Part shown: positions 1 through 49,949 of the stretch, piece by piece | Layout: every line of letters starts with the position of its first letter | How positions within the stretch are numbered: position 1 is the first letter of the stretch | From: a phage | Sequence record: OZ470806.1 | Length of the DNA stretch: 49,949 nt | Strand: one strand, 5' to 3' | Made by a program: the position numbers and the translations under genes | Notes under the pieces: generated by a model | What the model saw: only the letters and a program-made list of their open reading frames with translations | Databases searched by the model: none | Told to the model about the DNA's origin: nothing

Positions 1-1
1 T

Positions 2-523
2 ATGGCTAAAAACGTTGAGCCAGCAGTAAAGGCTTGCAATTTTAAAAAACTATATAATAAGCAATATGGCGATATAGCAAAAATGACAAAGGCGCACAAG
101 TACACGCCGGAGCAGGTATTTGATCTGGCTGTTCGTTACTTTACGTGGGCTGAGGAAAACCATATACAGGCTGCGGAAACGGCATCCTTTCAGGGTGACG
201 TATACGAAAGTAAGATTCACAAGCCGCGCGTGTTCACCTTAAATGGATTCCGCTTATTCGCTGGCCTTTCTGCCTCCGTACTTGAAAAATGGCGACGTGA
301 GCCAGGATTCAGCGATGTTATGGACTTTATCGACGGCGTTGTTTACGAGCAAAAATTCCAGCTTGCCGCAAACAATATTGTTAACGCTGGATTCATTGGC
401 AAAGAGATCGGCATTGAAAAGCCAGCTACCGTTACCATTGAGAATAACACAAGCGCCAGCGTTGACGCTGTAACGGCGGAGGAAGTCAAAGAGGCGGTAA
501 TTGACATTCTGGAGAAGATATAA
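2..523 (+). CDS. putative terminase small subunit
   Basis: 173-aa ORF whose stop overlaps the terL start at 523 (ATGA); first gene of packaging module; its RBS AAGGAGG sits at the window end (49938-49944), implying a circular junction. Confidence 0.5.
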   Translation: MAKNVEPAVKACNFKKLYNKQYGDIAKMTKAHKYTPEQVFDLAVRYFTWAEENHIQAAETASFQGDVYESKIHKPRVFTLNGFRLFAGLSASVLEKWRREPGFSDVMDFIDGVVYEQKFQLAANNIVNAGFIGKEIGIEKPATVTIENNTSASVDAVTAEEVKEAVIDILEKI

Positions 524-2091
524 TGCTGATTTGGGAAGACTTAACAGCGGCGCAAAAACGCGCCGTTAAGGAAATGAGCGAATATTCATTCGAAAAGATG
601 ATCCGCATTTGGTTTCAACTTCTCCAGGGACAAAGGTTTTTAGGAAACTGGCATTTCAGTTACCTATGCAGCGAAGTTGAAAAAATCATCAAAGGCGAGT
701 CACAGAATGTAATTTTCAACATAACGCCAGGCAGTGGTAAAACAGAGATATTCTCGATCCACATGTCACCTTATGCGTCATTGAAAAGTAAGAAGGTGAG
801 AAATCTTAATTTGTCGTTTAGTGATGGCCTTGTCCAGCAGAATAGCAACCGCATCAAAGAGATTATTGGTTCTCCAGAATGGCAGGAGCTATGGCCTGGA
901 AAGTTGGCAAAGGCGAGCGCAAAGGATTTGATTGTAACTGATGGCGGCAAGGTTAAATTACAAGTTAACTCGCGTTCTATCGGAGGTCAGGTTACTGGTC
1001 TGCGTGGTGGCTACATGGACGATGGTTTTACTGGTATGTTGGTTCTTGATGATCCAGACAAGCCGGATGACATGCTTTCTAAGGTGAAGCGCGAAGCCGG
1101 ACACATGCGCCTAAAGAACACGGTGCGATCGCGTCGAATGAAGGACACCACGCCAATTGTGATGGTTCAGCAACGTCTACACGTCAATGATTCAACATGG
1201 TTCATGACAAACGGCGGCATGGGCGGCATCAAGTTTAAGGTGGTTAGTATTCCGGCGCTCGTTACTAAGGAATATCGCGAAACGCTTCCTGATTGGTTAA
1301 AGCCTGAGTTTGATCGCGATGTTTTGTCCAGTAAGCCAGTGATGATTGATGGCGTTGCTCATTATTCATTCTGGCCTGCTAAGGAAAGCGCGGATGAATT
1401 GCTTGCGCTTCGCAATGCCGATCCGTACACGTTCGCTAGTCAGTATCAGCAACAGCCTGTTGCGCTTGGCGGTAACGTGTTTAAAACAGAGTGGTTTCAG
1501 TATTACGGAAGCAGCGAGAAATGCACGCTACCAAAACCGGATCGCTTTGAATATACATTTATCACGGTTGATACCGCGCAGAAAACAGGGGAGCTTAACG
1601 ACTATTCCGTGATCTGTTATTGGGGGATGTATAAAGATCGTGTCTACTTCATTGATGGCGTTCGCGGGAAATGGGAAGCACCGGACCTTGAGACGAATTT
1701 TGTTGCATTCGTTAATCAGTGCTGGAAGCGCAATAAAGAATGCGGAACGTTGCGAAGGATTCATGTTGAAGATAAATCGTCTGGCACTGGATTGATTCAG
1801 AGTGCGGCGAAAAAAATCATGATCAAGATCAATCCCGTTCAGCGCGATAAAGACAAGGTTACTCGTGCAATGGACGCAGCACCAGTAATGCGCGCCGGAC
1901 GCGTGGCACTTCCAGAATCTCATCCTATGCTGGCTGAGATACTCGCTGAAGTTGCGGCGTTCACATTCGATGATTCGCATCCTCATGATGATATTGTTGA
2001 TAACATCATTGATGCGGTTAACATTGAAATGAACATGGCAGATGATCCGGTTGGAAGAATGAAAAAATTGGCAGGTTTGCGGAACAAATAG
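523..2091 (+). CDS. terminase large subunit
   Basis: 522 aa; P-loop-like TPGSGKTE and acidic VLDDPDKPDD motifs; size and position upstream of portal. Confidence 0.85.
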   Translation: MLIWEDLTAAQKRAVKEMSEYSFEKMIRIWFQLLQGQRFLGNWHFSYLCSEVEKIIKGESQNVIFNITPGSGKTEIFSIHMSPYASLKSKKVRNLNLSFSDGLVQQNSNRIKEIIGSPEWQELWPGKLAKASAKDLIVTDGGKVKLQVNSRSIGGQVTGLRGGYMDDGFTGMLVLDDPDKPDDMLSKVKREAGHMRLKNTVRSRRMKDTTPIVMVQQRLHVNDSTWFMTNGGMGGIKFKVVSIPALVTKEYRETLPDWLKPEFDRDVLSSKPVMIDGVAHYSFWPAKESADELLALRNADPYTFASQYQQQPVALGGNVFKTEWFQYYGSSEKCTLPKPDRFEYTFITVDTAQKTGELNDYSVICYWGMYKDRVYFIDGVRGKWEAPDLETNFVAFVNQCWKRNKECGTLRRIHVEDKSSGTGLIQSAAKKIMIKINPVQRDKDKVTRAMDAAPVMRAGRVALPESHPMLAEILAEVAAFTFDDSHPHDDIVDNIIDAVNIEMNMADDPVGRMKKLAGLRNK

Positions 2092-2120
2092 CACGAATCG
2101 ACAAACCAATATATAATCAA

Positions 2121-2146
2121 AGGCTGGTAAATCCAGCCTTTTTTAT
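2121..2146 (+). terminator. rho-independent terminator after terL
   Basis: hairpin AGGCTGG-taaat-CCAGCCT followed by T-run. Confidence 0.6.
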
Positions 2147-2159
2147 TGGAGGAAAGATA

Positions 2160-3440
2160 ATGAGTAAATCACGAATCGTTAAGGCTGATGGCTATAACGA
2201 GATCTTTAAAGGCGAGAATTGCAAATCGCGAGTAGAGCAACCATTCTACATGCAATCAATGCCATACAAGACACTTGCTGACTTTTACGAAAAAGACGGC
2301 CTGGCAAAAAGGGTTATTGACGTAGTACCAGAGGAAATGGTTTCCCCCGGCTTCACGGTTGACGGCGTGGCAGACGAGGCAGCATTCCGTTCTTTGTGGG
2401 ATGAGAAGCGATTGAATGCAAAAATTATTGATGCGCTTTGCTGGTCGCGTTTGTTTGGTGGATCTGCAATCATTGCTCTTGTTCAGGATGGGCGAGCGCT
2501 AAAATCACCTGTAAAGCCTGGTGCCATGTTGGAGGATGTGCGAGTTTACGATCGCTATCAGATTCGCGTTGAAGCGCGCGAAACTAATCCCCGCAAGGTT
2601 CGCTATGGTGAGCCAGTGCTTTACACTGTAACGCCAGGCGGAGACTTGCCGGAATACCAGGTACACTACACGCGCGTTTGCATTATCGACGGTGAGCGGA
2701 TACCTAACGCAAAGCGACGCAGCAATGATGGCTGGGGTGAGTCAGTTCTTAACAAGCGACTTGTTGAGGCTATTGTTGATTATAACTATTGTGAAACATT
2801 GGCAACGCAATTATTGCGGCGTAAGCAACAGGCGGTATGGAAGGCTAAAGGACTCGCTGACTTGTGCGATGATGAGGAAGGTGTTAGCGCGGCACGCCTG
2901 AGACTTGCGCAGGTTGACGATGAGGGCGGCGTAGGCAAGGCCATTGGTATTGATGCTGAGGATGAGGAATATGATGTTCTTAACTCTGACATTAGCGGAG
3001 TTGATTCTTTTCTGGAAAAGAAAATGGATCGCATAGTTTCCCTTTCAGGTATTCATGAAATCATCCTGAAAAATAAAAACGTTGGCGGCGTTAGCGCAAG
3101 CCAAAACACGGCGCTTGAAACATTCTATAAACTTATTGAGCGAAAACGCGTTGAGGATTACAAGCCTATCCTTGAATTTCTATTGCCGTTCATCATTAGT
3201 GAGCAGGAGTGGAGCATTGAGTTTTCACCTTTGAGCGTGCCTAGCGATAAAGATCAGGCTGAAATTCTGAATAAGAATATCGACTCAATCAGCAAGGCTA
3301 TTGATGGTCAGTTCCTTGATGTTGAAGAAGCGCGAGACACGTTGCGAGCAATCGCCCCAAGCGTTAAACTAAAGGACACTAATAAAATCAAGCTGCCGGA
3401 TCCAACGGAGCCGGAGCCAGGCACACAGGGGAATGAGTAA
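2160..3440 (+). CDS. portal protein (putative)
   Basis: 426-aa ORF directly after terL with RBS GGAGGAAAG; size and order typical of portal. Confidence 0.7.
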   Translation: MSKSRIVKADGYNEIFKGENCKSRVEQPFYMQSMPYKTLADFYEKDGLAKRVIDVVPEEMVSPGFTVDGVADEAAFRSLWDEKRLNAKIIDALCWSRLFGGSAIIALVQDGRALKSPVKPGAMLEDVRVYDRYQIRVEARETNPRKVRYGEPVLYTVTPGGDLPEYQVHYTRVCIIDGERIPNAKRRSNDGWGESVLNKRLVEAIVDYNYCETLATQLLRRKQQAVWKAKGLADLCDDEEGVSAARLRLAQVDDEGGVGKAIGIDAEDEEYDVLNSDISGVDSFLEKKMDRIVSLSGIHEIILKNKNVGGVSASQNTALETFYKLIERKRVEDYKPILEFLLPFIISEQEWSIEFSPLSVPSDKDQAEILNKNIDSISKAIDGQFLDVEEARDTLRAIAPSVKLKDTNKIKLPDPTEPEPGTQGNE

Positions 3441-4204
3441 TGAAAGTGAAGGGCGTCGTTAAACAATGGCGCTTTCCTGAAGCAAGCGAGCGGCAATTTA
3501 GCCGCTCAATTCAGGAGGCAATTAGAGATCTTGTAGTTCTCATGCGCAAGCGAACAAAAGCGATGAAGTTTGACGCAACAGATAATGAGATCAACAGCGC
3601 AGAAGATGAAATTAACAGCCTGGCAACTGACCTTATAGCTGGCATTGTTTCCACTCTTCCTGCAATCGCGTTGACCATTTATAAATTCAATGCGAAGCAG
3701 TTTATCAATGTTGCCAAGTCAACTGGCGGAAAGGATAATACGGCGGTAATTGTTTTGATCGCGGTTGGCGCTAACGCTAACGAGGATTGGTATCAGACGC
3801 TTTACGGTCAATGGTACGGCCTTACAGAATCATCGCTAAGGAAGTTATTCACAAATATTGTGTCTGACTGGTCAACAAACATTCGCAATGCAAACTTTCG
3901 CGGAAGCAATGATAAACAGGTTAATGATCTTGCAGAAAAGAGATTTGCTGTTTATAGCTCCTGGGGTAAAACTAGATCAGAAAACATTATCGGCGCGTGG
4001 AATAGTCGCCTGATGCGCCAGCGCCTTTATGATGCTAAGGTGACTCATTATTTCTGGCATGGAATGTTAGATGATAGAGAGCGCTTGCAGCATGTGTTAT
4101 GGGAAGGTAAAAGAATAGCGCTTGATGCAATTCATGATTTCCCTGGTGAGCCGTGGGGTTGCCGTTGCTGGGCGATTCCAGATTGGAATAATAAAGGAGA
4201 GTAA
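3440..4204 (+). CDS. head morphogenesis / minor capsid protein (putative)
   Basis: 254 aa, start overlaps portal stop (ATGA coupling); position after portal. Confidence 0.5.
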   Translation: MKVKGVVKQWRFPEASERQFSRSIQEAIRDLVVLMRKRTKAMKFDATDNEINSAEDEINSLATDLIAGIVSTLPAIALTIYKFNAKQFINVAKSTGGKDNTAVIVLIAVGANANEDWYQTLYGQWYGLTESSLRKLFTNIVSDWSTNIRNANFRGSNDKQVNDLAEKRFAVYSSWGKTRSENIIGAWNSRLMRQRLYDAKVTHYFWHGMLDDRERLQHVLWEGKRIALDAIHDFPGEPWGCRCWAIPDWNNKGE

Positions 4205-4207
4205 TTA

Positions 4208-5320
4208 ATGAAGGCAAAACAAAGATTTGATAGCGTCCAGGTTAAGGCGCATTTTGATGATAATGGCTTTTTAGTGGATCGCCCAATTGTGGCGCGAATT
4301 GGTTTGCAGGAGTACCGCACACCGTATGGAATCAGACGAGAGTTCCGACCAGCGTCAGAGGTGTTTAAGGCTGATTCGCTTGCTACGTTCGCAGGCAAGC
4401 CGATCACTATCGGTCACGTCACGGTAACGCCAGACAATGCGGATCAGGTTGTTGTTGGTTCATGCGCTGGCGCTGGTGTTCCAAATGGGATTGGCGTTGA
4501 AGTTCCGTTAAGCATTTACTCAAAGCGAGCAATTGAGAGCGCAAAAAAGAAAGACACGGCGGAAATTTCAGTTGGTTACACATCGGTTGATATTGACAAG
4601 CCAGGCTGGGGTAATAATAAAACTGGTGATTACTTGTTTGAGGAAGACCTCAAGGAAGACTGGAGGCCTGATTCTTCTGATTGGGTTAAATTTGACGCCA
4701 TTCAGACGAATATCCGTGTTAATCACATTGCACTTGTCTTTCGTGGTCGTGCTGGTATTGCCAAATTAAATCTTGATAGTGAACAGGATTTTCCGTATAG
4801 TGACGAGGTTCTAAATGACAAAGGAGATGAGGAAATGACAGTAAAAATTAAACTTGATGGCGCGGTAGAATTTGATGTTCCAAAGGCCGTTGCTGATCAT
4901 ATTGAGGCGTTAAAGGCAGATGCAAAAGCTGCAACCGAAAAAGCTGATGGCCTTGAGGCAGAGCGCGACGCCCTGAAAACTAAAGTCGATGGCATTCCGG
5001 CGCAGATTGCAGAAGCTGTTAAGAAGGCAAAGACTGACGCAGAAGAACACGCCAAGCTGGTTGCAGATGCAACTGAAATTGGCATCAAGTGTGACGGATT
5101 GGACGCTAAAGCGATCAAGGTTGCTTACGTCAAAGAAGTCACTGGCGCTGATATTTCAGAAAAAGCCGATGCATATATTGAAACAGCTTTTGACCTTGCG
5201 AAGCAGTCTGATAAAATGGCGGCGCAGCGTAAATCTGTTAAGGGCGATTCTTTCGAATCTGGCAAGAGTGAAAAAACCGACTCCCTTGATCCGACTGCGC
5301 GTTTGAAAAAACTTAAATAA
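4208..5320 (+). CDS. scaffolding / prohead maturation protein (putative)
   Basis: 370 aa; C-terminal Ala/Lys/Glu/Asp-rich predicted coiled coil; position before capsid genes. Confidence 0.5.
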   Translation: MKAKQRFDSVQVKAHFDDNGFLVDRPIVARIGLQEYRTPYGIRREFRPASEVFKADSLATFAGKPITIGHVTVTPDNADQVVVGSCAGAGVPNGIGVEVPLSIYSKRAIESAKKKDTAEISVGYTSVDIDKPGWGNNKTGDYLFEEDLKEDWRPDSSDWVKFDAIQTNIRVNHIALVFRGRAGIAKLNLDSEQDFPYSDEVLNDKGDEEMTVKIKLDGAVEFDVPKAVADHIEALKADAKAATEKADGLEAERDALKTKVDGIPAQIAEAVKKAKTDAEEHAKLVADATEIGIKCDGLDAKAIKVAYVKEVTGADISEKADAYIETAFDLAKQSDKMAAQRKSVKGDSFESGKSEKTDSLDPTARLKKLK

Positions 5321-5332
5321 GGAGAAATAAAC

Positions 5333-5845
5333 ATGGCTACAATTGGAGCAAGTTATTTTGCTGTAATGTCTCGTGCGTTACCTGGTCAGGTTTCTGACAC
5401 TTCAGCTTATAATATTGATGGCGCTTGTGTTCTTGAGAATGCGGCAGGCAATCAGAATCGGTCTGTTTTTGTTGGTGTGGCGGTCCAGCATGGCGGCGTT
5501 GATGCTATGGGCAATAAGCTAATTAAGCCGATGGCGGCAAGCGGCAAGGCTTACGGCGTTGCAATTCGATCTCACTTTCAGACAACTTCGTCTGACGGTC
5601 GAATGATTTATGAATCTGGCGGCGGAATCAACGTAATGACTGAGGGGCGTGTTTGGATGTTGGCTAAAGACGCTTCCGCTCCAGCGTTCGGCGCTACAAT
5701 CAAACTTTCTGATGATGGTCAGGTTGATACCGCGTCTGGCACTATCGAAACAAACTGGATCGCGACTGGTGATTTCACCGAGTTTCAAGGCTTGAAGCTG
5801 GTAGAGGTTCAGGTGCAAAAAGTTCCGGCAGTTTCAGCAGGTTAA
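5333..5845 (+). CDS. capsid-associated structural protein (paralogue A)
   Basis: 170 aa; RBS AAGGAGAAA; shares GVAV and G-x-VW-x-L segments with the next ORF. Confidence 0.45.
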   Translation: MATIGASYFAVMSRALPGQVSDTSAYNIDGACVLENAAGNQNRSVFVGVAVQHGGVDAMGNKLIKPMAASGKAYGVAIRSHFQTTSSDGRMIYESGGGINVMTEGRVWMLAKDASAPAFGATIKLSDDGQVDTASGTIETNWIATGDFTEFQGLKLVEVQVQKVPAVSAG

Positions 5846-5852
5846 TAAATAT

Positions 5853-5876
5853 GGCGCTCACTGAGCGCCTTTTTTA
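5853..5876 (+). terminator. rho-independent terminator
   Basis: hairpin GGCGCTCA/TGAGCGCC followed by T5. Confidence 0.6.
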
Positions 5877-5890
5877 TATTTGGGGTTATC

Positions 5891-6325
5891 ATGAGTGATT
5901 ATTCAGTCATTGTTGGCGCTGAGTCGCCAGGGTGCATGGTCGATTCTTCAATAATGGTGATTAACGGATCTTTCGTGTGCGGAGATGAATTTATTGCGCC
6001 AGGTAAGATTGTGCGACTATCACATATAATAAATGGATACAAAATAGCAAGTGTTAATGGTGATCTTGTTATTGGCGTGGCAGTAAGGCCGCCGGACTCG
6101 TGCATATATGAGGAGGGTGATCCCGTTAATGTGGTTAGTAGAGGTAGTGTGTGGTGCTTAACTTCTGAGAGCGAAGAGCCAGAATATGGAGATAAAGTAT
6201 TTGTAACGCAAGATGGAGATGCGGCATACAGTGAAGGCGACTTGCTGAGCGGTTGGATCTTTACTGGCGAACATGTAAAGGTTGATCATGATTCATATAT
6301 TGTCGGGGTAAGCATTAGCGCATAA
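5891..6325 (+). CDS. capsid-associated structural protein (paralogue B)
   Basis: 144 aa; similar to 5333-5845 product (IGVAVRP, RGSVWCL, QDGD vs VGVAVQH, EGRVWML, DDGQ). Confidence 0.4.
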   Translation: MSDYSVIVGAESPGCMVDSSIMVINGSFVCGDEFIAPGKIVRLSHIINGYKIASVNGDLVIGVAVRPPDSCIYEEGDPVNVVSRGSVWCLTSESEEPEYGDKVFVTQDGDAAYSEGDLLSGWIFTGEHVKVDHDSYIVGVSISA

Positions 6326-6408
6326 CACAAAATTATGTTGCACGTTTAACAAAAAATGCTATCATTGTGGCGTTACATACTAACAGCCTTTATATATGGA
6401 GGAAGAAA

Positions 6409-7383
6409 ATGGAAAAAGAAAAATTTGATCAGCTAGATGCGGATATTGTTTCTAGCTATCTGGCTACTCGCGGCGTTAAGGGTGATGCTTCTGATATGGG
6501 TATCTGGACGGCGCAAGAGCTTCACAAGATCCGCTCAACTGCCTACGAGAAAGAATATCCGGCAGGTTCAGCGCTTCGTGTATTCCCTGTAACTAATGAG
6601 CTTTCTGATACTGATAAGACTTTTGAATATCAGATGTTTGACAAGGTTGGTTACGCAAAAATTATCGCTGATTACACCGACGATCTGCCGACCGTTGACG
6701 CGCTGATGTCCAGCGAATTTGGTAAAGTGTTCCGCTTGGGTAACGCGTTCTTGATCTCCATTGACGAAATCAAGGCTGGTCAGCGCACTGGTAAGAGCCT
6801 TTCCACTCGCAAGGCAAACGCAGCGCAAAACGCTCATGATCAGGAAGTTAACCGCCTGGTGTTTAAGGGTTCAAAGCCGCATAAGATTCTTTCGGTGTTT
6901 GAGCACCCTAACCTGACAAAGATCGTGTCAACTGGCTGGTTAAGTGCTGATGAAAACACTAAGTTCCCGCAGGCGGCATCTGATGAACTGGAAAAGGCTA
7001 TTGAAACAATTCAGACCATCACCAATGGTCAGCACCGAGCAACCAACATCCTGATTCCGCCGTCTATGCGCAAGGTTCTTTCCGTTCGAATGGAAAACAC
7101 CACTGAAAGTTATCTGGAATACTTCCAGAAACAAAACAGCGGAATCACCATTGACTCAATCGCAGAGCTTGAGGATATTGATGGCACAGGAACGAAAGGT
7201 TGCCTGGTATATGAGAAAGACCCGATGAACATGTCGATCGAAATTCCAGAAGCATTTAACATGCTTCCTGCGCAACCAAAAGATCTGCATTTCAAAGTTC
7301 CGTGTACTTCAAAATGTACTGGCCTGACGATTTACCGTCCGTTTACGCTAGTGCTTATTACTGGCTTGAAAAAATCAGGTTAA
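6409..7383 (+). CDS. major capsid protein (putative)
   Basis: 324 aa from ATG 6409 with RBS GGAGGAAGAAA (ORF track begins at upstream GTG 6367); flanked by terminators; position in head module. Confidence 0.65.
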   Translation: MEKEKFDQLDADIVSSYLATRGVKGDASDMGIWTAQELHKIRSTAYEKEYPAGSALRVFPVTNELSDTDKTFEYQMFDKVGYAKIIADYTDDLPTVDALMSSEFGKVFRLGNAFLISIDEIKAGQRTGKSLSTRKANAAQNAHDQEVNRLVFKGSKPHKILSVFEHPNLTKIVSTGWLSADENTKFPQAASDELEKAIETIQTITNGQHRATNILIPPSMRKVLSVRMENTTESYLEYFQKQNSGITIDSIAELEDIDGTGTKGCLVYEKDPMNMSIEIPEAFNMLPAQPKDLHFKVPCTSKCTGLTIYRPFTLVLITGLKKSG

Positions 7384-7395
7384 TCGTATAACATT

Positions 7396-7425
7396 GGGGA
7401 ATCCTTAACTGGATTCCCTTTTTTA
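7396..7425 (+). terminator. rho-independent terminator after capsid gene
   Basis: hairpin GGGAATCC-ttaact-GGATTCCC followed by T6. Confidence 0.65.
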
Positions 7426-7439
7426 TTGGAGGTTATGAA

Positions 7440-7712
7440 ATGGCTAAAGAAAAAACTGTAACGCTAAAGGTTTCAGGCGTGTGCCTTATCATTGTTGATG
7501 GTGAGCATTATCATCCAGGCAAAGAGTTTGACGTAGAAGAATCAAAATTGAAAACAAGCGCGTTTGAATATCTAATTGCAAAAGGCGATCTGGAGGTTAA
7601 AGACAACTCCGCATTGAATGAAGAAATCAAACAGAGCGCAGCAAGCAAACGTAAAAAAGACCCGCGAGAGGGCAAGAGCAAAGCCGAACTTGAAGACGGC
7701 GGCATCTATTAA
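7440..7712 (+). CDS. hypothetical head-associated protein
   Basis: 90 aa, RBS GGAGGTTATGAAATG, Lys/Glu-rich C-terminus. Confidence 0.4.
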   Translation: MAKEKTVTLKVSGVCLIIVDGEHYHPGKEFDVEESKLKTSAFEYLIAKGDLEVKDNSALNEEIKQSAASKRKKDPREGKSKAELEDGGIY

Positions 7713-7759
7713 TAAAGAGGGCGCTATAAGCGCCCTTTGTCATATCTGGAGGAAACACA

Positions 7760-8176
7760 ATGGTTGATGAATTTTTCACTGACGCAGAAATCACGCAGCA
7801 AATCGTGAAATTAGCTCCACCGATGAAACAGATTGATCCAGATTTAATGGTGACATGGATTGATCTGGCAAAGGAATTTGTTTGCAAGAAGCGGTTTAAA
7901 GAATCATATCCAAAAGCGGTTGCTCTTTATACGTTGCACCTTATGACGCTTGATGGAGCCATGAAGCAAGAAGGGGAAAGCGTAGAAAGTTACTCGCGGC
8001 GAGTTGCGTCATTTTCCCTGACTAGTGAATTTAGCCAGACTTTTGATCGAGTGTCAGGCGACTCTGGCGGAAAAGAGATTAGACAAACTCCCTGGGGGAA
8101 AATGTACGAAACGCTAAATCGTAAGAAAGGCGGTGGATTTGGCCTTGTGACTGGATTTCGGAGGCGCTGCAAATGA
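7760..8176 (+). CDS. head-tail connector protein (putative)
   Basis: 138 aa, RBS GGAGGAAACACAATG; position between capsid and tail genes. Confidence 0.45.
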
Positions 8177-8544
8177 ACTATAACGAGATCGCAAGAATGG
8201 CAACCGAAGGAATTAACTTCTTTAGTGATAGCAACGGTGAGTTTAAGTGCATAACGCAGCGTGGAAGCGTTGAAATCATTGGAGGCGAAGAAGTAGAAAA
8301 GCCAGAGATTAGTGTAATGATTAAGGGTTTAATTCGATCCCCAAAAGTCCGAGAGGTTGACGGCGAGACAATACGAGTAACAGATAAGTTGGGAGTTTTT
8401 AACAATAAAGTTGAAATTAAGAACGGGTATCATATTGATGTTGATGGTGAATTATATGTTGTAGTTGAAGCAAGACCAATCAGGCAAACCAATGTCACTG
8501 TTGCTTATCGGCCTATTTTGAGAAGGATTTCTGTACATGGCTAA
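8173..8544 (+). CDS. neck / head-tail joining protein (putative)
   Basis: 123 aa, overlapping starts and stops with neighbours (translational coupling). Confidence 0.4.
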
Positions 8545-8980
8545 AAACTACACGATAAGGGAATTTCACGGCAACATTGATGCGTGGATAAACGCCGTTG
8601 ATAGTGGACTAAAAGATTGCGTGGAGTTGTTCGCCGAAAAAGTACACACAGATTTGGTTAAGCGTTCTCCGGTAGATACTGGTCGTTACCGTGGAAACTG
8701 GCAGGTGACAGCAAATAAGCCGCCATTGTATGCGCTTAATCAGTACGATAAGCACGGAGACAAAACGATCGCGGAAGGAAAACGTGCCATATACGCAATA
8801 TTACGAGGTGGCGGCGCAGTAAGAGCTATTTATTTTTCTAACATGCTTATTTATGCTAACGCGCTTGAGTACGGTCATTCAAAACAAGCGCCAGCGGGTG
8901 TGCTTGGTATTGTTGCCGTGAAATTGCGTTCATATATAGCTGAGGCAATAAAAGAGTCGAGGGCAAAAAATGCACTATGA
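8537..8980 (+). CDS. tail completion / neck protein (putative)
   Basis: 147 aa, coupled to neighbours; position. Confidence 0.4.
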   Translation: MAKNYTIREFHGNIDAWINAVDSGLKDCVELFAEKVHTDLVKRSPVDTGRYRGNWQVTANKPPLYALNQYDKHGDKTIAEGKRAIYAILRGGGAVRAIYFSNMLIYANALEYGHSKQAPAGVLGIVAVKLRSYIAEAIKESRAKNAL

Positions 8981-9368
8981 ATTAATGCTATCGGCGCGTA
9001 AGGCGCTGGCGACTGAATACGAAAGCAGATTCATGATCGCTTATGAAAACGTAGAGTTTACGCCACCTGGTGACGGTTCGCCGTGGTTGAAGTTTGACTA
9101 TGCCGAAGTTAACACAGAATACTTGTCATTGGATCGAAAATGCGTTTCTTATATCGGAATGATTCAGGTTGGCATTGTGTTTCCACCAGGTTACGGAACT
9201 GACAGGCCGCGCGTTCTCGCTAAAGAGATTGCGCAATTCTTTTACGATGGTAAAATGCTGGAGCATGGTTATATATATGAGGGTGCAAGAGTTCACAAAC
9301 CGCTCAAGAGTGAAAGCGGATGGCTTCTCCCTATAAGGTTTTATGTTCGAATTGAAACAAAGGAGTAA
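8970..9368 (+). CDS. tail terminator-like protein (putative)
   Basis: 132 aa immediately upstream of major tail gene. Confidence 0.35.
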   Translation: MHYELMLSARKALATEYESRFMIAYENVEFTPPGDGSPWLKFDYAEVNTEYLSLDRKCVSYIGMIQVGIVFPPGYGTDRPRVLAKEIAQFFYDGKMLEHGYIYEGARVHKPLKSESGWLLPIRFYVRIETKE

Positions 9369-9373
9369 AAATT

Positions 9374-10036
9374 ATGCATTTACCAAATGGATCGCAAATT
9401 TTCGTTGAGAGCAATCGCGGAAGCGAAATCCAAGCAACAGCAGTGTCAAACGCCAAAGATCCTGTTTTCACTGTTGCATCTGGCGGCACTGCGTACAAGA
9501 AAGGTGATTATGTGATCATCACTGCGTCTTCTTGGGGTAAGCTGATTGATCGTGTTATGCGTGTAAAGGCTAACGGTGAAGAAACAAGCGTGACTCTTGA
9601 AGGTGTAGATACTACTGATCAGAACGTTTTCCCGACTGGCGGTACTGCATCTTTTGCCAAAATTGATGCATGGACTGAGATCCTTTGCGTTAAAGATTTG
9701 TCGCAGGACGGCGGCGAACAGCAATACTACACTTATCAGTGTTTGGCAGACGATCAGGAACAGCAGTTACCTACCTATAAGAGCGCCGTTTCTCTTACCT
9801 ACACTTTTGCGCACGAATACGATAACGCGATCTATCCGCTATTGCGTTCAGCAGATGAATCAGGCGAAGTAACCGCGCTTCGCATGTATGTACCAAAAGC
9901 AAAAGAGATGCGTTGCTGGGCTGGTGTCCTTTCGTTTAACGAAATCCCGCAGACCACAGTTAACGAAATGGAAACCGTTTCCCTATCTGTATCCCTGAAA
10001 GGTCGATTCACCTTCCTACCTTCTCAAGTAGCATAA
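9374..10036 (+). CDS. major tail protein (putative)
   Basis: 220 aa, RBS AAGGAG, followed by strong terminator and the chaperone-frameshift-tape-measure array. Confidence 0.6.
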   Translation: MHLPNGSQIFVESNRGSEIQATAVSNAKDPVFTVASGGTAYKKGDYVIITASSWGKLIDRVMRVKANGEETSVTLEGVDTTDQNVFPTGGTASFAKIDAWTEILCVKDLSQDGGEQQYYTYQCLADDQEQQLPTYKSAVSLTYTFAHEYDNAIYPLLRSADESGEVTALRMYVPKAKEMRCWAGVLSFNEIPQTTVNEMETVSLSVSLKGRFTFLPSQVA

Positions 10037-10041
10037 TCACA

Positions 10042-10065
10042 AGGGGCGTTGCGCCCCTTTTTTTG
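10042..10065 (+). terminator. rho-independent terminator after major tail gene
   Basis: hairpin GGGGCG-ttg-CGCCCC followed by T7. Confidence 0.7.
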
Positions 10066-10091
10066 TTACTGTACAATCATGCTACACGATT

Positions 10092-10122
10092 CATAATCAA
10101 TTCTTTTAACAAAAAGTGCTAT
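10092..10122 (+). promoter_or_regulatory. -10-like CATAAT followed by reverse-oriented copy of the 20-bp conserved element
   Basis: CATAAT 10092-10097; TTTTAACAAAAAGTGCTAT 10104-10122 ends 13 nt before ATG 10136. Confidence 0.35.
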
Positions 10123-10135
10123 CAAGGAGAAAGAA

Positions 10136-10453
10136 ATGTCAAAAATGAAATTGACGATTGGGCCGCTTCCTGACTTTAAATTACCAGTGAAATTTGCAAT
10201 GCCTAACGGAGAAGATCAAACAATTATCTTCACAGTTCGCCACCGCAAAACAAGTGAGATTCACGATCGCTACACGTCAGATACTCCAATGAGCGATGTT
10301 GAAATGATCACCTTCCTTGCTTCCGGTTGGAATCTTGATGATGAATTTAACGAAGAAAATATTAAACAGCTTCTTGATTACTACCCAGCAACAGCAATCG
10401 GATTAACTAGCGCATACATGAAAGCGCTTGCGGGGCAGCGAGTAAAAAACTAA
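10136..10453 (+). CDS. tail assembly chaperone (G-like, zero-frame product)
   Basis: 105 aa, immediately upstream of tape measure; ends at slippery site. Confidence 0.7.
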   Translation: MSKMKLTIGPLPDFKLPVKFAMPNGEDQTIIFTVRHRKTSEIHDRYTSDTPMSDVEMITFLASGWNLDDEFNEENIKQLLDYYPATAIGLTSAYMKALAGQRVKN

Positions 10454-10764
10454 AAAGGGCGGTTTACCTGTTTTATCAGAAACCGCCGACAGATGCAGAG
10501 CTTGAGGCTGTTGGCCTTACAAGGGCAGACTATGAAGGAGAAGATCCGCCAGAGGTTATATTTGATGAAAGCATGATGCAATCATGGGATATATTTTGCG
10601 CAATGCAAACGCAATGGAGATGTTCTGGCGGTGGCGCTTACGGATTTGATTATAATGTCTTGCCTATGCTTTTTGAGATTTACAAGGTTGAGGATCGCGA
10701 GATGGCGCTAAACGACTTGCGAATCATGGAGCAAAAAGCACTTGAAATGATGCATTCAAAATAA
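10136..10764 (+). CDS. tail assembly chaperone, -1 frameshift fusion product (GT-like)
   Basis: A_AAA_AAC heptamer 10444-10450 in zero frame; -1 frame open from there to 10764; 8-bp hairpin GGGCGGTTT/AAACCGCC 10457-10487 starts 6 nt downstream. Confidence 0.6.
10444..10450 (+). other. programmed -1 ribosomal frameshift slippery heptamer A_AAA_AAC
   Basis: X_XXY_YYZ pattern in frame of 10136 ORF, 2 codons before its stop. Confidence 0.6.
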
Positions 10765-10786
10765 GCGCCTACGGGCGCTTTTTTAT
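10764..10786 (+). terminator. rho-independent terminator
   Basis: hairpin AGCGCC-tacg-GGCGCT followed by T6. Confidence 0.55.
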
Positions 10787-10803
10787 TACCTGGAGGATTA
10801 ATA

Positions 10804-13476
10804 ATGTCAGAACAATACGCAGGCTTGACGCTTGGGGTTGACGTTTCTCAACTCAACAATGCTGTAAAGTCTTTGCAGCAATTCAAGAAGGCAAACGACG
10901 ACGCAAAGGGAAGCATTGAGAGTTTTGTTGATTCAGAGGTTGTTGCAAGACAAAGAGCCAAACAACTGGCTGAGGAATTGGCAAAGCAGAAGCAAGAATT
11001 TAAAGCAATTCAGTCGGCAATAGATCCGACAGCAAGCAAAATGGATAAGTTGCGCCAGGCTGCGACACAGCTTGATGCGCTTTGGAAAAAAGGAATTGTG
11101 CCGGATGATACATTCTTTGAGTTAGGATCAATTCTTGAGACGCAGCAAAATAAACTGATCGCAACTAAGAAGGCGCTAACTGAAGAAGGCCGCGCGGCGC
11201 TTGAGGAAGCAAAAAATAAGGCAAGGGCAGAGGCTGAGGCAAGAAAGTTCATTGCGGCATTGCAGGCGCAAGCTGACGCAGCGGAAAAAACAAAATCAGA
11301 GCTTGTCGAAATGAGAGCCGCACAACTTGGAGTTAGTGCAGAGGCAGCGCCATTTATTGCAAAAATGAAGGAGCAGGAAAAACAAGCCTCAAAACTTGGC
11401 GTTTCTATGGGGCAGTACAAGCAAGCAATGGCGCAATTGCCAATGCAGATCACTGACGTTGTTACTTCTCTTGCTTCAGGTATGCCAGTATGGATGATCG
11501 CAATCCAGCAGGGGGGGCAAATCAAGGACTCATTCGGCGGTGTTGCTAATACGTTTAAAGCGCTAATGACATTTGTCACGCCGCTAAGTGTTGGCATGAC
11601 GGCGCTGACTGGTGCGCTTGGTTATGCTGCATATAATGCATACAAAGCAAATGCGCAACTAAAGGAGATCACAAAAACCGTTCAGGAGGCAACTGGTCTT
11701 TCTGGTGATTTTGCGGAGCGTATTGCAACTGGAATCCAGGCGCTATCTGACAAGACAGGAGAGAGCGCAGACAATATCTCAAAGGCTTACATAAGCACGA
11801 AGGATGGAGCAAGCGAGGCTATACAAAAACTCGTCGATGTTGGTTTTACCTATGATGAAGCAAAGGCTAAGGTAAACGAATACAAAAACGCATCAAGTTT
11901 TGTAAGTCTTAACAATGAAATTGCTGATCACAAAAACAAAGTTCTTGAGCTTGGTGATTCATGGTATGCGGTCTTAAAAGCAAAACGTGATTATGCTTCA
12001 CCGTCCGGCGGGCTGTTGGGGAAAGAGCTTGGTTATGTGAATCCAATGCTGCAATTTGCGAAGAACACCTATGAGGATATAGGAAAGATCGTAAAAGATG
12101 CGAATAAGGATATGGCGGAACGAGCAGCACGCATCGACAGAGAAAACCTTTCATTAAACAGAGTTCGAGCGGCGCAAGAGGCTTTAAACAAAGCCATAGA
12201 GGATCAGAAGAACGTAGCAAGGACAGCAGACGAAGAGTTGAAAAAGCGCGCGGCTGAGAACGTGGAGTTCAGGCGAAAAGAGCTTGAAGAGGCGAAGAAG
12301 GCGCAGCAGCAAAAGGAGAAAGTTGGTGGAGTTGTAAAAGCACCAACAGAGCAGCTTGATAAGGAGCTATATGTTCTCAAGGCGCAACTTGAAACGCTGA
12401 AAGAGCACCGAACTGTAAATGATGTTATTTCACGCCAGAGGCAATCTTTGTGGAGCATTGAAAAGCAGATCCAGATCCTTGAGGAAGCGCAAAGTAAACG
12501 CAAGCTGACAAAAGCGGAACAGGCATTATTAAACGAGCAAAAAGCAGTTATTGCTATGGCAAAAGAAAAGGCAGAGATAGGCAATCAGATTGTTTTGCAA
12601 CAGAGAAAGAACAAGCAATACCAGGAAGGGCTTAAATTCATTCAGCAAACATCAGATGCTATTGACGCTATGAACTTGCGACAGTCTGGAGCTACAGATC
12701 TGCAAATCCAGCGAGAGCTTGAGTTGAAGAAGTTGCGAACTGATTATGTTGCTGGCGGCGGTAGTATCGACGATGAAATTTATCAGCAGATGGAAGCAAA
12801 GCTGAAGGAGTATTACGCCACTGAGGATCAGCTTAGAAATAACTGGATTGCAGGAGCAAAAAACGCATGGGAGGTTTACGGACAAGATGCAATGGATATG
12901 TACGGCAACGTGCAAGATATTGCAAGCGAGGCGCTCAACGGTCTAACCAACCAAATGGCTACATTCCTTGCAACAGGAAAGGCAAACTTTAAGAGCTTCG
13001 CAACGTCAATCATCCAAATGATTATCCAGATGATCACAAAGATGGTTATCTTTAATGCCATATCCGGTGCGATTGGCGGTGACACTTGGACGATTGGAAG
13101 CCTTCTTAAAAATGTTGGATTTGCAACTGGTGGATACACTGGCGACGGCGGGAAGTATGAGCCAGCAGGTGTTGTTCATAAAGGCGAGTTTGTCATGACG
13201 AAGGAGGCCACGAAGCGGATCGGAGTTGGAAATCTTTACAAAATGATGCGCGGTTATGCAAATGGCGGCGTTGTTGGCGGCACTTCATACACTGGCGGAG
13301 GAGTTTCATCTGGAGCAACAAATCTTAATATTGGCGGGATCAGCGTTGATATTAACAACGGAAGCGATCCGAAAGGGTTGGAGACTGGCGTAAAAATGAT
13401 TTTCACTGATATGATTAAGCGTTCCTGTACGCAGGGTGGGGAAGTTTACGAATTTGTTATGTCTAAGCGGGGGTGA
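10804..13476 (+). CDS. tail tape measure protein
   Basis: 890 aa; long Ala/Glu/Lys/Gln-rich coiled-coil region; Gly-rich C-terminus; follows G/GT pair. Confidence 0.9.
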
Positions 13477-13532
13477 TAGTGAAACTTGAGCAATTCAAAT
13501 GGTGCACGCAAACGCAAGGAGGCGGCGGCACT

Positions 13533-13829
13533 ATGACCACATCAAATAACGACAGGGAAATCTCATTTGGTAATGGTTACACGCAGGTTGCGTCAGGAGG
13601 GTTTAACACGGTACGCAGGGAGTTTTCCATTGTCTATGTTGGCAAGGATTACAGAGACGTTGTTGACTTCCTGAATGGACACAGGCTGAAGCCGTTTTTA
13701 TGGTTTATGCCTGACGGTCAACCTGGTCTATTCAGGGTAAAATCTGGTAGCGTTGGATTAACTCCAATATCAGCAACCGTTCAGGAAGTGAAAGCAACAT
13801 TTACTGAGCAATTTACATCAATGCAATAA
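13533..13829 (+). CDS. minor tail protein (lambda gpM-like position)
   Basis: ATG 13533 preceded by AAGGAGG (ORF track extends to GTG 13473 overlapping tape-measure stop); first gene of M-L-K-I-J-like order. Confidence 0.55.
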   Translation: MTTSNNDREISFGNGYTQVASGGFNTVRREFSIVYVGKDYRDVVDFLNGHRLKPFLWFMPDGQPGLFRVKSGSVGLTPISATVQEVKATFTEQFTSMQ

Positions 13830-13832
13830 TTC

Positions 13833-13857
13833 AAGCCGCCTTTGTGCGGCTTTTTTA
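13833..13857 (+). terminator. rho-independent terminator
   Basis: hairpin AGCCGC-ctttgt-GCGGCT followed by T6. Confidence 0.6.
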
Positions 13858-13890
13858 TTGATGATACAATGCACGAAAGGAGGTGCAATC

Positions 13891-14652
13891 ATGGCTAATG
13901 AAACAACAGGTCGCGCGGATCTTGAAAATTGTCTGCAAAGCCTTTACCCTGGCGAGATTATCACGCTAATTGAGATTGACGGCACAAAGTTTGGCGCAAA
14001 CATTTACCGCATACACAATGAGAACATCTCATACACTGCGGAAGAATTATTGCAGGCGCGAGAAACTGGAGTTCTTCCGCCGAAAGAGATTACATTCCGT
14101 GGCGAGGTTTACGGCGCGCGACCGTTTGGAATATCTGGAATCAACTTCACAAGCAACGGAAAGGCTGATAAGCCACAATTGATACTATCAAACCTTGATA
14201 GCCAGGTGAGCGCGATGATTCGCAACTTTAACGGCATGATGCAAGCTAAGGTTACAATCTGGATCACGCCAGCGGAATTAATGGGGAAAGATGGCAGCAT
14301 TAAAGATGGAGCCTCAAGAAAGCTGGTTTACTACATTGAGCGCCCAAGCCATTACAATAGAATGATGGCGAAATTTGACCTGACATCGCCTTATGATATG
14401 GATGGAATAATGATTCCTCCGCGAATAACTCAAAGCGTTTGTTATTGGGCGCAGCGTGGATGGTATAGAAGCGGAAAAGGTTGCGGATACAATGGATCGC
14501 GAATGTTTGACAAAGACAACAATCCTATAACCGATCCATCTCAAGACTTTTGCGCCGGAACTGTAACAGCGTGCAAACTTCGTTTTGGTGCAGATAAGCA
14601 GCTTGATTTTGGCGGCGCACCAGTAGCAAGCCTGTTAAGGAGAAATCAGTGA
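13891..14652 (+). CDS. minor tail protein L-like
   Basis: ATG 13891 after RBS GAAAGGAGG; C-terminal Cys cluster (CYW...C..C...C) like the Fe-S site of lambda gpL. Confidence 0.7.
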   Translation: MANETTGRADLENCLQSLYPGEIITLIEIDGTKFGANIYRIHNENISYTAEELLQARETGVLPPKEITFRGEVYGARPFGISGINFTSNGKADKPQLILSNLDSQVSAMIRNFNGMMQAKVTIWITPAELMGKDGSIKDGASRKLVYYIERPSHYNRMMAKFDLTSPYDMDGIMIPPRITQSVCYWAQRGWYRSGKGCGYNGSRMFDKDNNPITDPSQDFCAGTVTACKLRFGADKQLDFGGAPVASLLRRNQ

Positions 14653-14969
14653 TGATTAGTGCAAAAATAAAACTTGAAATAATGCAGCACGTAAAAGATG
14701 AATACCCGCGCGAGGCGTGCGGGGTTATCACTCAAAAATCACGCGTGCAAAAATACCACCGCGTAACCAACGTGCATGATGATCCTGAAAATCATTTTGA
14801 GATGAACGCAATTGAATACGTTGAGGCGTGTGAAAGTGGCGAGCTTATTGCTGTTGTGCATAGCCACACTGGAGACGGGGCAAGTACAATTCCAGCGCCC
14901 ATGATACATGCATGTGTGATGAGATGGGTGTTTCATGGGTTATTGTGTCATGGCCAGAAGGTGATATGA
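14649..14969 (+). CDS. tail tip assembly protein K-like, N-terminal MPN/JAMM-like part
   Basis: REACG ... VVHSH motif; frame ends at 14969 while the NlpC/P60-like part continues in another frame. Confidence 0.6.
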   Translation: MMISAKIKLEIMQHVKDEYPREACGVITQKSRVQKYHRVTNVHDDPENHFEMNAIEYVEACESGELIAVVHSHTGDGASTIPAPMIHACVMRWVFHGLLCHGQKVI

Positions 14970-15382
14970 GAATAATTGAGCCTGAATCTCGTCCTCTGAT
15001 TGGTCGCCCGTGGTCGCTTGGGGCGTATGATTGCTGGGGGCTTATTATGGCATGGCACAAGCAACATGGCGTTATCCTGAATGATTTCAGGAAACCATAT
15101 GAATGGTGGAAGCCTGAGCACGGCGAAAATCTTTACCAGGAAAATTATCTGAAAGAGGGTTTTGTTGAAACAGGAGAGCCGCCAAAACCTGGTGATATGG
15201 TTATCTTTCAGCTTTCCGCGCCAGTGTGGAATCATGCAGGCATTTATCTTGGCAACAATCAATTGCTTCATCATGCCTTTGGCAAGTTGTCAAGGGTTGA
15301 TTTGTATTCTGGATGGTATCAGGAACATGCAAAAATGGTTTGTAGACATAAGGATCTGAAATATGACTTTGAAGGTAATTAA
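14912..15382 (+). CDS. tail tip assembly protein K-like, C-terminal NlpC/P60-like part
   Basis: DCWGL (Cys) and NHAGIY (His) motifs; frame open from 14864, overlapping previous ORF. Confidence 0.6.
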   Translation: MCDEMGVSWVIVSWPEGDMRIIEPESRPLIGRPWSLGAYDCWGLIMAWHKQHGVILNDFRKPYEWWKPEHGENLYQENYLKEGFVETGEPPKPGDMVIFQLSAPVWNHAGIYLGNNQLLHHAFGKLSRVDLYSGWYQEHAKMVCRHKDLKYDFEGN

Positions 15383-15959
15383 ATTATCTGGATCTTTAGG
15401 CCGAAGATTTGGAGTATTTCATAAGCTGGCTGTTGATTCATACCCCGAAGCAATACGCGCACTATCTTCGCAGGTGGAAGGATTCAAGGACTACATGCAA
15501 AGCGAAGTAGGATCGCGAATGCGTTACGCTGTATTTGTTGACGGTAAGAATGTAGGACAGCACGATGAAAAAGCGTGGCAATGCGCAAAGGAAGTGAGGA
15601 TTATTCCAATCCCAACAGGTTCAAAGTCTGGCGGGTTGTTTCAGGTTGTTCTTGGCGCGGTTATTATGGCGACTGCATTTTTCACTGGCGGCGCTTCACT
15701 TGCGTTAATGGGTGCTTTTGCATCGTCTGCCTTTATGATGGGTGGAGCAATGGTACTTGGCGGAGTAATGCAAATGATCTCACCGCAGCAAGGAGGATCA
15801 AGATTGTCATCCCAATCAGCAGAAAACAAGCCGTCTTATGCTTTCGGTGGCGCTGTTAACACAACGGCAGCAGGATACCCAATACCATTGCCATATGGTC
15901 AAAGGACCGTCGGCGGAGCTATCTGGTCGGCTGGCAGCTATGCAGAGGACAAGGCTTAA
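15363..15959 (+). CDS. tail assembly protein I-like
   Basis: 198 aa; Gly/Ala-rich hydrophobic C-terminal half; between K-like and J-like genes. Confidence 0.6.
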   Translation: MTLKVIKLSGSLGRRFGVFHKLAVDSYPEAIRALSSQVEGFKDYMQSEVGSRMRYAVFVDGKNVGQHDEKAWQCAKEVRIIPIPTGSKSGGLFQVVLGAVIMATAFFTGGASLALMGAFASSAFMMGGAMVLGGVMQMISPQQGGSRLSSQSAENKPSYAFGGAVNTTAAGYPIPLPYGQRTVGGAIWSAGSYAEDKA

Positions 15960-15968
15960 TATAAAAGA

Positions 15969-15994
15969 GTCGCGCGTTGCGCGGCTTTTTTTTT
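15969..15994 (+). terminator. rho-independent terminator
   Basis: 7-bp GC stem (GTCGCGC/GCGCGGC) followed by T9. Confidence 0.65.
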
Positions 15995-16039
15995 GCCCGT
16001 ATAATTCAACAAATCAAATAGCACAAAAGGTGAAAAAGA

Positions 16040-19000
16040 ATGGCTGAAAATATGATAACGGGAAGTAAGGGTGGATCATCAAAACCTTATGTTCCGAAAG
16101 AGATGGAAGATAACCTGATCTCAATCAACAAAATCAAAATCCTTCTTGCCGTTTCCGATGGCGAGTGCGATCCAGATTTTACACTTCGCGATCTGTATCT
16201 TGATGATGTTCCGGTAATTGCAGACGACGGAACTGTTAACTACCAGGGTGTGAAAGCTGAATTTCGACCTGGAACGCAGACGCAAGATTACATCCAGGGG
16301 TTTACTGATACATCAAGCGAAGTGACGCTGGCGCGTGACATTACGACGACAAATCCTTATGTAATTTCTGTAACCAACAAAACATTATCGGCTATCAGAA
16401 TAAAAATGCTAATGCCAACAGGCATTAAGCAAGAGGATAACGGCGATCTTGTCGGCGTTAAGGTTACTTATGCTGTTGATATGGCTGTTGACGGAGACTC
16501 TTACAAAGAAGTATTGCGAGACACTATCGAAGGTAAAACACGTTCAGGTTACGACAGAAGCCGAAGGATTGACCTTCCGGCATTTAATGATCGCGTATTA
16601 CTTAGGGTTAGAAGGGTTACGGCAGACAGCGCATCTTCTCGTGTTACTGATTTGATTAAGCTACAAAGTTACGCTGAGGTTATTGATGCAAAATTCCGTT
16701 ATCCTATGACTGGTCTTGTTTACGTTGAATTTGACAGCGAATTGTTCCCAAACCAGATCCCTAACATTTCAATCAAGAAGAAATGGAAGCTGATTAATGT
16801 ACCAAGCAACTATGACCCTGTATCTAGAGAGTATAGAGGTTCATGGGATGGAACGTTCAAGAAAGCGTGGTCGAATAATCCGGCGTGGGTGCTTTATGAC
16901 ATTATCACAAACCAGCGATATGGATTAGATCAGCGAGAACTTGGTGTACAGGTTGATAAATGGAGTCTTTACGAGGCGGCGCAATACTGCGATCAGAAAG
17001 TTCCTGACGGGAAAGGCGGTACAGAGCCGCGTTATCTATGCGACGTTGTGATTCAAAGCCAGATTGAGGCTTATCAGCTTATTCGTGATATTTGCTCAAT
17101 CTTCAGAGGCATGAGCTTTTGGAATGGCGAGAGCTTGTCAATCGTCATTGATAAGCCGCGCGATCCGTCGTACATCTTCACCAATGACAACGTTGTTGAT
17201 GGTGATTTTCAGTACACAACAGCAAGCGAAAAGAGCATGTACACGCAGTGCAACGTGACGTTTGACGACGAACAAAACATGTATCAACAGGACGTAGAGG
17301 GCGTATTCGACACAGAGGCCGCATTGCGCTTTGGGTACAATCCGACAAGCATAACAGCGATCGGATGTACACGCAGGAGTGAGGCTAATCGGCGCGGTCG
17401 ATGGATACTAAAAACCAACTTGCGCAGCACTACGGTAAACTTTGCTACTGGACTGGAAGGCATGATCCCATCAATAGGTGATGTGATTGCTATTGCTGAC
17501 AACTTTCACAGCAGCAACCTGAAGTTAAACCTATCAGGGCGCGTGATGGAAGTTTCCGGCTTGCAGGTATTCGTTCCGTTTAAGATTGATGCTAGACCAG
17601 GTGATTTCATTATCATCAACAAGCCGGACGGTAAGCCAGTTAAGCGCACAATCTCAAAGGTAAGCGGTGACGGAAAAACCATTGAACTAAACATTGGGTT
17701 TGGGTTTGAAGTTAAACCGGATACAGTTTTTGCAATCGACCGCACTGATGTTGCATTGCAGCAATACGTTGTAACGAGTATCGGCAAAGGTGATGATGAT
17801 GATGAATTTACATACTCCATCACGGCTGTTGAATATGACCCGAACAAATACGACGAGATTGATTATGGAGTAAATATTGACGACAGGCCAACTTCAATTG
17901 TCCAGCCTGACACAATGGCAGCGCCTGAAAATGTGCAAATATCCTCATACTCGCGAATTGTCCAGGGTGCAAGCGTTGAAACAATGGTTGTGTCGTGGGA
18001 TAAAGTACCTTACGCATCGCTGTATGAAATGCAATGGCGAAAAGGTGATGGCAACTGGCTGAATACACCACAGACCGCAAACAAAGAAATTGAGGTTGAA
18101 GGTATTTATTCAGGAAACTACCAGGTAAGGGTTAGATCTGTTTCTGCTTCAGGTTCGACTTCTCCGTGGTCCAGAATTGTAACAGCCTCACTGACAGGTA
18201 AGGTAGGAGAGCCAGGCGCTCCAGTTAACTTAACCGCATCCGACAATGAGGTGTTTGGCATTCGTGTTAAGTGGGGGATGCCAGAAGGGAGCGGAGACAC
18301 GGCATACATTGAACTTCATCAGTCGCCAGATGGAACAGCGGAAAACTCAAGCCTGTTAACGCTGATCCCATATCCACAATATGAATACTGGCACGGTACG
18401 CTTCCGGCTGGTCATGTTGTCTGGTATAGAATCCGCAGCGTTGACAGAATCGGCAACGTTTCCGGATGGACTGATTTTGTTAGAGGCATGGCTTCAGATG
18501 ATGTGGAGGCTGTTTTAGGTGATATTCTTGATAAGATTTTTGATACAGAAGCAGGCAAGGATCTGAAAGAGAACGCCATTGACAGTGCAAACAAGATAAA
18601 GGACCAGGCGCAAGCAATCATCCAGAATGCTCTTGCTAATGATGCTGATATTAAGTGGACGCGAGTACAAAACGGAAAGAGAAAGGCTGAATATGGTCAC
18701 GCTCTTGAGCTTATCGCCACAGAGACTGAGGCGCGAGTTACGCAGATTGAAGAATTGAGGGCATCAATCGACGAGGATATTGTTTCAAGCATAAAGACAG
18801 TGCAGGAGGCTATCGCCACAGAATCTGAAACGCGAGCAACTCAAATAAATGCTTTGGATTCAAAATTCACAACTGAAATTGACGGTGTAAAACGCGATAC
18901 AGCCGCAAGCATTAATCAGGTGAATCAAACCATTGCCAATGAGTCAGAAGCGCGCGCGCAGGCCGTTAACGCGCTTGATGCGAAGTTCACAAAGGAGATC

Positions 19001-19618
19001 GAAGATTTAAACGGAGTCATTAAGACTGAGGTTGAGGCTAACATCTCTGAAGTGAAACAGGCTATCGCTAACGAGACAGAAGCAAGGGTACAGGCTGACA
19101 AGGCGTTAACAGCTAAATTTGGAGACGTTGAATCTGCATTGTCGCAAAAACTTGATTCATGGGCTGGCGTGTCGTCTGTTGGTGCTAAATACTCAATGAA
19201 ATTGGGGTTAACATACAACGGTCAACAGTACAGCGCGGGGATGGTGATGCAGCTTTCGCAGAGTTCATCCGGCCTTATTTCGCAAATTTTGTTTGATGCG
19301 AACAGGTTCGCCATCATGACAAGTTCGACTGGCGGGGTGTATACGCTGCCTTTCGTGGTGGAAAATAACCAGGTATTCATTAACAGCCTGTTAGTTAAAA
19401 ACGGTTCAATTACAAATGCTATGATCGGTAATTATATTCAGTCGAATAACTTTGTTGCCAATCAGCAGGGTTGGAGGCTGGATAAAAACGGCAGATTTGA
19501 GAACTACGGTTCTACATCTGGAGAAGGGGCCATGAAGTTGACCAACGAAACGATAAGTGTACGTGACGCAAACGGGCGCTTGCGTGTTCAGATTGGTAGG
19601 CTTACTGGTACGTGGTAA
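16040..19618 (+). CDS. tail tip / host specificity protein J-like (central fibre)
   Basis: 1192 aa; follows I-like gene; C-terminal tandem coiled-coil repeats. Confidence 0.85.
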   Translation: MAENMITGSKGGSSKPYVPKEMEDNLISINKIKILLAVSDGECDPDFTLRDLYLDDVPVIADDGTVNYQGVKAEFRPGTQTQDYIQGFTDTSSEVTLARDITTTNPYVISVTNKTLSAIRIKMLMPTGIKQEDNGDLVGVKVTYAVDMAVDGDSYKEVLRDTIEGKTRSGYDRSRRIDLPAFNDRVLLRVRRVTADSASSRVTDLIKLQSYAEVIDAKFRYPMTGLVYVEFDSELFPNQIPNISIKKKWKLINVPSNYDPVSREYRGSWDGTFKKAWSNNPAWVLYDIITNQRYGLDQRELGVQVDKWSLYEAAQYCDQKVPDGKGGTEPRYLCDVVIQSQIEAYQLIRDICSIFRGMSFWNGESLSIVIDKPRDPSYIFTNDNVVDGDFQYTTASEKSMYTQCNVTFDDEQNMYQQDVEGVFDTEAALRFGYNPTSITAIGCTRRSEANRRGRWILKTNLRSTTVNFATGLEGMIPSIGDVIAIADNFHSSNLKLNLSGRVMEVSGLQVFVPFKIDARPGDFIIINKPDGKPVKRTISKVSGDGKTIELNIGFGFEVKPDTVFAIDRTDVALQQYVVTSIGKGDDDDEFTYSITAVEYDPNKYDEIDYGVNIDDRPTSIVQPDTMAAPENVQISSYSRIVQGASVETMVVSWDKVPYASLYEMQWRKGDGNWLNTPQTANKEIEVEGIYSGNYQVRVRSVSASGSTSPWSRIVTASLTGKVGEPGAPVNLTASDNEVFGIRVKWGMPEGSGDTAYIELHQSPDGTAENSSLLTLIPYPQYEYWHGTLPAGHVVWYRIRSVDRIGNVSGWTDFVRGMASDDVEAVLGDILDKIFDTEAGKDLKENAIDSANKIKDQAQAIIQNALANDADIKWTRVQNGKRKAEYGHALELIATETEARVTQIEELRASIDEDIVSSIKTVQEAIATESETRATQINALDSKFTTEIDGVKRDTAASINQVNQTIANESEARAQAVNALDAKFTKEIEDLNGVIKTEVEANISEVKQAIANETEARVQADKALTAKFGDVESALSQKLDSWAGVSSVGAKYSMKLGLTYNGQQYSAGMVMQLSQSSSGLISQILFDANRFAIMTSSTGGVYTLPFVVENNQVFINSLLVKNGSITNAMIGNYIQSNNFVANQQGWRLDKNGRFENYGSTSGEGAMKLTNETISVRDANGRLRVQIGRLTGTW
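18700..19150 (+). repeat. four tandem ~100-130 bp repeats inside J-like gene
   Basis: protein repeats IA(T/N)E(S/T)E(A/T)R...(L/N)A(L)D(S/A)KFT beginning near 18712, 18812, 18932, 19063. Confidence 0.55.
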
Positions 19619-19625
19619 AATCAAA

Positions 19626-19649
19626 GCGGGGCGTTTGCCCCGCATTTAT
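19626..19649 (+). terminator. hairpin, weak terminator
   Basis: GCGGGG-cgtttg-CCCCGC followed by ATTTAT. Confidence 0.4.
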
Positions 19650-19661
19650 GGAGGTTTAATA

Positions 19662-19967
19662 ATGGCTGAATATGGGATCTCAACTTGGGATGCAAACGGA
19701 AAATATAATAACTACGGGATTAAGCCAGTTTCCGTTGTTGGTGTCATCAGCCTTGCCGCTGGTCAGACAAGCGGATCGTGGAGCTTTAGCATTCCAAGTG
19801 GTTTTAAGGTTGGGTATGTTGTTTCACTTGATGAAGGTGCTAGAGGAGTTGGAAGGGAAATAGTAGCATCTGGAAATACAATAAGAATTAATCCTACATC
19901 GTCAATTGGTGCAAATAGGTATTCTTCTTCAAAGTGCGAGTTAGTTGTTTTTCTTGAGAGGGTTTAA
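19662..19967 (+). CDS. small tail-tip-associated protein (paralogue 1)
   Basis: ATG 19662 after RBS GGAGG; N-terminus MAEYGISTWDANGK. Confidence 0.45.
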   Translation: MAEYGISTWDANGKYNNYGIKPVSVVGVISLAAGQTSGSWSFSIPSGFKVGYVVSLDEGARGVGREIVASGNTIRINPTSSIGANRYSSSKCELVVFLERV

Positions 19968-19968
19968 A

Positions 19969-20607
19969 ATGGCTGAGTATGGAGCAATGTTATCTTTATC
20001 AAATGGGAATCCATTTGTCACACCAAAATCAACGCCATTTTGCTTGTATGGCAAGTACACTTATTCATCTTCAGGTACTTCTGCCTATCATAGCGCAAGC
20101 GCAAATATACCAGTAAATCAATCTTATCCATGCATGGCATTTATAAAAACAACAAATACACAACAGCCAACAGCATTAATAGCTTACAGGAACGGTGGTA
20201 ATATTTATGTAAACGGAGGTAATCCATACGGGCAATCATTTACAATGACTGTTTATATATTTGCCATATTCCCTCAAACTCTACCAAAATATGGTATGGC
20301 TATATGGGATGCAAGCGGAAAGTTGGTTTTAACTAATGAAAGCAGGGTGCTAACAGACCTTGTGACAATTGGTACTCCTGGTTCTTCAGGTGGGACGAAT
20401 ATAGATCAGACATTATCCGGTTCTTATGCTGTTTGCCCATCAAGGCTTGGCGCGGTTGTAGGTATGGGTGCTTCTGATATATACACATCATGCAGGTATA
20501 ATGGTTCAAGCACAAGGATAGGTGCAGCAAGGACAACGCCAGGAACAGGTTCTATAACAAATAACGGAAATTCAATAATTGCAATAAAGACTGATATTTA
20601 CGACTAA
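19969..20607 (+). CDS. small tail-tip-associated protein (paralogue 2)
   Basis: ATG 19969; N-terminus MAEYGAML and internal KYGMAIWDASGK echo the N-terminus of the preceding ORF. Confidence 0.45.
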   Translation: MAEYGAMLSLSNGNPFVTPKSTPFCLYGKYTYSSSGTSAYHSASANIPVNQSYPCMAFIKTTNTQQPTALIAYRNGGNIYVNGGNPYGQSFTMTVYIFAIFPQTLPKYGMAIWDASGKLVLTNESRVLTDLVTIGTPGSSGGTNIDQTLSGSYAVCPSRLGAVVGMGASDIYTSCRYNGSSTRIGAARTTPGTGSITNNGNSIIAIKTDIYD

Positions 20608-20610
20608 TGA

Positions 20611-20640
20611 AAAAGGGGCTTTCGCCCCTTTATTTTTATT
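20611..20640. terminator. bidirectional terminator between convergent genes
   Basis: AAAAGGGGC-tttc-GCCCCTTTATTTTTATT, A/T runs on both sides. Confidence 0.6.
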
Positions 20641-20867
20641 TACAGACTGCAATCAGAGTTTTTAAAGTTGTCAATGCTTACCCACTGAAAATTAAACGGA
20701 TAGCCAGCCTTAACAAGAGTGCGGTCGCCAACTCGTTTTGCTCCAAAAATAGCAACTGAATACTGCATACCGCTATTTTCATAAATAGCCGTGCATTCAC
20801 GTTTAGGCATATTTGCGCAACCAGTCAGGGTTACGGCTGCAATCAAAACGGCGATTAATTTTTTCAT
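20640..20867 (-). CDS. small outer-membrane lipoprotein, Cor/Llp-like superinfection exclusion candidate
   Basis: 75 aa; signal peptide plus lipobox LTGC; two Cys in mature part; RBS AGGAGA; sits right after tail tip genes on opposite strand. Confidence 0.55.
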   Translation of the reverse strand: MKKLIAVLIAAVTLTGCANMPKRECTAIYENSGMQYSVAIFGAKRVGDRTLVKAGYPFNFQWVSIDNFKNSDCSL

Positions 20868-20898
20868 CTTGGTATCTCCTTCGTTGTTGTTGGTTGCA

Positions 20899-20941
20899 AC
20901 TATACACGATCTTACAGCAGGCGTTTAGCAAAAAGTGCTAT
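20899..20941 (-). promoter_or_regulatory. promoter of lipoprotein gene with conserved 20-bp element
   Basis: minus-strand ATAGCACTTTTTGCTAAAC + spacer + TATAGT upstream of ATG 20867. Confidence 0.45.
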
Positions 20942-21039
20942 TCTGTTCTTTTTGTTCTCGCGTGTTCTCAAATCTGCGGAGTCTTAAATTTAGCTCAAAA
21001 AGTGAACAATAATAGAGCGCAATACATACAGATAAATAT

Positions 21040-21190
21040 ATATACATACATATAAATCAATAAGTTAGCAGTATATATATTTATGTTTGTTCTTTATTGT
21101 TATCTATGTTTTGTGTGATTTTGTGTGTCTGGTGATTTTTCTGTGATTATGCATGTGTCAGTGGTTATGTGTGTATATATATCTATATCC
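21040..21190. repeat. AT/TG-rich intergenic repeat region, copy 1
   Basis: contains AAATCAATAAGTTAG (21054-21068), GGTGATTTTT and GTATATATAT blocks shared with 41365-41550. Confidence 0.5.
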
Positions 21191-21368
21191 GGCGTAAATT
21201 GAGGAACAAGAGAACAAAAAGACAACAAAGACATTTATCAATCACTTACATGTAAGTTTTGTTATCCAAGTTGGCGAGAACGTTGTTAAAACAGAAAAAA
21301 CAAAATAACTATTGACTAAACGCATCGAATAGCTACAATGCAGACATACCAACCAATGAGGGCAAATC

Positions 21369-22430
21369 ATGAATAAATTTATGGCGTACACAAGCGAAGA
21401 AATGAGCAATGAGCTTTATCACGATCCAGAAGCGTGGACGGCTGATTATGTTAGCGGATCAAGCCTTGCAGAGATTTACAGCACATGCCCGGCTGCGTGG
21501 AAGTTCAAGCCGCGTGACGATAAGAGTAAGGCGCTTGTTTTCGGTACGCAGTCGCATACCAACTTTGAAAGCAATGAGCTTTTCGAAAAAACCTATCGAC
21601 GCGCGCCAGCGCCAGAAGACTTTAAGGATCTGATAACTAGCCAAACTGCGCTTGCCGCAAAACTGAAATCATTTGGCCTGAAAGGTACAACCGGAAAGAC
21701 TTATCCAGACCTTATCAAAATGATGGTCGATTGCGGAGAAGACCTTAACGTTATGTGGTTGATTGAGATGATCGCAGAAAGCCAGGCCAGGGCCGACGGA
21801 GTGCAGTTAATCGACGCTAAAGACTACGACGCTTGCGTTGCAATGCGACAGGTTCTGGAATCAATACCGGAACATAACGCATGTATGAATAGCAAGACAG
21901 CACAACGTGAATTATCGTTGTTCGGTGAAATCAACGGCGTAAAAGTCAAAGTGCGATGCGATCACGTTGACGTAACAAAGAACGTAACAGCAACTTTGAT
22001 TGATGGTTACGATGAAAAAGGTCAACCGATTTGCCGCGATATTATTTATCCAGAGGCGATTGTGATCACTGACTACAAAACAACAATGAGCGCTAATCCG
22101 GTTGAGTTTATGCGACTGGCTTACAATCACGGCTATTATTTGAAAATGGCGTTGCAATGTGATTTATTCAGGAAAGCGTATCCAGAAGAAAAACGACCTA
22201 TAGTTGTGCGCCTGTTAGCGCAAGAGAAGAAAGAGCCTTATTTGCCGTTGGCTTTCCGCATGAACAGCGAGCAATTGAAGATCGGGCGCATTCAGTACAT
22301 GAGCGTAATTAACCAGTTTGCCATGTGCCAGCAACATGACGTTTGGCCTTCGTATTCAAACGGTGAGCCGGAGGTTTTCCTTGATACTCCTGATTGGGTG
22401 CGACGCCAGTTTAAGCAATATCTTATTTAA
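21369..22430 (+). CDS. recombination exonuclease, PD-(D/E)xK family (putative)
   Basis: 353 aa; RCDHVD and IVITDYKTT motifs; adjacent to Erf and SSB. Confidence 0.55.
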   Translation: MNKFMAYTSEEMSNELYHDPEAWTADYVSGSSLAEIYSTCPAAWKFKPRDDKSKALVFGTQSHTNFESNELFEKTYRRAPAPEDFKDLITSQTALAAKLKSFGLKGTTGKTYPDLIKMMVDCGEDLNVMWLIEMIAESQARADGVQLIDAKDYDACVAMRQVLESIPEHNACMNSKTAQRELSLFGEINGVKVKVRCDHVDVTKNVTATLIDGYDEKGQPICRDIIYPEAIVITDYKTTMSANPVEFMRLAYNHGYYLKMALQCDLFRKAYPEEKRPIVVRLLAQEKKEPYLPLAFRMNSEQLKIGRIQYMSVINQFAMCQQHDVWPSYSNGEPEVFLDTPDWVRRQFKQYLI

Positions 22431-22473
22431 ACAGCACAAATAGCTAAACAAATGAAAAATGCGGTGTCATAAT
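22431..22473 (+). promoter_or_regulatory. degenerate copy of conserved element + dyad + CATAAT
   Basis: ACAGCACAAATAGCTAAACA then 18-nt spacer, CATAAT 22468-22473 inside dyad GCGGTG/CACCGC. Confidence 0.35.
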
Positions 22474-22511
22474 TCACCGCATAAGTTAACAACAAGCGTA
22501 AGGAAATAAAC

Positions 22512-22790
22512 ATGGAAAACAAACAAGTTTCAGAGGTAGCAGTTCATATCAATAATTTTGCAACTGGCATGGCTATGTTGCTTCGTGACTTTGTAGCGCC
22601 GCTTGATCCAACTGCAGGCACAGAAGAAATGGAGTACATCAGAAAAGTAATGGATGCAGTCGATAACGTCGTACTCATTGCAACAATGAGCGAAGACAAC
22701 GAGGAAGCAATCAAGGCGGTAAAAGAAAGTTCTGATCGCATGATGGAAAATCTGATTAAATTACACACCAAAGAAGAAACAAAGCATTAA
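22512..22790 (+). CDS. hypothetical protein
   Basis: 92 aa, acidic, RBS AAGGAAA. Confidence 0.4.
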   Translation: MENKQVSEVAVHINNFATGMAMLLRDFVAPLDPTAGTEEMEYIRKVMDAVDNVVLIATMSEDNEEAIKAVKESSDRMMENLIKLHTKEETKH

Positions 22791-22835
22791 CAGCAATAAG
22801 GCGGCGAAAGCCGCCATGAATTACGGGAATTAATC

Positions 22836-23492
22836 ATGAAACTATCAGAGCAATTCGATAAGGTTTTACCAGCACTGCATAAGGCGCGTAGTTTGTTTGT
22901 AAAGGTGAAGAAGGATAAGCAAAACACTCACCTTAAAAACCGTTACGCAACACTTGATGCCGTACTTGATGCAATCACCCCAGCATTGAATGATAACGAG
23001 CTAATGTTGATGCAGGACATGATTGAAAGCGAACAACCTAACCGCATCAAAGTTGAGACAACCGTTCTTCATGTTTCCGGTCAGTGGGTGAAATTTTACG
23101 CAGAGCTACCAATCGTTAAAAACGATCCTCAAGGTGTCGGATCTGCATTCACATACGCGCGTCGCTATGCAGCAGCAGCAGCATTTGGCTTAAGCCAGGC
23201 AGACGATGACGCACAGATTGCCGTTAAATCTGCAAACGACTGGAAGCGTGACATTGAGAAATGCGAAAGCGTAAACGAATTGCAAGAAGTGCTTAAATCA
23301 GCATGGAAGGCAAGCGATCCGGCAAGCAAGCAGGTAATTAAAGAGCATTACGAAAAACGCAAAGCAGAGCTTGAGATCGGAAAAGCGCGAGGATTTAATC
23401 CAGCGCAACCAAAGCAAAATCTCGCTACTCAAGAAGTTGACACAAAAAACGACGAGAAAGTAAAATCACAAAGTATCACTGACTTTGAATAA
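22836..23492 (+). CDS. erf: ERF-family single-strand annealing protein
   Basis: 218 aa; [17 protein letters not shown] segment typical of ERF SSAPs; next to SSB. Confidence 0.7.
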
Positions 23493-23536
23493 TTGACATG
23501 GGGCGCTTGCGCCCCTTTCTTACAGGAGAATAAATA

Positions 23537-23983
23537 ATGCATATTATTACTGGTGAGATCCGAAAAGAGCCGCGAGTAAAGCAAATGCCTAACGGCAGCA
23601 CACTTTATGTGGTTGAACTTTCAGAGCGATACAAAGATAAAGATGGAAACTGGCAATATACAAACTACAGTTTCTTTTTTAATGCCAAAACAGAAGGTCT
23701 TAATGGTTGGTATGCTGATGCGTTCCAGGTTGGAAAGGTTATTTCTGTATCTTGCGACACGCTGCGCATAGAAACGCGTGAATATAACGGAAAGATGTAT
23801 TCAAGTTTAATGCCTGGTGGATTTGCAAATCTTATATTCAGCCAGCGCGGAGAAGGTCAGCCACAACAGCAACAACAAGGCGGATGGGGGCAACCACAGC
23901 AACATAATCAACCACAGCAACAGCAACAACCAAGACAAAGCAATCAGCCTCCTATGGACTTTGACGACGACATTCCTTTCTGA
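23537..23983 (+). CDS. ssb: single-stranded DNA-binding protein
   Basis: 148 aa; Gln/Gly/Pro-rich linker; acidic C-terminal tip DFDDDIPF. Confidence 0.85.
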   Translation: MHIITGEIRKEPRVKQMPNGSTLYVVELSERYKDKDGNWQYTNYSFFFNAKTEGLNGWYADAFQVGKVISVSCDTLRIETREYNGKMYSSLMPGGFANLIFSQRGEGQPQQQQQGGWGQPQQHNQPQQQQQPRQSNQPPMDFDDDIPF

Positions 23984-23988
23984 TCAAC

Positions 23989-24012
23989 AAAGGGGCATTA
24001 CGCCCCTTTTTC
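23989..24012. terminator. bidirectional terminator
   Basis: AAAGGGGC-attac-GCCCCTTTTT between convergent genes. Confidence 0.6.
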
Positions 24013-24255
24013 ACTTTCAGCCATTCCAAGAACAGCAATCACCTTAACAGCAATTCTCTTTGCGAGTTCAGTTTGATGCGCATTCAACTTTCCGGTAGTC
24101 ATTATTGACAACATGCCGCTCATGCTACCTAGTCCGTTAAAATCAGTCATTGCAGATTTCATTATTGATATTGGAGAATGACCATCATCAGCTATTGTGT
24201 GCGCTCTCTCTGATAGGTCTTTAACTACCTGATCTATTCCTTCACTTTTCTTCAT
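23998..24255 (-). CDS. hypothetical protein
   Basis: 85 aa; last gene of leftward fibre operon. Confidence 0.35.
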   Translation of the reverse strand: MKKSEGIDQVVKDLSERAHTIADDGHSPISIMKSAMTDFNGLGSMSGMLSIMTTGKLNAHQTELAKRIAVKVIAVLGMAESEKGA

Positions 24256-24733
24256 TTGCTTTTCCTTCAGGCGTTGATTGTTGTTCTGGCATTACAGGCC
24301 ACGGGCTAATTGATTCCCTTTCTGCTACTGGCTTTTCAGGTTCAATTCCTAAAAACTTTCCTACAAAATCACCAACAAAATTTGAGCTATCGCTTACATA
24401 AACATGCATCCTGTCTAGATCTGCAACAGTAACGCTATTTGGTGCGATCATGATCCTCTGTTGGTGAAAACCGATATACATCACATTAGCCGGACGCTCA
24501 AGAGTTCCCATATTTGGCGCAATTACGCCCATTATCCAACAATAATGAATGTTGCCATCAAGCGGCTCACATCCAGCGTTAAGCCAGTTTACTTTCTGGT
24601 GTGGGAATGCCATTGATGAATCAGTAGCATCACGCCGCAACGACCATTTAACGCCGCCAATCTCAATGATTTGTTTTGGCCTCATTCCGTTGAATTGAGT
24701 CACGCCAGCGCCATTTTGATTAATGTTTTGCAT
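24242..24733 (-). CDS. hypothetical protein
   Basis: 163 aa; start overlaps region downstream of 24748 gene. Confidence 0.4.
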   Translation of the reverse strand: MQNINQNGAGVTQFNGMRPKQIIEIGGVKWSLRRDATDSSMAFPHQKVNWLNAGCEPLDGNIHYCWIMGVIAPNMGTLERPANVMYIGFHQQRIMIAPNSVTVADLDRMHVYVSDSSNFVGDFVGKFLGIEPEKPVAERESISPWPVMPEQQSTPEGKANEEK

Positions 24734-24747
24734 ATCGGTTCACCTTG

Positions 24748-25071
24748 TTACATTGATTTCATTTTACGCAATGCGCAGATACAAGCGGCAGCAAGATCGG
24801 TTAATTCTTTCTCAATGCCATGATGCGAGCCGTCTGCCTTTTCGGTCATTAGCTCTTTGTACTCCATTTCTACAATCGACATTAAGCCGCCAGGCTTGTC
24901 AATGTGCGCGTCCCAGGTCTTAGGATAGTGCTTAGTTCTTTCAATAACACTTCCCATAACTGCATCATGTTCATGATCTCGATCATAATCTCTATCATGG
25001 CCATTTCCTCCAATTACTACTCGCGGCAAATGCACGCGCGGTAAATGATAGCCAGCGACAAGAATTTTCAT
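24748..25071 (-). CDS. hypothetical protein (His/Asp-rich N-terminus, Glu-rich helical C-terminus)
   Basis: 107 aa; RBS AAGGGGA; HLPRV HLPRV direct repeat at N-terminus. Confidence 0.4.
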   Translation of the reverse strand: MKILVAGYHLPRVHLPRVVIGGNGHDRDYDRDHEHDAVMGSVIERTKHYPKTWDAHIDKPGGLMSIVEMEYKELMTEKADGSHHGIEKELTDLAAACICALRKMKSM

Positions 25072-25085
25072 GAGTATATCCCCTT

Positions 25086-25110
25086 ATAAAAAAGCGCCCC
25101 GAAAGGCGCT
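25086..25110 (-). terminator. rho-independent terminator (minus strand)
   Basis: minus-strand hairpin AGCGCC-tttcgg-GGCGCT followed by T6. Confidence 0.5.
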
Positions 25111-25117
25111 TGGTTTA

Positions 25118-25822
25118 TTAGCAGCCGCAACAGCCAGTAGGCGGAGTCTGCGGAGTAGGCAACTTGAAGTTTACCAATTGCTCTACCTGGTTGATTTTGC
25201 AATTCAGCGCCGCTGTCTGGTTTGCCTGAGATAGAGCAAATCGCGCCTCCTGCAACTGAGCTTTCATATCGCAAATCAAAACAGCCTGAGAATCAGCAAA
25301 CTGTTGGCGCATCAGATCTCGCGTTGCATTGCCTTGTCGCTCAATATTCAGGTTTGTCTCACAGCAACATCTCTCCGCTGCAATCTGTGCCTGATAGGAA
25401 CGCTCAAGAGCATTAACATCAGCAGCATTAATCGCAGCAACTGTTTGGTTAGTACCGCTAACAATCGCGGTATTCAGTCCGGCGAAACCTTGCACCGATG
25501 CAAGCAGGTTTTGCGTATTCTGGCTGGTAATGCCGTTAAAGGTTGATGCGGCTGAGCGCTCAACGGTAAGGTTTGTGGAGTTTTGGCCTTGCAGAGTTTG
25601 CAGACCCAGGTTGTTTACGCCTGTCTGGATGTTATTAATACCATCAAGAACAGCGTTAGCACCGACAGCAACAGCAGCACCATCACCACCATAACCACCA
25701 CGACCATTAAAGCCGTTACCAAACCATGACCCAATCAGGCCGCCAACAGCACCGCCAAGACCAGCCGAGCCAGCTTCGCCACCAAAACCACCACCAGTAG
25801 GGAGTAAAGTCATATCTGACAT
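25118..25822 (-). CDS. Gly-rich, Cys-cluster protein of unknown function
   Basis: ATG 25822 (MSDMTLL) with RBS AGAGGAA; ~40-residue Gly-rich N-terminal tract, Asn/Gln/Thr-rich middle, CCCE and C-terminal CCGC. Confidence 0.5.
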   Translation of the reverse strand: MSDMTLLPTGGGFGGEAGSAGLGGAVGGLIGSWFGNGFNGRGGYGGDGAAVAVGANAVLDGINNIQTGVNNLGLQTLQGQNSTNLTVERSAASTFNGITSQNTQNLLASVQGFAGLNTAIVSGTNQTVAAINAADVNALERSYQAQIAAERCCCETNLNIERQGNATRDLMRQQFADSQAVLICDMKAQLQEARFALSQANQTAALNCKINQVEQLVNFKLPTPQTPPTGCCGC

Positions 25823-25956
25823 AGTAAATTCCTCTTTGACGTTAAAAAAAATTAAAAAAGTTTGCAACATTTATGTTACGACAAAGAGTATGCGCCAAAT
25901 TACCAGGAATAGATATGAAACATTTGTAAGCGATATGTCAGCAAATGGCATAAAGA

Positions 25957-25984
25957 CGAAAAAAGGCGCAGCCGTAGCCGCGCC
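25957..25984 (-). terminator. rho-independent terminator after tail fibre gene (minus strand)
   Basis: GC-rich dyad GGCGC...GCGCC followed by T-run on minus strand. Confidence 0.5.
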
Positions 25985-26000
25985 TTGTGATTATTTTTTG

Positions 26001-27797
26001 TTAACTCTCAAGAGTTGTAGGCTTGTTGATCAATGCAGAAACAGCCGCTTTCAGTTCTTCAACCTCCTTTTCAAGTTTTGATATTCTTTCTTTGTTTTCA
26101 ACGTCACGCGCACGTAGAGCCTTTATTGCAGCTAGACCATCCATCAGCAGCGGATTAATGTCAAGAGTCATAATTCCAGATACAGAATCGCTATGAACAT
26201 ACTCCCTATCTATCATCATGGCATCTTGAGCTATTATTCCGCGTCTTGCGCTCCTTTCGTTGCTATCAAATGTATACCTAAATAATTTGAAGTTCATCCT
26301 TGATATATTATCTAGCGCGCATTCAACATTAAGATTTCCTTTAACATCCTTGAATCTAATATCAGAGGTTCCAGACTTCTGTAATGTGTTCCAAGGCTTA
26401 GTTGTTTTGGCTACCTTCGGATCTCCTGTATCGTTATATCTAGTGTATGCATTCCCAACCGTGTCAATCCAGAATTGAAATATCCTGTATTTATCATAGG
26501 ATGATTGAAAACCGCCTCCATTTGCAGCAGCCCACGTAGTAAGACCTTCATTATCACTTATAAACTGACATCCGGCATTTGTTATATCATTAGCAAGGCT
26601 TTTTACTTGACCAACTCCATATTTTGATGCTACAGGATGCCAAACCCAACCGCTCCACCTCCACGAACCAGAAATCTTGTCATAACTCCTTGAATAGTAA
26701 GATGGATCGTCAATAGGGTAATAATATTGATTTGCCTGTTCCGATCCGTTTGCTGTGGAGCTTGTAACCAGAAGAACACCGGCTTTTTGTACTGGATAGT
26801 TATTTCGAGGAGTTGCGTTAGCATTTGCACCCTGATAGTAATAACCAAAATTACGATAACCATATAAGTCATTTAGGTTTCCGCTTAATGCACCTCTTTG
26901 CTGCCTCATTAAATTTAGGTTGTCTCTTACCGACTCTACTGATTTTGATCCTGTTCCTCCTTTGCTTATCGGCAAAGCTATATCACTCTGTGATGTAGAA
27001 TCCCACACACCCCAATTGCCATCATTTTTTACAAAAATTCGTTTTGTTCCATCAGCACTTGAAACAGCAGTCTCTCCAGATGCACCAGTGCCCTGCACCA
27101 ACCTGTCTACGCTTAGGTTTTTTCTTGCTTCACCTTTATCTGCAACATCGCTAAGGTTGTTGTTTTTGTTAAGCATATTTTCCGGATTTATGCTATCTGC
27201 ATATTCTTTCGCCTTATCTTCAGAAGCCTTAGCGGCATTTTTTGATGTCAGGGCGTCAGAAGCAGATCTGGCAGCTTCGCTTTTGCTTGTATTAGCCGCG
27301 ATTTCAGAGTTTTTTGCATTTGTCTCGGACGTCTTTGCTGCATTCTGAGAAGCGAGCGCAGCATCCTGAGAATTTTTAGCGGCATCCTTACTTTGATTCG
27401 CAGACGCTGCGTTTTCTTCCACCTGTTTAGCCAAATCCTGATAATGCTTCCAATCAAACGTCTTAAAAAATTCCAGCGCTTCCCCGATCTCTGATTCTTT
27501 ACTCTGATAGTAGCGCAATGTTTCAGCTACATCTTGAGCAAGCCCATCAACAGTTATTGAGTCATGAAGCAAGATTGCGTAATTTGAGCGAGTAACTACC
27601 GCACCTCCAGTTGTAATTGCACGAATGCTTGTATCGTTGATAACTTCAGTTATTACAGCGATTTGTAACGGCTGAGTTAAGAATACAATGGTCGCACCAG
27701 GGCGAATGAGTGTTAGTTGCTCTCGCCATTTTGTGTCGTATCCAGTGATATAACCTTGAGCGTCCATTGACGCTTGTCCGGTTCTGTAAATTGCCAT
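26001..27797 (-). CDS. tail fibre with C-terminal intramolecular chaperone (peptidase S74-like) domain
   Basis: ATG 27797 (MAIYRTG) after RBS AGGAGAA; Ala/Ser/Asn/Lys-rich repeats; C-terminal SDIRFK signature followed by coiled coil. Confidence 0.75.
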   Translation of the reverse strand: MAIYRTGQASMDAQGYITGYDTKWREQLTLIRPGATIVFLTQPLQIAVITEVINDTSIRAITTGGAVVTRSNYAILLHDSITVDGLAQDVAETLRYYQSKESEIGEALEFFKTFDWKHYQDLAKQVEENAASANQSKDAAKNSQDAALASQNAAKTSETNAKNSEIAANTSKSEAARSASDALTSKNAAKASEDKAKEYADSINPENMLNKNNNLSDVADKGEARKNLSVDRLVQGTGASGETAVSSADGTKRIFVKNDGNWGVWDSTSQSDIALPISKGGTGSKSVESVRDNLNLMRQQRGALSGNLNDLYGYRNFGYYYQGANANATPRNNYPVQKAGVLLVTSSTANGSEQANQYYYPIDDPSYYSRSYDKISGSWRWSGWVWHPVASKYGVGQVKSLANDITNAGCQFISDNEGLTTWAAANGGGFQSSYDKYRIFQFWIDTVGNAYTRYNDTGDPKVAKTTKPWNTLQKSGTSDIRFKDVKGNLNVECALDNISRMNFKLFRYTFDSNERSARRGIIAQDAMMIDREYVHSDSVSGIMTLDINPLLMDGLAAIKALRARDVENKERISKLEKEVEELKAAVSALINKPTTLES

Positions 27798-27855
27798 GCG
27801 TTTTCTCCTATGTTGCATGTTAATGTCAATGCAGATAATAGCATTTGCTAAGGCC

Positions 27856-27878
27856 AAAAAAAACCCCGCAATGCGGGG
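27856..27878 (-). terminator. rho-independent terminator after primase (minus strand)
   Basis: CCCCGCA-t-TGCGGGG hairpin followed by T8 on minus strand. Confidence 0.65.
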
Positions 27879-27895
27879 TAAAGTAGCAGTGACAT

Positions 27896-28828
27896 TTAGA
27901 GAATTGATTCAGGTTTGAAAACCTTCCTCTCTATCCCTTGCCTGTAATTATCATTAATCGGCATCATAATTTCAAGTCCTCTTTCCTCGGCAGCAATGAT
28001 CGCGTCACGATCTGTGCTCTTACAGACAACTCGCATTCTTCTGTTGCCTTTGTACCTGTAAGCTACAATCTCAATGTTAGTTGCATCAAAGCAGGCCCAA
28101 ACCTCCTGACCAGTTGCAAGGTGAATATGTTGCGCATCAATCCAGTCAACGCAAAGATAGATCGTCTTATCTGTGCTTCCTGTTCTCACAACAGACCCGC
28201 GCGTGTAGTCCTTTGCGAGAAAAGACTGATTACCTTCTTCATCAATGAAAAGCACATTGCACATTTCATCATCAATTTCATCTGAATGTACCAAGTAACA
28301 TGGGAGCGCGTGAATGTATCGACCATCTTTAACGCCGCATTCATAATAACCATCTTCAGGAGGATATATCCCTTCATAGGTGCTTAACGGCGTGCGATCA
28401 AATTTTAGTGTTTTTGACATAACGCGCTCGCAGCATTCATGGCTTGCCTGTTTCCCAAACGAATAACCAGAATCACGAGATACTCGCTTATTTGCCTTGA
28501 TCCTATAGTCCTGCGGAACTTTTCCAAGAAAGCGTCCCAAAATATTGATCACTTCGCTGTAAGGTTCTCCGGTTAGCTTCATGATCCAACCAATTCCAGT
28601 ATCGTTTCCGCACACGTTGCAGATAGCGCCGCCGTCGCCTTTTTTATCTCCAAGTTTATCAGTCCATCTAAAGCGATCCTTTCCGCCGCAGTGTGGGCAA
28701 GATTGATGCTTGCCGTTAAAAACTTCATTTGGAAGACCGCAAATACTTTGTAGCGCCTCACGCCATAGTCCCTGCATATATGGGAGAACATCTTCCTTTT
28801 GATAAACCATAAAGTTTTCGTTGTTCAT
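27896..28828 (-). CDS. DNA primase (zinc-ribbon type)
   Basis: ATG 28828 with RBS GAGGTG; CPHCGG...CNVCG zinc-binding motif. Confidence 0.65.
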   Translation of the reverse strand: MNNENFMVYQKEDVLPYMQGLWREALQSICGLPNEVFNGKHQSCPHCGGKDRFRWTDKLGDKKGDGGAICNVCGNDTGIGWIMKLTGEPYSEVINILGRFLGKVPQDYRIKANKRVSRDSGYSFGKQASHECCERVMSKTLKFDRTPLSTYEGIYPPEDGYYECGVKDGRYIHALPCYLVHSDEIDDEMCNVLFIDEEGNQSFLAKDYTRGSVVRTGSTDKTIYLCVDWIDAQHIHLATGQEVWACFDATNIEIVAYRYKGNRRMRVVCKSTDRDAIIAAEERGLEIMMPINDNYRQGIERKVFKPESIL

Positions 28829-28883
28829 ATGCACCTCAAACAAAAAAGCCTGACAGATGATAACATCATGCCAGGCATTGTTT

Positions 28884-29357
28884 TTAGCAATTAGTGCTTT
28901 CAGGTTTATACAGGAATCCGCCAGGCTCATAATCTGACATTCTTACCACTCGCAACATTTCACGCTTATCACATCTCTTTGTGAGCGGTTTGCCATTGGA
29001 ATCAAATCGCAGGTCTGGACGACAGAATGATGCGCGATAGCCTTGACATCCATACTTTTTGTAATCGTTATGCACCTTTTGAGCGCCAGCGGCTGAAATC
29101 ATACCGCGAACACGCCACTGATTTACGGTTTGCTGGCTAACGTTAAGACGTTTTGCCATTGCTGATACACTTCCGTAATACTCAATAAGGATGTCAAGGC
29201 GTGCTTTTAGCCCGGCGCGCACTTCATCTTTTAGTACATAGTATCCTGTAGGGCGCTTGCGCTTTTTCTTATCCTTACCTCGTCGAGTTCCGTTATTGCC
29301 ATTGATTGTGCGTTTGTCAATCTTGCCTGTTGATACCGCGATTCGCTGTTCTTTCAT
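28884..29357 (-). CDS. HTH DNA-binding protein (putative regulator)
   Basis: 157 aa; basic KDKKKRKR tract; helix-turn-helix-like MAKRLNVSQQTVNQW. Confidence 0.5.
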   Translation of the reverse strand: MKEQRIAVSTGKIDKRTINGNNGTRRGKDKKKRKRPTGYYVLKDEVRAGLKARLDILIEYYGSVSAMAKRLNVSQQTVNQWRVRGMISAAGAQKVHNDYKKYGCQGYRASFCRPDLRFDSNGKPLTKRCDKREMLRVVRMSDYEPGGFLYKPESTNC

Positions 29358-29370
29358 TATTCATTCTCCA

Positions 29371-29414
29371 ATAGCATTTTTTGTTAAACGATGATTTAAT
29401 GATTGTGTATTATA
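29371..29414 (+). promoter_or_regulatory. promoter with conserved 20-bp element (helicase)
   Basis: ATAGCATTTTTTGTTAAAC + 19-nt spacer + ATTATA. Confidence 0.45.
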
Positions 29415-29446
29415 CACGCCAAATGGCATTACTCAAAGGTTTTAGA

Positions 29447-31486
29447 ATGATTCCAAACATTGAAAAGCAAATATCAGCACTTGGTGAAGCGGTAATTAAA
29501 TCTATTCAGGAGCGATTCACTGTTGGCGATATTGTACCTTACCCTTACCAGTGCGTTGCATACGCTGAGATCGCAAAGCGTATGAAAAATTATGAGCATC
29601 CATTCTTTGTTAAAGCGTCCGTATCGGCTGGCAAAACATTGATGTTTGCAATGGTTGCTCACCAGTGCCGGAAAATGGGCTTGAAAATGATGGTCCTTGC
29701 TCGCCAGGCTGAGATTGTGGATCAGGATTCCGAAGAGATAACAAATCTTGGCGTGCCGAACTCCATCTATTGTGCAGGACTGAAAACAAAAAGCGCATAC
29801 TTTCCGATCGTTGTTGGTTCTGAGGGCACTGTAGTTAATGGACTGTTTAAAGCGCTTGGCGACTATGTTCCGCACGTTATCGGGATTGATGAATGTCACC
29901 AGGTGGATTGGGAAGACCTTGCAGACGCAATAGAGAAAGATGAATCTTTTTTACAAATGACGACGAAGAAAGGAGAAAAAGTACCAAATCCAGATTATGA
30001 CGTAGCGAGCGATAACGAATGCGAAGAGTTCCTGATTGGTGATGATGGCTTGCCAATGGAGGGAACAGGCCGCACACAATACACTGTCATTATTATGGAA
30101 ATGATGCGCCGTTGCCGAAAAGCATATGGCCATGAACTGCGCATATTTGGTATGACTGGATCTGAGTTTCGCGGTGTAGTCCCAATACTGGTAGAAGATA
30201 AAAAGCAGAAAGGATTCTGGCGCGAACAGGTTACTAATATTGACACCAACTACCTTATCAAGTTTGGATCTGTTGTTCCGACTAATTTTGGCGACGTTGG
30301 CGATCTCGGGTATGACCTTTCAGAGTTTGAGGCATCAAGTGAGGATGGCGTTGCAGACTTTGACGCTAAAACGCTTCGCAGGATGGAACAAAAAATTCAT
30401 GAAGAAGCGACCATGACAAAGCGCATCATGGCGAAAGTTCACGAGATCTGTAAAAACCGTAACGGCGTACTTGTGACATGTGCAGGAGAAAGGCATTGCA
30501 AAGAGGCCGCGGCAGCATTGCCACCTGGAACTACTTACAGGATCATTACTGGCAAGACTGGCGACAACCAGCGCAAGGAGTGGTTGAAAGAAGCATACGA
30601 GGGGAAGGTTAAATACATCTTCCAGGTGCAGGCGCTAACTACTGGCGTTAACGTGCCGTTTTGGGATACGTCTGTTATTCTGCGTAAGATTGGATCTCTT
30701 ACGTTGCTGATTCAGCTTTTAGGGCGCGGAATGCGACTTCTTAAGAAATGGCACAAGGAACAAGGCTTCAAGAAAGATGATCACCTGGTTATGGATTTTT
30801 CAGGAACGATGGACGAGTTAGGTGAGCTTTATTTTGATCCGATACTGGAACAGGCGCAACATCAGAAGCGATTCAGGAACGGTAAAGATCCGAAGCCTTG
30901 TCCTGTTTGCGGAACTCTTAACAGCTATTATGCTCGTCGTTGTATGCACGTAGACGAAAACGGCAACAGATGCGAGTGGTTCTTTAAATTCAGGACATGT
31001 GATGATCAGATTGACCCGCGCACTAAAAAGATTATTCAGCGCGGCTGTGGAACTAAAAATGATATTGCGGCCAGGGTATGCAGACATTGCGACATGTCAT
31101 TGATTGACCCTAACGAGAAGTTAAGCGGAAAGCACTACACAAAAAACGACTGGTTCCAGGTGCAATCTTTCTCGGTTGACATGACGAAAAACCAGAAAGG
31201 GATAATATTTAATTATGAGCTTTCCGATGGCATAGACACTTTCAGGGCGAGAGAGATATTTTTCCCTGAATCTGATAGCCAAATTTGCCGCGCAAAATGG
31301 CGAAGCGTTGCTCTTAAGCACATACCGGATCGCCGTGTTGCTGGCATGGTGGCGAGCTATCGTAATGCACGAAAAATAATGCAATATGTGAATCACATCA
31401 TGCCACCATCGCGTGTGACTCACCGCAAGACTAGCAAGGGAGAAGATAATTTGTACAAGAAGGAATTTAATTATGGCAATGACTGA
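29447..31486 (+). CDS. SF2 DNA helicase
   Basis: Walker A SVSAGKT, DECH box; C-terminal Cys4 zinc-ribbon motifs; start taken at ATG 29447 downstream of predicted promoter (ORF track opens at 29381). Confidence 0.8.
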   Translation: MIPNIEKQISALGEAVIKSIQERFTVGDIVPYPYQCVAYAEIAKRMKNYEHPFFVKASVSAGKTLMFAMVAHQCRKMGLKMMVLARQAEIVDQDSEEITNLGVPNSIYCAGLKTKSAYFPIVVGSEGTVVNGLFKALGDYVPHVIGIDECHQVDWEDLADAIEKDESFLQMTTKKGEKVPNPDYDVASDNECEEFLIGDDGLPMEGTGRTQYTVIIMEMMRRCRKAYGHELRIFGMTGSEFRGVVPILVEDKKQKGFWREQVTNIDTNYLIKFGSVVPTNFGDVGDLGYDLSEFEASSEDGVADFDAKTLRRMEQKIHEEATMTKRIMAKVHEICKNRNGVLVTCAGERHCKEAAAALPPGTTYRIITGKTGDNQRKEWLKEAYEGKVKYIFQVQALTTGVNVPFWDTSVILRKIGSLTLLIQLLGRGMRLLKKWHKEQGFKKDDHLVMDFSGTMDELGELYFDPILEQAQHQKRFRNGKDPKPCPVCGTLNSYYARRCMHVDENGNRCEWFFKFRTCDDQIDPRTKKIIQRGCGTKNDIAARVCRHCDMSLIDPNEKLSGKHYTKNDWFQVQSFSVDMTKNQKGIIFNYELSDGIDTFRAREIFFPESDSQICRAKWRSVALKHIPDRRVAGMVASYRNARKIMQYVNHIMPPSRVTHRKTSKGEDNLYKKEFNYGND

Positions 31487-31892
31487 TAAAGGCGATTATC
31501 TGGAGTTTTACGAAAGAGATCCGACGGATACGCTAAAGGAGGAATCACACCAGATCGGGGCGTTTCAATGGTTAACTTATGCTCATCCTGAATTTCTTGC
31601 CTGGCATACTAAAAATGAGGGCGACAAGGGGATCGCCACTGCAATGATGGATCAGCAAGCCGGACTAGTTAAGGGCGTAAGTGATTTCATCATCCTGATT
31701 GGATTAAAAGGCCGCTATCCGTTTGCAGCAATTGAGATGAAGCGCGTCAATAAGTCAGGCAAGGGTAAGGCTTCACCAGTCAGCAAGGAGCAAAAAGCCT
31801 TCTTGCGCCGTGTGCGTGAGCTTGGCGGATTCGCTGCCGTAACATACGGATATAAGCAATTCATGATCGCGGTAGAATACATGATGAAATAG
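31473..31892 (+). CDS. VRR-NUC-type PD-(D/E)xK nuclease
   Basis: 139 aa; GVSDFIILI...AIEMKR motif. Confidence 0.6.
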   Translation: MAMTDKGDYLEFYERDPTDTLKEESHQIGAFQWLTYAHPEFLAWHTKNEGDKGIATAMMDQQAGLVKGVSDFIILIGLKGRYPFAAIEMKRVNKSGKGKASPVSKEQKAFLRRVRELGGFAAVTYGYKQFMIAVEYMMK

Positions 31893-31933
31893 CACTTTTT
31901 GTTAAAACAGGCGCGAAGGATTGCGCCATAATA
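31889..31933 (+). promoter_or_regulatory. promoter with conserved 20-bp element
   Basis: ATAGCACTTTTTGTTAAAAC (stop TAG of upstream gene embedded) + 19-nt GC dyad spacer + CATAAT. Confidence 0.45.
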
Positions 31934-31966
31934 ACACCAGTTCAACAAACAACAGGTAATTAAGAA

Positions 31967-32053
31967 ATGAGCAAAGAAACCGAAGTGACATTTGAACAAA
32001 TAGAACGCGAAACATTCATTGGCAATGCTCTTGCTACTGGTGGTCATTACTAG
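31967..32053 (+). CDS. possible small ORF (28 aa)
   Basis: ATG-initiated ORF between promoter and dam; weak RBS. Confidence 0.2.
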   Translation: MSKETEVTFEQIERETFIGNALATGGHY

Positions 32054-32080
32054 GCTGTTAAACCAAATCAATATTTCAAA

Positions 32081-32668
32081 GTGACTGGCAACCGCTATAA
32101 CGGAAGCAATACGCCGGACGTTGTGCGCGATTTGTGGTCTACGCCGTCTGAGCTTGTAGAATGGATGGAAAGCGAATACGGTGATTATGACATTGACGCG
32201 GCGGCAAGCAAAGAAAATGCTGTATGTGAAAAATTCTACAGCAAGGAAACAAATTGTTTAAAGCGTTGGTGGGGTAGTAATAAGCATATATGGCTGAATC
32301 CACCGTATAGCAATATTACGCCATTTGTTAAGAAGGCGATTGAGCAAATGGAGCACAACAACCAGATCGACATTCTGTTACCTTGCGACACATCAACAGG
32401 ATGGTTTTATGAAGCGCAGCAGCGCGCAGCGGAAATAATCTGGATCACTGGCGAAGTTTACCAGGAGGATGGAACAGAATATTCCCGCACCGGACGCCTT
32501 GCGTTTACTTCCGCGCTAACAGGTAAACCAGTGCAGGGAAACAACAAAGGCAGCGTTATTTTCATCATGCGCGAACTGAAAGAAGGTGAGCAGCAGAAAA
32601 CGCGATACGTTAAAATCAGCGACATTTGCCCTTCGGTGGCAGACCGTCGCGCACGGAAACGGAGCTAA
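32081..32668 (+). CDS. dam: DNA N6-adenine methyltransferase (Dam-like)
   Basis: DLWSTP and NPPY motifs; GTG start. Confidence 0.75.
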   Translation: MTGNRYNGSNTPDVVRDLWSTPSELVEWMESEYGDYDIDAAASKENAVCEKFYSKETNCLKRWWGSNKHIWLNPPYSNITPFVKKAIEQMEHNNQIDILLPCDTSTGWFYEAQQRAAEIIWITGEVYQEDGTEYSRTGRLAFTSALTGKPVQGNNKGSVIFIMRELKEGEQQKTRYVKISDICPSVADRRARKRS

Positions 32669-32672
32669 AACC

Positions 32673-32930
32673 ATGCAAAAAGAAAGAAGCGTTTATTTAA
32701 ATGAAACTGGAGAATGGTTGTTATTTCGCGCTATGGTATGCGATGCACTTGATAAAAACCCTAACGTGAAAAAGATGATTGATTGCGATCCGTGGGAATT
32801 TTCAAGCGCATTAGATATGAGCTTTGAGGAGACAAAAAAACTCCCGCTTGAAAAATGGAACGAGCAAATCAGAAATGACATGCAAGAATTTGTCGATTCG
32901 TGGAATTTTCAGCACGGAATGATCCACTAA
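32673..32930 (+). CDS. hypothetical protein
   Basis: ATG 32673 after RBS GGAG, coupled to dam stop. Confidence 0.45.
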   Translation: MQKERSVYLNETGEWLLFRAMVCDALDKNPNVKKMIDCDPWEFSSALDMSFEETKKLPLEKWNEQIRNDMQEFVDSWNFQHGMIH

Positions 32931-32973
32931 CAGCACTTTTTGTTAAAACGCCCGGCCTTGTGTCGGGCATAAT
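32930..32973 (+). promoter_or_regulatory. promoter with conserved 20-bp element
   Basis: ACAGCACTTTTTGTTAAAAC + dyad GCCCGG/CGGGC spacer + CATAAT. Confidence 0.45.
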
Positions 32974-33005
32974 TATTTCATCAAAACGAACAAGAGGAAA
33001 ACAAA

Positions 33006-33185
33006 ATGGTTGTTTACGATCCACGCGCTTTTAAAATTGCTCAAGAAGTTTCACGCGAATCTGTTGCTGGCGGTTCGGTTAACGGCTATCAGTTTGATTG
33101 GTCGGCAGCAATGACCCTGCTTAAGGTTGCATATGGTCACGCGCCAATTGAAACAGCGGAGGAATATTATAAGCATGAAGGTTGA
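33006..33185 (+). CDS. small hypothetical protein (59 aa)
   Basis: ATG with RBS GAGGAAAACAAA directly downstream of predicted promoter; below ORF-track size cutoff. Confidence 0.4.
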   Translation: MVVYDPRAFKIAQEVSRESVAGGSVNGYQFDWSAAMTLLKVAYGHAPIETAEEYYKHEG

Positions 33186-33417
33186 ACAAGGTAGGCAGGC
33201 TGTATGGGATCACGCAAAGGAATGCGGGATCGCAGAAGACATAGCCAGGATAGCGAAATATTTTGATATTGCTGACATAAGCATTATCAGCGGCGACAAA
33301 ATGACATTTCTCAATGAACGACCGCGCAAGATGCATCGCGTACCAGCAATACCAACAAAGATTGATTTCAAAGAGGCTATGGCGAAAATTCGCGAGCCGC
33401 GCAAATACTACAAATGA
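33175..33417 (+). CDS. hypothetical protein
   Basis: ATG 33175 after RBS GGAGGAA; overlaps stop of upstream small ORF. Confidence 0.45.
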   Translation: MKVEQGRQAVWDHAKECGIAEDIARIAKYFDIADISIISGDKMTFLNERPRKMHRVPAIPTKIDFKEAMAKIREPRKYYK

Positions 33418-33512
33418 GGATTATTATCATGTGGCGTTTGTTACTTTTGCCCTTACCTGTTATGATGGCGATCTCTATTGTATACGTTGTCATAATGAGA
33501 TAAGGAGAATTT

Positions 33513-34631
33513 TTGATGAAGCAAATCAAAATCACAGATGAACAATTTATCAATGAGCGCAAGCAGGGAAAGACATATAAGCAGATCGCTAATGAGTATG
33601 GCATGAACGTTCGCAGCATTGAGCGCCGCGCGGCACGATTAGCAAAGCAAGGTAAAGTTACAACCATCGGATCACCTGGTTTTGGTGTTACTGGAGAATC
33701 AAAGCTAATTGATAAAGATGGCAATGTGGTTATGACATGGATTAAGACAAGTAAGGACCGCGAACAGTTAGAAGCATTAATGCAGGCCGCTATGGATGCA
33801 TTTAGCGAAGAAGTTCCTCGACTTGATCCACAGCCAGAATCACAAAAGGATTATAGCGAGACGCTATCACTGTATCCGATCTTTGACATGCACTTGGGCG
33901 CAATGGCGCATAAGCATGAATGCGGCGAGAACTGGGATACAGCAACAGCAGAGCGCGTAATGAATAATTTCATTGATTATTCCATCCAGTGCGCGCCGGA
34001 TAGCGAAAAGGCTGTTTTGCTGATTGGTGGTGACATGCTGCATAGTGACGGCCTGGAAGCGGTGACACCTGCAAGCGGTCACGTATTGGATCAAGATAGT
34101 CGATACGCAAAACTTGTTTATGTTGCCATCCGGTCAGTGCGTAGAGCAATTACAAAGCTGTTATCAAAACACAAAAACGTCGAGATTCAGATCATTGAAG
34201 GCAACCACGACCAAAGCGGTATGATCTGGTTGCGCGCAGCAATGGCGGCAGCATATGAGAATGAGCCACGAGTGCATGTTGATGTATCTCCGCGAGTAGT
34301 TCATCACACACAATATGGCAAAACATTCCTGGCATACCATCACGGGCATACTATCCGCAAACCTGAAACATTGCTCATGATGTGCGCGGCAGACTGGCGC
34401 GAAGACTTCGGCAATTCAAAAATGATGTATGCTCACGTAGGGCATTGGCATCATCAAACAGTAACCGAAACAAGCCTGGGAATTGTTGAAGTGCATAGCA
34501 CTATGGCGGCAAAAGATGCATATGCGGCGCGCGGTGGATGGCGATCTCGTCGCCGTGCGGCTGTTATTGTTTATGATAAAGAATACGGAGAAGTAGGGCG
34601 ATTTATGCATTATCCAGAAATGGCTGGTTGA
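33513..34631 (+). CDS. HTH-domain / metallophosphoesterase fusion protein
   Basis: N-terminal HTH-like YKQIANEYGMNVRSIERRAARL; GDMLH, GNHD, GHWHH calcineurin-like phosphoesterase motifs. Confidence 0.6.
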   Translation: MMKQIKITDEQFINERKQGKTYKQIANEYGMNVRSIERRAARLAKQGKVTTIGSPGFGVTGESKLIDKDGNVVMTWIKTSKDREQLEALMQAAMDAFSEEVPRLDPQPESQKDYSETLSLYPIFDMHLGAMAHKHECGENWDTATAERVMNNFIDYSIQCAPDSEKAVLLIGGDMLHSDGLEAVTPASGHVLDQDSRYAKLVYVAIRSVRRAITKLLSKHKNVEIQIIEGNHDQSGMIWLRAAMAAAYENEPRVHVDVSPRVVHHTQYGKTFLAYHHGHTIRKPETLLMMCAADWREDFGNSKMMYAHVGHWHHQTVTETSLGIVEVHSTMAAKDAYAARGGWRSRRRAAVIVYDKEYGEVGRFMHYPEMAG

Positions 34632-34674
34632 ACTTTTAATCATTAAAATATAAATATAAATCATAAATTTAATT

Positions 34675-34705
34675 GGGCGTGGCATTTTGCTTCGCCCTTT
34701 TTTTA
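34675..34705 (+). terminator. rho-independent terminator
   Basis: GGGCG...CGCCC stem followed by T7. Confidence 0.5.
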
Positions 34706-34710
34706 TTCCT

Positions 34711-34739
34711 TTTTGTGCGTTCAATGGTTAGGATACAAT
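34711..34739 (+). promoter_or_regulatory. candidate promoter of lysis cassette
   Basis: TTTTGT/TTGTGC -35-like, TACAAT -10-like at 34734. Confidence 0.3.
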
Positions 34740-34777
34740 CAATTAATTGTTGACTTTTATCTACAGGAGATCTAATC

Positions 34778-34993
34778 ATGAAAGATTTTTTAAACGCTGC
34801 AACTTCCGGCACTGGCGGCGCGTCAATCACTGGCGCGGTAACTGGTCAAACAACTATTGCAATGGCCAGCTTCGTTTTGATGGCTGCATTTGGTATGTGG
34901 GGCGCTTATCTTCGCTGGCGTGATAGTAAGGCGCTACGTGACGCGCTTGAATGCGGTGATATTAAGAAAGCTATTGAGATCAGAGGTAAATAA
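34778..34993 (+). CDS. holin (putative)
   Basis: 71 aa; hydrophobic segments; charged C-terminus; immediately upstream of endolysin with ATGA coupling. Confidence 0.55.
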
Positions 34994-35565
34994 TGAGTAT
35001 AAAACAAAGAGTGACCGCTGCGGCTTTTGGCGTTGCTCTTGCCCTTACTTCTCCGCTACTGGAGGAAATAGAAGGAGTAAAACATAAGCCGTACAAAGAT
35101 ATTGCTGGGATATGGACGGTTTGCGCCGGAATAACTGGACCTGACGTAATACCAGGCAAAACGTACACACAGAGAGAGTGCGATGCGCTACTGGCAAAGC
35201 ATATCAAGATCGCAAAGGATGAAGTTGATAAACGTGTGAAGGTTGAGATTCCTGATACAATGCGCGCAGCGATGTATTCATTCACATACAATGCTGGCAC
35301 TGGTGCTTTTAGAAATTCAACCATGCTTAAGCTGATTAATAACGGTCGTTATATGGAAGCGTGCAATCAGTTATGGCGATGGACAAAATACACCAATCCA
35401 AAAACAGGAAAGAAAAAACGTCTAAAGGACTGCGCAACCGCCGCGCGGTGGAATTTAAATATTGCATTAAGGATCTGTAATCATGAGAAAGTTATCAGCA
35501 ATCGCGATCGCTGTTATTTTGTCTGGATGTTCAAGCGTTACGCCACTGACCGGATTAATCGGTAG
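34993..35565 (+). CDS. endolysin, T4-lysozyme family with SAR-like N-terminus
   Basis: E-x8-D-x5-T ([16 protein letters not shown]); N-terminal Gly/Ala-rich weakly hydrophobic segment [17 protein letters not shown]. Confidence 0.75.
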
Positions 35566-35881
35566 TAAGCCGGAAATCACAGCACAGGCAGGGGCGGAGA
35601 ACGTAAAGCAGACCGTTGGCGTTACCGCAAAGCAGGACACCAGCACGAAACAGGAAACTACAATAAAGGAATCTGCGGTTGATAAGGTGGACACTTCCAG
35701 CAAGAAGGATTTCACTACGTCAACCATTCAGGCAAACACCATCAAGGCTGATAAAATCCAGATTGTGCAGGGTGAGCAAAGGAAGTGGTACGATCCTATA
35801 ATCTATTGCGCTGCAATTTTCAGTGGTCTTTTGACTATGCTTTACTTTTCCTACCGCAAAGATAACAAAAAGGAGGCTTAA
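35483..35881 (+). CDS. unimolecular spanin (u-spanin) candidate
   Basis: 132 aa; lipobox LSGC at N-terminus and single C-terminal TM segment; overlaps endolysin 3' end. Confidence 0.6.
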
Positions 35882-35895
35882 CGCCTCCTTTGTTT

Positions 35896-36114
35896 TTATG
35901 CATCGGGCCATTCGTGGGAATGGTTTGTTAATTGTTGGTTTTCTTGAAACTCAATATCGTAATGACCAGCCATCACGCGCATTGCCATGTTTTCAACATA
36001 TTCTACAGCTTGCTCACGAGTCCATGAGTCGGCTGGGAACTTTGTAGGAATTTCAGTAGTAGTTCCGTTTTCATGCTTGACAACCAGCGCCACGGTGAAA
36101 AATTTGTTGCTCAT
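35896..36114 (-). CDS. hypothetical protein
   Basis: 72 aa; RBS AAGGAA; own promoter copy upstream. Confidence 0.45.
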   Translation of the reverse strand: MSNKFFTVALVVKHENGTTTEIPTKFPADSWTREQAVEYVENMAMRVMAGHYDIEFQENQQLTNHSHEWPDA

Positions 36115-36150
36115 GGTAACTTCCTTTTGTTGTTTCGTTTCGATGAAACA

Positions 36151-36194
36151 AATATACCCGATACGAGATCGGGAGTTTTAACAAAAAGTGCTAT
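36151..36194 (-). promoter_or_regulatory. promoter with conserved 20-bp element (minus strand)
   Basis: minus-strand ATAGCACTTTTTGTTAAAAC + dyad CCCGAT/ATCGGG spacer + TATATT. Confidence 0.45.
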
Positions 36195-36385
36195 TCAATA
36201 CGCTTTACAGTAACCAACAAAACGCCGTCCTCATCACACAAATTATGCTCTGATATATCAAACGCTCGCATGTCAGAATGAATGAGCGTTAACATTGCGT
36301 GCATGAAGTCGTCATGTGAGATTGAACTTACGGCGCAGAACTTCAATATTTTGTCTATTAGCATTTGACGTAAACAATTCTTCAT
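36191..36385 (-). CDS. hypothetical protein
   Basis: 64 aa; RBS GGAGAAA before ATG 36385; stop embedded in conserved element; overlaps 3' end of upstream gene. Confidence 0.3.
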   Translation of the reverse strand: MKNCLRQMLIDKILKFCAVSSISHDDFMHAMLTLIHSDMRAFDISEHNLCDEDGVLLVTVKRIE

Positions 36386-36704
36386 CGCTCATTTCTCCGA
36401 TCCTTAAAACATCCCTTACCCATTCGTTTTGCATACCTTCAAGGCTGTAAAGTTCAAACGAGAAAGGGCGATTTGCTGATCCTTTCTTACACCAGAACTT
36501 TCCACCAACTCCATCAAGATAACCAGCGGTCATCATTCTTGCGCAAAACTCTTTTGAAACGGCGGTTGCAAACATTCTCGGCGTAAATCCTGCGGCCCTT
36601 GCGAGCCGCTCACATTCTCTATGCTGAAATATAAATTTCGCTATATGTTGACGTGTAAACCATTCGAATGACTCACACCAGCGATACAGATCCAGAAGAA
36701 ACAT
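36312..36704 (-). CDS. hypothetical protein
   Basis: 130 aa, coupled to upstream P-loop gene. Confidence 0.45.
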   Translation of the reverse strand: MFLLDLYRWCESFEWFTRQHIAKFIFQHRECERLARAAGFTPRMFATAVSKEFCARMMTAGYLDGVGGKFWCKKGSANRPFSFELYSLEGMQNEWVRDVLRIGEMSDEELFTSNANRQNIEVLRRKFNLT

Positions 36705-36706
36705 AA

Positions 36707-38290
36707 TTACCCCAGCAATGTTGGATTTACGAAAACAACGCCATTAATCACACAAATATAATTTCTTTCTTCAAGCATCGGCAGCAGTTGCGTTTCCATA
36801 CGCTTCATTACGCCAGCCTGGCCAACAAAAGGCTTAACTTTTCGTGCAGCCTCATATATGGCGCGCACATTCAAGATTCCCTTATTAGCCTTGCCGTGTC
36901 GAGTGATGATCTCGATTAGTTTACCCATTTCAGCATCATCACCAGCATAGCCAGAGGCGTTGGCGGCGCTAATGTATGTTTTGCTCAACTCGCTAAACAT
37001 CAGCAGTGCTTCCTGAACGGTTTCAACTTCAATCTCTTTCGACTTCTGAGGGTATCCACCAGGATTAAACCAGTTGCGGATAGTGTGCAAAACTGAAGCA
37101 ATCCTGATCACCTGCTTATCCATTTTGCCAAGCGCGCCGCGCAGCATTGTATGCGAATACTTTCCTCCATCGGCAAGGTGCGGTTCCATCTCCTGACGAG
37201 CCATGTTAAGCACTCGCATTGCTGATTTGCTGATCTTAAGCTGGATGTTTGATTCACTCATGATGTTATGGATCAGCTTAAAATATTGGCTTTTCAGTTC
37301 TCCATCAACAGGTTCATAAGTAGAATCACCGTTATCATCAACAAACTTTCTACGGCCTAAAAATGATTCCTCACGCACAAGCAAATAACGCTCACTTACA
37401 CCGATACCGCGCGATCCTGCATCCATGATGGCATTGATTGTTTCATCCTGGGCAATTACCGCCATACAGCCAAGAGCTTTAAAACTCATATTGTTGTCAG
37501 CGTTTGCACGAGCTATAGAAACATGACCATGATCCCATGCTTTCAGCACAAGTTCGCTGTTGGTTTTACGTTCGCTATTGGCATATGTCAGACCTAAAAG
37601 GCTGTTAATACTAGTTGCCTCGTCTGAAATCACAGCAAAGTTACCCTGGCGATTGTTGATTCTTGCAAGTCCTTCCGGCGTGGTGTCGGACACAGGGAAA
37701 ACGATGTCACACATCTTTTCCAGTTTTTCTTCCAGATCTTCTTTCTCCTGGTACAGAGATTCCATATCAGCGCCGGAGCGCTCGCTTTTCATCTCTTTTG
37801 CAAGACCTGCCAACTTTGCCTGAATCTTTTTTCTTTCCTTCTTTCGCTGATCGTTAATTCTTTCCACTTCTGCAACCATTGGAGCAAGTGCCAGGCTGTT
37901 AACGGCAGATTTACCAGTTGAAGGAGGCTGGCTTGTGACAACATAAAGAGCTGTCGGCTGATCCGTTCCGTGATACTCAACCGTGAAGCGTCCAAGCATT
38001 GCAGCAGACACGCAGCCTATAAAATGCATATAGGCCGATGATTCAGGGAATTGAACAGAGCGAGCAATGTTGCGCGCCAACTTGCCAACAACATCAACAT
38101 CATTGCCAAGAGAAATTACAGGGTAGCGATCGTTTCCGTTATTAACATCATTAACCTCACCCCAAAAGCTAGACGATTGACGGTATCCGTTTGCCTGAAT
38201 GGACACGCGCACAGGAGACAATCCTTGTGCATCAGCTAATTCGATAATTTGTTTTGGTGTTAGTTTATTGGTTTCAAACGAAAAATTCAT
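36707..38290 (-). CDS. large P-loop protein of unknown function
   Basis: ATG 38290 (MNFSFET) after RBS AAAGGAG; Walker A-like PPSTGKS; charged coiled-coil segment. Confidence 0.5.
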   Translation of the reverse strand: MNFSFETNKLTPKQIIELADAQGLSPVRVSIQANGYRQSSSFWGEVNDVNNGNDRYPVISLGNDVDVVGKLARNIARSVQFPESSAYMHFIGCVSAAMLGRFTVEYHGTDQPTALYVVTSQPPSTGKSAVNSLALAPMVAEVERINDQRKKERKKIQAKLAGLAKEMKSERSGADMESLYQEKEDLEEKLEKMCDIVFPVSDTTPEGLARINNRQGNFAVISDEATSINSLLGLTYANSERKTNSELVLKAWDHGHVSIARANADNNMSFKALGCMAVIAQDETINAIMDAGSRGIGVSERYLLVREESFLGRRKFVDDNGDSTYEPVDGELKSQYFKLIHNIMSESNIQLKISKSAMRVLNMARQEMEPHLADGGKYSHTMLRGALGKMDKQVIRIASVLHTIRNWFNPGGYPQKSKEIEVETVQEALLMFSELSKTYISAANASGYAGDDAEMGKLIEIITRHGKANKGILNVRAIYEAARKVKPFVGQAGVMKRMETQLLPMLEERNYICVINGVVFVNPTLLG

Positions 38291-38317
38291 TGGTGATAAC
38301 TCCTTTTTGATGCGGCA

Positions 38318-38361
38318 ATAATACCGCACCAATGCTACCCGCATTTAACAAAAAATGCTAT
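38318..38361 (-). promoter_or_regulatory. promoter with conserved element variant (minus strand)
   Basis: minus-strand ATAGCATTTTTTGTTAAAT + spacer + TATTAT inside dyad GCGG/CCGC. Confidence 0.4.
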
Positions 38362-38579
38362 TTGATCCGCTCTATGCTAACTAAGATTTTTTCTGGTTCC
38401 TTTGCACTATGGCAATGCGCGGTTACAGAATCAACAAAATCAAAGTAAAGTGATTTGTGATATGAGAATCCAATCAGCCACCCAACCATCGTTTTCTTTA
38501 TTGGCCTGACTATATCGCCAGGATTGAAGGTTTTTGTTGCTGAATGAGTCACCTTATAGCGATATTCAGCCTTGATCAC
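38358..38579 (-). CDS. hypothetical protein
   Basis: 73 aa; coupled to upstream gene; stop embedded in conserved element. Confidence 0.4.
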   Translation of the reverse strand: MIKAEYRYKVTHSATKTFNPGDIVRPIKKTMVGWLIGFSYHKSLYFDFVDSVTAHCHSAKEPEKILVSIERIK

Positions 38580-38962
38580 TTATACATAGCCTCAAACAAA
38601 TGACAGCCACCAGCGGAAAATCCAACTTCTTCGCGGTATAGCGTCCAGCGGTCGCCAGACTCATCAAACACATAACCAGCAACAGCGCCAAGCGCGCGGC
38701 CTTGCTCAATCTGGTAACGCTTTCCTTCTTTGAAATGCTTTTTGCACGGGATCTTGTGATCTACAAATGTGCATTTAATTGTTTTTGTCTTGATGTGACG
38801 ATAGTCAGACTCAACAGCGTTTTGCCACTTGCTACCCTTTGTAATGCTCTTTACCTGGAATTGTTCCAACTCGATCACATCATCGCTACCAGCAATTTTT
38901 TCGTATACAGCTTTATAACGACCGTTCATCAAAACGTTGGTTTTATTGCAGATAACTTTCAT
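38576..38962 (-). CDS. hypothetical protein
   Basis: 128 aa; RBS AAAGGAGAAA. Confidence 0.45.
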   Translation of the reverse strand: MKVICNKTNVLMNGRYKAVYEKIAGSDDVIELEQFQVKSITKGSKWQNAVESDYRHIKTKTIKCTFVDHKIPCKKHFKEGKRYQIEQGRALGAVAGYVFDESGDRWTLYREEVGFSAGGCHLFEAMYK

Positions 38963-38993
38963 CTTTTATTTCTCCTTTCGTTTCGGTGAAATG

Positions 38994-39037
38994 ATTATGC
39001 CAGGCTTTTACACCTGGCTTTTAACAAAAAGTGCTAT
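38994..39037 (-). promoter_or_regulatory. promoter with conserved 20-bp element (minus strand)
   Basis: minus-strand ATAGCACTTTTTGTTAAAA + GCCAGGTGTAAAAGCCTGGC + CATAAT; near-identical to copy at 42471-42514. Confidence 0.45.
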
Positions 39038-39744
39038 TTTGCGTTAGCTTCAAAGACGGCGCGAGCAAAACCTCGCGGAGTGAGGGAGCGGATCATCTTT
39101 GTGCGAGATGATTTTCCGCCAGTTTTGGCCCAGCCTGGATTATCTTTGTCATTCTCTTTCGGCAGGATTAAAGCGCGCGGAGGAATAACAAATCCGTTTC
39201 CAGTCCAAAGGCATGTTTTCTTAAAGTACCGATCCCGCGCAGGAATAATATCAGGGAAGTCGGGATGCTTATCATCTTCCGGCAGATAGCCAGCATAATC
39301 GCACGGATGGAACGTATAATCAGGCTTACGCCATAACGTTGACAGCTTGCCTACAGGATTTTCGATCATGTAAGGAACGCCGAAATAATCAGCGATATGC
39401 GCCGCGATTCTGCAAGTGTCGGCGGCCTCATCCTGGAAAGAGGGATTCTCAAGGCGTTTTTTGGACCAATGGCGAGATCCGCTATTTGCAAGGTCAGTGC
39501 ACGGCGGAAATGCCATAATGAAATCAGGCTTACCCCAATTTTCAAGTTTTGCGGTATATTTGAATAGCTCATCAATCCACACATTAACGTAAAAAATATT
39601 ATCATGGATTATGCGCACTGATTGGTAATCTCCGTGATCGGCATCATCGTAATTAAAGCAAATGCATTTATATCCAGCATCAGCCCAATCTTTAACGGCT
39701 TTACCAGATCCATCAAACAAAGAGAATATTAAACCTTTATACAT
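39034..39744 (-). CDS. minimal DNA (cytosine-5)-methyltransferase-like protein
   Basis: 236 aa; FSLFDGSG (motif I-like), FPPCTDLANSG (PC motif with Thr in place of Gln), MIENPVG (ENV-like), GNGFVIPP (motif X-like); no large target-recognition domain. Confidence 0.5.
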   Translation of the reverse strand: MYKGLIFSLFDGSGKAVKDWADAGYKCICFNYDDADHGDYQSVRIIHDNIFYVNVWIDELFKYTAKLENWGKPDFIMAFPPCTDLANSGSRHWSKKRLENPSFQDEAADTCRIAAHIADYFGVPYMIENPVGKLSTLWRKPDYTFHPCDYAGYLPEDDKHPDFPDIIPARDRYFKKTCLWTGNGFVIPPRALILPKENDKDNPGWAKTGGKSSRTKMIRSLTPRGFARAVFEANAK

Positions 39745-39753
39745 TTCATCACC

Positions 39754-39978
39754 TCAAAACGGAAAGCATCTAGGACAGTTCGGATCAAAATTGCAACCAC
39801 AATCATTAACAATCATAGTTGGATCTGCAAATGCAGCGCCGCATTCATGGTCCATATCCATTTCACCCAACGCATCATCAAGCGTCCTGATTTTATATGC
39901 CACTTCAAGCGCAGCCTCTTTATTCAGTCCGGCATCTTCCGCTTTTTGCAGTCGCTCAAAAAAACCGTCTTGACTCAT
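39754..39978 (-). CDS. hypothetical protein with Cys-rich C-terminus
   Basis: 74 aa; RBS AAGGAG; C-terminal CGCNFDPNCPRC. Confidence 0.45.
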   Translation of the reverse strand: MSQDGFFERLQKAEDAGLNKEAALEVAYKIRTLDDALGEMDMDHECGAAFADPTMIVNDCGCNFDPNCPRCFPF

Positions 39979-40088
39979 TTAATAAACTCCTTAATAACAG
40001 CAATGATAATTACAAGCCCAGCAGTAAAAACAAGCAAACCGACAAGGCCAATCATAACACCAAATAAAATATCAAGCGTCTTAATCAT
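39975..40088 (-). CDS. small hydrophobic membrane peptide (37 aa)
   Basis: MIKTLDILFGVMIGLVGLLVFTAGLVIIIAVIKEFIK; stop overlaps next start (ATGA); RBS GGTGA; below ORF-track cutoff. Confidence 0.4.
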   Translation of the reverse strand: MIKTLDILFGVMIGLVGLLVFTAGLVIIIAVIKEFIK

Positions 40089-40099
40089 TTATTCACCAT

Positions 40100-40126
40100 T
40101 GATAAAATGGGAGGCGGAAACCTCCC
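40100..40126 (-). terminator. rho-independent terminator (minus strand)
   Basis: perfect hairpin GGGAGG-tttccg-CCTCCC followed by ATTTTAT on minus strand. Confidence 0.55.
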
Positions 40127-40135
40127 ATTGGTTAA

Positions 40136-40363
40136 TCATACAGCTTTCCAGCTTTCAATAAACATGCTGTTTTCTTCCAGAAGTTTAATCAATTCTTCGC
40201 GCGTGTATTTGCGGATTTTACTACCTGGATGTGATCCAACAACAAACACACCTTTACCACTCGTGATTGTCAACTGGTTGATTCCACAAGATTTATCCAT
40301 CTTAATGGCGACGCGGTGATGTGAATCAACAGTGTTCATGATGTTAGTAACTTTAGCTTTCAT
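40136..40363 (-). CDS. hypothetical protein
   Basis: ATG 40363 (MKAKV) after RBS GAGGA. Confidence 0.4.
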   Translation of the reverse strand: MKAKVTNIMNTVDSHHRVAIKMDKSCGINQLTITSGKGVFVVGSHPGSKIRKYTREELIKLLEENSMFIESWKAV

Positions 40364-40537
40364 TATGCAATCCTCATTATATTTGGTGTGATAACTATAC
40401 CAGGTTTGAGAAATATTGTTTAGCAATTCGTGCTATCAGTTGAAATAGCTATGGCGCTTTGCTCGCTTGCCGTCTCCGCCATAATGATCATTTGCAACCG
40501 CCACCATCCAGGCATTATGGAATATTATTAGCTTCAT

Positions 40538-40819
40538 CTAATTAATACCAACAACGTTAAAACTCACAGCTTTTGTTGCGCTAAATACATACGCTTCAAC
40601 AGCTTCACCAAATACGCGAATTTTTCCATAACCGTACTGCGCATTCATATTGCGCCAAACCGTCCTGTTAGAGCAGAACGCGTTACCAGTCTTGATAAGA
40701 TTATCCATCTCTTTTCTTAGATCATGATAATCAAGCCAAAATCTATAAGCGCGTTGTTTAATGAGTTTCGCCTTGATTGTTTCGGCTGAGTTTTTAAAAT
40801 CGCTGTTTTTGTAGGCCAT
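40538..40819 (-). CDS. hypothetical protein
   Basis: 93 aa; TAATG coupling with upstream gene. Confidence 0.4.
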   Translation of the reverse strand: MAYKNSDFKNSAETIKAKLIKQRAYRFWLDYHDLRKEMDNLIKTGNAFCSNRTVWRNMNAQYGYGKIRVFGEAVEAYVFSATKAVSFNVVGIN

Positions 40820-41013
40820 TACACAACATCCATAATAGTATTGAATCCACGCAGTTTGAAAGAGTTTCCATGTTTAACAACGTTCCATGTCAGGCCGGAG
40901 TGATACGCAACCATATCCTCAAGATCAATGGTGATGATAGCGCCTTTCTTAAAGATTCCTTTCTCGTGAGTGGTGTCACGCTGTACAACTTTAACATCAA
41001 CTTGATTTTCCAT
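40819..41013 (-). CDS. hypothetical protein
   Basis: ATG 41013 (MENQVDV) after RBS GAGGA; the longer ORF-track version reads through the promoter element. Confidence 0.4.
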   Translation of the reverse strand: MENQVDVKVVQRDTTHEKGIFKKGAIITIDLEDMVAYHSGLTWNVVKHGNSFKLRGFNTIMDVV

Positions 41014-41044
41014 TTTTAAATCCTCGTTCGTTGTCGATGCGCTT

Positions 41045-41088
41045 AATATACCAATCAGAGGCGCATCGGTTTTAACAAAAAGTGCTAT
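41045..41088 (-). promoter_or_regulatory. promoter with conserved 20-bp element (minus strand)
   Basis: minus-strand ATAGCACTTTTTGTTAAAAC + spacer + TATATT inside dyad CGATGCGC/GCGCATCG. Confidence 0.45.
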
Positions 41089-41364
41089 TTGCTGACTGGT
41101 CATTATTCCATCTATTCCATTAATCAGGAATAACATGAATAACTCATTCGCGATCACTTGGATTGTGAGACTTTGAGTTTGGTCAATTTTAATCAAGTGA
41201 TTAACTTTTTGTGTGGAGGGGATAGAGAAACGCGGCCCTCTTGCGTCCTTTCCGGCAATCCTGGCGCGCGCATCTGTTATTTCTGTTCCACATGTTATCT
41301 CAAATAAGCCTCCGCACTTTTAGATAACAGAATCGGCGTTCATCAACAAAAAGAACAAAATAAA

Positions 41365-41550
41365 ATTTATATATATACCAATAAAATCAATAAGTTAGTT
41401 ATATATGTATTTATATTTGTTATTTACTGTTGAGCTTGTTCTATGGGTATATGGTGGGGTGGTGTTGTTTGTGGTGATATGTATGTGTGATTGTATATTT
41501 TTTAATCAATGGTGATGTGTGGTGATTTTTGTATGTATATATATGGGTAT
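41365..41550. repeat. AT/TG-rich intergenic repeat region, copy 2
   Basis: AAATCAATAAGTTAG at 41384-41398; GGTGAT-type and GTATATATAT blocks as in 21040-21190. Confidence 0.5.
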
Positions 41551-41743
41551 GGAGCAATCCTCCGTCAACCAAGTCAACAAGGTCATTTTTAACATAAAAA
41601 CCAATGACTTAACTGAGGCATTTTGTTATCTTTAAACGCGCCACATGCCAAAAATTGTTATTAAAACACAAAAATACATTGACACGTATGAAAGGCAAGG
41701 CAATAATGCATCCAGTTTAAACGCAACAAAAGGAGTAGACGCC

Positions 41744-42214
41744 ATGAGCGAAGAAAATATTAGCGCCATGTCGCGTAGTGAGTTCTGCGATATGCTTCGC
41801 AGCCTGGGCGCGGCAATTGGTAGCGGCGAGCGTAACAATGTATTCATGCCAGCACTTTTCTTGTGCGCTAACGTGGAGAACGGCGACGCAATTACAGCAT
41901 CGTACATGCGCCAGGTTGTCAACCGTGTGCCAGAAGTAAAGCAAAAAGGCGTGATCAGCATTAAGCGAAAGGTGACTGATGAGGGTGATGGCTTTGTGTT
42001 TGCGCTCACTGAAGCCAAAAGCAAGCCTCGCGTGCTGACTGGAGACGATATAGCGAAACTTGAAATCAAGTGGCGAGCAAAGTTTATTGCTCAACTTCTG
42101 AAAACTCAGCCGAGAATAAGCGATCTGGAAGGCGAGCGCCTGGAGGGTGCAGCAATCGCACTTGAGCGAATGAATGAAATGCTTAACGAGATGATAAAGA
42201 TGGGGGATGAATAA
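41744..42214 (+). CDS. hypothetical early protein
   Basis: ATG 41744 (MSEEN) after RBS AAGGAG; first gene after divergent AT-rich region. Confidence 0.45.
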   Translation: MSEENISAMSRSEFCDMLRSLGAAIGSGERNNVFMPALFLCANVENGDAITASYMRQVVNRVPEVKQKGVISIKRKVTDEGDGFVFALTEAKSKPRVLTGDDIAKLEIKWRAKFIAQLLKTQPRISDLEGERLEGAAIALERMNEMLNEMIKMGDE

Positions 42215-42474
42215 TGAATAAGGCATTAATTGGAGTTTTGATTGCAATCGCTACCCTGACCGGATGCGAAAAGGCATCTGAATCAACAGTTGTCGTAGGA
42301 GTGGAGTCAGATTTCAAAGTCGGTCGCCTGTTTACTGTTGATGGATGTACTGCGTACCGATTCTATGACAACGGTCGAGCAATCTATTACACCAATTGTA
42401 ATGGCGCAACGGATAGCACATACCGCAGCGGCAAAAACGTAATGCACCAACAAGTCACAACAGATATGAAATAG
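42214..42474 (+). CDS. small lipoprotein (second exclusion-type candidate)
   Basis: 86 aa; signal peptide plus lipobox LTGC closely resembling that of 20640-20867; two Cys in mature part. Confidence 0.5.
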   Translation: MNKALIGVLIAIATLTGCEKASESTVVVGVESDFKVGRLFTVDGCTAYRFYDNGRAIYYTNCNGATDSTYRSGKNVMHQQVTTDMK

Positions 42475-42514
42475 CACTTTTTGTTAAAACGCCAGGTGCA
42501 AAACCTGGCATAAT
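42471..42514 (+). promoter_or_regulatory. promoter with conserved 20-bp element
   Basis: ATAGCACTTTTTGTTAAAAC + GCCAGGTGCAAAACCTGGC + CATAAT. Confidence 0.45.
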
Positions 42515-42546
42515 AGCCTCATCGAAACGAGATTGAGGAAAACAAA

Positions 42547-42732
42547 ATGGCACGTCGCATCACCAAAGACCTTAAAGTCCTGAACAAAGAAAACGTAGTT
42601 AAAATCCTGGTTATCTGGGGCTACAACGAAGAAACAGCAAAGCAGAAGGTAGAGGCAGGTTATGACCTGGCTGTAAAAGCAATGCCAAACGACGACGCCA
42701 AAGGCATTGCAAACTATGTGGCTTTCTTTTAA
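42547..42732 (+). CDS. hypothetical protein
   Basis: 61 aa; RBS GAGGAAAACAAA. Confidence 0.4.
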   Translation: MARRITKDLKVLNKENVVKILVIWGYNEETAKQKVEAGYDLAVKAMPNDDAKGIANYVAFF

Positions 42733-42747
42733 TTAGCGGGTGAATAA

Positions 42748-42933
42748 ATGAAAACGAAATTAGTCCATAAATCAGAAATCAAGATCGGCGATACTGTGAT
42801 TCACAACGGCGAGCTTAGAACGGTTGGCAAAGAGTCAATAAGCCACGATGAATTTATGGGGATCTTGTTGTTCGGTGACTCTTATCGGTTGGGCTATAAA
42901 ATGGTTGAGCTTGTGGAAGAGGTCAAATTCTAA
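42748..42933 (+). CDS. hypothetical protein
   Basis: 61 aa; RBS GGGTGAATAA. Confidence 0.4.
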   Translation: MKTKLVHKSEIKIGDTVIHNGELRTVGKESISHDEFMGILLFGDSYRLGYKMVELVEEVKF

Positions 42934-42977
42934 ATAGCACTTTTTGTTAAAACTCAAAAACGATAACCAGGCATAAT
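42934..42977 (+). promoter_or_regulatory. promoter with conserved 20-bp element
   Basis: ATAGCACTTTTTGTTAAAAC + 19-nt spacer + CATAAT. Confidence 0.45.
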
Positions 42978-43031
42978 ACATCACATAGGGCGGCACGGCG
43001 TGCCCAGTTAAACCAATCAGGAGAAAGCACC

Positions 43032-43937
43032 ATGTTAAAATTAGCTGACATCAAATTCCCGATCACCTTCCAATCTCGCGGCGTTGGTCACTTCATGTTT
43101 TCCGACAAAAATACATGCACTAAGTTTAACGAATACGGAAAGCCTGATGTTTCAACAATGGAGATTGAGCACTTCATTGATGCGCATAACAAGTACTACA
43201 ACTCGCTTAAAGACTATGGATACGCAATGCCAGGCTACACTTGCTTGCACTATAAGCCATACAGGGGCCAGGTGTTACCAGTGCGCTCAACTGAGCGATC
43301 AGAGATTCATACGGTCGAGATGAAAACCTGCGACTACAAAAAGCTGTGGTGCTTAAGTGTGGACAATATCAAGTATCCGATCACGTTCTACACGGTTGGT
43401 AATTCAACGATTCGCTTCACATCGCGCGACAATGGCGTTTATAGCGATGGTCAGAAATCGGAGTTGAAAGTTGATTTCTTTGTCAATGGTCACAACAAAT
43501 TCAATCCGCACAACGAAAAGGATAAAGTGTATTACGTGGAAGATATTACGAAACACTTGTTTGGAGATGCGCCAATTGGCGGAGGTAAATCATATTTTGC
43601 GCAGGCGATAGATAACGCCGCTCGACGTATTGGTGAGCAGATTCACAGTCAAACAATTAAGGCGTCCGGAGGATGGCGTATTGATAAGAGCGCCTTTGCC
43701 CATCAAGAAATCGTAACTCATGGCGCAATTGAAGACATGCCGCTTGCCGCCACGCTAAAAGGCGTCCAAATTGCGGATGGCACATGGTTTGAATTAACGG
43801 CAAAGCCAAAGACGATCGAGATTCATGATGACGTTGTTATTCTTCTGCTTCATTATGGCAGTGCGAAAAACCGGACTGTTGCAGGAGAGATCAGCATCAA
43901 GCGCGGAACGATGGTTAAGTGGAAGGTTAAAGTGTAA
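43032..43937 (+). CDS. hypothetical protein with internal tandem duplication
   Basis: 301 aa; DIKFPITFQSRGVGHFMFSDKN and DNIKYPITFYTVGNSTIRFTSRDNG repeat units. Confidence 0.45.
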   Translation: MLKLADIKFPITFQSRGVGHFMFSDKNTCTKFNEYGKPDVSTMEIEHFIDAHNKYYNSLKDYGYAMPGYTCLHYKPYRGQVLPVRSTERSEIHTVEMKTCDYKKLWCLSVDNIKYPITFYTVGNSTIRFTSRDNGVYSDGQKSELKVDFFVNGHNKFNPHNEKDKVYYVEDITKHLFGDAPIGGGKSYFAQAIDNAARRIGEQIHSQTIKASGGWRIDKSAFAHQEIVTHGAIEDMPLAATLKGVQIADGTWFELTAKPKTIEIHDDVVILLLHYGSAKNRTVAGEISIKRGTMVKWKVKV

Positions 43938-43980
43938 ATAGCACGAATTGTTAAAACTCAAATGTGGGGCCAGGTATAAT
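43938..43980 (+). promoter_or_regulatory. promoter with conserved element variant
   Basis: ATAGCACGAATTGTTAAAAC + spacer with GGCC dyad + TATAAT. Confidence 0.45.
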
Positions 43981-44010
43981 GGCCTCACTTTCAACGAAGG
44001 AGATAAAACG

Positions 44011-44241
44011 ATGTACATTAGCAAGAAGATGAAATGCGTTTCCGTTAATTATGGTTGTGCTGGAATGTTCAAGCCTGGCGAAATCTATACGGCGCAAAAA
44101 CTGAAATCATCAACCGGATCTTTTTACGTGAGCAATAGTAAGGGGCATCGCATGTTCCTGAACGGTGGCAAAGGCACTAAGGTTATGGCGCACGCTATGG
44201 TGATTGCTGAATTTGAGGAGGTGAAGGATGGAGACAAATAA
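44011..44241 (+). CDS. hypothetical protein
   Basis: ATG 44011 after RBS GAAGGAGATAAAACG. Confidence 0.4.
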   Translation: MYISKKMKCVSVNYGCAGMFKPGEIYTAQKLKSSTGSFYVSNSKGHRMFLNGGKGTKVMAHAMVIAEFEEVKDGDK

Positions 44242-44449
44242 GCGCGTTAAACACAAGTTTATTGATAATCATGGCGATGCACTTGAGGTATACAAGTTCG
44301 GCGACCGTGTGTTTATTGATGGCACGTTTGAAGGTGGGCGCAGGCCGGATTTTAGGTCGATACTCACCATTGACCAGGTGCGCAAGCTGGCGGATAAGTT
44401 AAATGATCTGGCAGATGAAATCGAATACAAGCAAATTCATTTTAATTGA
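44228..44449 (+). CDS. hypothetical protein
   Basis: 73 aa; RBS GAGGAGGTGAAGG. Confidence 0.4.
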   Translation: METNKRVKHKFIDNHGDALEVYKFGDRVFIDGTFEGGRRPDFRSILTIDQVRKLADKLNDLADEIEYKQIHFN

Positions 44450-44460
44450 TAGGTTTGATA

Positions 44461-45000
44461 ATGAAAAAATACGAATTTGAACTTTGGGGAAGCAAATACC
44501 ATTTTTCCACGAGCAAGCCGATTGTTATCGTTGACCTGGACGGAACGTTATCAGACGGAACGCATCGCTTGCACCTGCTTCCGACAGAAGATTTGCACCT
44601 TACAGAAAGCTGGTCTGAGTTCAATAAGGCGGCTGTTGGCGATTCGCCGATTAAGAGCACGGTTTCAGTAGTTAACGGATTGTGGATGTCAGGATTTGCC
44701 ATCGTTATCCTGACCGGACGCAGCGATGAGGTGATGGCTGACACCTGCGGCTGGTTAAATTATAACGGCATCAAGTACGACGCGTTAATCATGCGCCGCA
44801 AGGAAGATAACCGAAAAGACACGATCATCAAAGAGGAAGTCTTGCGAGCTATCGGGCTGGAAAACATTGTGTGCGCTTTTGATGATTCGCCGAACGTGGT
44901 TAAGCACTTCCGCAGCCTGGGAATCACAACCTATCAGGTCACGGAATACGACAAGCCACATAATCACATCCAATCGCACGGCGTGGATGAATTAAAATAG
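44461..45000 (+). CDS. HAD-superfamily phosphatase (putative nucleotidase)
   Basis: IVIVDLDGTLSDG motif (DxDGT); ATG 44461. Confidence 0.55.
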   Translation: MKKYEFELWGSKYHFSTSKPIVIVDLDGTLSDGTHRLHLLPTEDLHLTESWSEFNKAAVGDSPIKSTVSVVNGLWMSGFAIVILTGRSDEVMADTCGWLNYNGIKYDALIMRRKEDNRKDTIIKEEVLRAIGLENIVCAFDDSPNVVKHFRSLGITTYQVTEYDKPHNHIQSHGVDELK

Positions 45001-45040
45001 CACTTTTTGCAAAAACAGATTGTCGGGCTTGCGGTATAGT
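44997..45040 (+). promoter_or_regulatory. promoter with conserved element variant
   Basis: ATAGCACTTTTTGCAAAAAC + 19-nt spacer + TATAGT. Confidence 0.45.
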
Positions 45041-45071
45041 AAGACCATCGACAACAAACGAGGATTAAACA

Positions 45072-45335
45072 ATGGCTAACAAGATCGAGTTTTTTAAAGC
45101 GGTAGACGTTATTGATGGCGCTCCTAGCTTCTTTGCCATCCATTCTATTGACGGCAATGATATTGGGTACAATGTTATCCGTCGAGATGGAATCTCAAAA
45201 CTTAGTGACCTTGTGAGCTTTATTGTGGCAAATGGTAAATGTGCATGGCACGATTCGCCACGAGAGCCGCGCCGCCGCGACATGCAAAATCCAGTTCTGC
45301 TTTACACGCTGGTAATTGAAGGAGTCAACAAATGA
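45072..45335 (+). CDS. hypothetical protein
   Basis: 87 aa; RBS GAGGATTAAACA. Confidence 0.4.
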   Translation: MANKIEFFKAVDVIDGAPSFFAIHSIDGNDIGYNVIRRDGISKLSDLVSFIVANGKCAWHDSPREPRRRDMQNPVLLYTLVIEGVNK

Positions 45336-45517
45336 TTTGGTTACTTGTATTTTTAGTGGTTTTCTTTTATATTTCAGGCTTATTCATCTTCCGAGCGCTG
45401 GTGAAAACATGCGATTGCACGGATAAAGATCAGCCTCTTGTTCTGATGTTCTGGTTTGTGTGGTTTTGGGTGGCGCTTTATCAGATTGTGAGCGAAAAAA
45501 GCCGATTTAAGTGGTGA
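45332..45517 (+). CDS. small membrane protein
   Basis: 61 aa; two hydrophobic segments; ATGA coupling. Confidence 0.4.
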   Translation: MIWLLVFLVVFFYISGLFIFRALVKTCDCTDKDQPLVLMFWFVWFWVALYQIVSEKSRFKW

Positions 45518-45572
45518 TTCTTGCTATAGCGCATTCATGCAGTGCGCTATGTTGAGATAACAACAGGAGATC

Positions 45573-45710
45573 ATGAAGATGCGAAACTTCGAAAAAATCG
45601 TAACCAAGAAGAAGCGCTACAGCTATGATGAGCACCGCGAGATGAATCAACGCTATCGCAAGAAGCTACAGCGCCCAGGCAAACATTCAAGCAGACATGG
45701 AGACAACTAA
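45573..45710 (+). CDS. small basic protein (45 aa)
   Basis: ATG with strong RBS AGGAGATC; Lys/Arg-rich; stop abuts next ATG; below ORF-track cutoff. Confidence 0.4.
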   Translation: MKMRNFEKIVTKKKRYSYDEHREMNQRYRKKLQRPGKHSSRHGDN

Positions 45711-45902
45711 ATGCAATTGCCACAATTTGACGAAAAAAGCGAAGAGATTGACAAAACTGCAAGTCACCTTCGAGAGCTTGCCGACATGATAGAGCGCGGT
45801 CAGGTTATGATTGTCAATATGACGATTAAAAGCGAGAATAGAAATTTCAAGGTTTTAAGCGAGACAACAGAAATTACTGTATTGAAAGCAAGAGGTGAAT
45901 AA
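45711..45902 (+). CDS. hypothetical protein
   Basis: 63 aa; coupled to neighbours. Confidence 0.4.
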   Translation: MQLPQFDEKSEEIDKTASHLRELADMIERGQVMIVNMTIKSENRNFKVLSETTEITVLKARGE

Positions 45903-45904
45903 AT

Positions 45905-46495
45905 ATGAAGCGCGACATTATCATCCTTAACGGACCGCCAGGAGTTGGCAAGGATACGCTTGCGGCATACTTAACGGGCCATCGTTACGCAGCCGTAAAG
46001 GCATTATTCAAACAGCCGATGTTCGATATTGCATTTTCCATGCTTGGCGTTTACCGATATGACGAGTTCATTGATCTGTATAACGACCGCGAGCAGAAAG
46101 AAAAGCCTCAAGCAATCTTGCAAGGCAAGTCGCCTCGCCAGTTCATGATCTGGATTAGCGAAGAAGTTATGAAGCCAGCTTTTGGCGAGCAATATTTCGG
46201 AAATCGCATGGTTGAGCAAGTACACGAAATGTACAGAGATTTGGCTGTTGTAATTAGTGATGGCGGATTCCCTGAAGAAATCAAGCCGCTAGTTAAGGCA
46301 GGCCATGAAGTTCACATTTGCCGACTGCATCGCGAAGGCTTCACGTTTGATGGCGATTCACGAAACTATATTGACCTGAGCGGATACCATCACCGCGTAA
46401 AACATTACGACTTCACAATGATTGATGGCGACCCAGAAAAGACTGTTGACGAGATCATCAAAACGGTCCAGTGGAAACACATTAAGATCAAATAG
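45905..46495 (+). CDS. deoxynucleoside monophosphate kinase-like P-loop kinase
   Basis: N-terminal IIILNGPPGVGKDT P-loop, resembling T4 gp1-type dNMP kinase N-terminus. Confidence 0.6.
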   Translation: MKRDIIILNGPPGVGKDTLAAYLTGHRYAAVKALFKQPMFDIAFSMLGVYRYDEFIDLYNDREQKEKPQAILQGKSPRQFMIWISEEVMKPAFGEQYFGNRMVEQVHEMYRDLAVVISDGGFPEEIKPLVKAGHEVHICRLHREGFTFDGDSRNYIDLSGYHHRVKHYDFTMIDGDPEKTVDEIIKTVQWKHIKIK

Positions 46496-46535
46496 CACGA
46501 ATTGCTAAAAGCGGGGCGCAATGCCTCGCTATAAT
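46492..46535 (+). promoter_or_regulatory. promoter with conserved element variant
   Basis: ATAGCACGAATTGCTAAAAG + 19-nt spacer + TATAAT. Confidence 0.45.
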
Positions 46536-46565
46536 GCAAACACCAATCAACGAGAGGAAATCATC

Positions 46566-46970
46566 ATGGTAGAGTTAAACGACATTCGCGTTGGAACAAA
46601 ATTTCGCGTAACCTGGGTATATGATGAGCGATGCGGCATTCGTAAAGGCGAGATTGTAACGGCTTCCGATCGCTATATCGGATCGTTAAAAGAGTTTAAC
46701 CGACCACGCATCAAGAATGGCTATATCATTACTCGACGACTTGGCTTTGATCATTATTGCGTAGTGGCAACTCAAGGAGTTTTGATTGAGCTTAAGCGAA
46801 TCAGCGATCATCGCGGCTGCCATGTTAAGACAATGAAAATGCAATTTCAGCGAGCGAGATACGATGCGCGACGGATGCGCCGACTTGCGCGCAATGCGAT
46901 CAAGTTCAAAAAGCCTGGTGGTGATTTTTACGGCATGTACAAGGGGATTTCGCGAAATGCTGGGAAATAA
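46566..46970 (+). CDS. hypothetical protein
   Basis: ATG 46566 after RBS GAGAGGAAA. Confidence 0.4.
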   Translation: MVELNDIRVGTKFRVTWVYDERCGIRKGEIVTASDRYIGSLKEFNRPRIKNGYIITRRLGFDHYCVVATQGVLIELKRISDHRGCHVKTMKMQFQRARYDARRMRRLARNAIKFKKPGGDFYGMYKGISRNAGK

Positions 46971-47069
46971 CAACAATGCAACCAACCCAAAGCCACCGTT
47001 TGATTTTCATGAAATCATGATTGTGTTATTCTTGATTCTCTTAGTTATTTATTCAGTGAGGGCCGCACT

Positions 47070-47333
47070 ATGGTTTTTAACGCACTAAAACGAATCTTTA
47101 AACATGAATACCGGATCGTTGCTTGCACAGAATGCAAGATTTATTACCTGCAACGCCGCCGCGTTATTAGTGGCGATTGGGAATATCTTACGGATGATGA
47201 TTTCGGCTTTTGGGCTATGGAGTTCAATAGCTACAGTGAGGCGCGTGAATACGCTAAAAAGTTGCACAAGTTCCGACCTTACAAACTGCGTTTGCTGGTT
47301 GTCAAAAAGTGCGACGTATGGGATCACGAATGA
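47070..47333 (+). CDS. hypothetical protein
   Basis: 87 aa; CTEC motif. Confidence 0.4.
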   Translation: MVFNALKRIFKHEYRIVACTECKIYYLQRRRVISGDWEYLTDDDFGFWAMEFNSYSEAREYAKKLHKFRPYKLRLLVVKKCDVWDHE

Positions 47334-47506
47334 AAAGAGTAATTATCACCTTTATTGCACTTATCGCTGGTTCCCACTTGGCTTATGGGTATAGCGGCAT
47401 TGTTGAGTCAATCGGTGGATTGATTATCTTCATGGCTGGCGCATGTTACGGATACGGCGATGGATTTAAAAACGGCAAGCGTTACATCCTGACTGGGAAG
47501 AAATAA
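47330..47506 (+). CDS. small membrane protein
   Basis: ATG 47330 overlapping upstream stop; Gly-rich hydrophobic segments. Confidence 0.4.
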   Translation: MKRVIITFIALIAGSHLAYGYSGIVESIGGLIIFMAGACYGYGDGFKNGKRYILTGKK

Positions 47507-47548
47507 TGTTAACCGCGCCGCTTCGGTGGCGCTAAAAGGAGGAAACAA

Positions 47549-47836
47549 ATGGCTAAAAGCAATCGTAAAATGTTGATTAACGCATTCGAAAAGGCAGCGC
47601 TTGAGCGTGGTTGGAATGACTCATTTCACACGGCAAACTGTATCCGCCGTTACGGATTCAAGAATTGCCGCTCATGGGCGCGTCAAATGGCTTCATGGTA
47701 TGATCTTGATGCGCATTACCTTGATATGGATTGCGCCCTGGTTGAAATGATTGAGCAGGCCGCACTAGAGGATCGACCATTAACGCAATCTGATTTTGAC
47801 GATTTTGTGCGCGATGAAATCTATTACATGAGCTAA
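47549..47836 (+). CDS. hypothetical protein
   Basis: 95 aa; RBS AAAGGAGGAAACAA. Confidence 0.45.
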   Translation: MAKSNRKMLINAFEKAALERGWNDSFHTANCIRRYGFKNCRSWARQMASWYDLDAHYLDMDCALVEMIEQAALEDRPLTQSDFDDFVRDEIYYMS

Positions 47837-47879
47837 TAGCACTTTTTGTTAAAACTTCCGCGAGGGCATTTGTTAAAGT
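47836..47879 (+). promoter_or_regulatory. promoter with conserved 20-bp element (weak -10)
   Basis: ATAGCACTTTTTGTTAAAAC + 19-nt spacer + TAAAGT. Confidence 0.35.
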
Positions 47880-47911
47880 GTCCTCATTGAAGCGAAACAG
47901 AGGAAATCAAA

Positions 47912-48124
47912 ATGAAAATTCGAATCACCAGGGTTGACATTGACCGTAACGACGGAAGCATTACCCTTGAGCAATGCGGATTCAAAGTTGGTGACATTGT
48001 AGAGGTTGACGGATTCTTTCGCGATGGTTCTTACTGCGTGTTAGCAATCCGCAACACGGAAGAAATTCGAATCGGTGATAACATCGGCGTAAACCATGAC
48101 GAATGCGAGGTAGTAGAAGAATGA
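47912..48124 (+). CDS. hypothetical protein
   Basis: 70 aa; RBS AGAGGAAATCAAA. Confidence 0.45.
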   Translation: MKIRITRVDIDRNDGSITLEQCGFKVGDIVEVDGFFRDGSYCVLAIRNTEEIRIGDNIGVNHDECEVVEE

Positions 48125-48354
48125 TCACGATTAACCTTTCAGAGAAGCAAGCATATCAAGTGATGCGCTACATTTCTGGCTTTGGTATGGAAGGCGCTAT
48201 TGGTGAGGTTGCGGATCAGATTTGCCGCCAACTTACACCAGCACCAACGCGAGCGGCAGAAACTGCCGCATGGCGCAACGAGGCTGGATACATCCAGAAA
48301 GCTATTGAAGACTGGAAGCGCAAAAACGAGACTGCGGAGGATGCAGGATTATGA
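48121..48354 (+). CDS. hypothetical protein
   Basis: ATG 48121 overlapping upstream stop (ATGA). Confidence 0.4.
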   Translation: MITINLSEKQAYQVMRYISGFGMEGAIGEVADQICRQLTPAPTRAAETAAWRNEAGYIQKAIEDWKRKNETAEDAGL

Positions 48355-48665
48355 TTTACATTCACTACTACCAGATCGGGACAAACGAAAACAAGCAGGA
48401 GCGCAGAGCAATTTGTGACACGCTCGAAGATGCGAAAGCACAGCAACGCGTTTTGGGTGGTGTAATTCAGGCTTTTGAGCCAGTGGAAGACATAGAGCAC
48501 AGAGAGCATTTGAAAGAGATTGTTGTTGATGAAATTTCATCACTAATCGACGACATGACAAATCACGGTCCTGGTTCTCCGTGGGAAGAAGCTGGATCGA
48601 CGGAGTGGGATTGCGCTAAAGTTTCAACGATTAACAACTTTCGTGAGTTGCTCGACGATTTTTAA
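48351..48665 (+). CDS. hypothetical protein
   Basis: 104 aa, acidic; ATGA coupling. Confidence 0.4.
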   Translation: MIYIHYYQIGTNENKQERRAICDTLEDAKAQQRVLGGVIQAFEPVEDIEHREHLKEIVVDEISSLIDDMTNHGPGSPWEEAGSTEWDCAKVSTINNFRELLDDF

Positions 48666-48735
48666 TTAAAATTGAATGCCTCATACAGCGAACAGGACGC
48701 ATTTTGACGAGGCATTTTTTAGGTAAGGTGATTCA

Positions 48736-48864
48736 ATGGGTAGCTACATAAAACCGTCGCAATGGTGCGCACAGAAGCAAGAGGAAGCATTAGAGCGTGG
48801 CGACACTGAAACAGCAATGCACTATTTCGAAATGTACAACTTGTGGAAGGGTAGAGGTCTGTAA
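48736..48864 (+). CDS. small protein (42 aa)
   Basis: ATG with RBS AGGTAAGGTG; stop overlaps next ATG; below ORF-track cutoff. Confidence 0.35.
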   Translation: MGSYIKPSQWCAQKQEEALERGDTETAMHYFEMYNLWKGRGL

Positions 48865-49094
48865 TGTTTGGAATGAACGAGGCACAATTCAACGCTGCAA
48901 AACGCCAGGCTAAGAAGTGCGGCGAGGCAATGAAGGCGGATGTTGAAAAGCGCGGGAAGTATGTTGATGAAGTCATGAAGGGCATTATTGCCGAACATTA
49001 TCAGCCAGTTGCGCCAATGCTGACAATTACACAATTCATCTGGTTGTGTGGTTATCTTCGTGGGAGATGGGGAAACGCATTTGACCGCGAATGA
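48864..49094 (+). CDS. hypothetical protein
   Basis: 76 aa; coupled to upstream small ORF. Confidence 0.4.
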   Translation: MFGMNEAQFNAAKRQAKKCGEAMKADVEKRGKYVDEVMKGIIAEHYQPVAPMLTITQFIWLCGYLRGRWGNAFDRE

Positions 49095-49123
49095 TTGACA
49101 ACGATTTCCTGATTGGTTAGCAT
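49095..49123 (+). promoter_or_regulatory. sigma70-like promoter TTGACA-17-TAGCAT
   Basis: consensus -35 TTGACA immediately after stop codon, 17-nt spacer, TAGCAT. Confidence 0.4.
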
Positions 49124-49258
49124 ATTCAGCGTTTACATAAGAGCGGCATTAGTGCCGAACGGGTGGCGCGGTTGCCACGCAACAATGGCGATGTGCTGGA
49201 GGTTATTGCGATGCAATATAATCCGTAAGACGTATCGCCTTTTTTTATAGGTGAATAT

Positions 49259-49492
49259 ATGGAAAAGTACAAATTAACTTTCATGTTTAATAGCATGGTG
49301 ATGAATCCCTTAAATGGTTACGCTTGCAATAGCTTTTCTGTTACCGTTAATGAGGATGAAATTGATGATGATGGAAAATTCATTCGAATTGGTGAATACT
49401 TGTACCCAGTGCACAATATCAATTGCATCAAACGCGAGATCGTAAAAGATGAAGTACAAGGTAAGGTTGACGATCAGGCGAATGGGGCGTAA
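49259..49492 (+). CDS. hypothetical protein
   Basis: 77 aa; RBS AGGTGAATAT. Confidence 0.4.
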   Translation: MEKYKLTFMFNSMVMNPLNGYACNSFSVTVNEDEIDDDGKFIRIGEYLYPVHNINCIKREIVKDEVQGKVDDQANGA

Positions 49493-49634
49493 TTGCTCGT
49501 CATGTAGACAAAGTTTTGAATGTGAGGTTGAAGCGCGCGGAGAGCTTGAGGCAGCAGCAAGAGCAAAAGAGTTGTCCGGTGCTAATCAAGACACTCACCA
49601 GTTTTCAATAGATCTTGTAAGGAAAATGTCATGA
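49449..49634 (+). CDS. hypothetical protein (start uncertain)
   Basis: 61-aa ORF overlapping 3' end of previous gene; Cys-x2-Cys motif; no clear RBS. Confidence 0.25.
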   Translation: MKYKVRLTIRRMGRNCSSCRQSFECEVEARGELEAAARAKELSGANQDTHQFSIDLVRKMS

Positions 49635-49870
49635 GTTCTGTAATTATTGGTTTGGTTGCTTTAATCATTGGTGTTCTAATCGGCTTTGTTGCTGTATCTT
49701 TCGTGGTGGCTGTTGGTGTTCGCTATAAGTCAAAAAAAGGTGAATTTGCTTTAGCGTTTTGGGATGAAGATCAGAAAGTTTGGCAGGTTCGCGGTCACTA
49801 CTTATCAATCGGTGGCAGGATTCACAGCACTATGAAGACAAATCCAGAAAAAGTAAAATACAAGTATTGA
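49631..49870 (+). CDS. small membrane protein
   Basis: 79 aa; N-terminal TM segment; RBS AAGGAAA. Confidence 0.45.
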   Translation: MSSVIIGLVALIIGVLIGFVAVSFVVAVGVRYKSKKGEFALAFWDEDQKVWQVRGHYLSIGGRIHSTMKTNPEKVKYKY

Positions 49871-49877
49871 ACAACTA

Positions 49878-49899
49878 CCCGCCAAATGGCGGGTTTTTT
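49878..49899 (+). terminator. rho-independent terminator
   Basis: hairpin CCCGCC-aaat-GGCGGG followed by T6. Confidence 0.65.
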
Positions 49900-49916
49900 A
49901 TTGCCTGCAATTTGTC

Positions 49917-49944
49917 TATAATGATGCTTTGTTATAAAGGAGGG
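49917..49944 (+). promoter_or_regulatory. TATAAT -10 and RBS for terS across window junction
   Basis: TATAAT 49917-49922; AAGGAGG 49938-49944; ATG at window position 2. Confidence 0.35.
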
Positions 49945-49949
49945 CGCAT

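Follow-up and report, generated by a model that had tools for sequence, protein, structure and literature searches.

The leftward gene block at positions 35896-41013 of the window, the 49,949-nt stretch of phage DNA analysed here, is very probably not a single system but a conserved early or DNA-metabolism block in a genome of the Drexlerviridae (Hanrivervirus-like). All T1-like phages have this helicase-plus-accessory region as standard, and it is ordinary, since its main genes, the small cytosine methyltransferase among them, have been described before in publications. A sequence-only reading had taken the block for an undescribed system. This did not hold: orthologues of the Dcm-like methyltransferase and of the 128-aa and Gp54-like proteins have been published, and replication is the role assigned to the helicase family.

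Genome setting and gene content

The window shares 93-97% identity with Hanriverviruses (megablast) and by its sequence is a Hanrivervirus-like Drexlerviridae genome. The ORF list contains 13 leftward ORFs on the minus strand of the block (Table 1); their direction had been read correctly, while their number had been put at about 12. The negative GC skew across 36-41 kb fits leftward coding. As described earlier, the block lies between the lysis cassette, whose holin, endolysin, and spanin genes end at 35881, and an AT-rich region, with a GC content of 0.39-0.40 at 40-42 kb. The profile searches that had been suggested found PF13148 in the large protein and PHROG families for 11 of the 13 ORFs, and left the Dcm-like protein below the Pfam threshold. 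Genes for Dam, a Zn-ribbon primase, a VRR-NUC nuclease, and an SF2 helicase lie elsewhere in the window.

Table 1. Genes and regulatory features of the leftward block and its borders
Feature	Position	Strand	Basis or remark
Intrinsic-terminator-like hairpin, bidirectional	35869-35891	.	9-bp stem, both strands (terminator scan)
72-aa acidic protein, variable last gene of block	35896-36114	-	phrog_27210 at 3e-12; pI 4.9
Putative promoter box, copy 4	36175-36195	-	exact consensus, then GC hairpin spacer and TATATT
64-aa ORF	36191-36385	-	phrog_9539 at 3e-23; overlaps 3' end of winged-helix gene
130-aa winged-helix (wHTH) protein	36312-36704	-	immediately downstream of helicase gene
527-aa DUF3987 (SF6/MCM-like) helicase, predicted replicative	36707-38290	-	PF13148, phrog_2373, Walker motifs
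Putative promoter box, copy 3	38342-38362	-	3 mismatches, then TATTAT; also in JakobBernoulli and EC147
73-aa basic protein	38358-38579	-	phrog_12725 at 2e-10
128-aa two-domain beta-barrel protein	38576-38962	-	orthologue of SECphi27 '128aa' Mokosh type I trigger
Putative promoter box, copy 2	39018-39038	-	overlaps dcm stop codon
236-aa Dcm-like C5-cytosine DNA methyltransferase	39034-39744	-	phrog_757 at 5e-86
74-aa acidic protein	39754-39978	-	phrog_9323 at 1.5e-39
37-aa hydrophobic peptide, single transmembrane-like	39975-40088	-	ORF list
75-aa basic protein	40136-40363	-	phrog_4344 at 1.5e-33
33-aa ORF	40436-40537	-	phrog_32259 at 1.4e-20
93-aa basic protein	40538-40819	-	ORF list
64-aa Gp54 (Bas11) homologue, first gene of block	40819-41013	-	phrog_7421 at 9e-39
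Putative promoter box, copy 1	41069-41089	-	exact consensus, then TATATT; conserved in EC147 and JakobBernoulli

Synteny with T1-family phages

The block is syntenic with ST10-ST1 of T1 (NC_005833, 44105-48674) and with the corresponding blocks of Rogue1, KLPN1, and Bas11. The blocks of T1, Rogue1, KLPN1, Bas06, Bas07, and Bas11 are likewise leftward, converge on the holin-endolysin-spanin genes, and have the same promoter box. They also follow the same order of winged-helix gene, DUF3987 helicase, 128-aa-type protein, and small ORFs. The convergent lysis-to-helicase layout occurs in T1 (ST11 followed by ST10-ST1), Rogue1, KLPN1, Bas11, and KarlJaspers.

Gene presence and absence across relatives was scored by tblastn. 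Unlike the window, T1 and Rogue1 have the helicase module but no Dcm, and T1 has an HNH endonuclease beside the helicase. The small ORFs of the window form a different set from those of the T1-family blocks and, by annotation and tblastn comparison, differ even among Hanriverviruses. Upstream, JakobBernoulli and KarlJaspers have another four to six genes, which are absent from the window. Comparison with T1-like genomes had been suggested to see whether the cassette is variable. The small ORFs vary, whereas the backbone of helicase, winged-helix, and 128-aa genes holds an equal place in T1, Rogue1, KLPN1, and Bas11 and includes a helicase with an assigned replication role. The accessory character proposed for the block is correct for part of it, namely the variable small ORFs and the genes whose orthologues are dispensable (Dcm, 128-aa, and Gp54).

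DUF3987 helicase and its partners

The large P-loop protein has 527 aa, counted from the ATG behind the RBS, and not 528 as first given. Its Walker A (PSTGKS) and Walker B (FAVISDE) motifs stand, and its identity is that of a DUF3987 helicase. It matches Pfam PF13148 at 149.5 bits (cut-off 27) and phrog_2373, 'DNA helicase', at 1e-245. The protein is found in 921 phage records, in 900 of them near full length, and the homologue in Vibrio phage pYD38-A adjoins a primase and an SF2 helicase. The DUF3987 family is classed among SF6 replicative helicases (PMC4889955), and one member, AgaPH, is biochemically a 5'-3' helicase that requires its Walker motifs (PMC11724360). A literature search found no biochemical study of a Drexlerviridae DUF3987 protein.

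The strong PF13148 match, both Walker motifs, a primase encoded at another locus, and an associated winged-helix element are all shared with described DUF3987/SF6 helicases. In contrast to these, the helicase of the window has no PriCT or AEP fusion, its primase is DnaG-type and non-adjacent, and an additional winged-helix protein comes from a separate downstream gene. By analogy with the family, the DUF3987 protein is probably the replicative helicase of the phage. It would be oligomeric and ATP-driven, with 5'-3' polarity, and would probably partner the DnaG-type primase encoded at 27896-28930, away from the helicase gene. A conserved partner lies on either side of the helicase: the winged-helix protein and the 128-aa beta-barrel protein. 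The former, which many records wrongly label 'YdbL', may provide DNA or origin binding.

Dcm-like C5-cytosine methyltransferase

The sequence-only reading had reported a 236-aa protein with C5 methyltransferase motifs but no large target-recognition domain, and this description is accurate. LFDGSG (9-14), PPC (80-82), and ENP (128-130) are present, and only about 40 aa separate motifs VIII and IX. Motifs I (F-x-G-x-G), IV (P-C), and VI (E-N-x) follow the usual order of classical C5 methyltransferases. Unlike in those enzymes, the C-terminal SLTPRGFARAV holds compressed versions of motifs IX and X. E. coli Dcm is about twice as large. The window protein reaches no Pfam or NCBIfam threshold, PF00145 included; PF00145 is matched by 6 of 24 family members. 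No PDB chain matches the family profile at E<=0.1. Weak sequence matches to DNMT3B are seen around motif IV, and the authors of the K42 study aligned the phage Dcm structurally to DNMT3A (bioRxiv 10.1101/2023.08.16.553469).

The protein is 97.9% identical to the Dcm of KarlJaspers (Bas06), with five residues differing, a gene of 711 bp in both, and the same gene neighbours. In K42, a KarlJaspers strain, Dcm makes 5mC and triggers retron Ec86/Eco1, as shown by escape mutants, by LC-MS, which detected 5mC, and by a C82A/E128A/K175A/K176A mutant (bioRxiv 10.1101/2023.08.16.553469). All four residues are present in the window protein and invariant in the family alignment. The phage survives Dcm loss, and the CCWGG specificity of the K42 enzyme was deduced from msDNA mutants (bioRxiv 10.1101/2023.08.16.553469). 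In the same study, the control msDNA, made in dcm+ MG1655, carried little methylation, so the target or substrate of the phage enzyme may not be that of host Dcm. The DNA-modification content proposed for the block is therefore present, in the form of this enzyme. It would act as an orphan SAM-dependent C5 methyltransferase that, like its near-identical orthologue, makes 5mC, probably at or around CCWGG. It may guard the 110 CCWGG sites of the window from CCWGG-specific restriction, at the cost of being sensed by retron Ec86/Eco1. CCWGG and GATC are not avoided in the window (O/E 0.98 and 0.99), and six-base palindromes are nearly absent from it.

Gp54-like, 128-aa, and other small proteins

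The Gp54-like protein is 51.5% identical to bas11_0054 over its full length and matches PDB 9AXB/9ERV at E 6e-15 (phmmer). It is equal in size to Bas11 Gp54, and both lie close to the promoter-proximal end of equivalent blocks. Bas11 Gp54 is an alternative trigger of CapRelSJ46 and is non-essential for the phage (PMC11578894). It differs from its Bas10 homologue in only three places, residue 25 among them, and this homologue and three others do not trigger CapRelSJ46 (PMC11578894). Unlike Gp54, the window protein has Ala and not Ile at residue 25. Together with the non-triggering homologues, this makes triggering of CapRelSJ46 by the window protein doubtful.

The 128-aa protein is equal in length to the SECphi27 trigger of Mokosh type I and 75% identical to it. 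Frameshift and nonsense escape mutants in the SECphi27 128aa gene are viable (bioRxiv 10.1101/2022.08.27.505566). Of the escape-mutation sites, Y109 is kept in the window protein, whereas C102 is replaced by Ser. The adjacent 73-aa protein has weak SH3-like similarity (CD2AP SH3 domains at E 0.056, phmmer) and is 36% identical to bas11_0047; it is absent from T1, Rogue1, and KLPN1 by tblastn.

The Cys-rich 74-aa protein and the 37-aa hydrophobic peptide noted earlier are both present. The 74-aa protein contains five Cys, with a C-terminal CxC...CxxC cluster, and has a pI of 4.2. It shares 81% identity with bas11_0050 and 57% over 46 aa with T1 ST6. The 37-aa peptide has no PHROG match; the records of JakobBernoulli, EC147, and KarlJaspers annotate versions of 68-95% identity. 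Homologues of the 75-aa protein are T1 ST5 (42%), a KLPN1 protein (30%), and bas11_0051 (53%). The 33-aa ORF occurs in JakobBernoulli and EC147 and is absent from KarlJaspers. The 93-aa protein is 98% identical to its JakobBernoulli counterpart and 80% to that of EC147, and genome comparison finds it absent from KarlJaspers and Bas11. It has no match in Pfam, NCBIfam, or PADLOC and no significant one in PHROG. JakobBernoulli has it as a 'putative homing endonuclease', but no motif of that kind was found in the window protein. The 64-aa ORF upstream of the last gene is annotated in JakobBernoulli and KarlJaspers and has tblastn matches in T1 (43.8%) and KLPN1 (38.9%). The 72-aa protein is found in EC147 at 98.6% identity, and in genome comparison is absent from JakobBernoulli, KarlJaspers, T1, Rogue1, and KLPN1.

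Putative promoter boxes and terminator

With <=3 mismatches allowed, the window has 14 copies of the 21-nt box AATAGCACTTTTTGTTAAAAC, where 0 are expected; the box is conserved in T1, Rogue1, KLPN1, and Bas11. Four leftward copies belong to the block, as had been counted, with copy 1 lying 56 nt beyond the end first given for the block. The opposite orientation and own promoters proposed for the block agree with these boxes and with its minus-strand ORFs. About 18 nt after each block copy comes a -10-like hexamer, then a conserved leader, then RBS and ATG. The spacers of copies 2 and 4 contain hairpins of -6.5 and -5.9 kcal/mol, energies reached by 0 of 200 shuffles in either case; the copy 2 hairpin contains CCAGG and CCTGG. 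A sigma-70 scan of the window missed all four block boxes because their -35 region is non-canonical. From position, orientation, and conservation we infer that the boxes are promoters. The same class of box precedes rightward early and replication genes of the window. The terminator-like hairpin separates the spanin gene from the end of the block, and the records of T1 and Rogue1 have annotated terminators at the equivalent junction.

Alternative readings

It is very improbable that methyltransferase, P-loop protein, and small proteins jointly form a self-contained defence, anti-defence, or DNA-modification system. The orientation and own promoters, the methyltransferase inside the block, and several ORFs with no Pfam or NCBIfam annotation are consistent with such a system, and in BASEL Hanriverviruses are unusually restriction-resistant, with no causal gene identified. 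This resistance is more simply explained by the lack of sites: EcoRI, EcoRV, and EcoKI sites number 0 each in the window against 5-15 expected. The block matches no PADLOC defence-system model, contrary to the defence island that had been suggested, and the helicase family is assigned to replication. Methyltransferase and helicase are also evolutionarily unlinked: T1 and Rogue1 have the helicase without Dcm, and Dcm, present in 1501 phage records, stands alone in unrelated groups such as Vequintavirinae and Dhillonvirus. Judged by synteny, the self-contained system is already largely refuted. More improbable still is that the methyltransferase is the catalytic half of a split enzyme that, as in M.AquI, obtains its target-recognition domain from a neighbour such as the 128-aa protein. 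The short stretch between motifs VIII and IX, the conserved downstream gene, and a weak match of the 128-aa protein to the DruM cytosine methylase (E 0.005, PADLOC) point that way. The DruM match falls on a Rossmann-fold N-terminus, incompatible with the predicted all-beta, SH3-like fold of the 128-aa protein. This protein adjoins the helicase family-wide, Dcm-less T1 and Rogue1 included, and other phage groups have Dcm without it. By analogy with K42 Dcm, which methylated msDNA and triggered the retron when expressed alone from a plasmid (bioRxiv 10.1101/2023.08.16.553469), the split enzyme is already refuted.

A possible but rather unlikely reading takes the small non-core proteins (128-aa, Gp54-like, 73-, 74-, 75-, 93-, and 72-aa) as individual counter-defence or host-takeover effectors; the promoter-proximal part would then be an anti-defence gene collection joined to the replication module. 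Orthologues of two of them, the 128-aa and Gp54-like proteins, are dispensable yet sensed by immune systems, a pattern that the Gp54 authors suggest is typical of counter-defence proteins (PMC11578894). Gene content varies among close relatives, and two proteins are strongly acidic. On the other hand, inhibitory activity is known for none of the proteins, and Pfam, PHROG, NCBIfam, and phmmer searches gave no homology to any described anti-defence protein. The 128-aa protein is kept family-wide beside the helicase, and a housekeeping accessory role fits it as well as counter-defence.

Proposed organization and function

In the preferred reading, a conserved early or DNA-metabolism block, four copies of a family-specific promoter would transcribe the genes, and the same promoter would drive the rightward early and replication genes. 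Going by box positions, P(41069) would serve the Gp54-like gene, the 93-, 33-, 75-, 37-, and 74-aa ORFs, and dcm, and P(39018) the 128-aa and 73-aa genes. P(38342) would serve the helicase gene, the winged-helix gene, and the 64-aa ORF at 36191-36385, and P(36175) the 72-aa gene. Transcription would stop at the bidirectional terminator held in common with the lysis cassette. The 128-aa and Gp54-like beta-barrel proteins would be dispensable accessory proteins, with orthologues sensed by Mokosh type I and CapRelSJ46. The products of all the small ORFs, these two included, are probably early proteins directed at the host.

Layout and conservation of the leftward block

The leftward block of OZ470806.1 corresponds to the early helicase and accessory block already known from T1-like phages (Drexlerviridae). 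Positions 35800-41300 match 217 phage records by megablast, 34 of which span 80% or more of the query. The best matches, at 93-97% identity, are EC147, morffagbaw, phiE31-2, JakobBernoulli (Bas07), KarlJaspers (Bas06), and pSf-1, which are Escherichia phages except for the Shigella phage pSf-1. The records of EC147, Bas06, and Bas07 are assigned to Drexlerviridae, subfamily Tempevirinae, genus Hanrivervirus. In essence, the 49.9-kb window thus corresponds to a single genome of a T1-like phage.

The block comprises 13 minus-strand ORFs, 11 with a PHROG family match, and a negative GC skew spans exactly this stretch (35896-41013). The sequence-only reading described a leftward block with its own promoters, and this is borne out by the ORFs and four leftward copies of the promoter box, although the count of about 12 genes was low. 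Its 528-aa P-loop protein does carry Walker motifs, but is 527 aa long from the ATG at 38290, which has a good RBS upstream; the Bas07 annotation also gives 527 aa. The Cys-rich 74-aa protein (five cysteines, pI 4.2) and the 37-aa hydrophobic peptide are both present.

Coordinates of the block, its promoter boxes, and other loci
Feature	Position	Strand
Leftward block, 13 ORFs	35896-41013	-
130-aa winged-helix protein	36312-36704	-
Helicase, 527-aa DUF3987 protein	36707-38290	-
128-aa beta-barrel protein (predicted fold)	38576-38962	-
Dcm, 236-aa C5-methyltransferase-like protein	39034-39744	-
Gp54-like protein, 64 aa	40819-41013	-
Leftward boxes of the block	36175, 38342, 39018, 41069	-
Promoter boxes in the window	29370, 31888, 32929, 36175, 38342, 39018, 41069, 42470, 42933, 43937, 44996, 47835	
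CCWGG in promoter spacers	39000/39013, 42492/42504, 42967, 43970	
Antisense boxes in the rightward structural module	6343-6363, 10103-10123	-
T1 equivalents of the antisense boxes (T1 coordinates)	15067-15087, 18831-18851	-
Bidirectional terminator	10041-10062	
T1 spacer hairpins annotated as terminators (T1 coordinates)	38973-39001, 41980-42007, 35930-35971	
Zn-ribbon DnaG-type primase	27896-28930	
Dam-type N6-adenine methyltransferase	32081-32668	+
Promoter box before Dam	31888	
Endolysin ORF	34993-35565	
1-nt deletion in endolysin ORF	~35415	
AT-rich gap	41200-41640	
G/T-rich repeats in the AT-rich gap	41456, 41516	
First AT-rich region (repeat at 21126)	21100-21160	
75-aa lipoprotein gene	20640-20867	-
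Promoter box before lipoprotein gene	20922	

In T1, record comparison places the lysis cassette ST13-ST11 before a leftward run, ST10-ST1, that contains ST10, ST9 'DNA helicase', an HNH endonuclease, ST7, and small ORFs. The same layout is found in Rogue1 (Rogunavirinae), KLPN1 (Webervirus), Bas11 (Henuseptimavirus, MZ501085), and KarlJaspers. By tblastn, the helicase is 57-72% identical in T1, Rogue1, and KLPN1 and occurs in 921 phage records, 900 of them near full length. In the same three phages the 130-aa protein is 48-51% identical, and the C-terminal half of the 128-aa protein 55-64% identical, with 826 phage records for the latter. Dcm is found in KLPN1 and Bas11, is absent from T1 and Rogue1, and occurs in 1501 phage records, including the unrelated groups Vequintavirinae and Dhillonvirus. 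The 72-, 73-, 37-, 33-, and 93-aa ORFs and the Gp54-like gene were found by tblastn in Tempevirinae only, and vary among Hanriverviruses. The 72-aa gene is missing from JakobBernoulli, which has six additional upstream genes; KarlJaspers has neither the 33- nor the 93-aa gene, and EC147 has one extra ORF. This distribution gives a three-gene core of the 128-aa protein, the helicase, and the 130-aa protein, with Dcm as a frequent but optional member and the outer small ORFs as a variable fringe.

The sequence-only reading regarded the block as the best candidate for an undescribed defence, anti-defence, or DNA-modification island. A modification gene and dispensable accessory genes are indeed present, but an undescribed system is not supported; the helicase family, the methyltransferase, and two of the small proteins are already in the literature. 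Variability relative to T1-like genomes holds for the fringe ORFs and not for the three core genes. A conserved cassette with members in replication roles, which that reading took as evidence against itself, is what is found for the core in T1, Rogue1, KLPN1, Bas11, and KarlJaspers.

Large helicase

The large P-loop protein matches PF13148 (DUF3987) over residues 100-449 with 149.5 bits against a cut-off of 27, and also matches phrog_2373 'DNA helicase'. It has both the Walker A motif PSTGKS and the Walker B motif FAVISDE. Residues 443-527 match a separate PHROG, phrog_7327, and a gene for a separate winged-helix protein lies directly downstream. A sequence search of the PDB gave no meaningful match for the helicase. 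Kazlauskas et al. place DUF3987 proteins among the SF6, MCM-related helicases, and argue that they serve phages as replicative helicases, in association with primases and winged-helix domains (PMC4889955). AgaPH, a distant DUF3987 member, is an oligomeric 5'-3' DNA helicase in vitro whose activity needs the Walker motifs (PMC11724360), and the same Walker motif classes occur in both proteins. By its family assignment, the large protein is the predicted replicative helicase. The primase of the window is encoded about 8 kb from the helicase gene and is not its neighbour; other loci of the window encode an SF2 helicase, a VRR-NUC nuclease, and a Dam methylase. In Vibrio phage pYD38-A, a helicase homologue of 35% identity adjoins a primase and an SF2 helicase.

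C5-methyltransferase

Dcm contains motif I LFDGSG (residues 9-14), motif IV PPC (80-82), and motif VI ENP (128-130). G12, S13, and G14 of motif I are invariant in 24 family members, and motifs IV and VI are invariant in the family alignment. Only about 40 residues, the most variable part of the alignment, separate RDRYFKK (170-176) from SLTPRGFARAV (220-230), that is, motifs VIII and IX; C5 motifs without a large target-recognition domain had been noted from the sequence and are confirmed. Profile searches gave no PF00145 or NCBIfam match for Dcm at E<=0.1, and PF00145 is matched by six of 24 sampled relatives (best 1.3e-6). The match to phrog_757 'DNA methyltransferase' is at 5e-86, and the family comprises more than 3,300 clustered proteins, mostly of 225-260 aa. 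Against the PDB, the single sequence gave only E~1 matches to DNMT3B, and the profile none at E<=0.1. Dcm is thus a divergent branch of C5 methyltransferases, whose membership rests on motifs and on experiments with an orthologue.

These experiments come from a retron Ec86 preprint on phage K42, a KarlJaspers strain (10.1101/2023.08.16.553469). Dcm of the window is 97.9% identical to Bas06 Dcm, and its gene, like K42 dcm, is 711 bp. All four K42 escape mutants affect dcm, one of them by a 2,262-bp deletion that takes out four genes. K42 Dcm alone is toxic only with the retron and raises 5mC in the msDNA by LC-MS, a C82A/E128A/K175A/K176A mutant is inert, and mutation of the msDNA CCTGG site abolishes defence (10.1101/2023.08.16.553469). 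C82, E128, K175, and K176 are all kept in the window protein. A later paper cites the Dcm-retron Ec86 finding as established.

The K42 experiments were done in dcm+ MG1655, in which msDNA is poorly methylated without the phage enzyme (10.1101/2023.08.16.553469), and so the target or substrate range of phage Dcm may differ from that of host Dcm. Phage Dcm may act on another cytosine, use hairpin or single-stranded DNA as its substrate, or recognise a relaxed motif.

Small proteins with published orthologues

Gp54-like protein: The first gene product of the block matches PDB entries 9AXB/9ERV (phmmer, E 6.3e-15 to 9AXB_A). With bas11_0054 it shares 51.5% identity over 66 aa (BLASTP), and the two genes have the same position in their blocks. 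The Bas11 protein Gp54, which is 66 aa long and non-essential, binds and activates the toxin-antitoxin defence protein CapRelSJ46, and its homologues from SECphi27, Bas5, Bas8, and Bas10 gave no CapRelSJ46 activation (PMC11578894). The window protein keeps G24, whereas residue 25 is Ala instead of the Ile of Bas11 Gp54, and with this A25 it is predicted not to activate CapRelSJ46.

128-aa protein: This core protein shares 75% identity with the SECphi27 'protein of unknown function (128aa)'. The SECphi27 protein is toxic when expressed with Mokosh type I, and mutants escaping this system carry an E7 frameshift, Y109C, or C102* (10.1101/2022.08.27.505566). Its loss is thus tolerated under laboratory conditions. 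That the 128-aa and Gp54 families are related in sequence finds no support in profile-profile comparison.

The 128-aa, Gp54-like, 73-, 74-, and 72-aa proteins may form a set of host-directed effectors, which could act in counter-defence, on RNA polymerase, or on the replisome. If this is true, the block is where T1-like phages keep the proteins that have come to be sensed by bacterial immunity. That such an effector set exists and that Dcm does not simply duplicate host Dcm is, as a joint proposal, tentative and rather doubtful.

Alternative readings and restriction sites

Profile searches of Pfam, PHROG, and PADLOC placed the large protein in a known helicase family and the methyltransferase in phrog_757, and found no defence system. 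No defence-system model of PADLOC-DB was satisfied by the block proteins. The three marginal matches (E 0.002-0.005) were Dcm to a generic type II methyltransferase, the coiled region of the helicase to JetC, and the 128-aa protein to DruM; the defence-system reading was rejected, with no meaningful match from PADLOC. A Druantia/Zorya preprint was irrelevant to the block, and a link to the phage helicase trigger of retron-Eco11 was dismissed, as that paper concerns SF2 helicases (UvsW, D10) and not DUF3987. A split methyltransferase was also considered, with the 128-aa protein as the target-recognition subunit. This was rejected for three reasons: the fold predicted for the 128-aa protein is an SH3-like beta barrel, T1 and Rogue1 encode it but have no Dcm, and K42 Dcm needs no partner for activity. 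Dcm and the helicase have no evolutionary linkage. In the helicase and accessory block, some small proteins are possible counter-defence factors.

The BASEL paper describes Hanriverviruses as strongly restriction-resistant and links the resistance to no gene. Six-base palindromes are nearly absent from the genome. EcoRI, EcoRV, HindIII, SalI, PvuII, and EcoKI have zero sites, and PstI and BamHI one each, where 5-15 are expected for each enzyme. Avoidance is weaker in T1, which has, for example, 19 EcoRV sites. The complete lack of EcoRI, EcoRV, and EcoKI sites may be the simpler explanation of the resistance. CCWGG (110 sites, O/E 0.98) and GATC (263 sites, O/E 0.99) are not avoided in the genome. 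A Dam-type enzyme (PF05869, 1e-60) lies behind a promoter box of the same class as those of the block, and with Dcm the phage therefore has two orphan methyltransferases. Site numbers at expectation are circumstantially consistent with self-protection by Dcm and Dam.

Promoters, terminators, and other loci

The 21-nt box AATAGCACTTTTTGTTAAAAC occurs in 14 copies in the window at <=3 mismatches, against 0 in shuffles. Each leftward box is followed by about 18 nt, a -10-like hexamer, a conserved CATCGAAACGA-like leader, and an RBS/ATG. The four copies proposed to drive the block were recovered as putative promoters, the fourth lying 56 nt outside the interval first assigned to the block. The arrangement of AATAGCAC(TTTTT/GAATT)G(T/C)TAAAAC, about 18 nt, the -10 hexamer, and the CATCGAAACGA-like leader is conserved across Drexlerviridae (T1, Rogue1, KLPN1, and Bas11). 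The box occupies the place expected of a -35 element or of an activator site of class II. A generic sigma-70 scan detected none of the four leftward promoters, because the conserved box would replace the normal -35.

Strong GC hairpins form the spacer in 5 of 15 box copies in the window, with sequences that differ from copy to copy. The T1 record annotates three spacer hairpins as terminators, and such hairpins may mark overlapping terminator-promoter units. CCWGG, the Dcm target, lies in the spacer just upstream of the -10 in only four of the 15 promoters, two of which carry the sites as arms of a CCAGG...CCTGG hairpin. T1, which lacks Dcm, has a comparable pair of arms. The spacer sites may thus have no meaning, and they were rejected as a regulatory signal.

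Two antisense boxes are found inside the rightward structural module, at places equivalent to those of two boxes in T1. The bidirectional terminator lies about 40 nt after the box at 10103, which could yield a very short antisense RNA. No part of the window matches an Rfam RNA family at gathering thresholds.

Compared with EC147 and JakobBernoulli, the endolysin ORF is one nucleotide short in ...GGKKE...; the last 23 residues are thereby frameshifted and the ORF runs 83 nt into the spanin gene, giving 190 aa against 162 aa. The deletion is either genuine variation or an error in sequencing. No convincing ORF lies in the AT-rich gap that separates the leftward block from the rightward early genes. 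The gap contains a TGTGTGGTGATTTTTGT-like G/T-rich repeat that is also present in the first AT-rich region, and may serve as an origin or as a divergent control region. Behind another promoter box, a leftward gene encodes a 75-aa lipoprotein (MKKLIAVLIAAVTLTGC...) at the position of the T1 cor superinfection-exclusion gene.

Significance

The result is mainly negative, in that the supposed best candidate for an undescribed system is a standard Drexlerviridae helicase and accessory block. For three genes of this 5-kb block, orthologues have been published as triggers, each of a different bacterial immune system: Dcm of retron Eco1, the 128-aa protein of Mokosh type I, and Gp54 of CapRelSJ46. 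The phage of the window is predicted to be sensitive to retron Eco1 and probably to Mokosh type I. This phage type would therefore be a compact test bed for the immune sensing of early proteins, and could help to establish the true specificity of a C5 DNA methyltransferase that is among the smallest.
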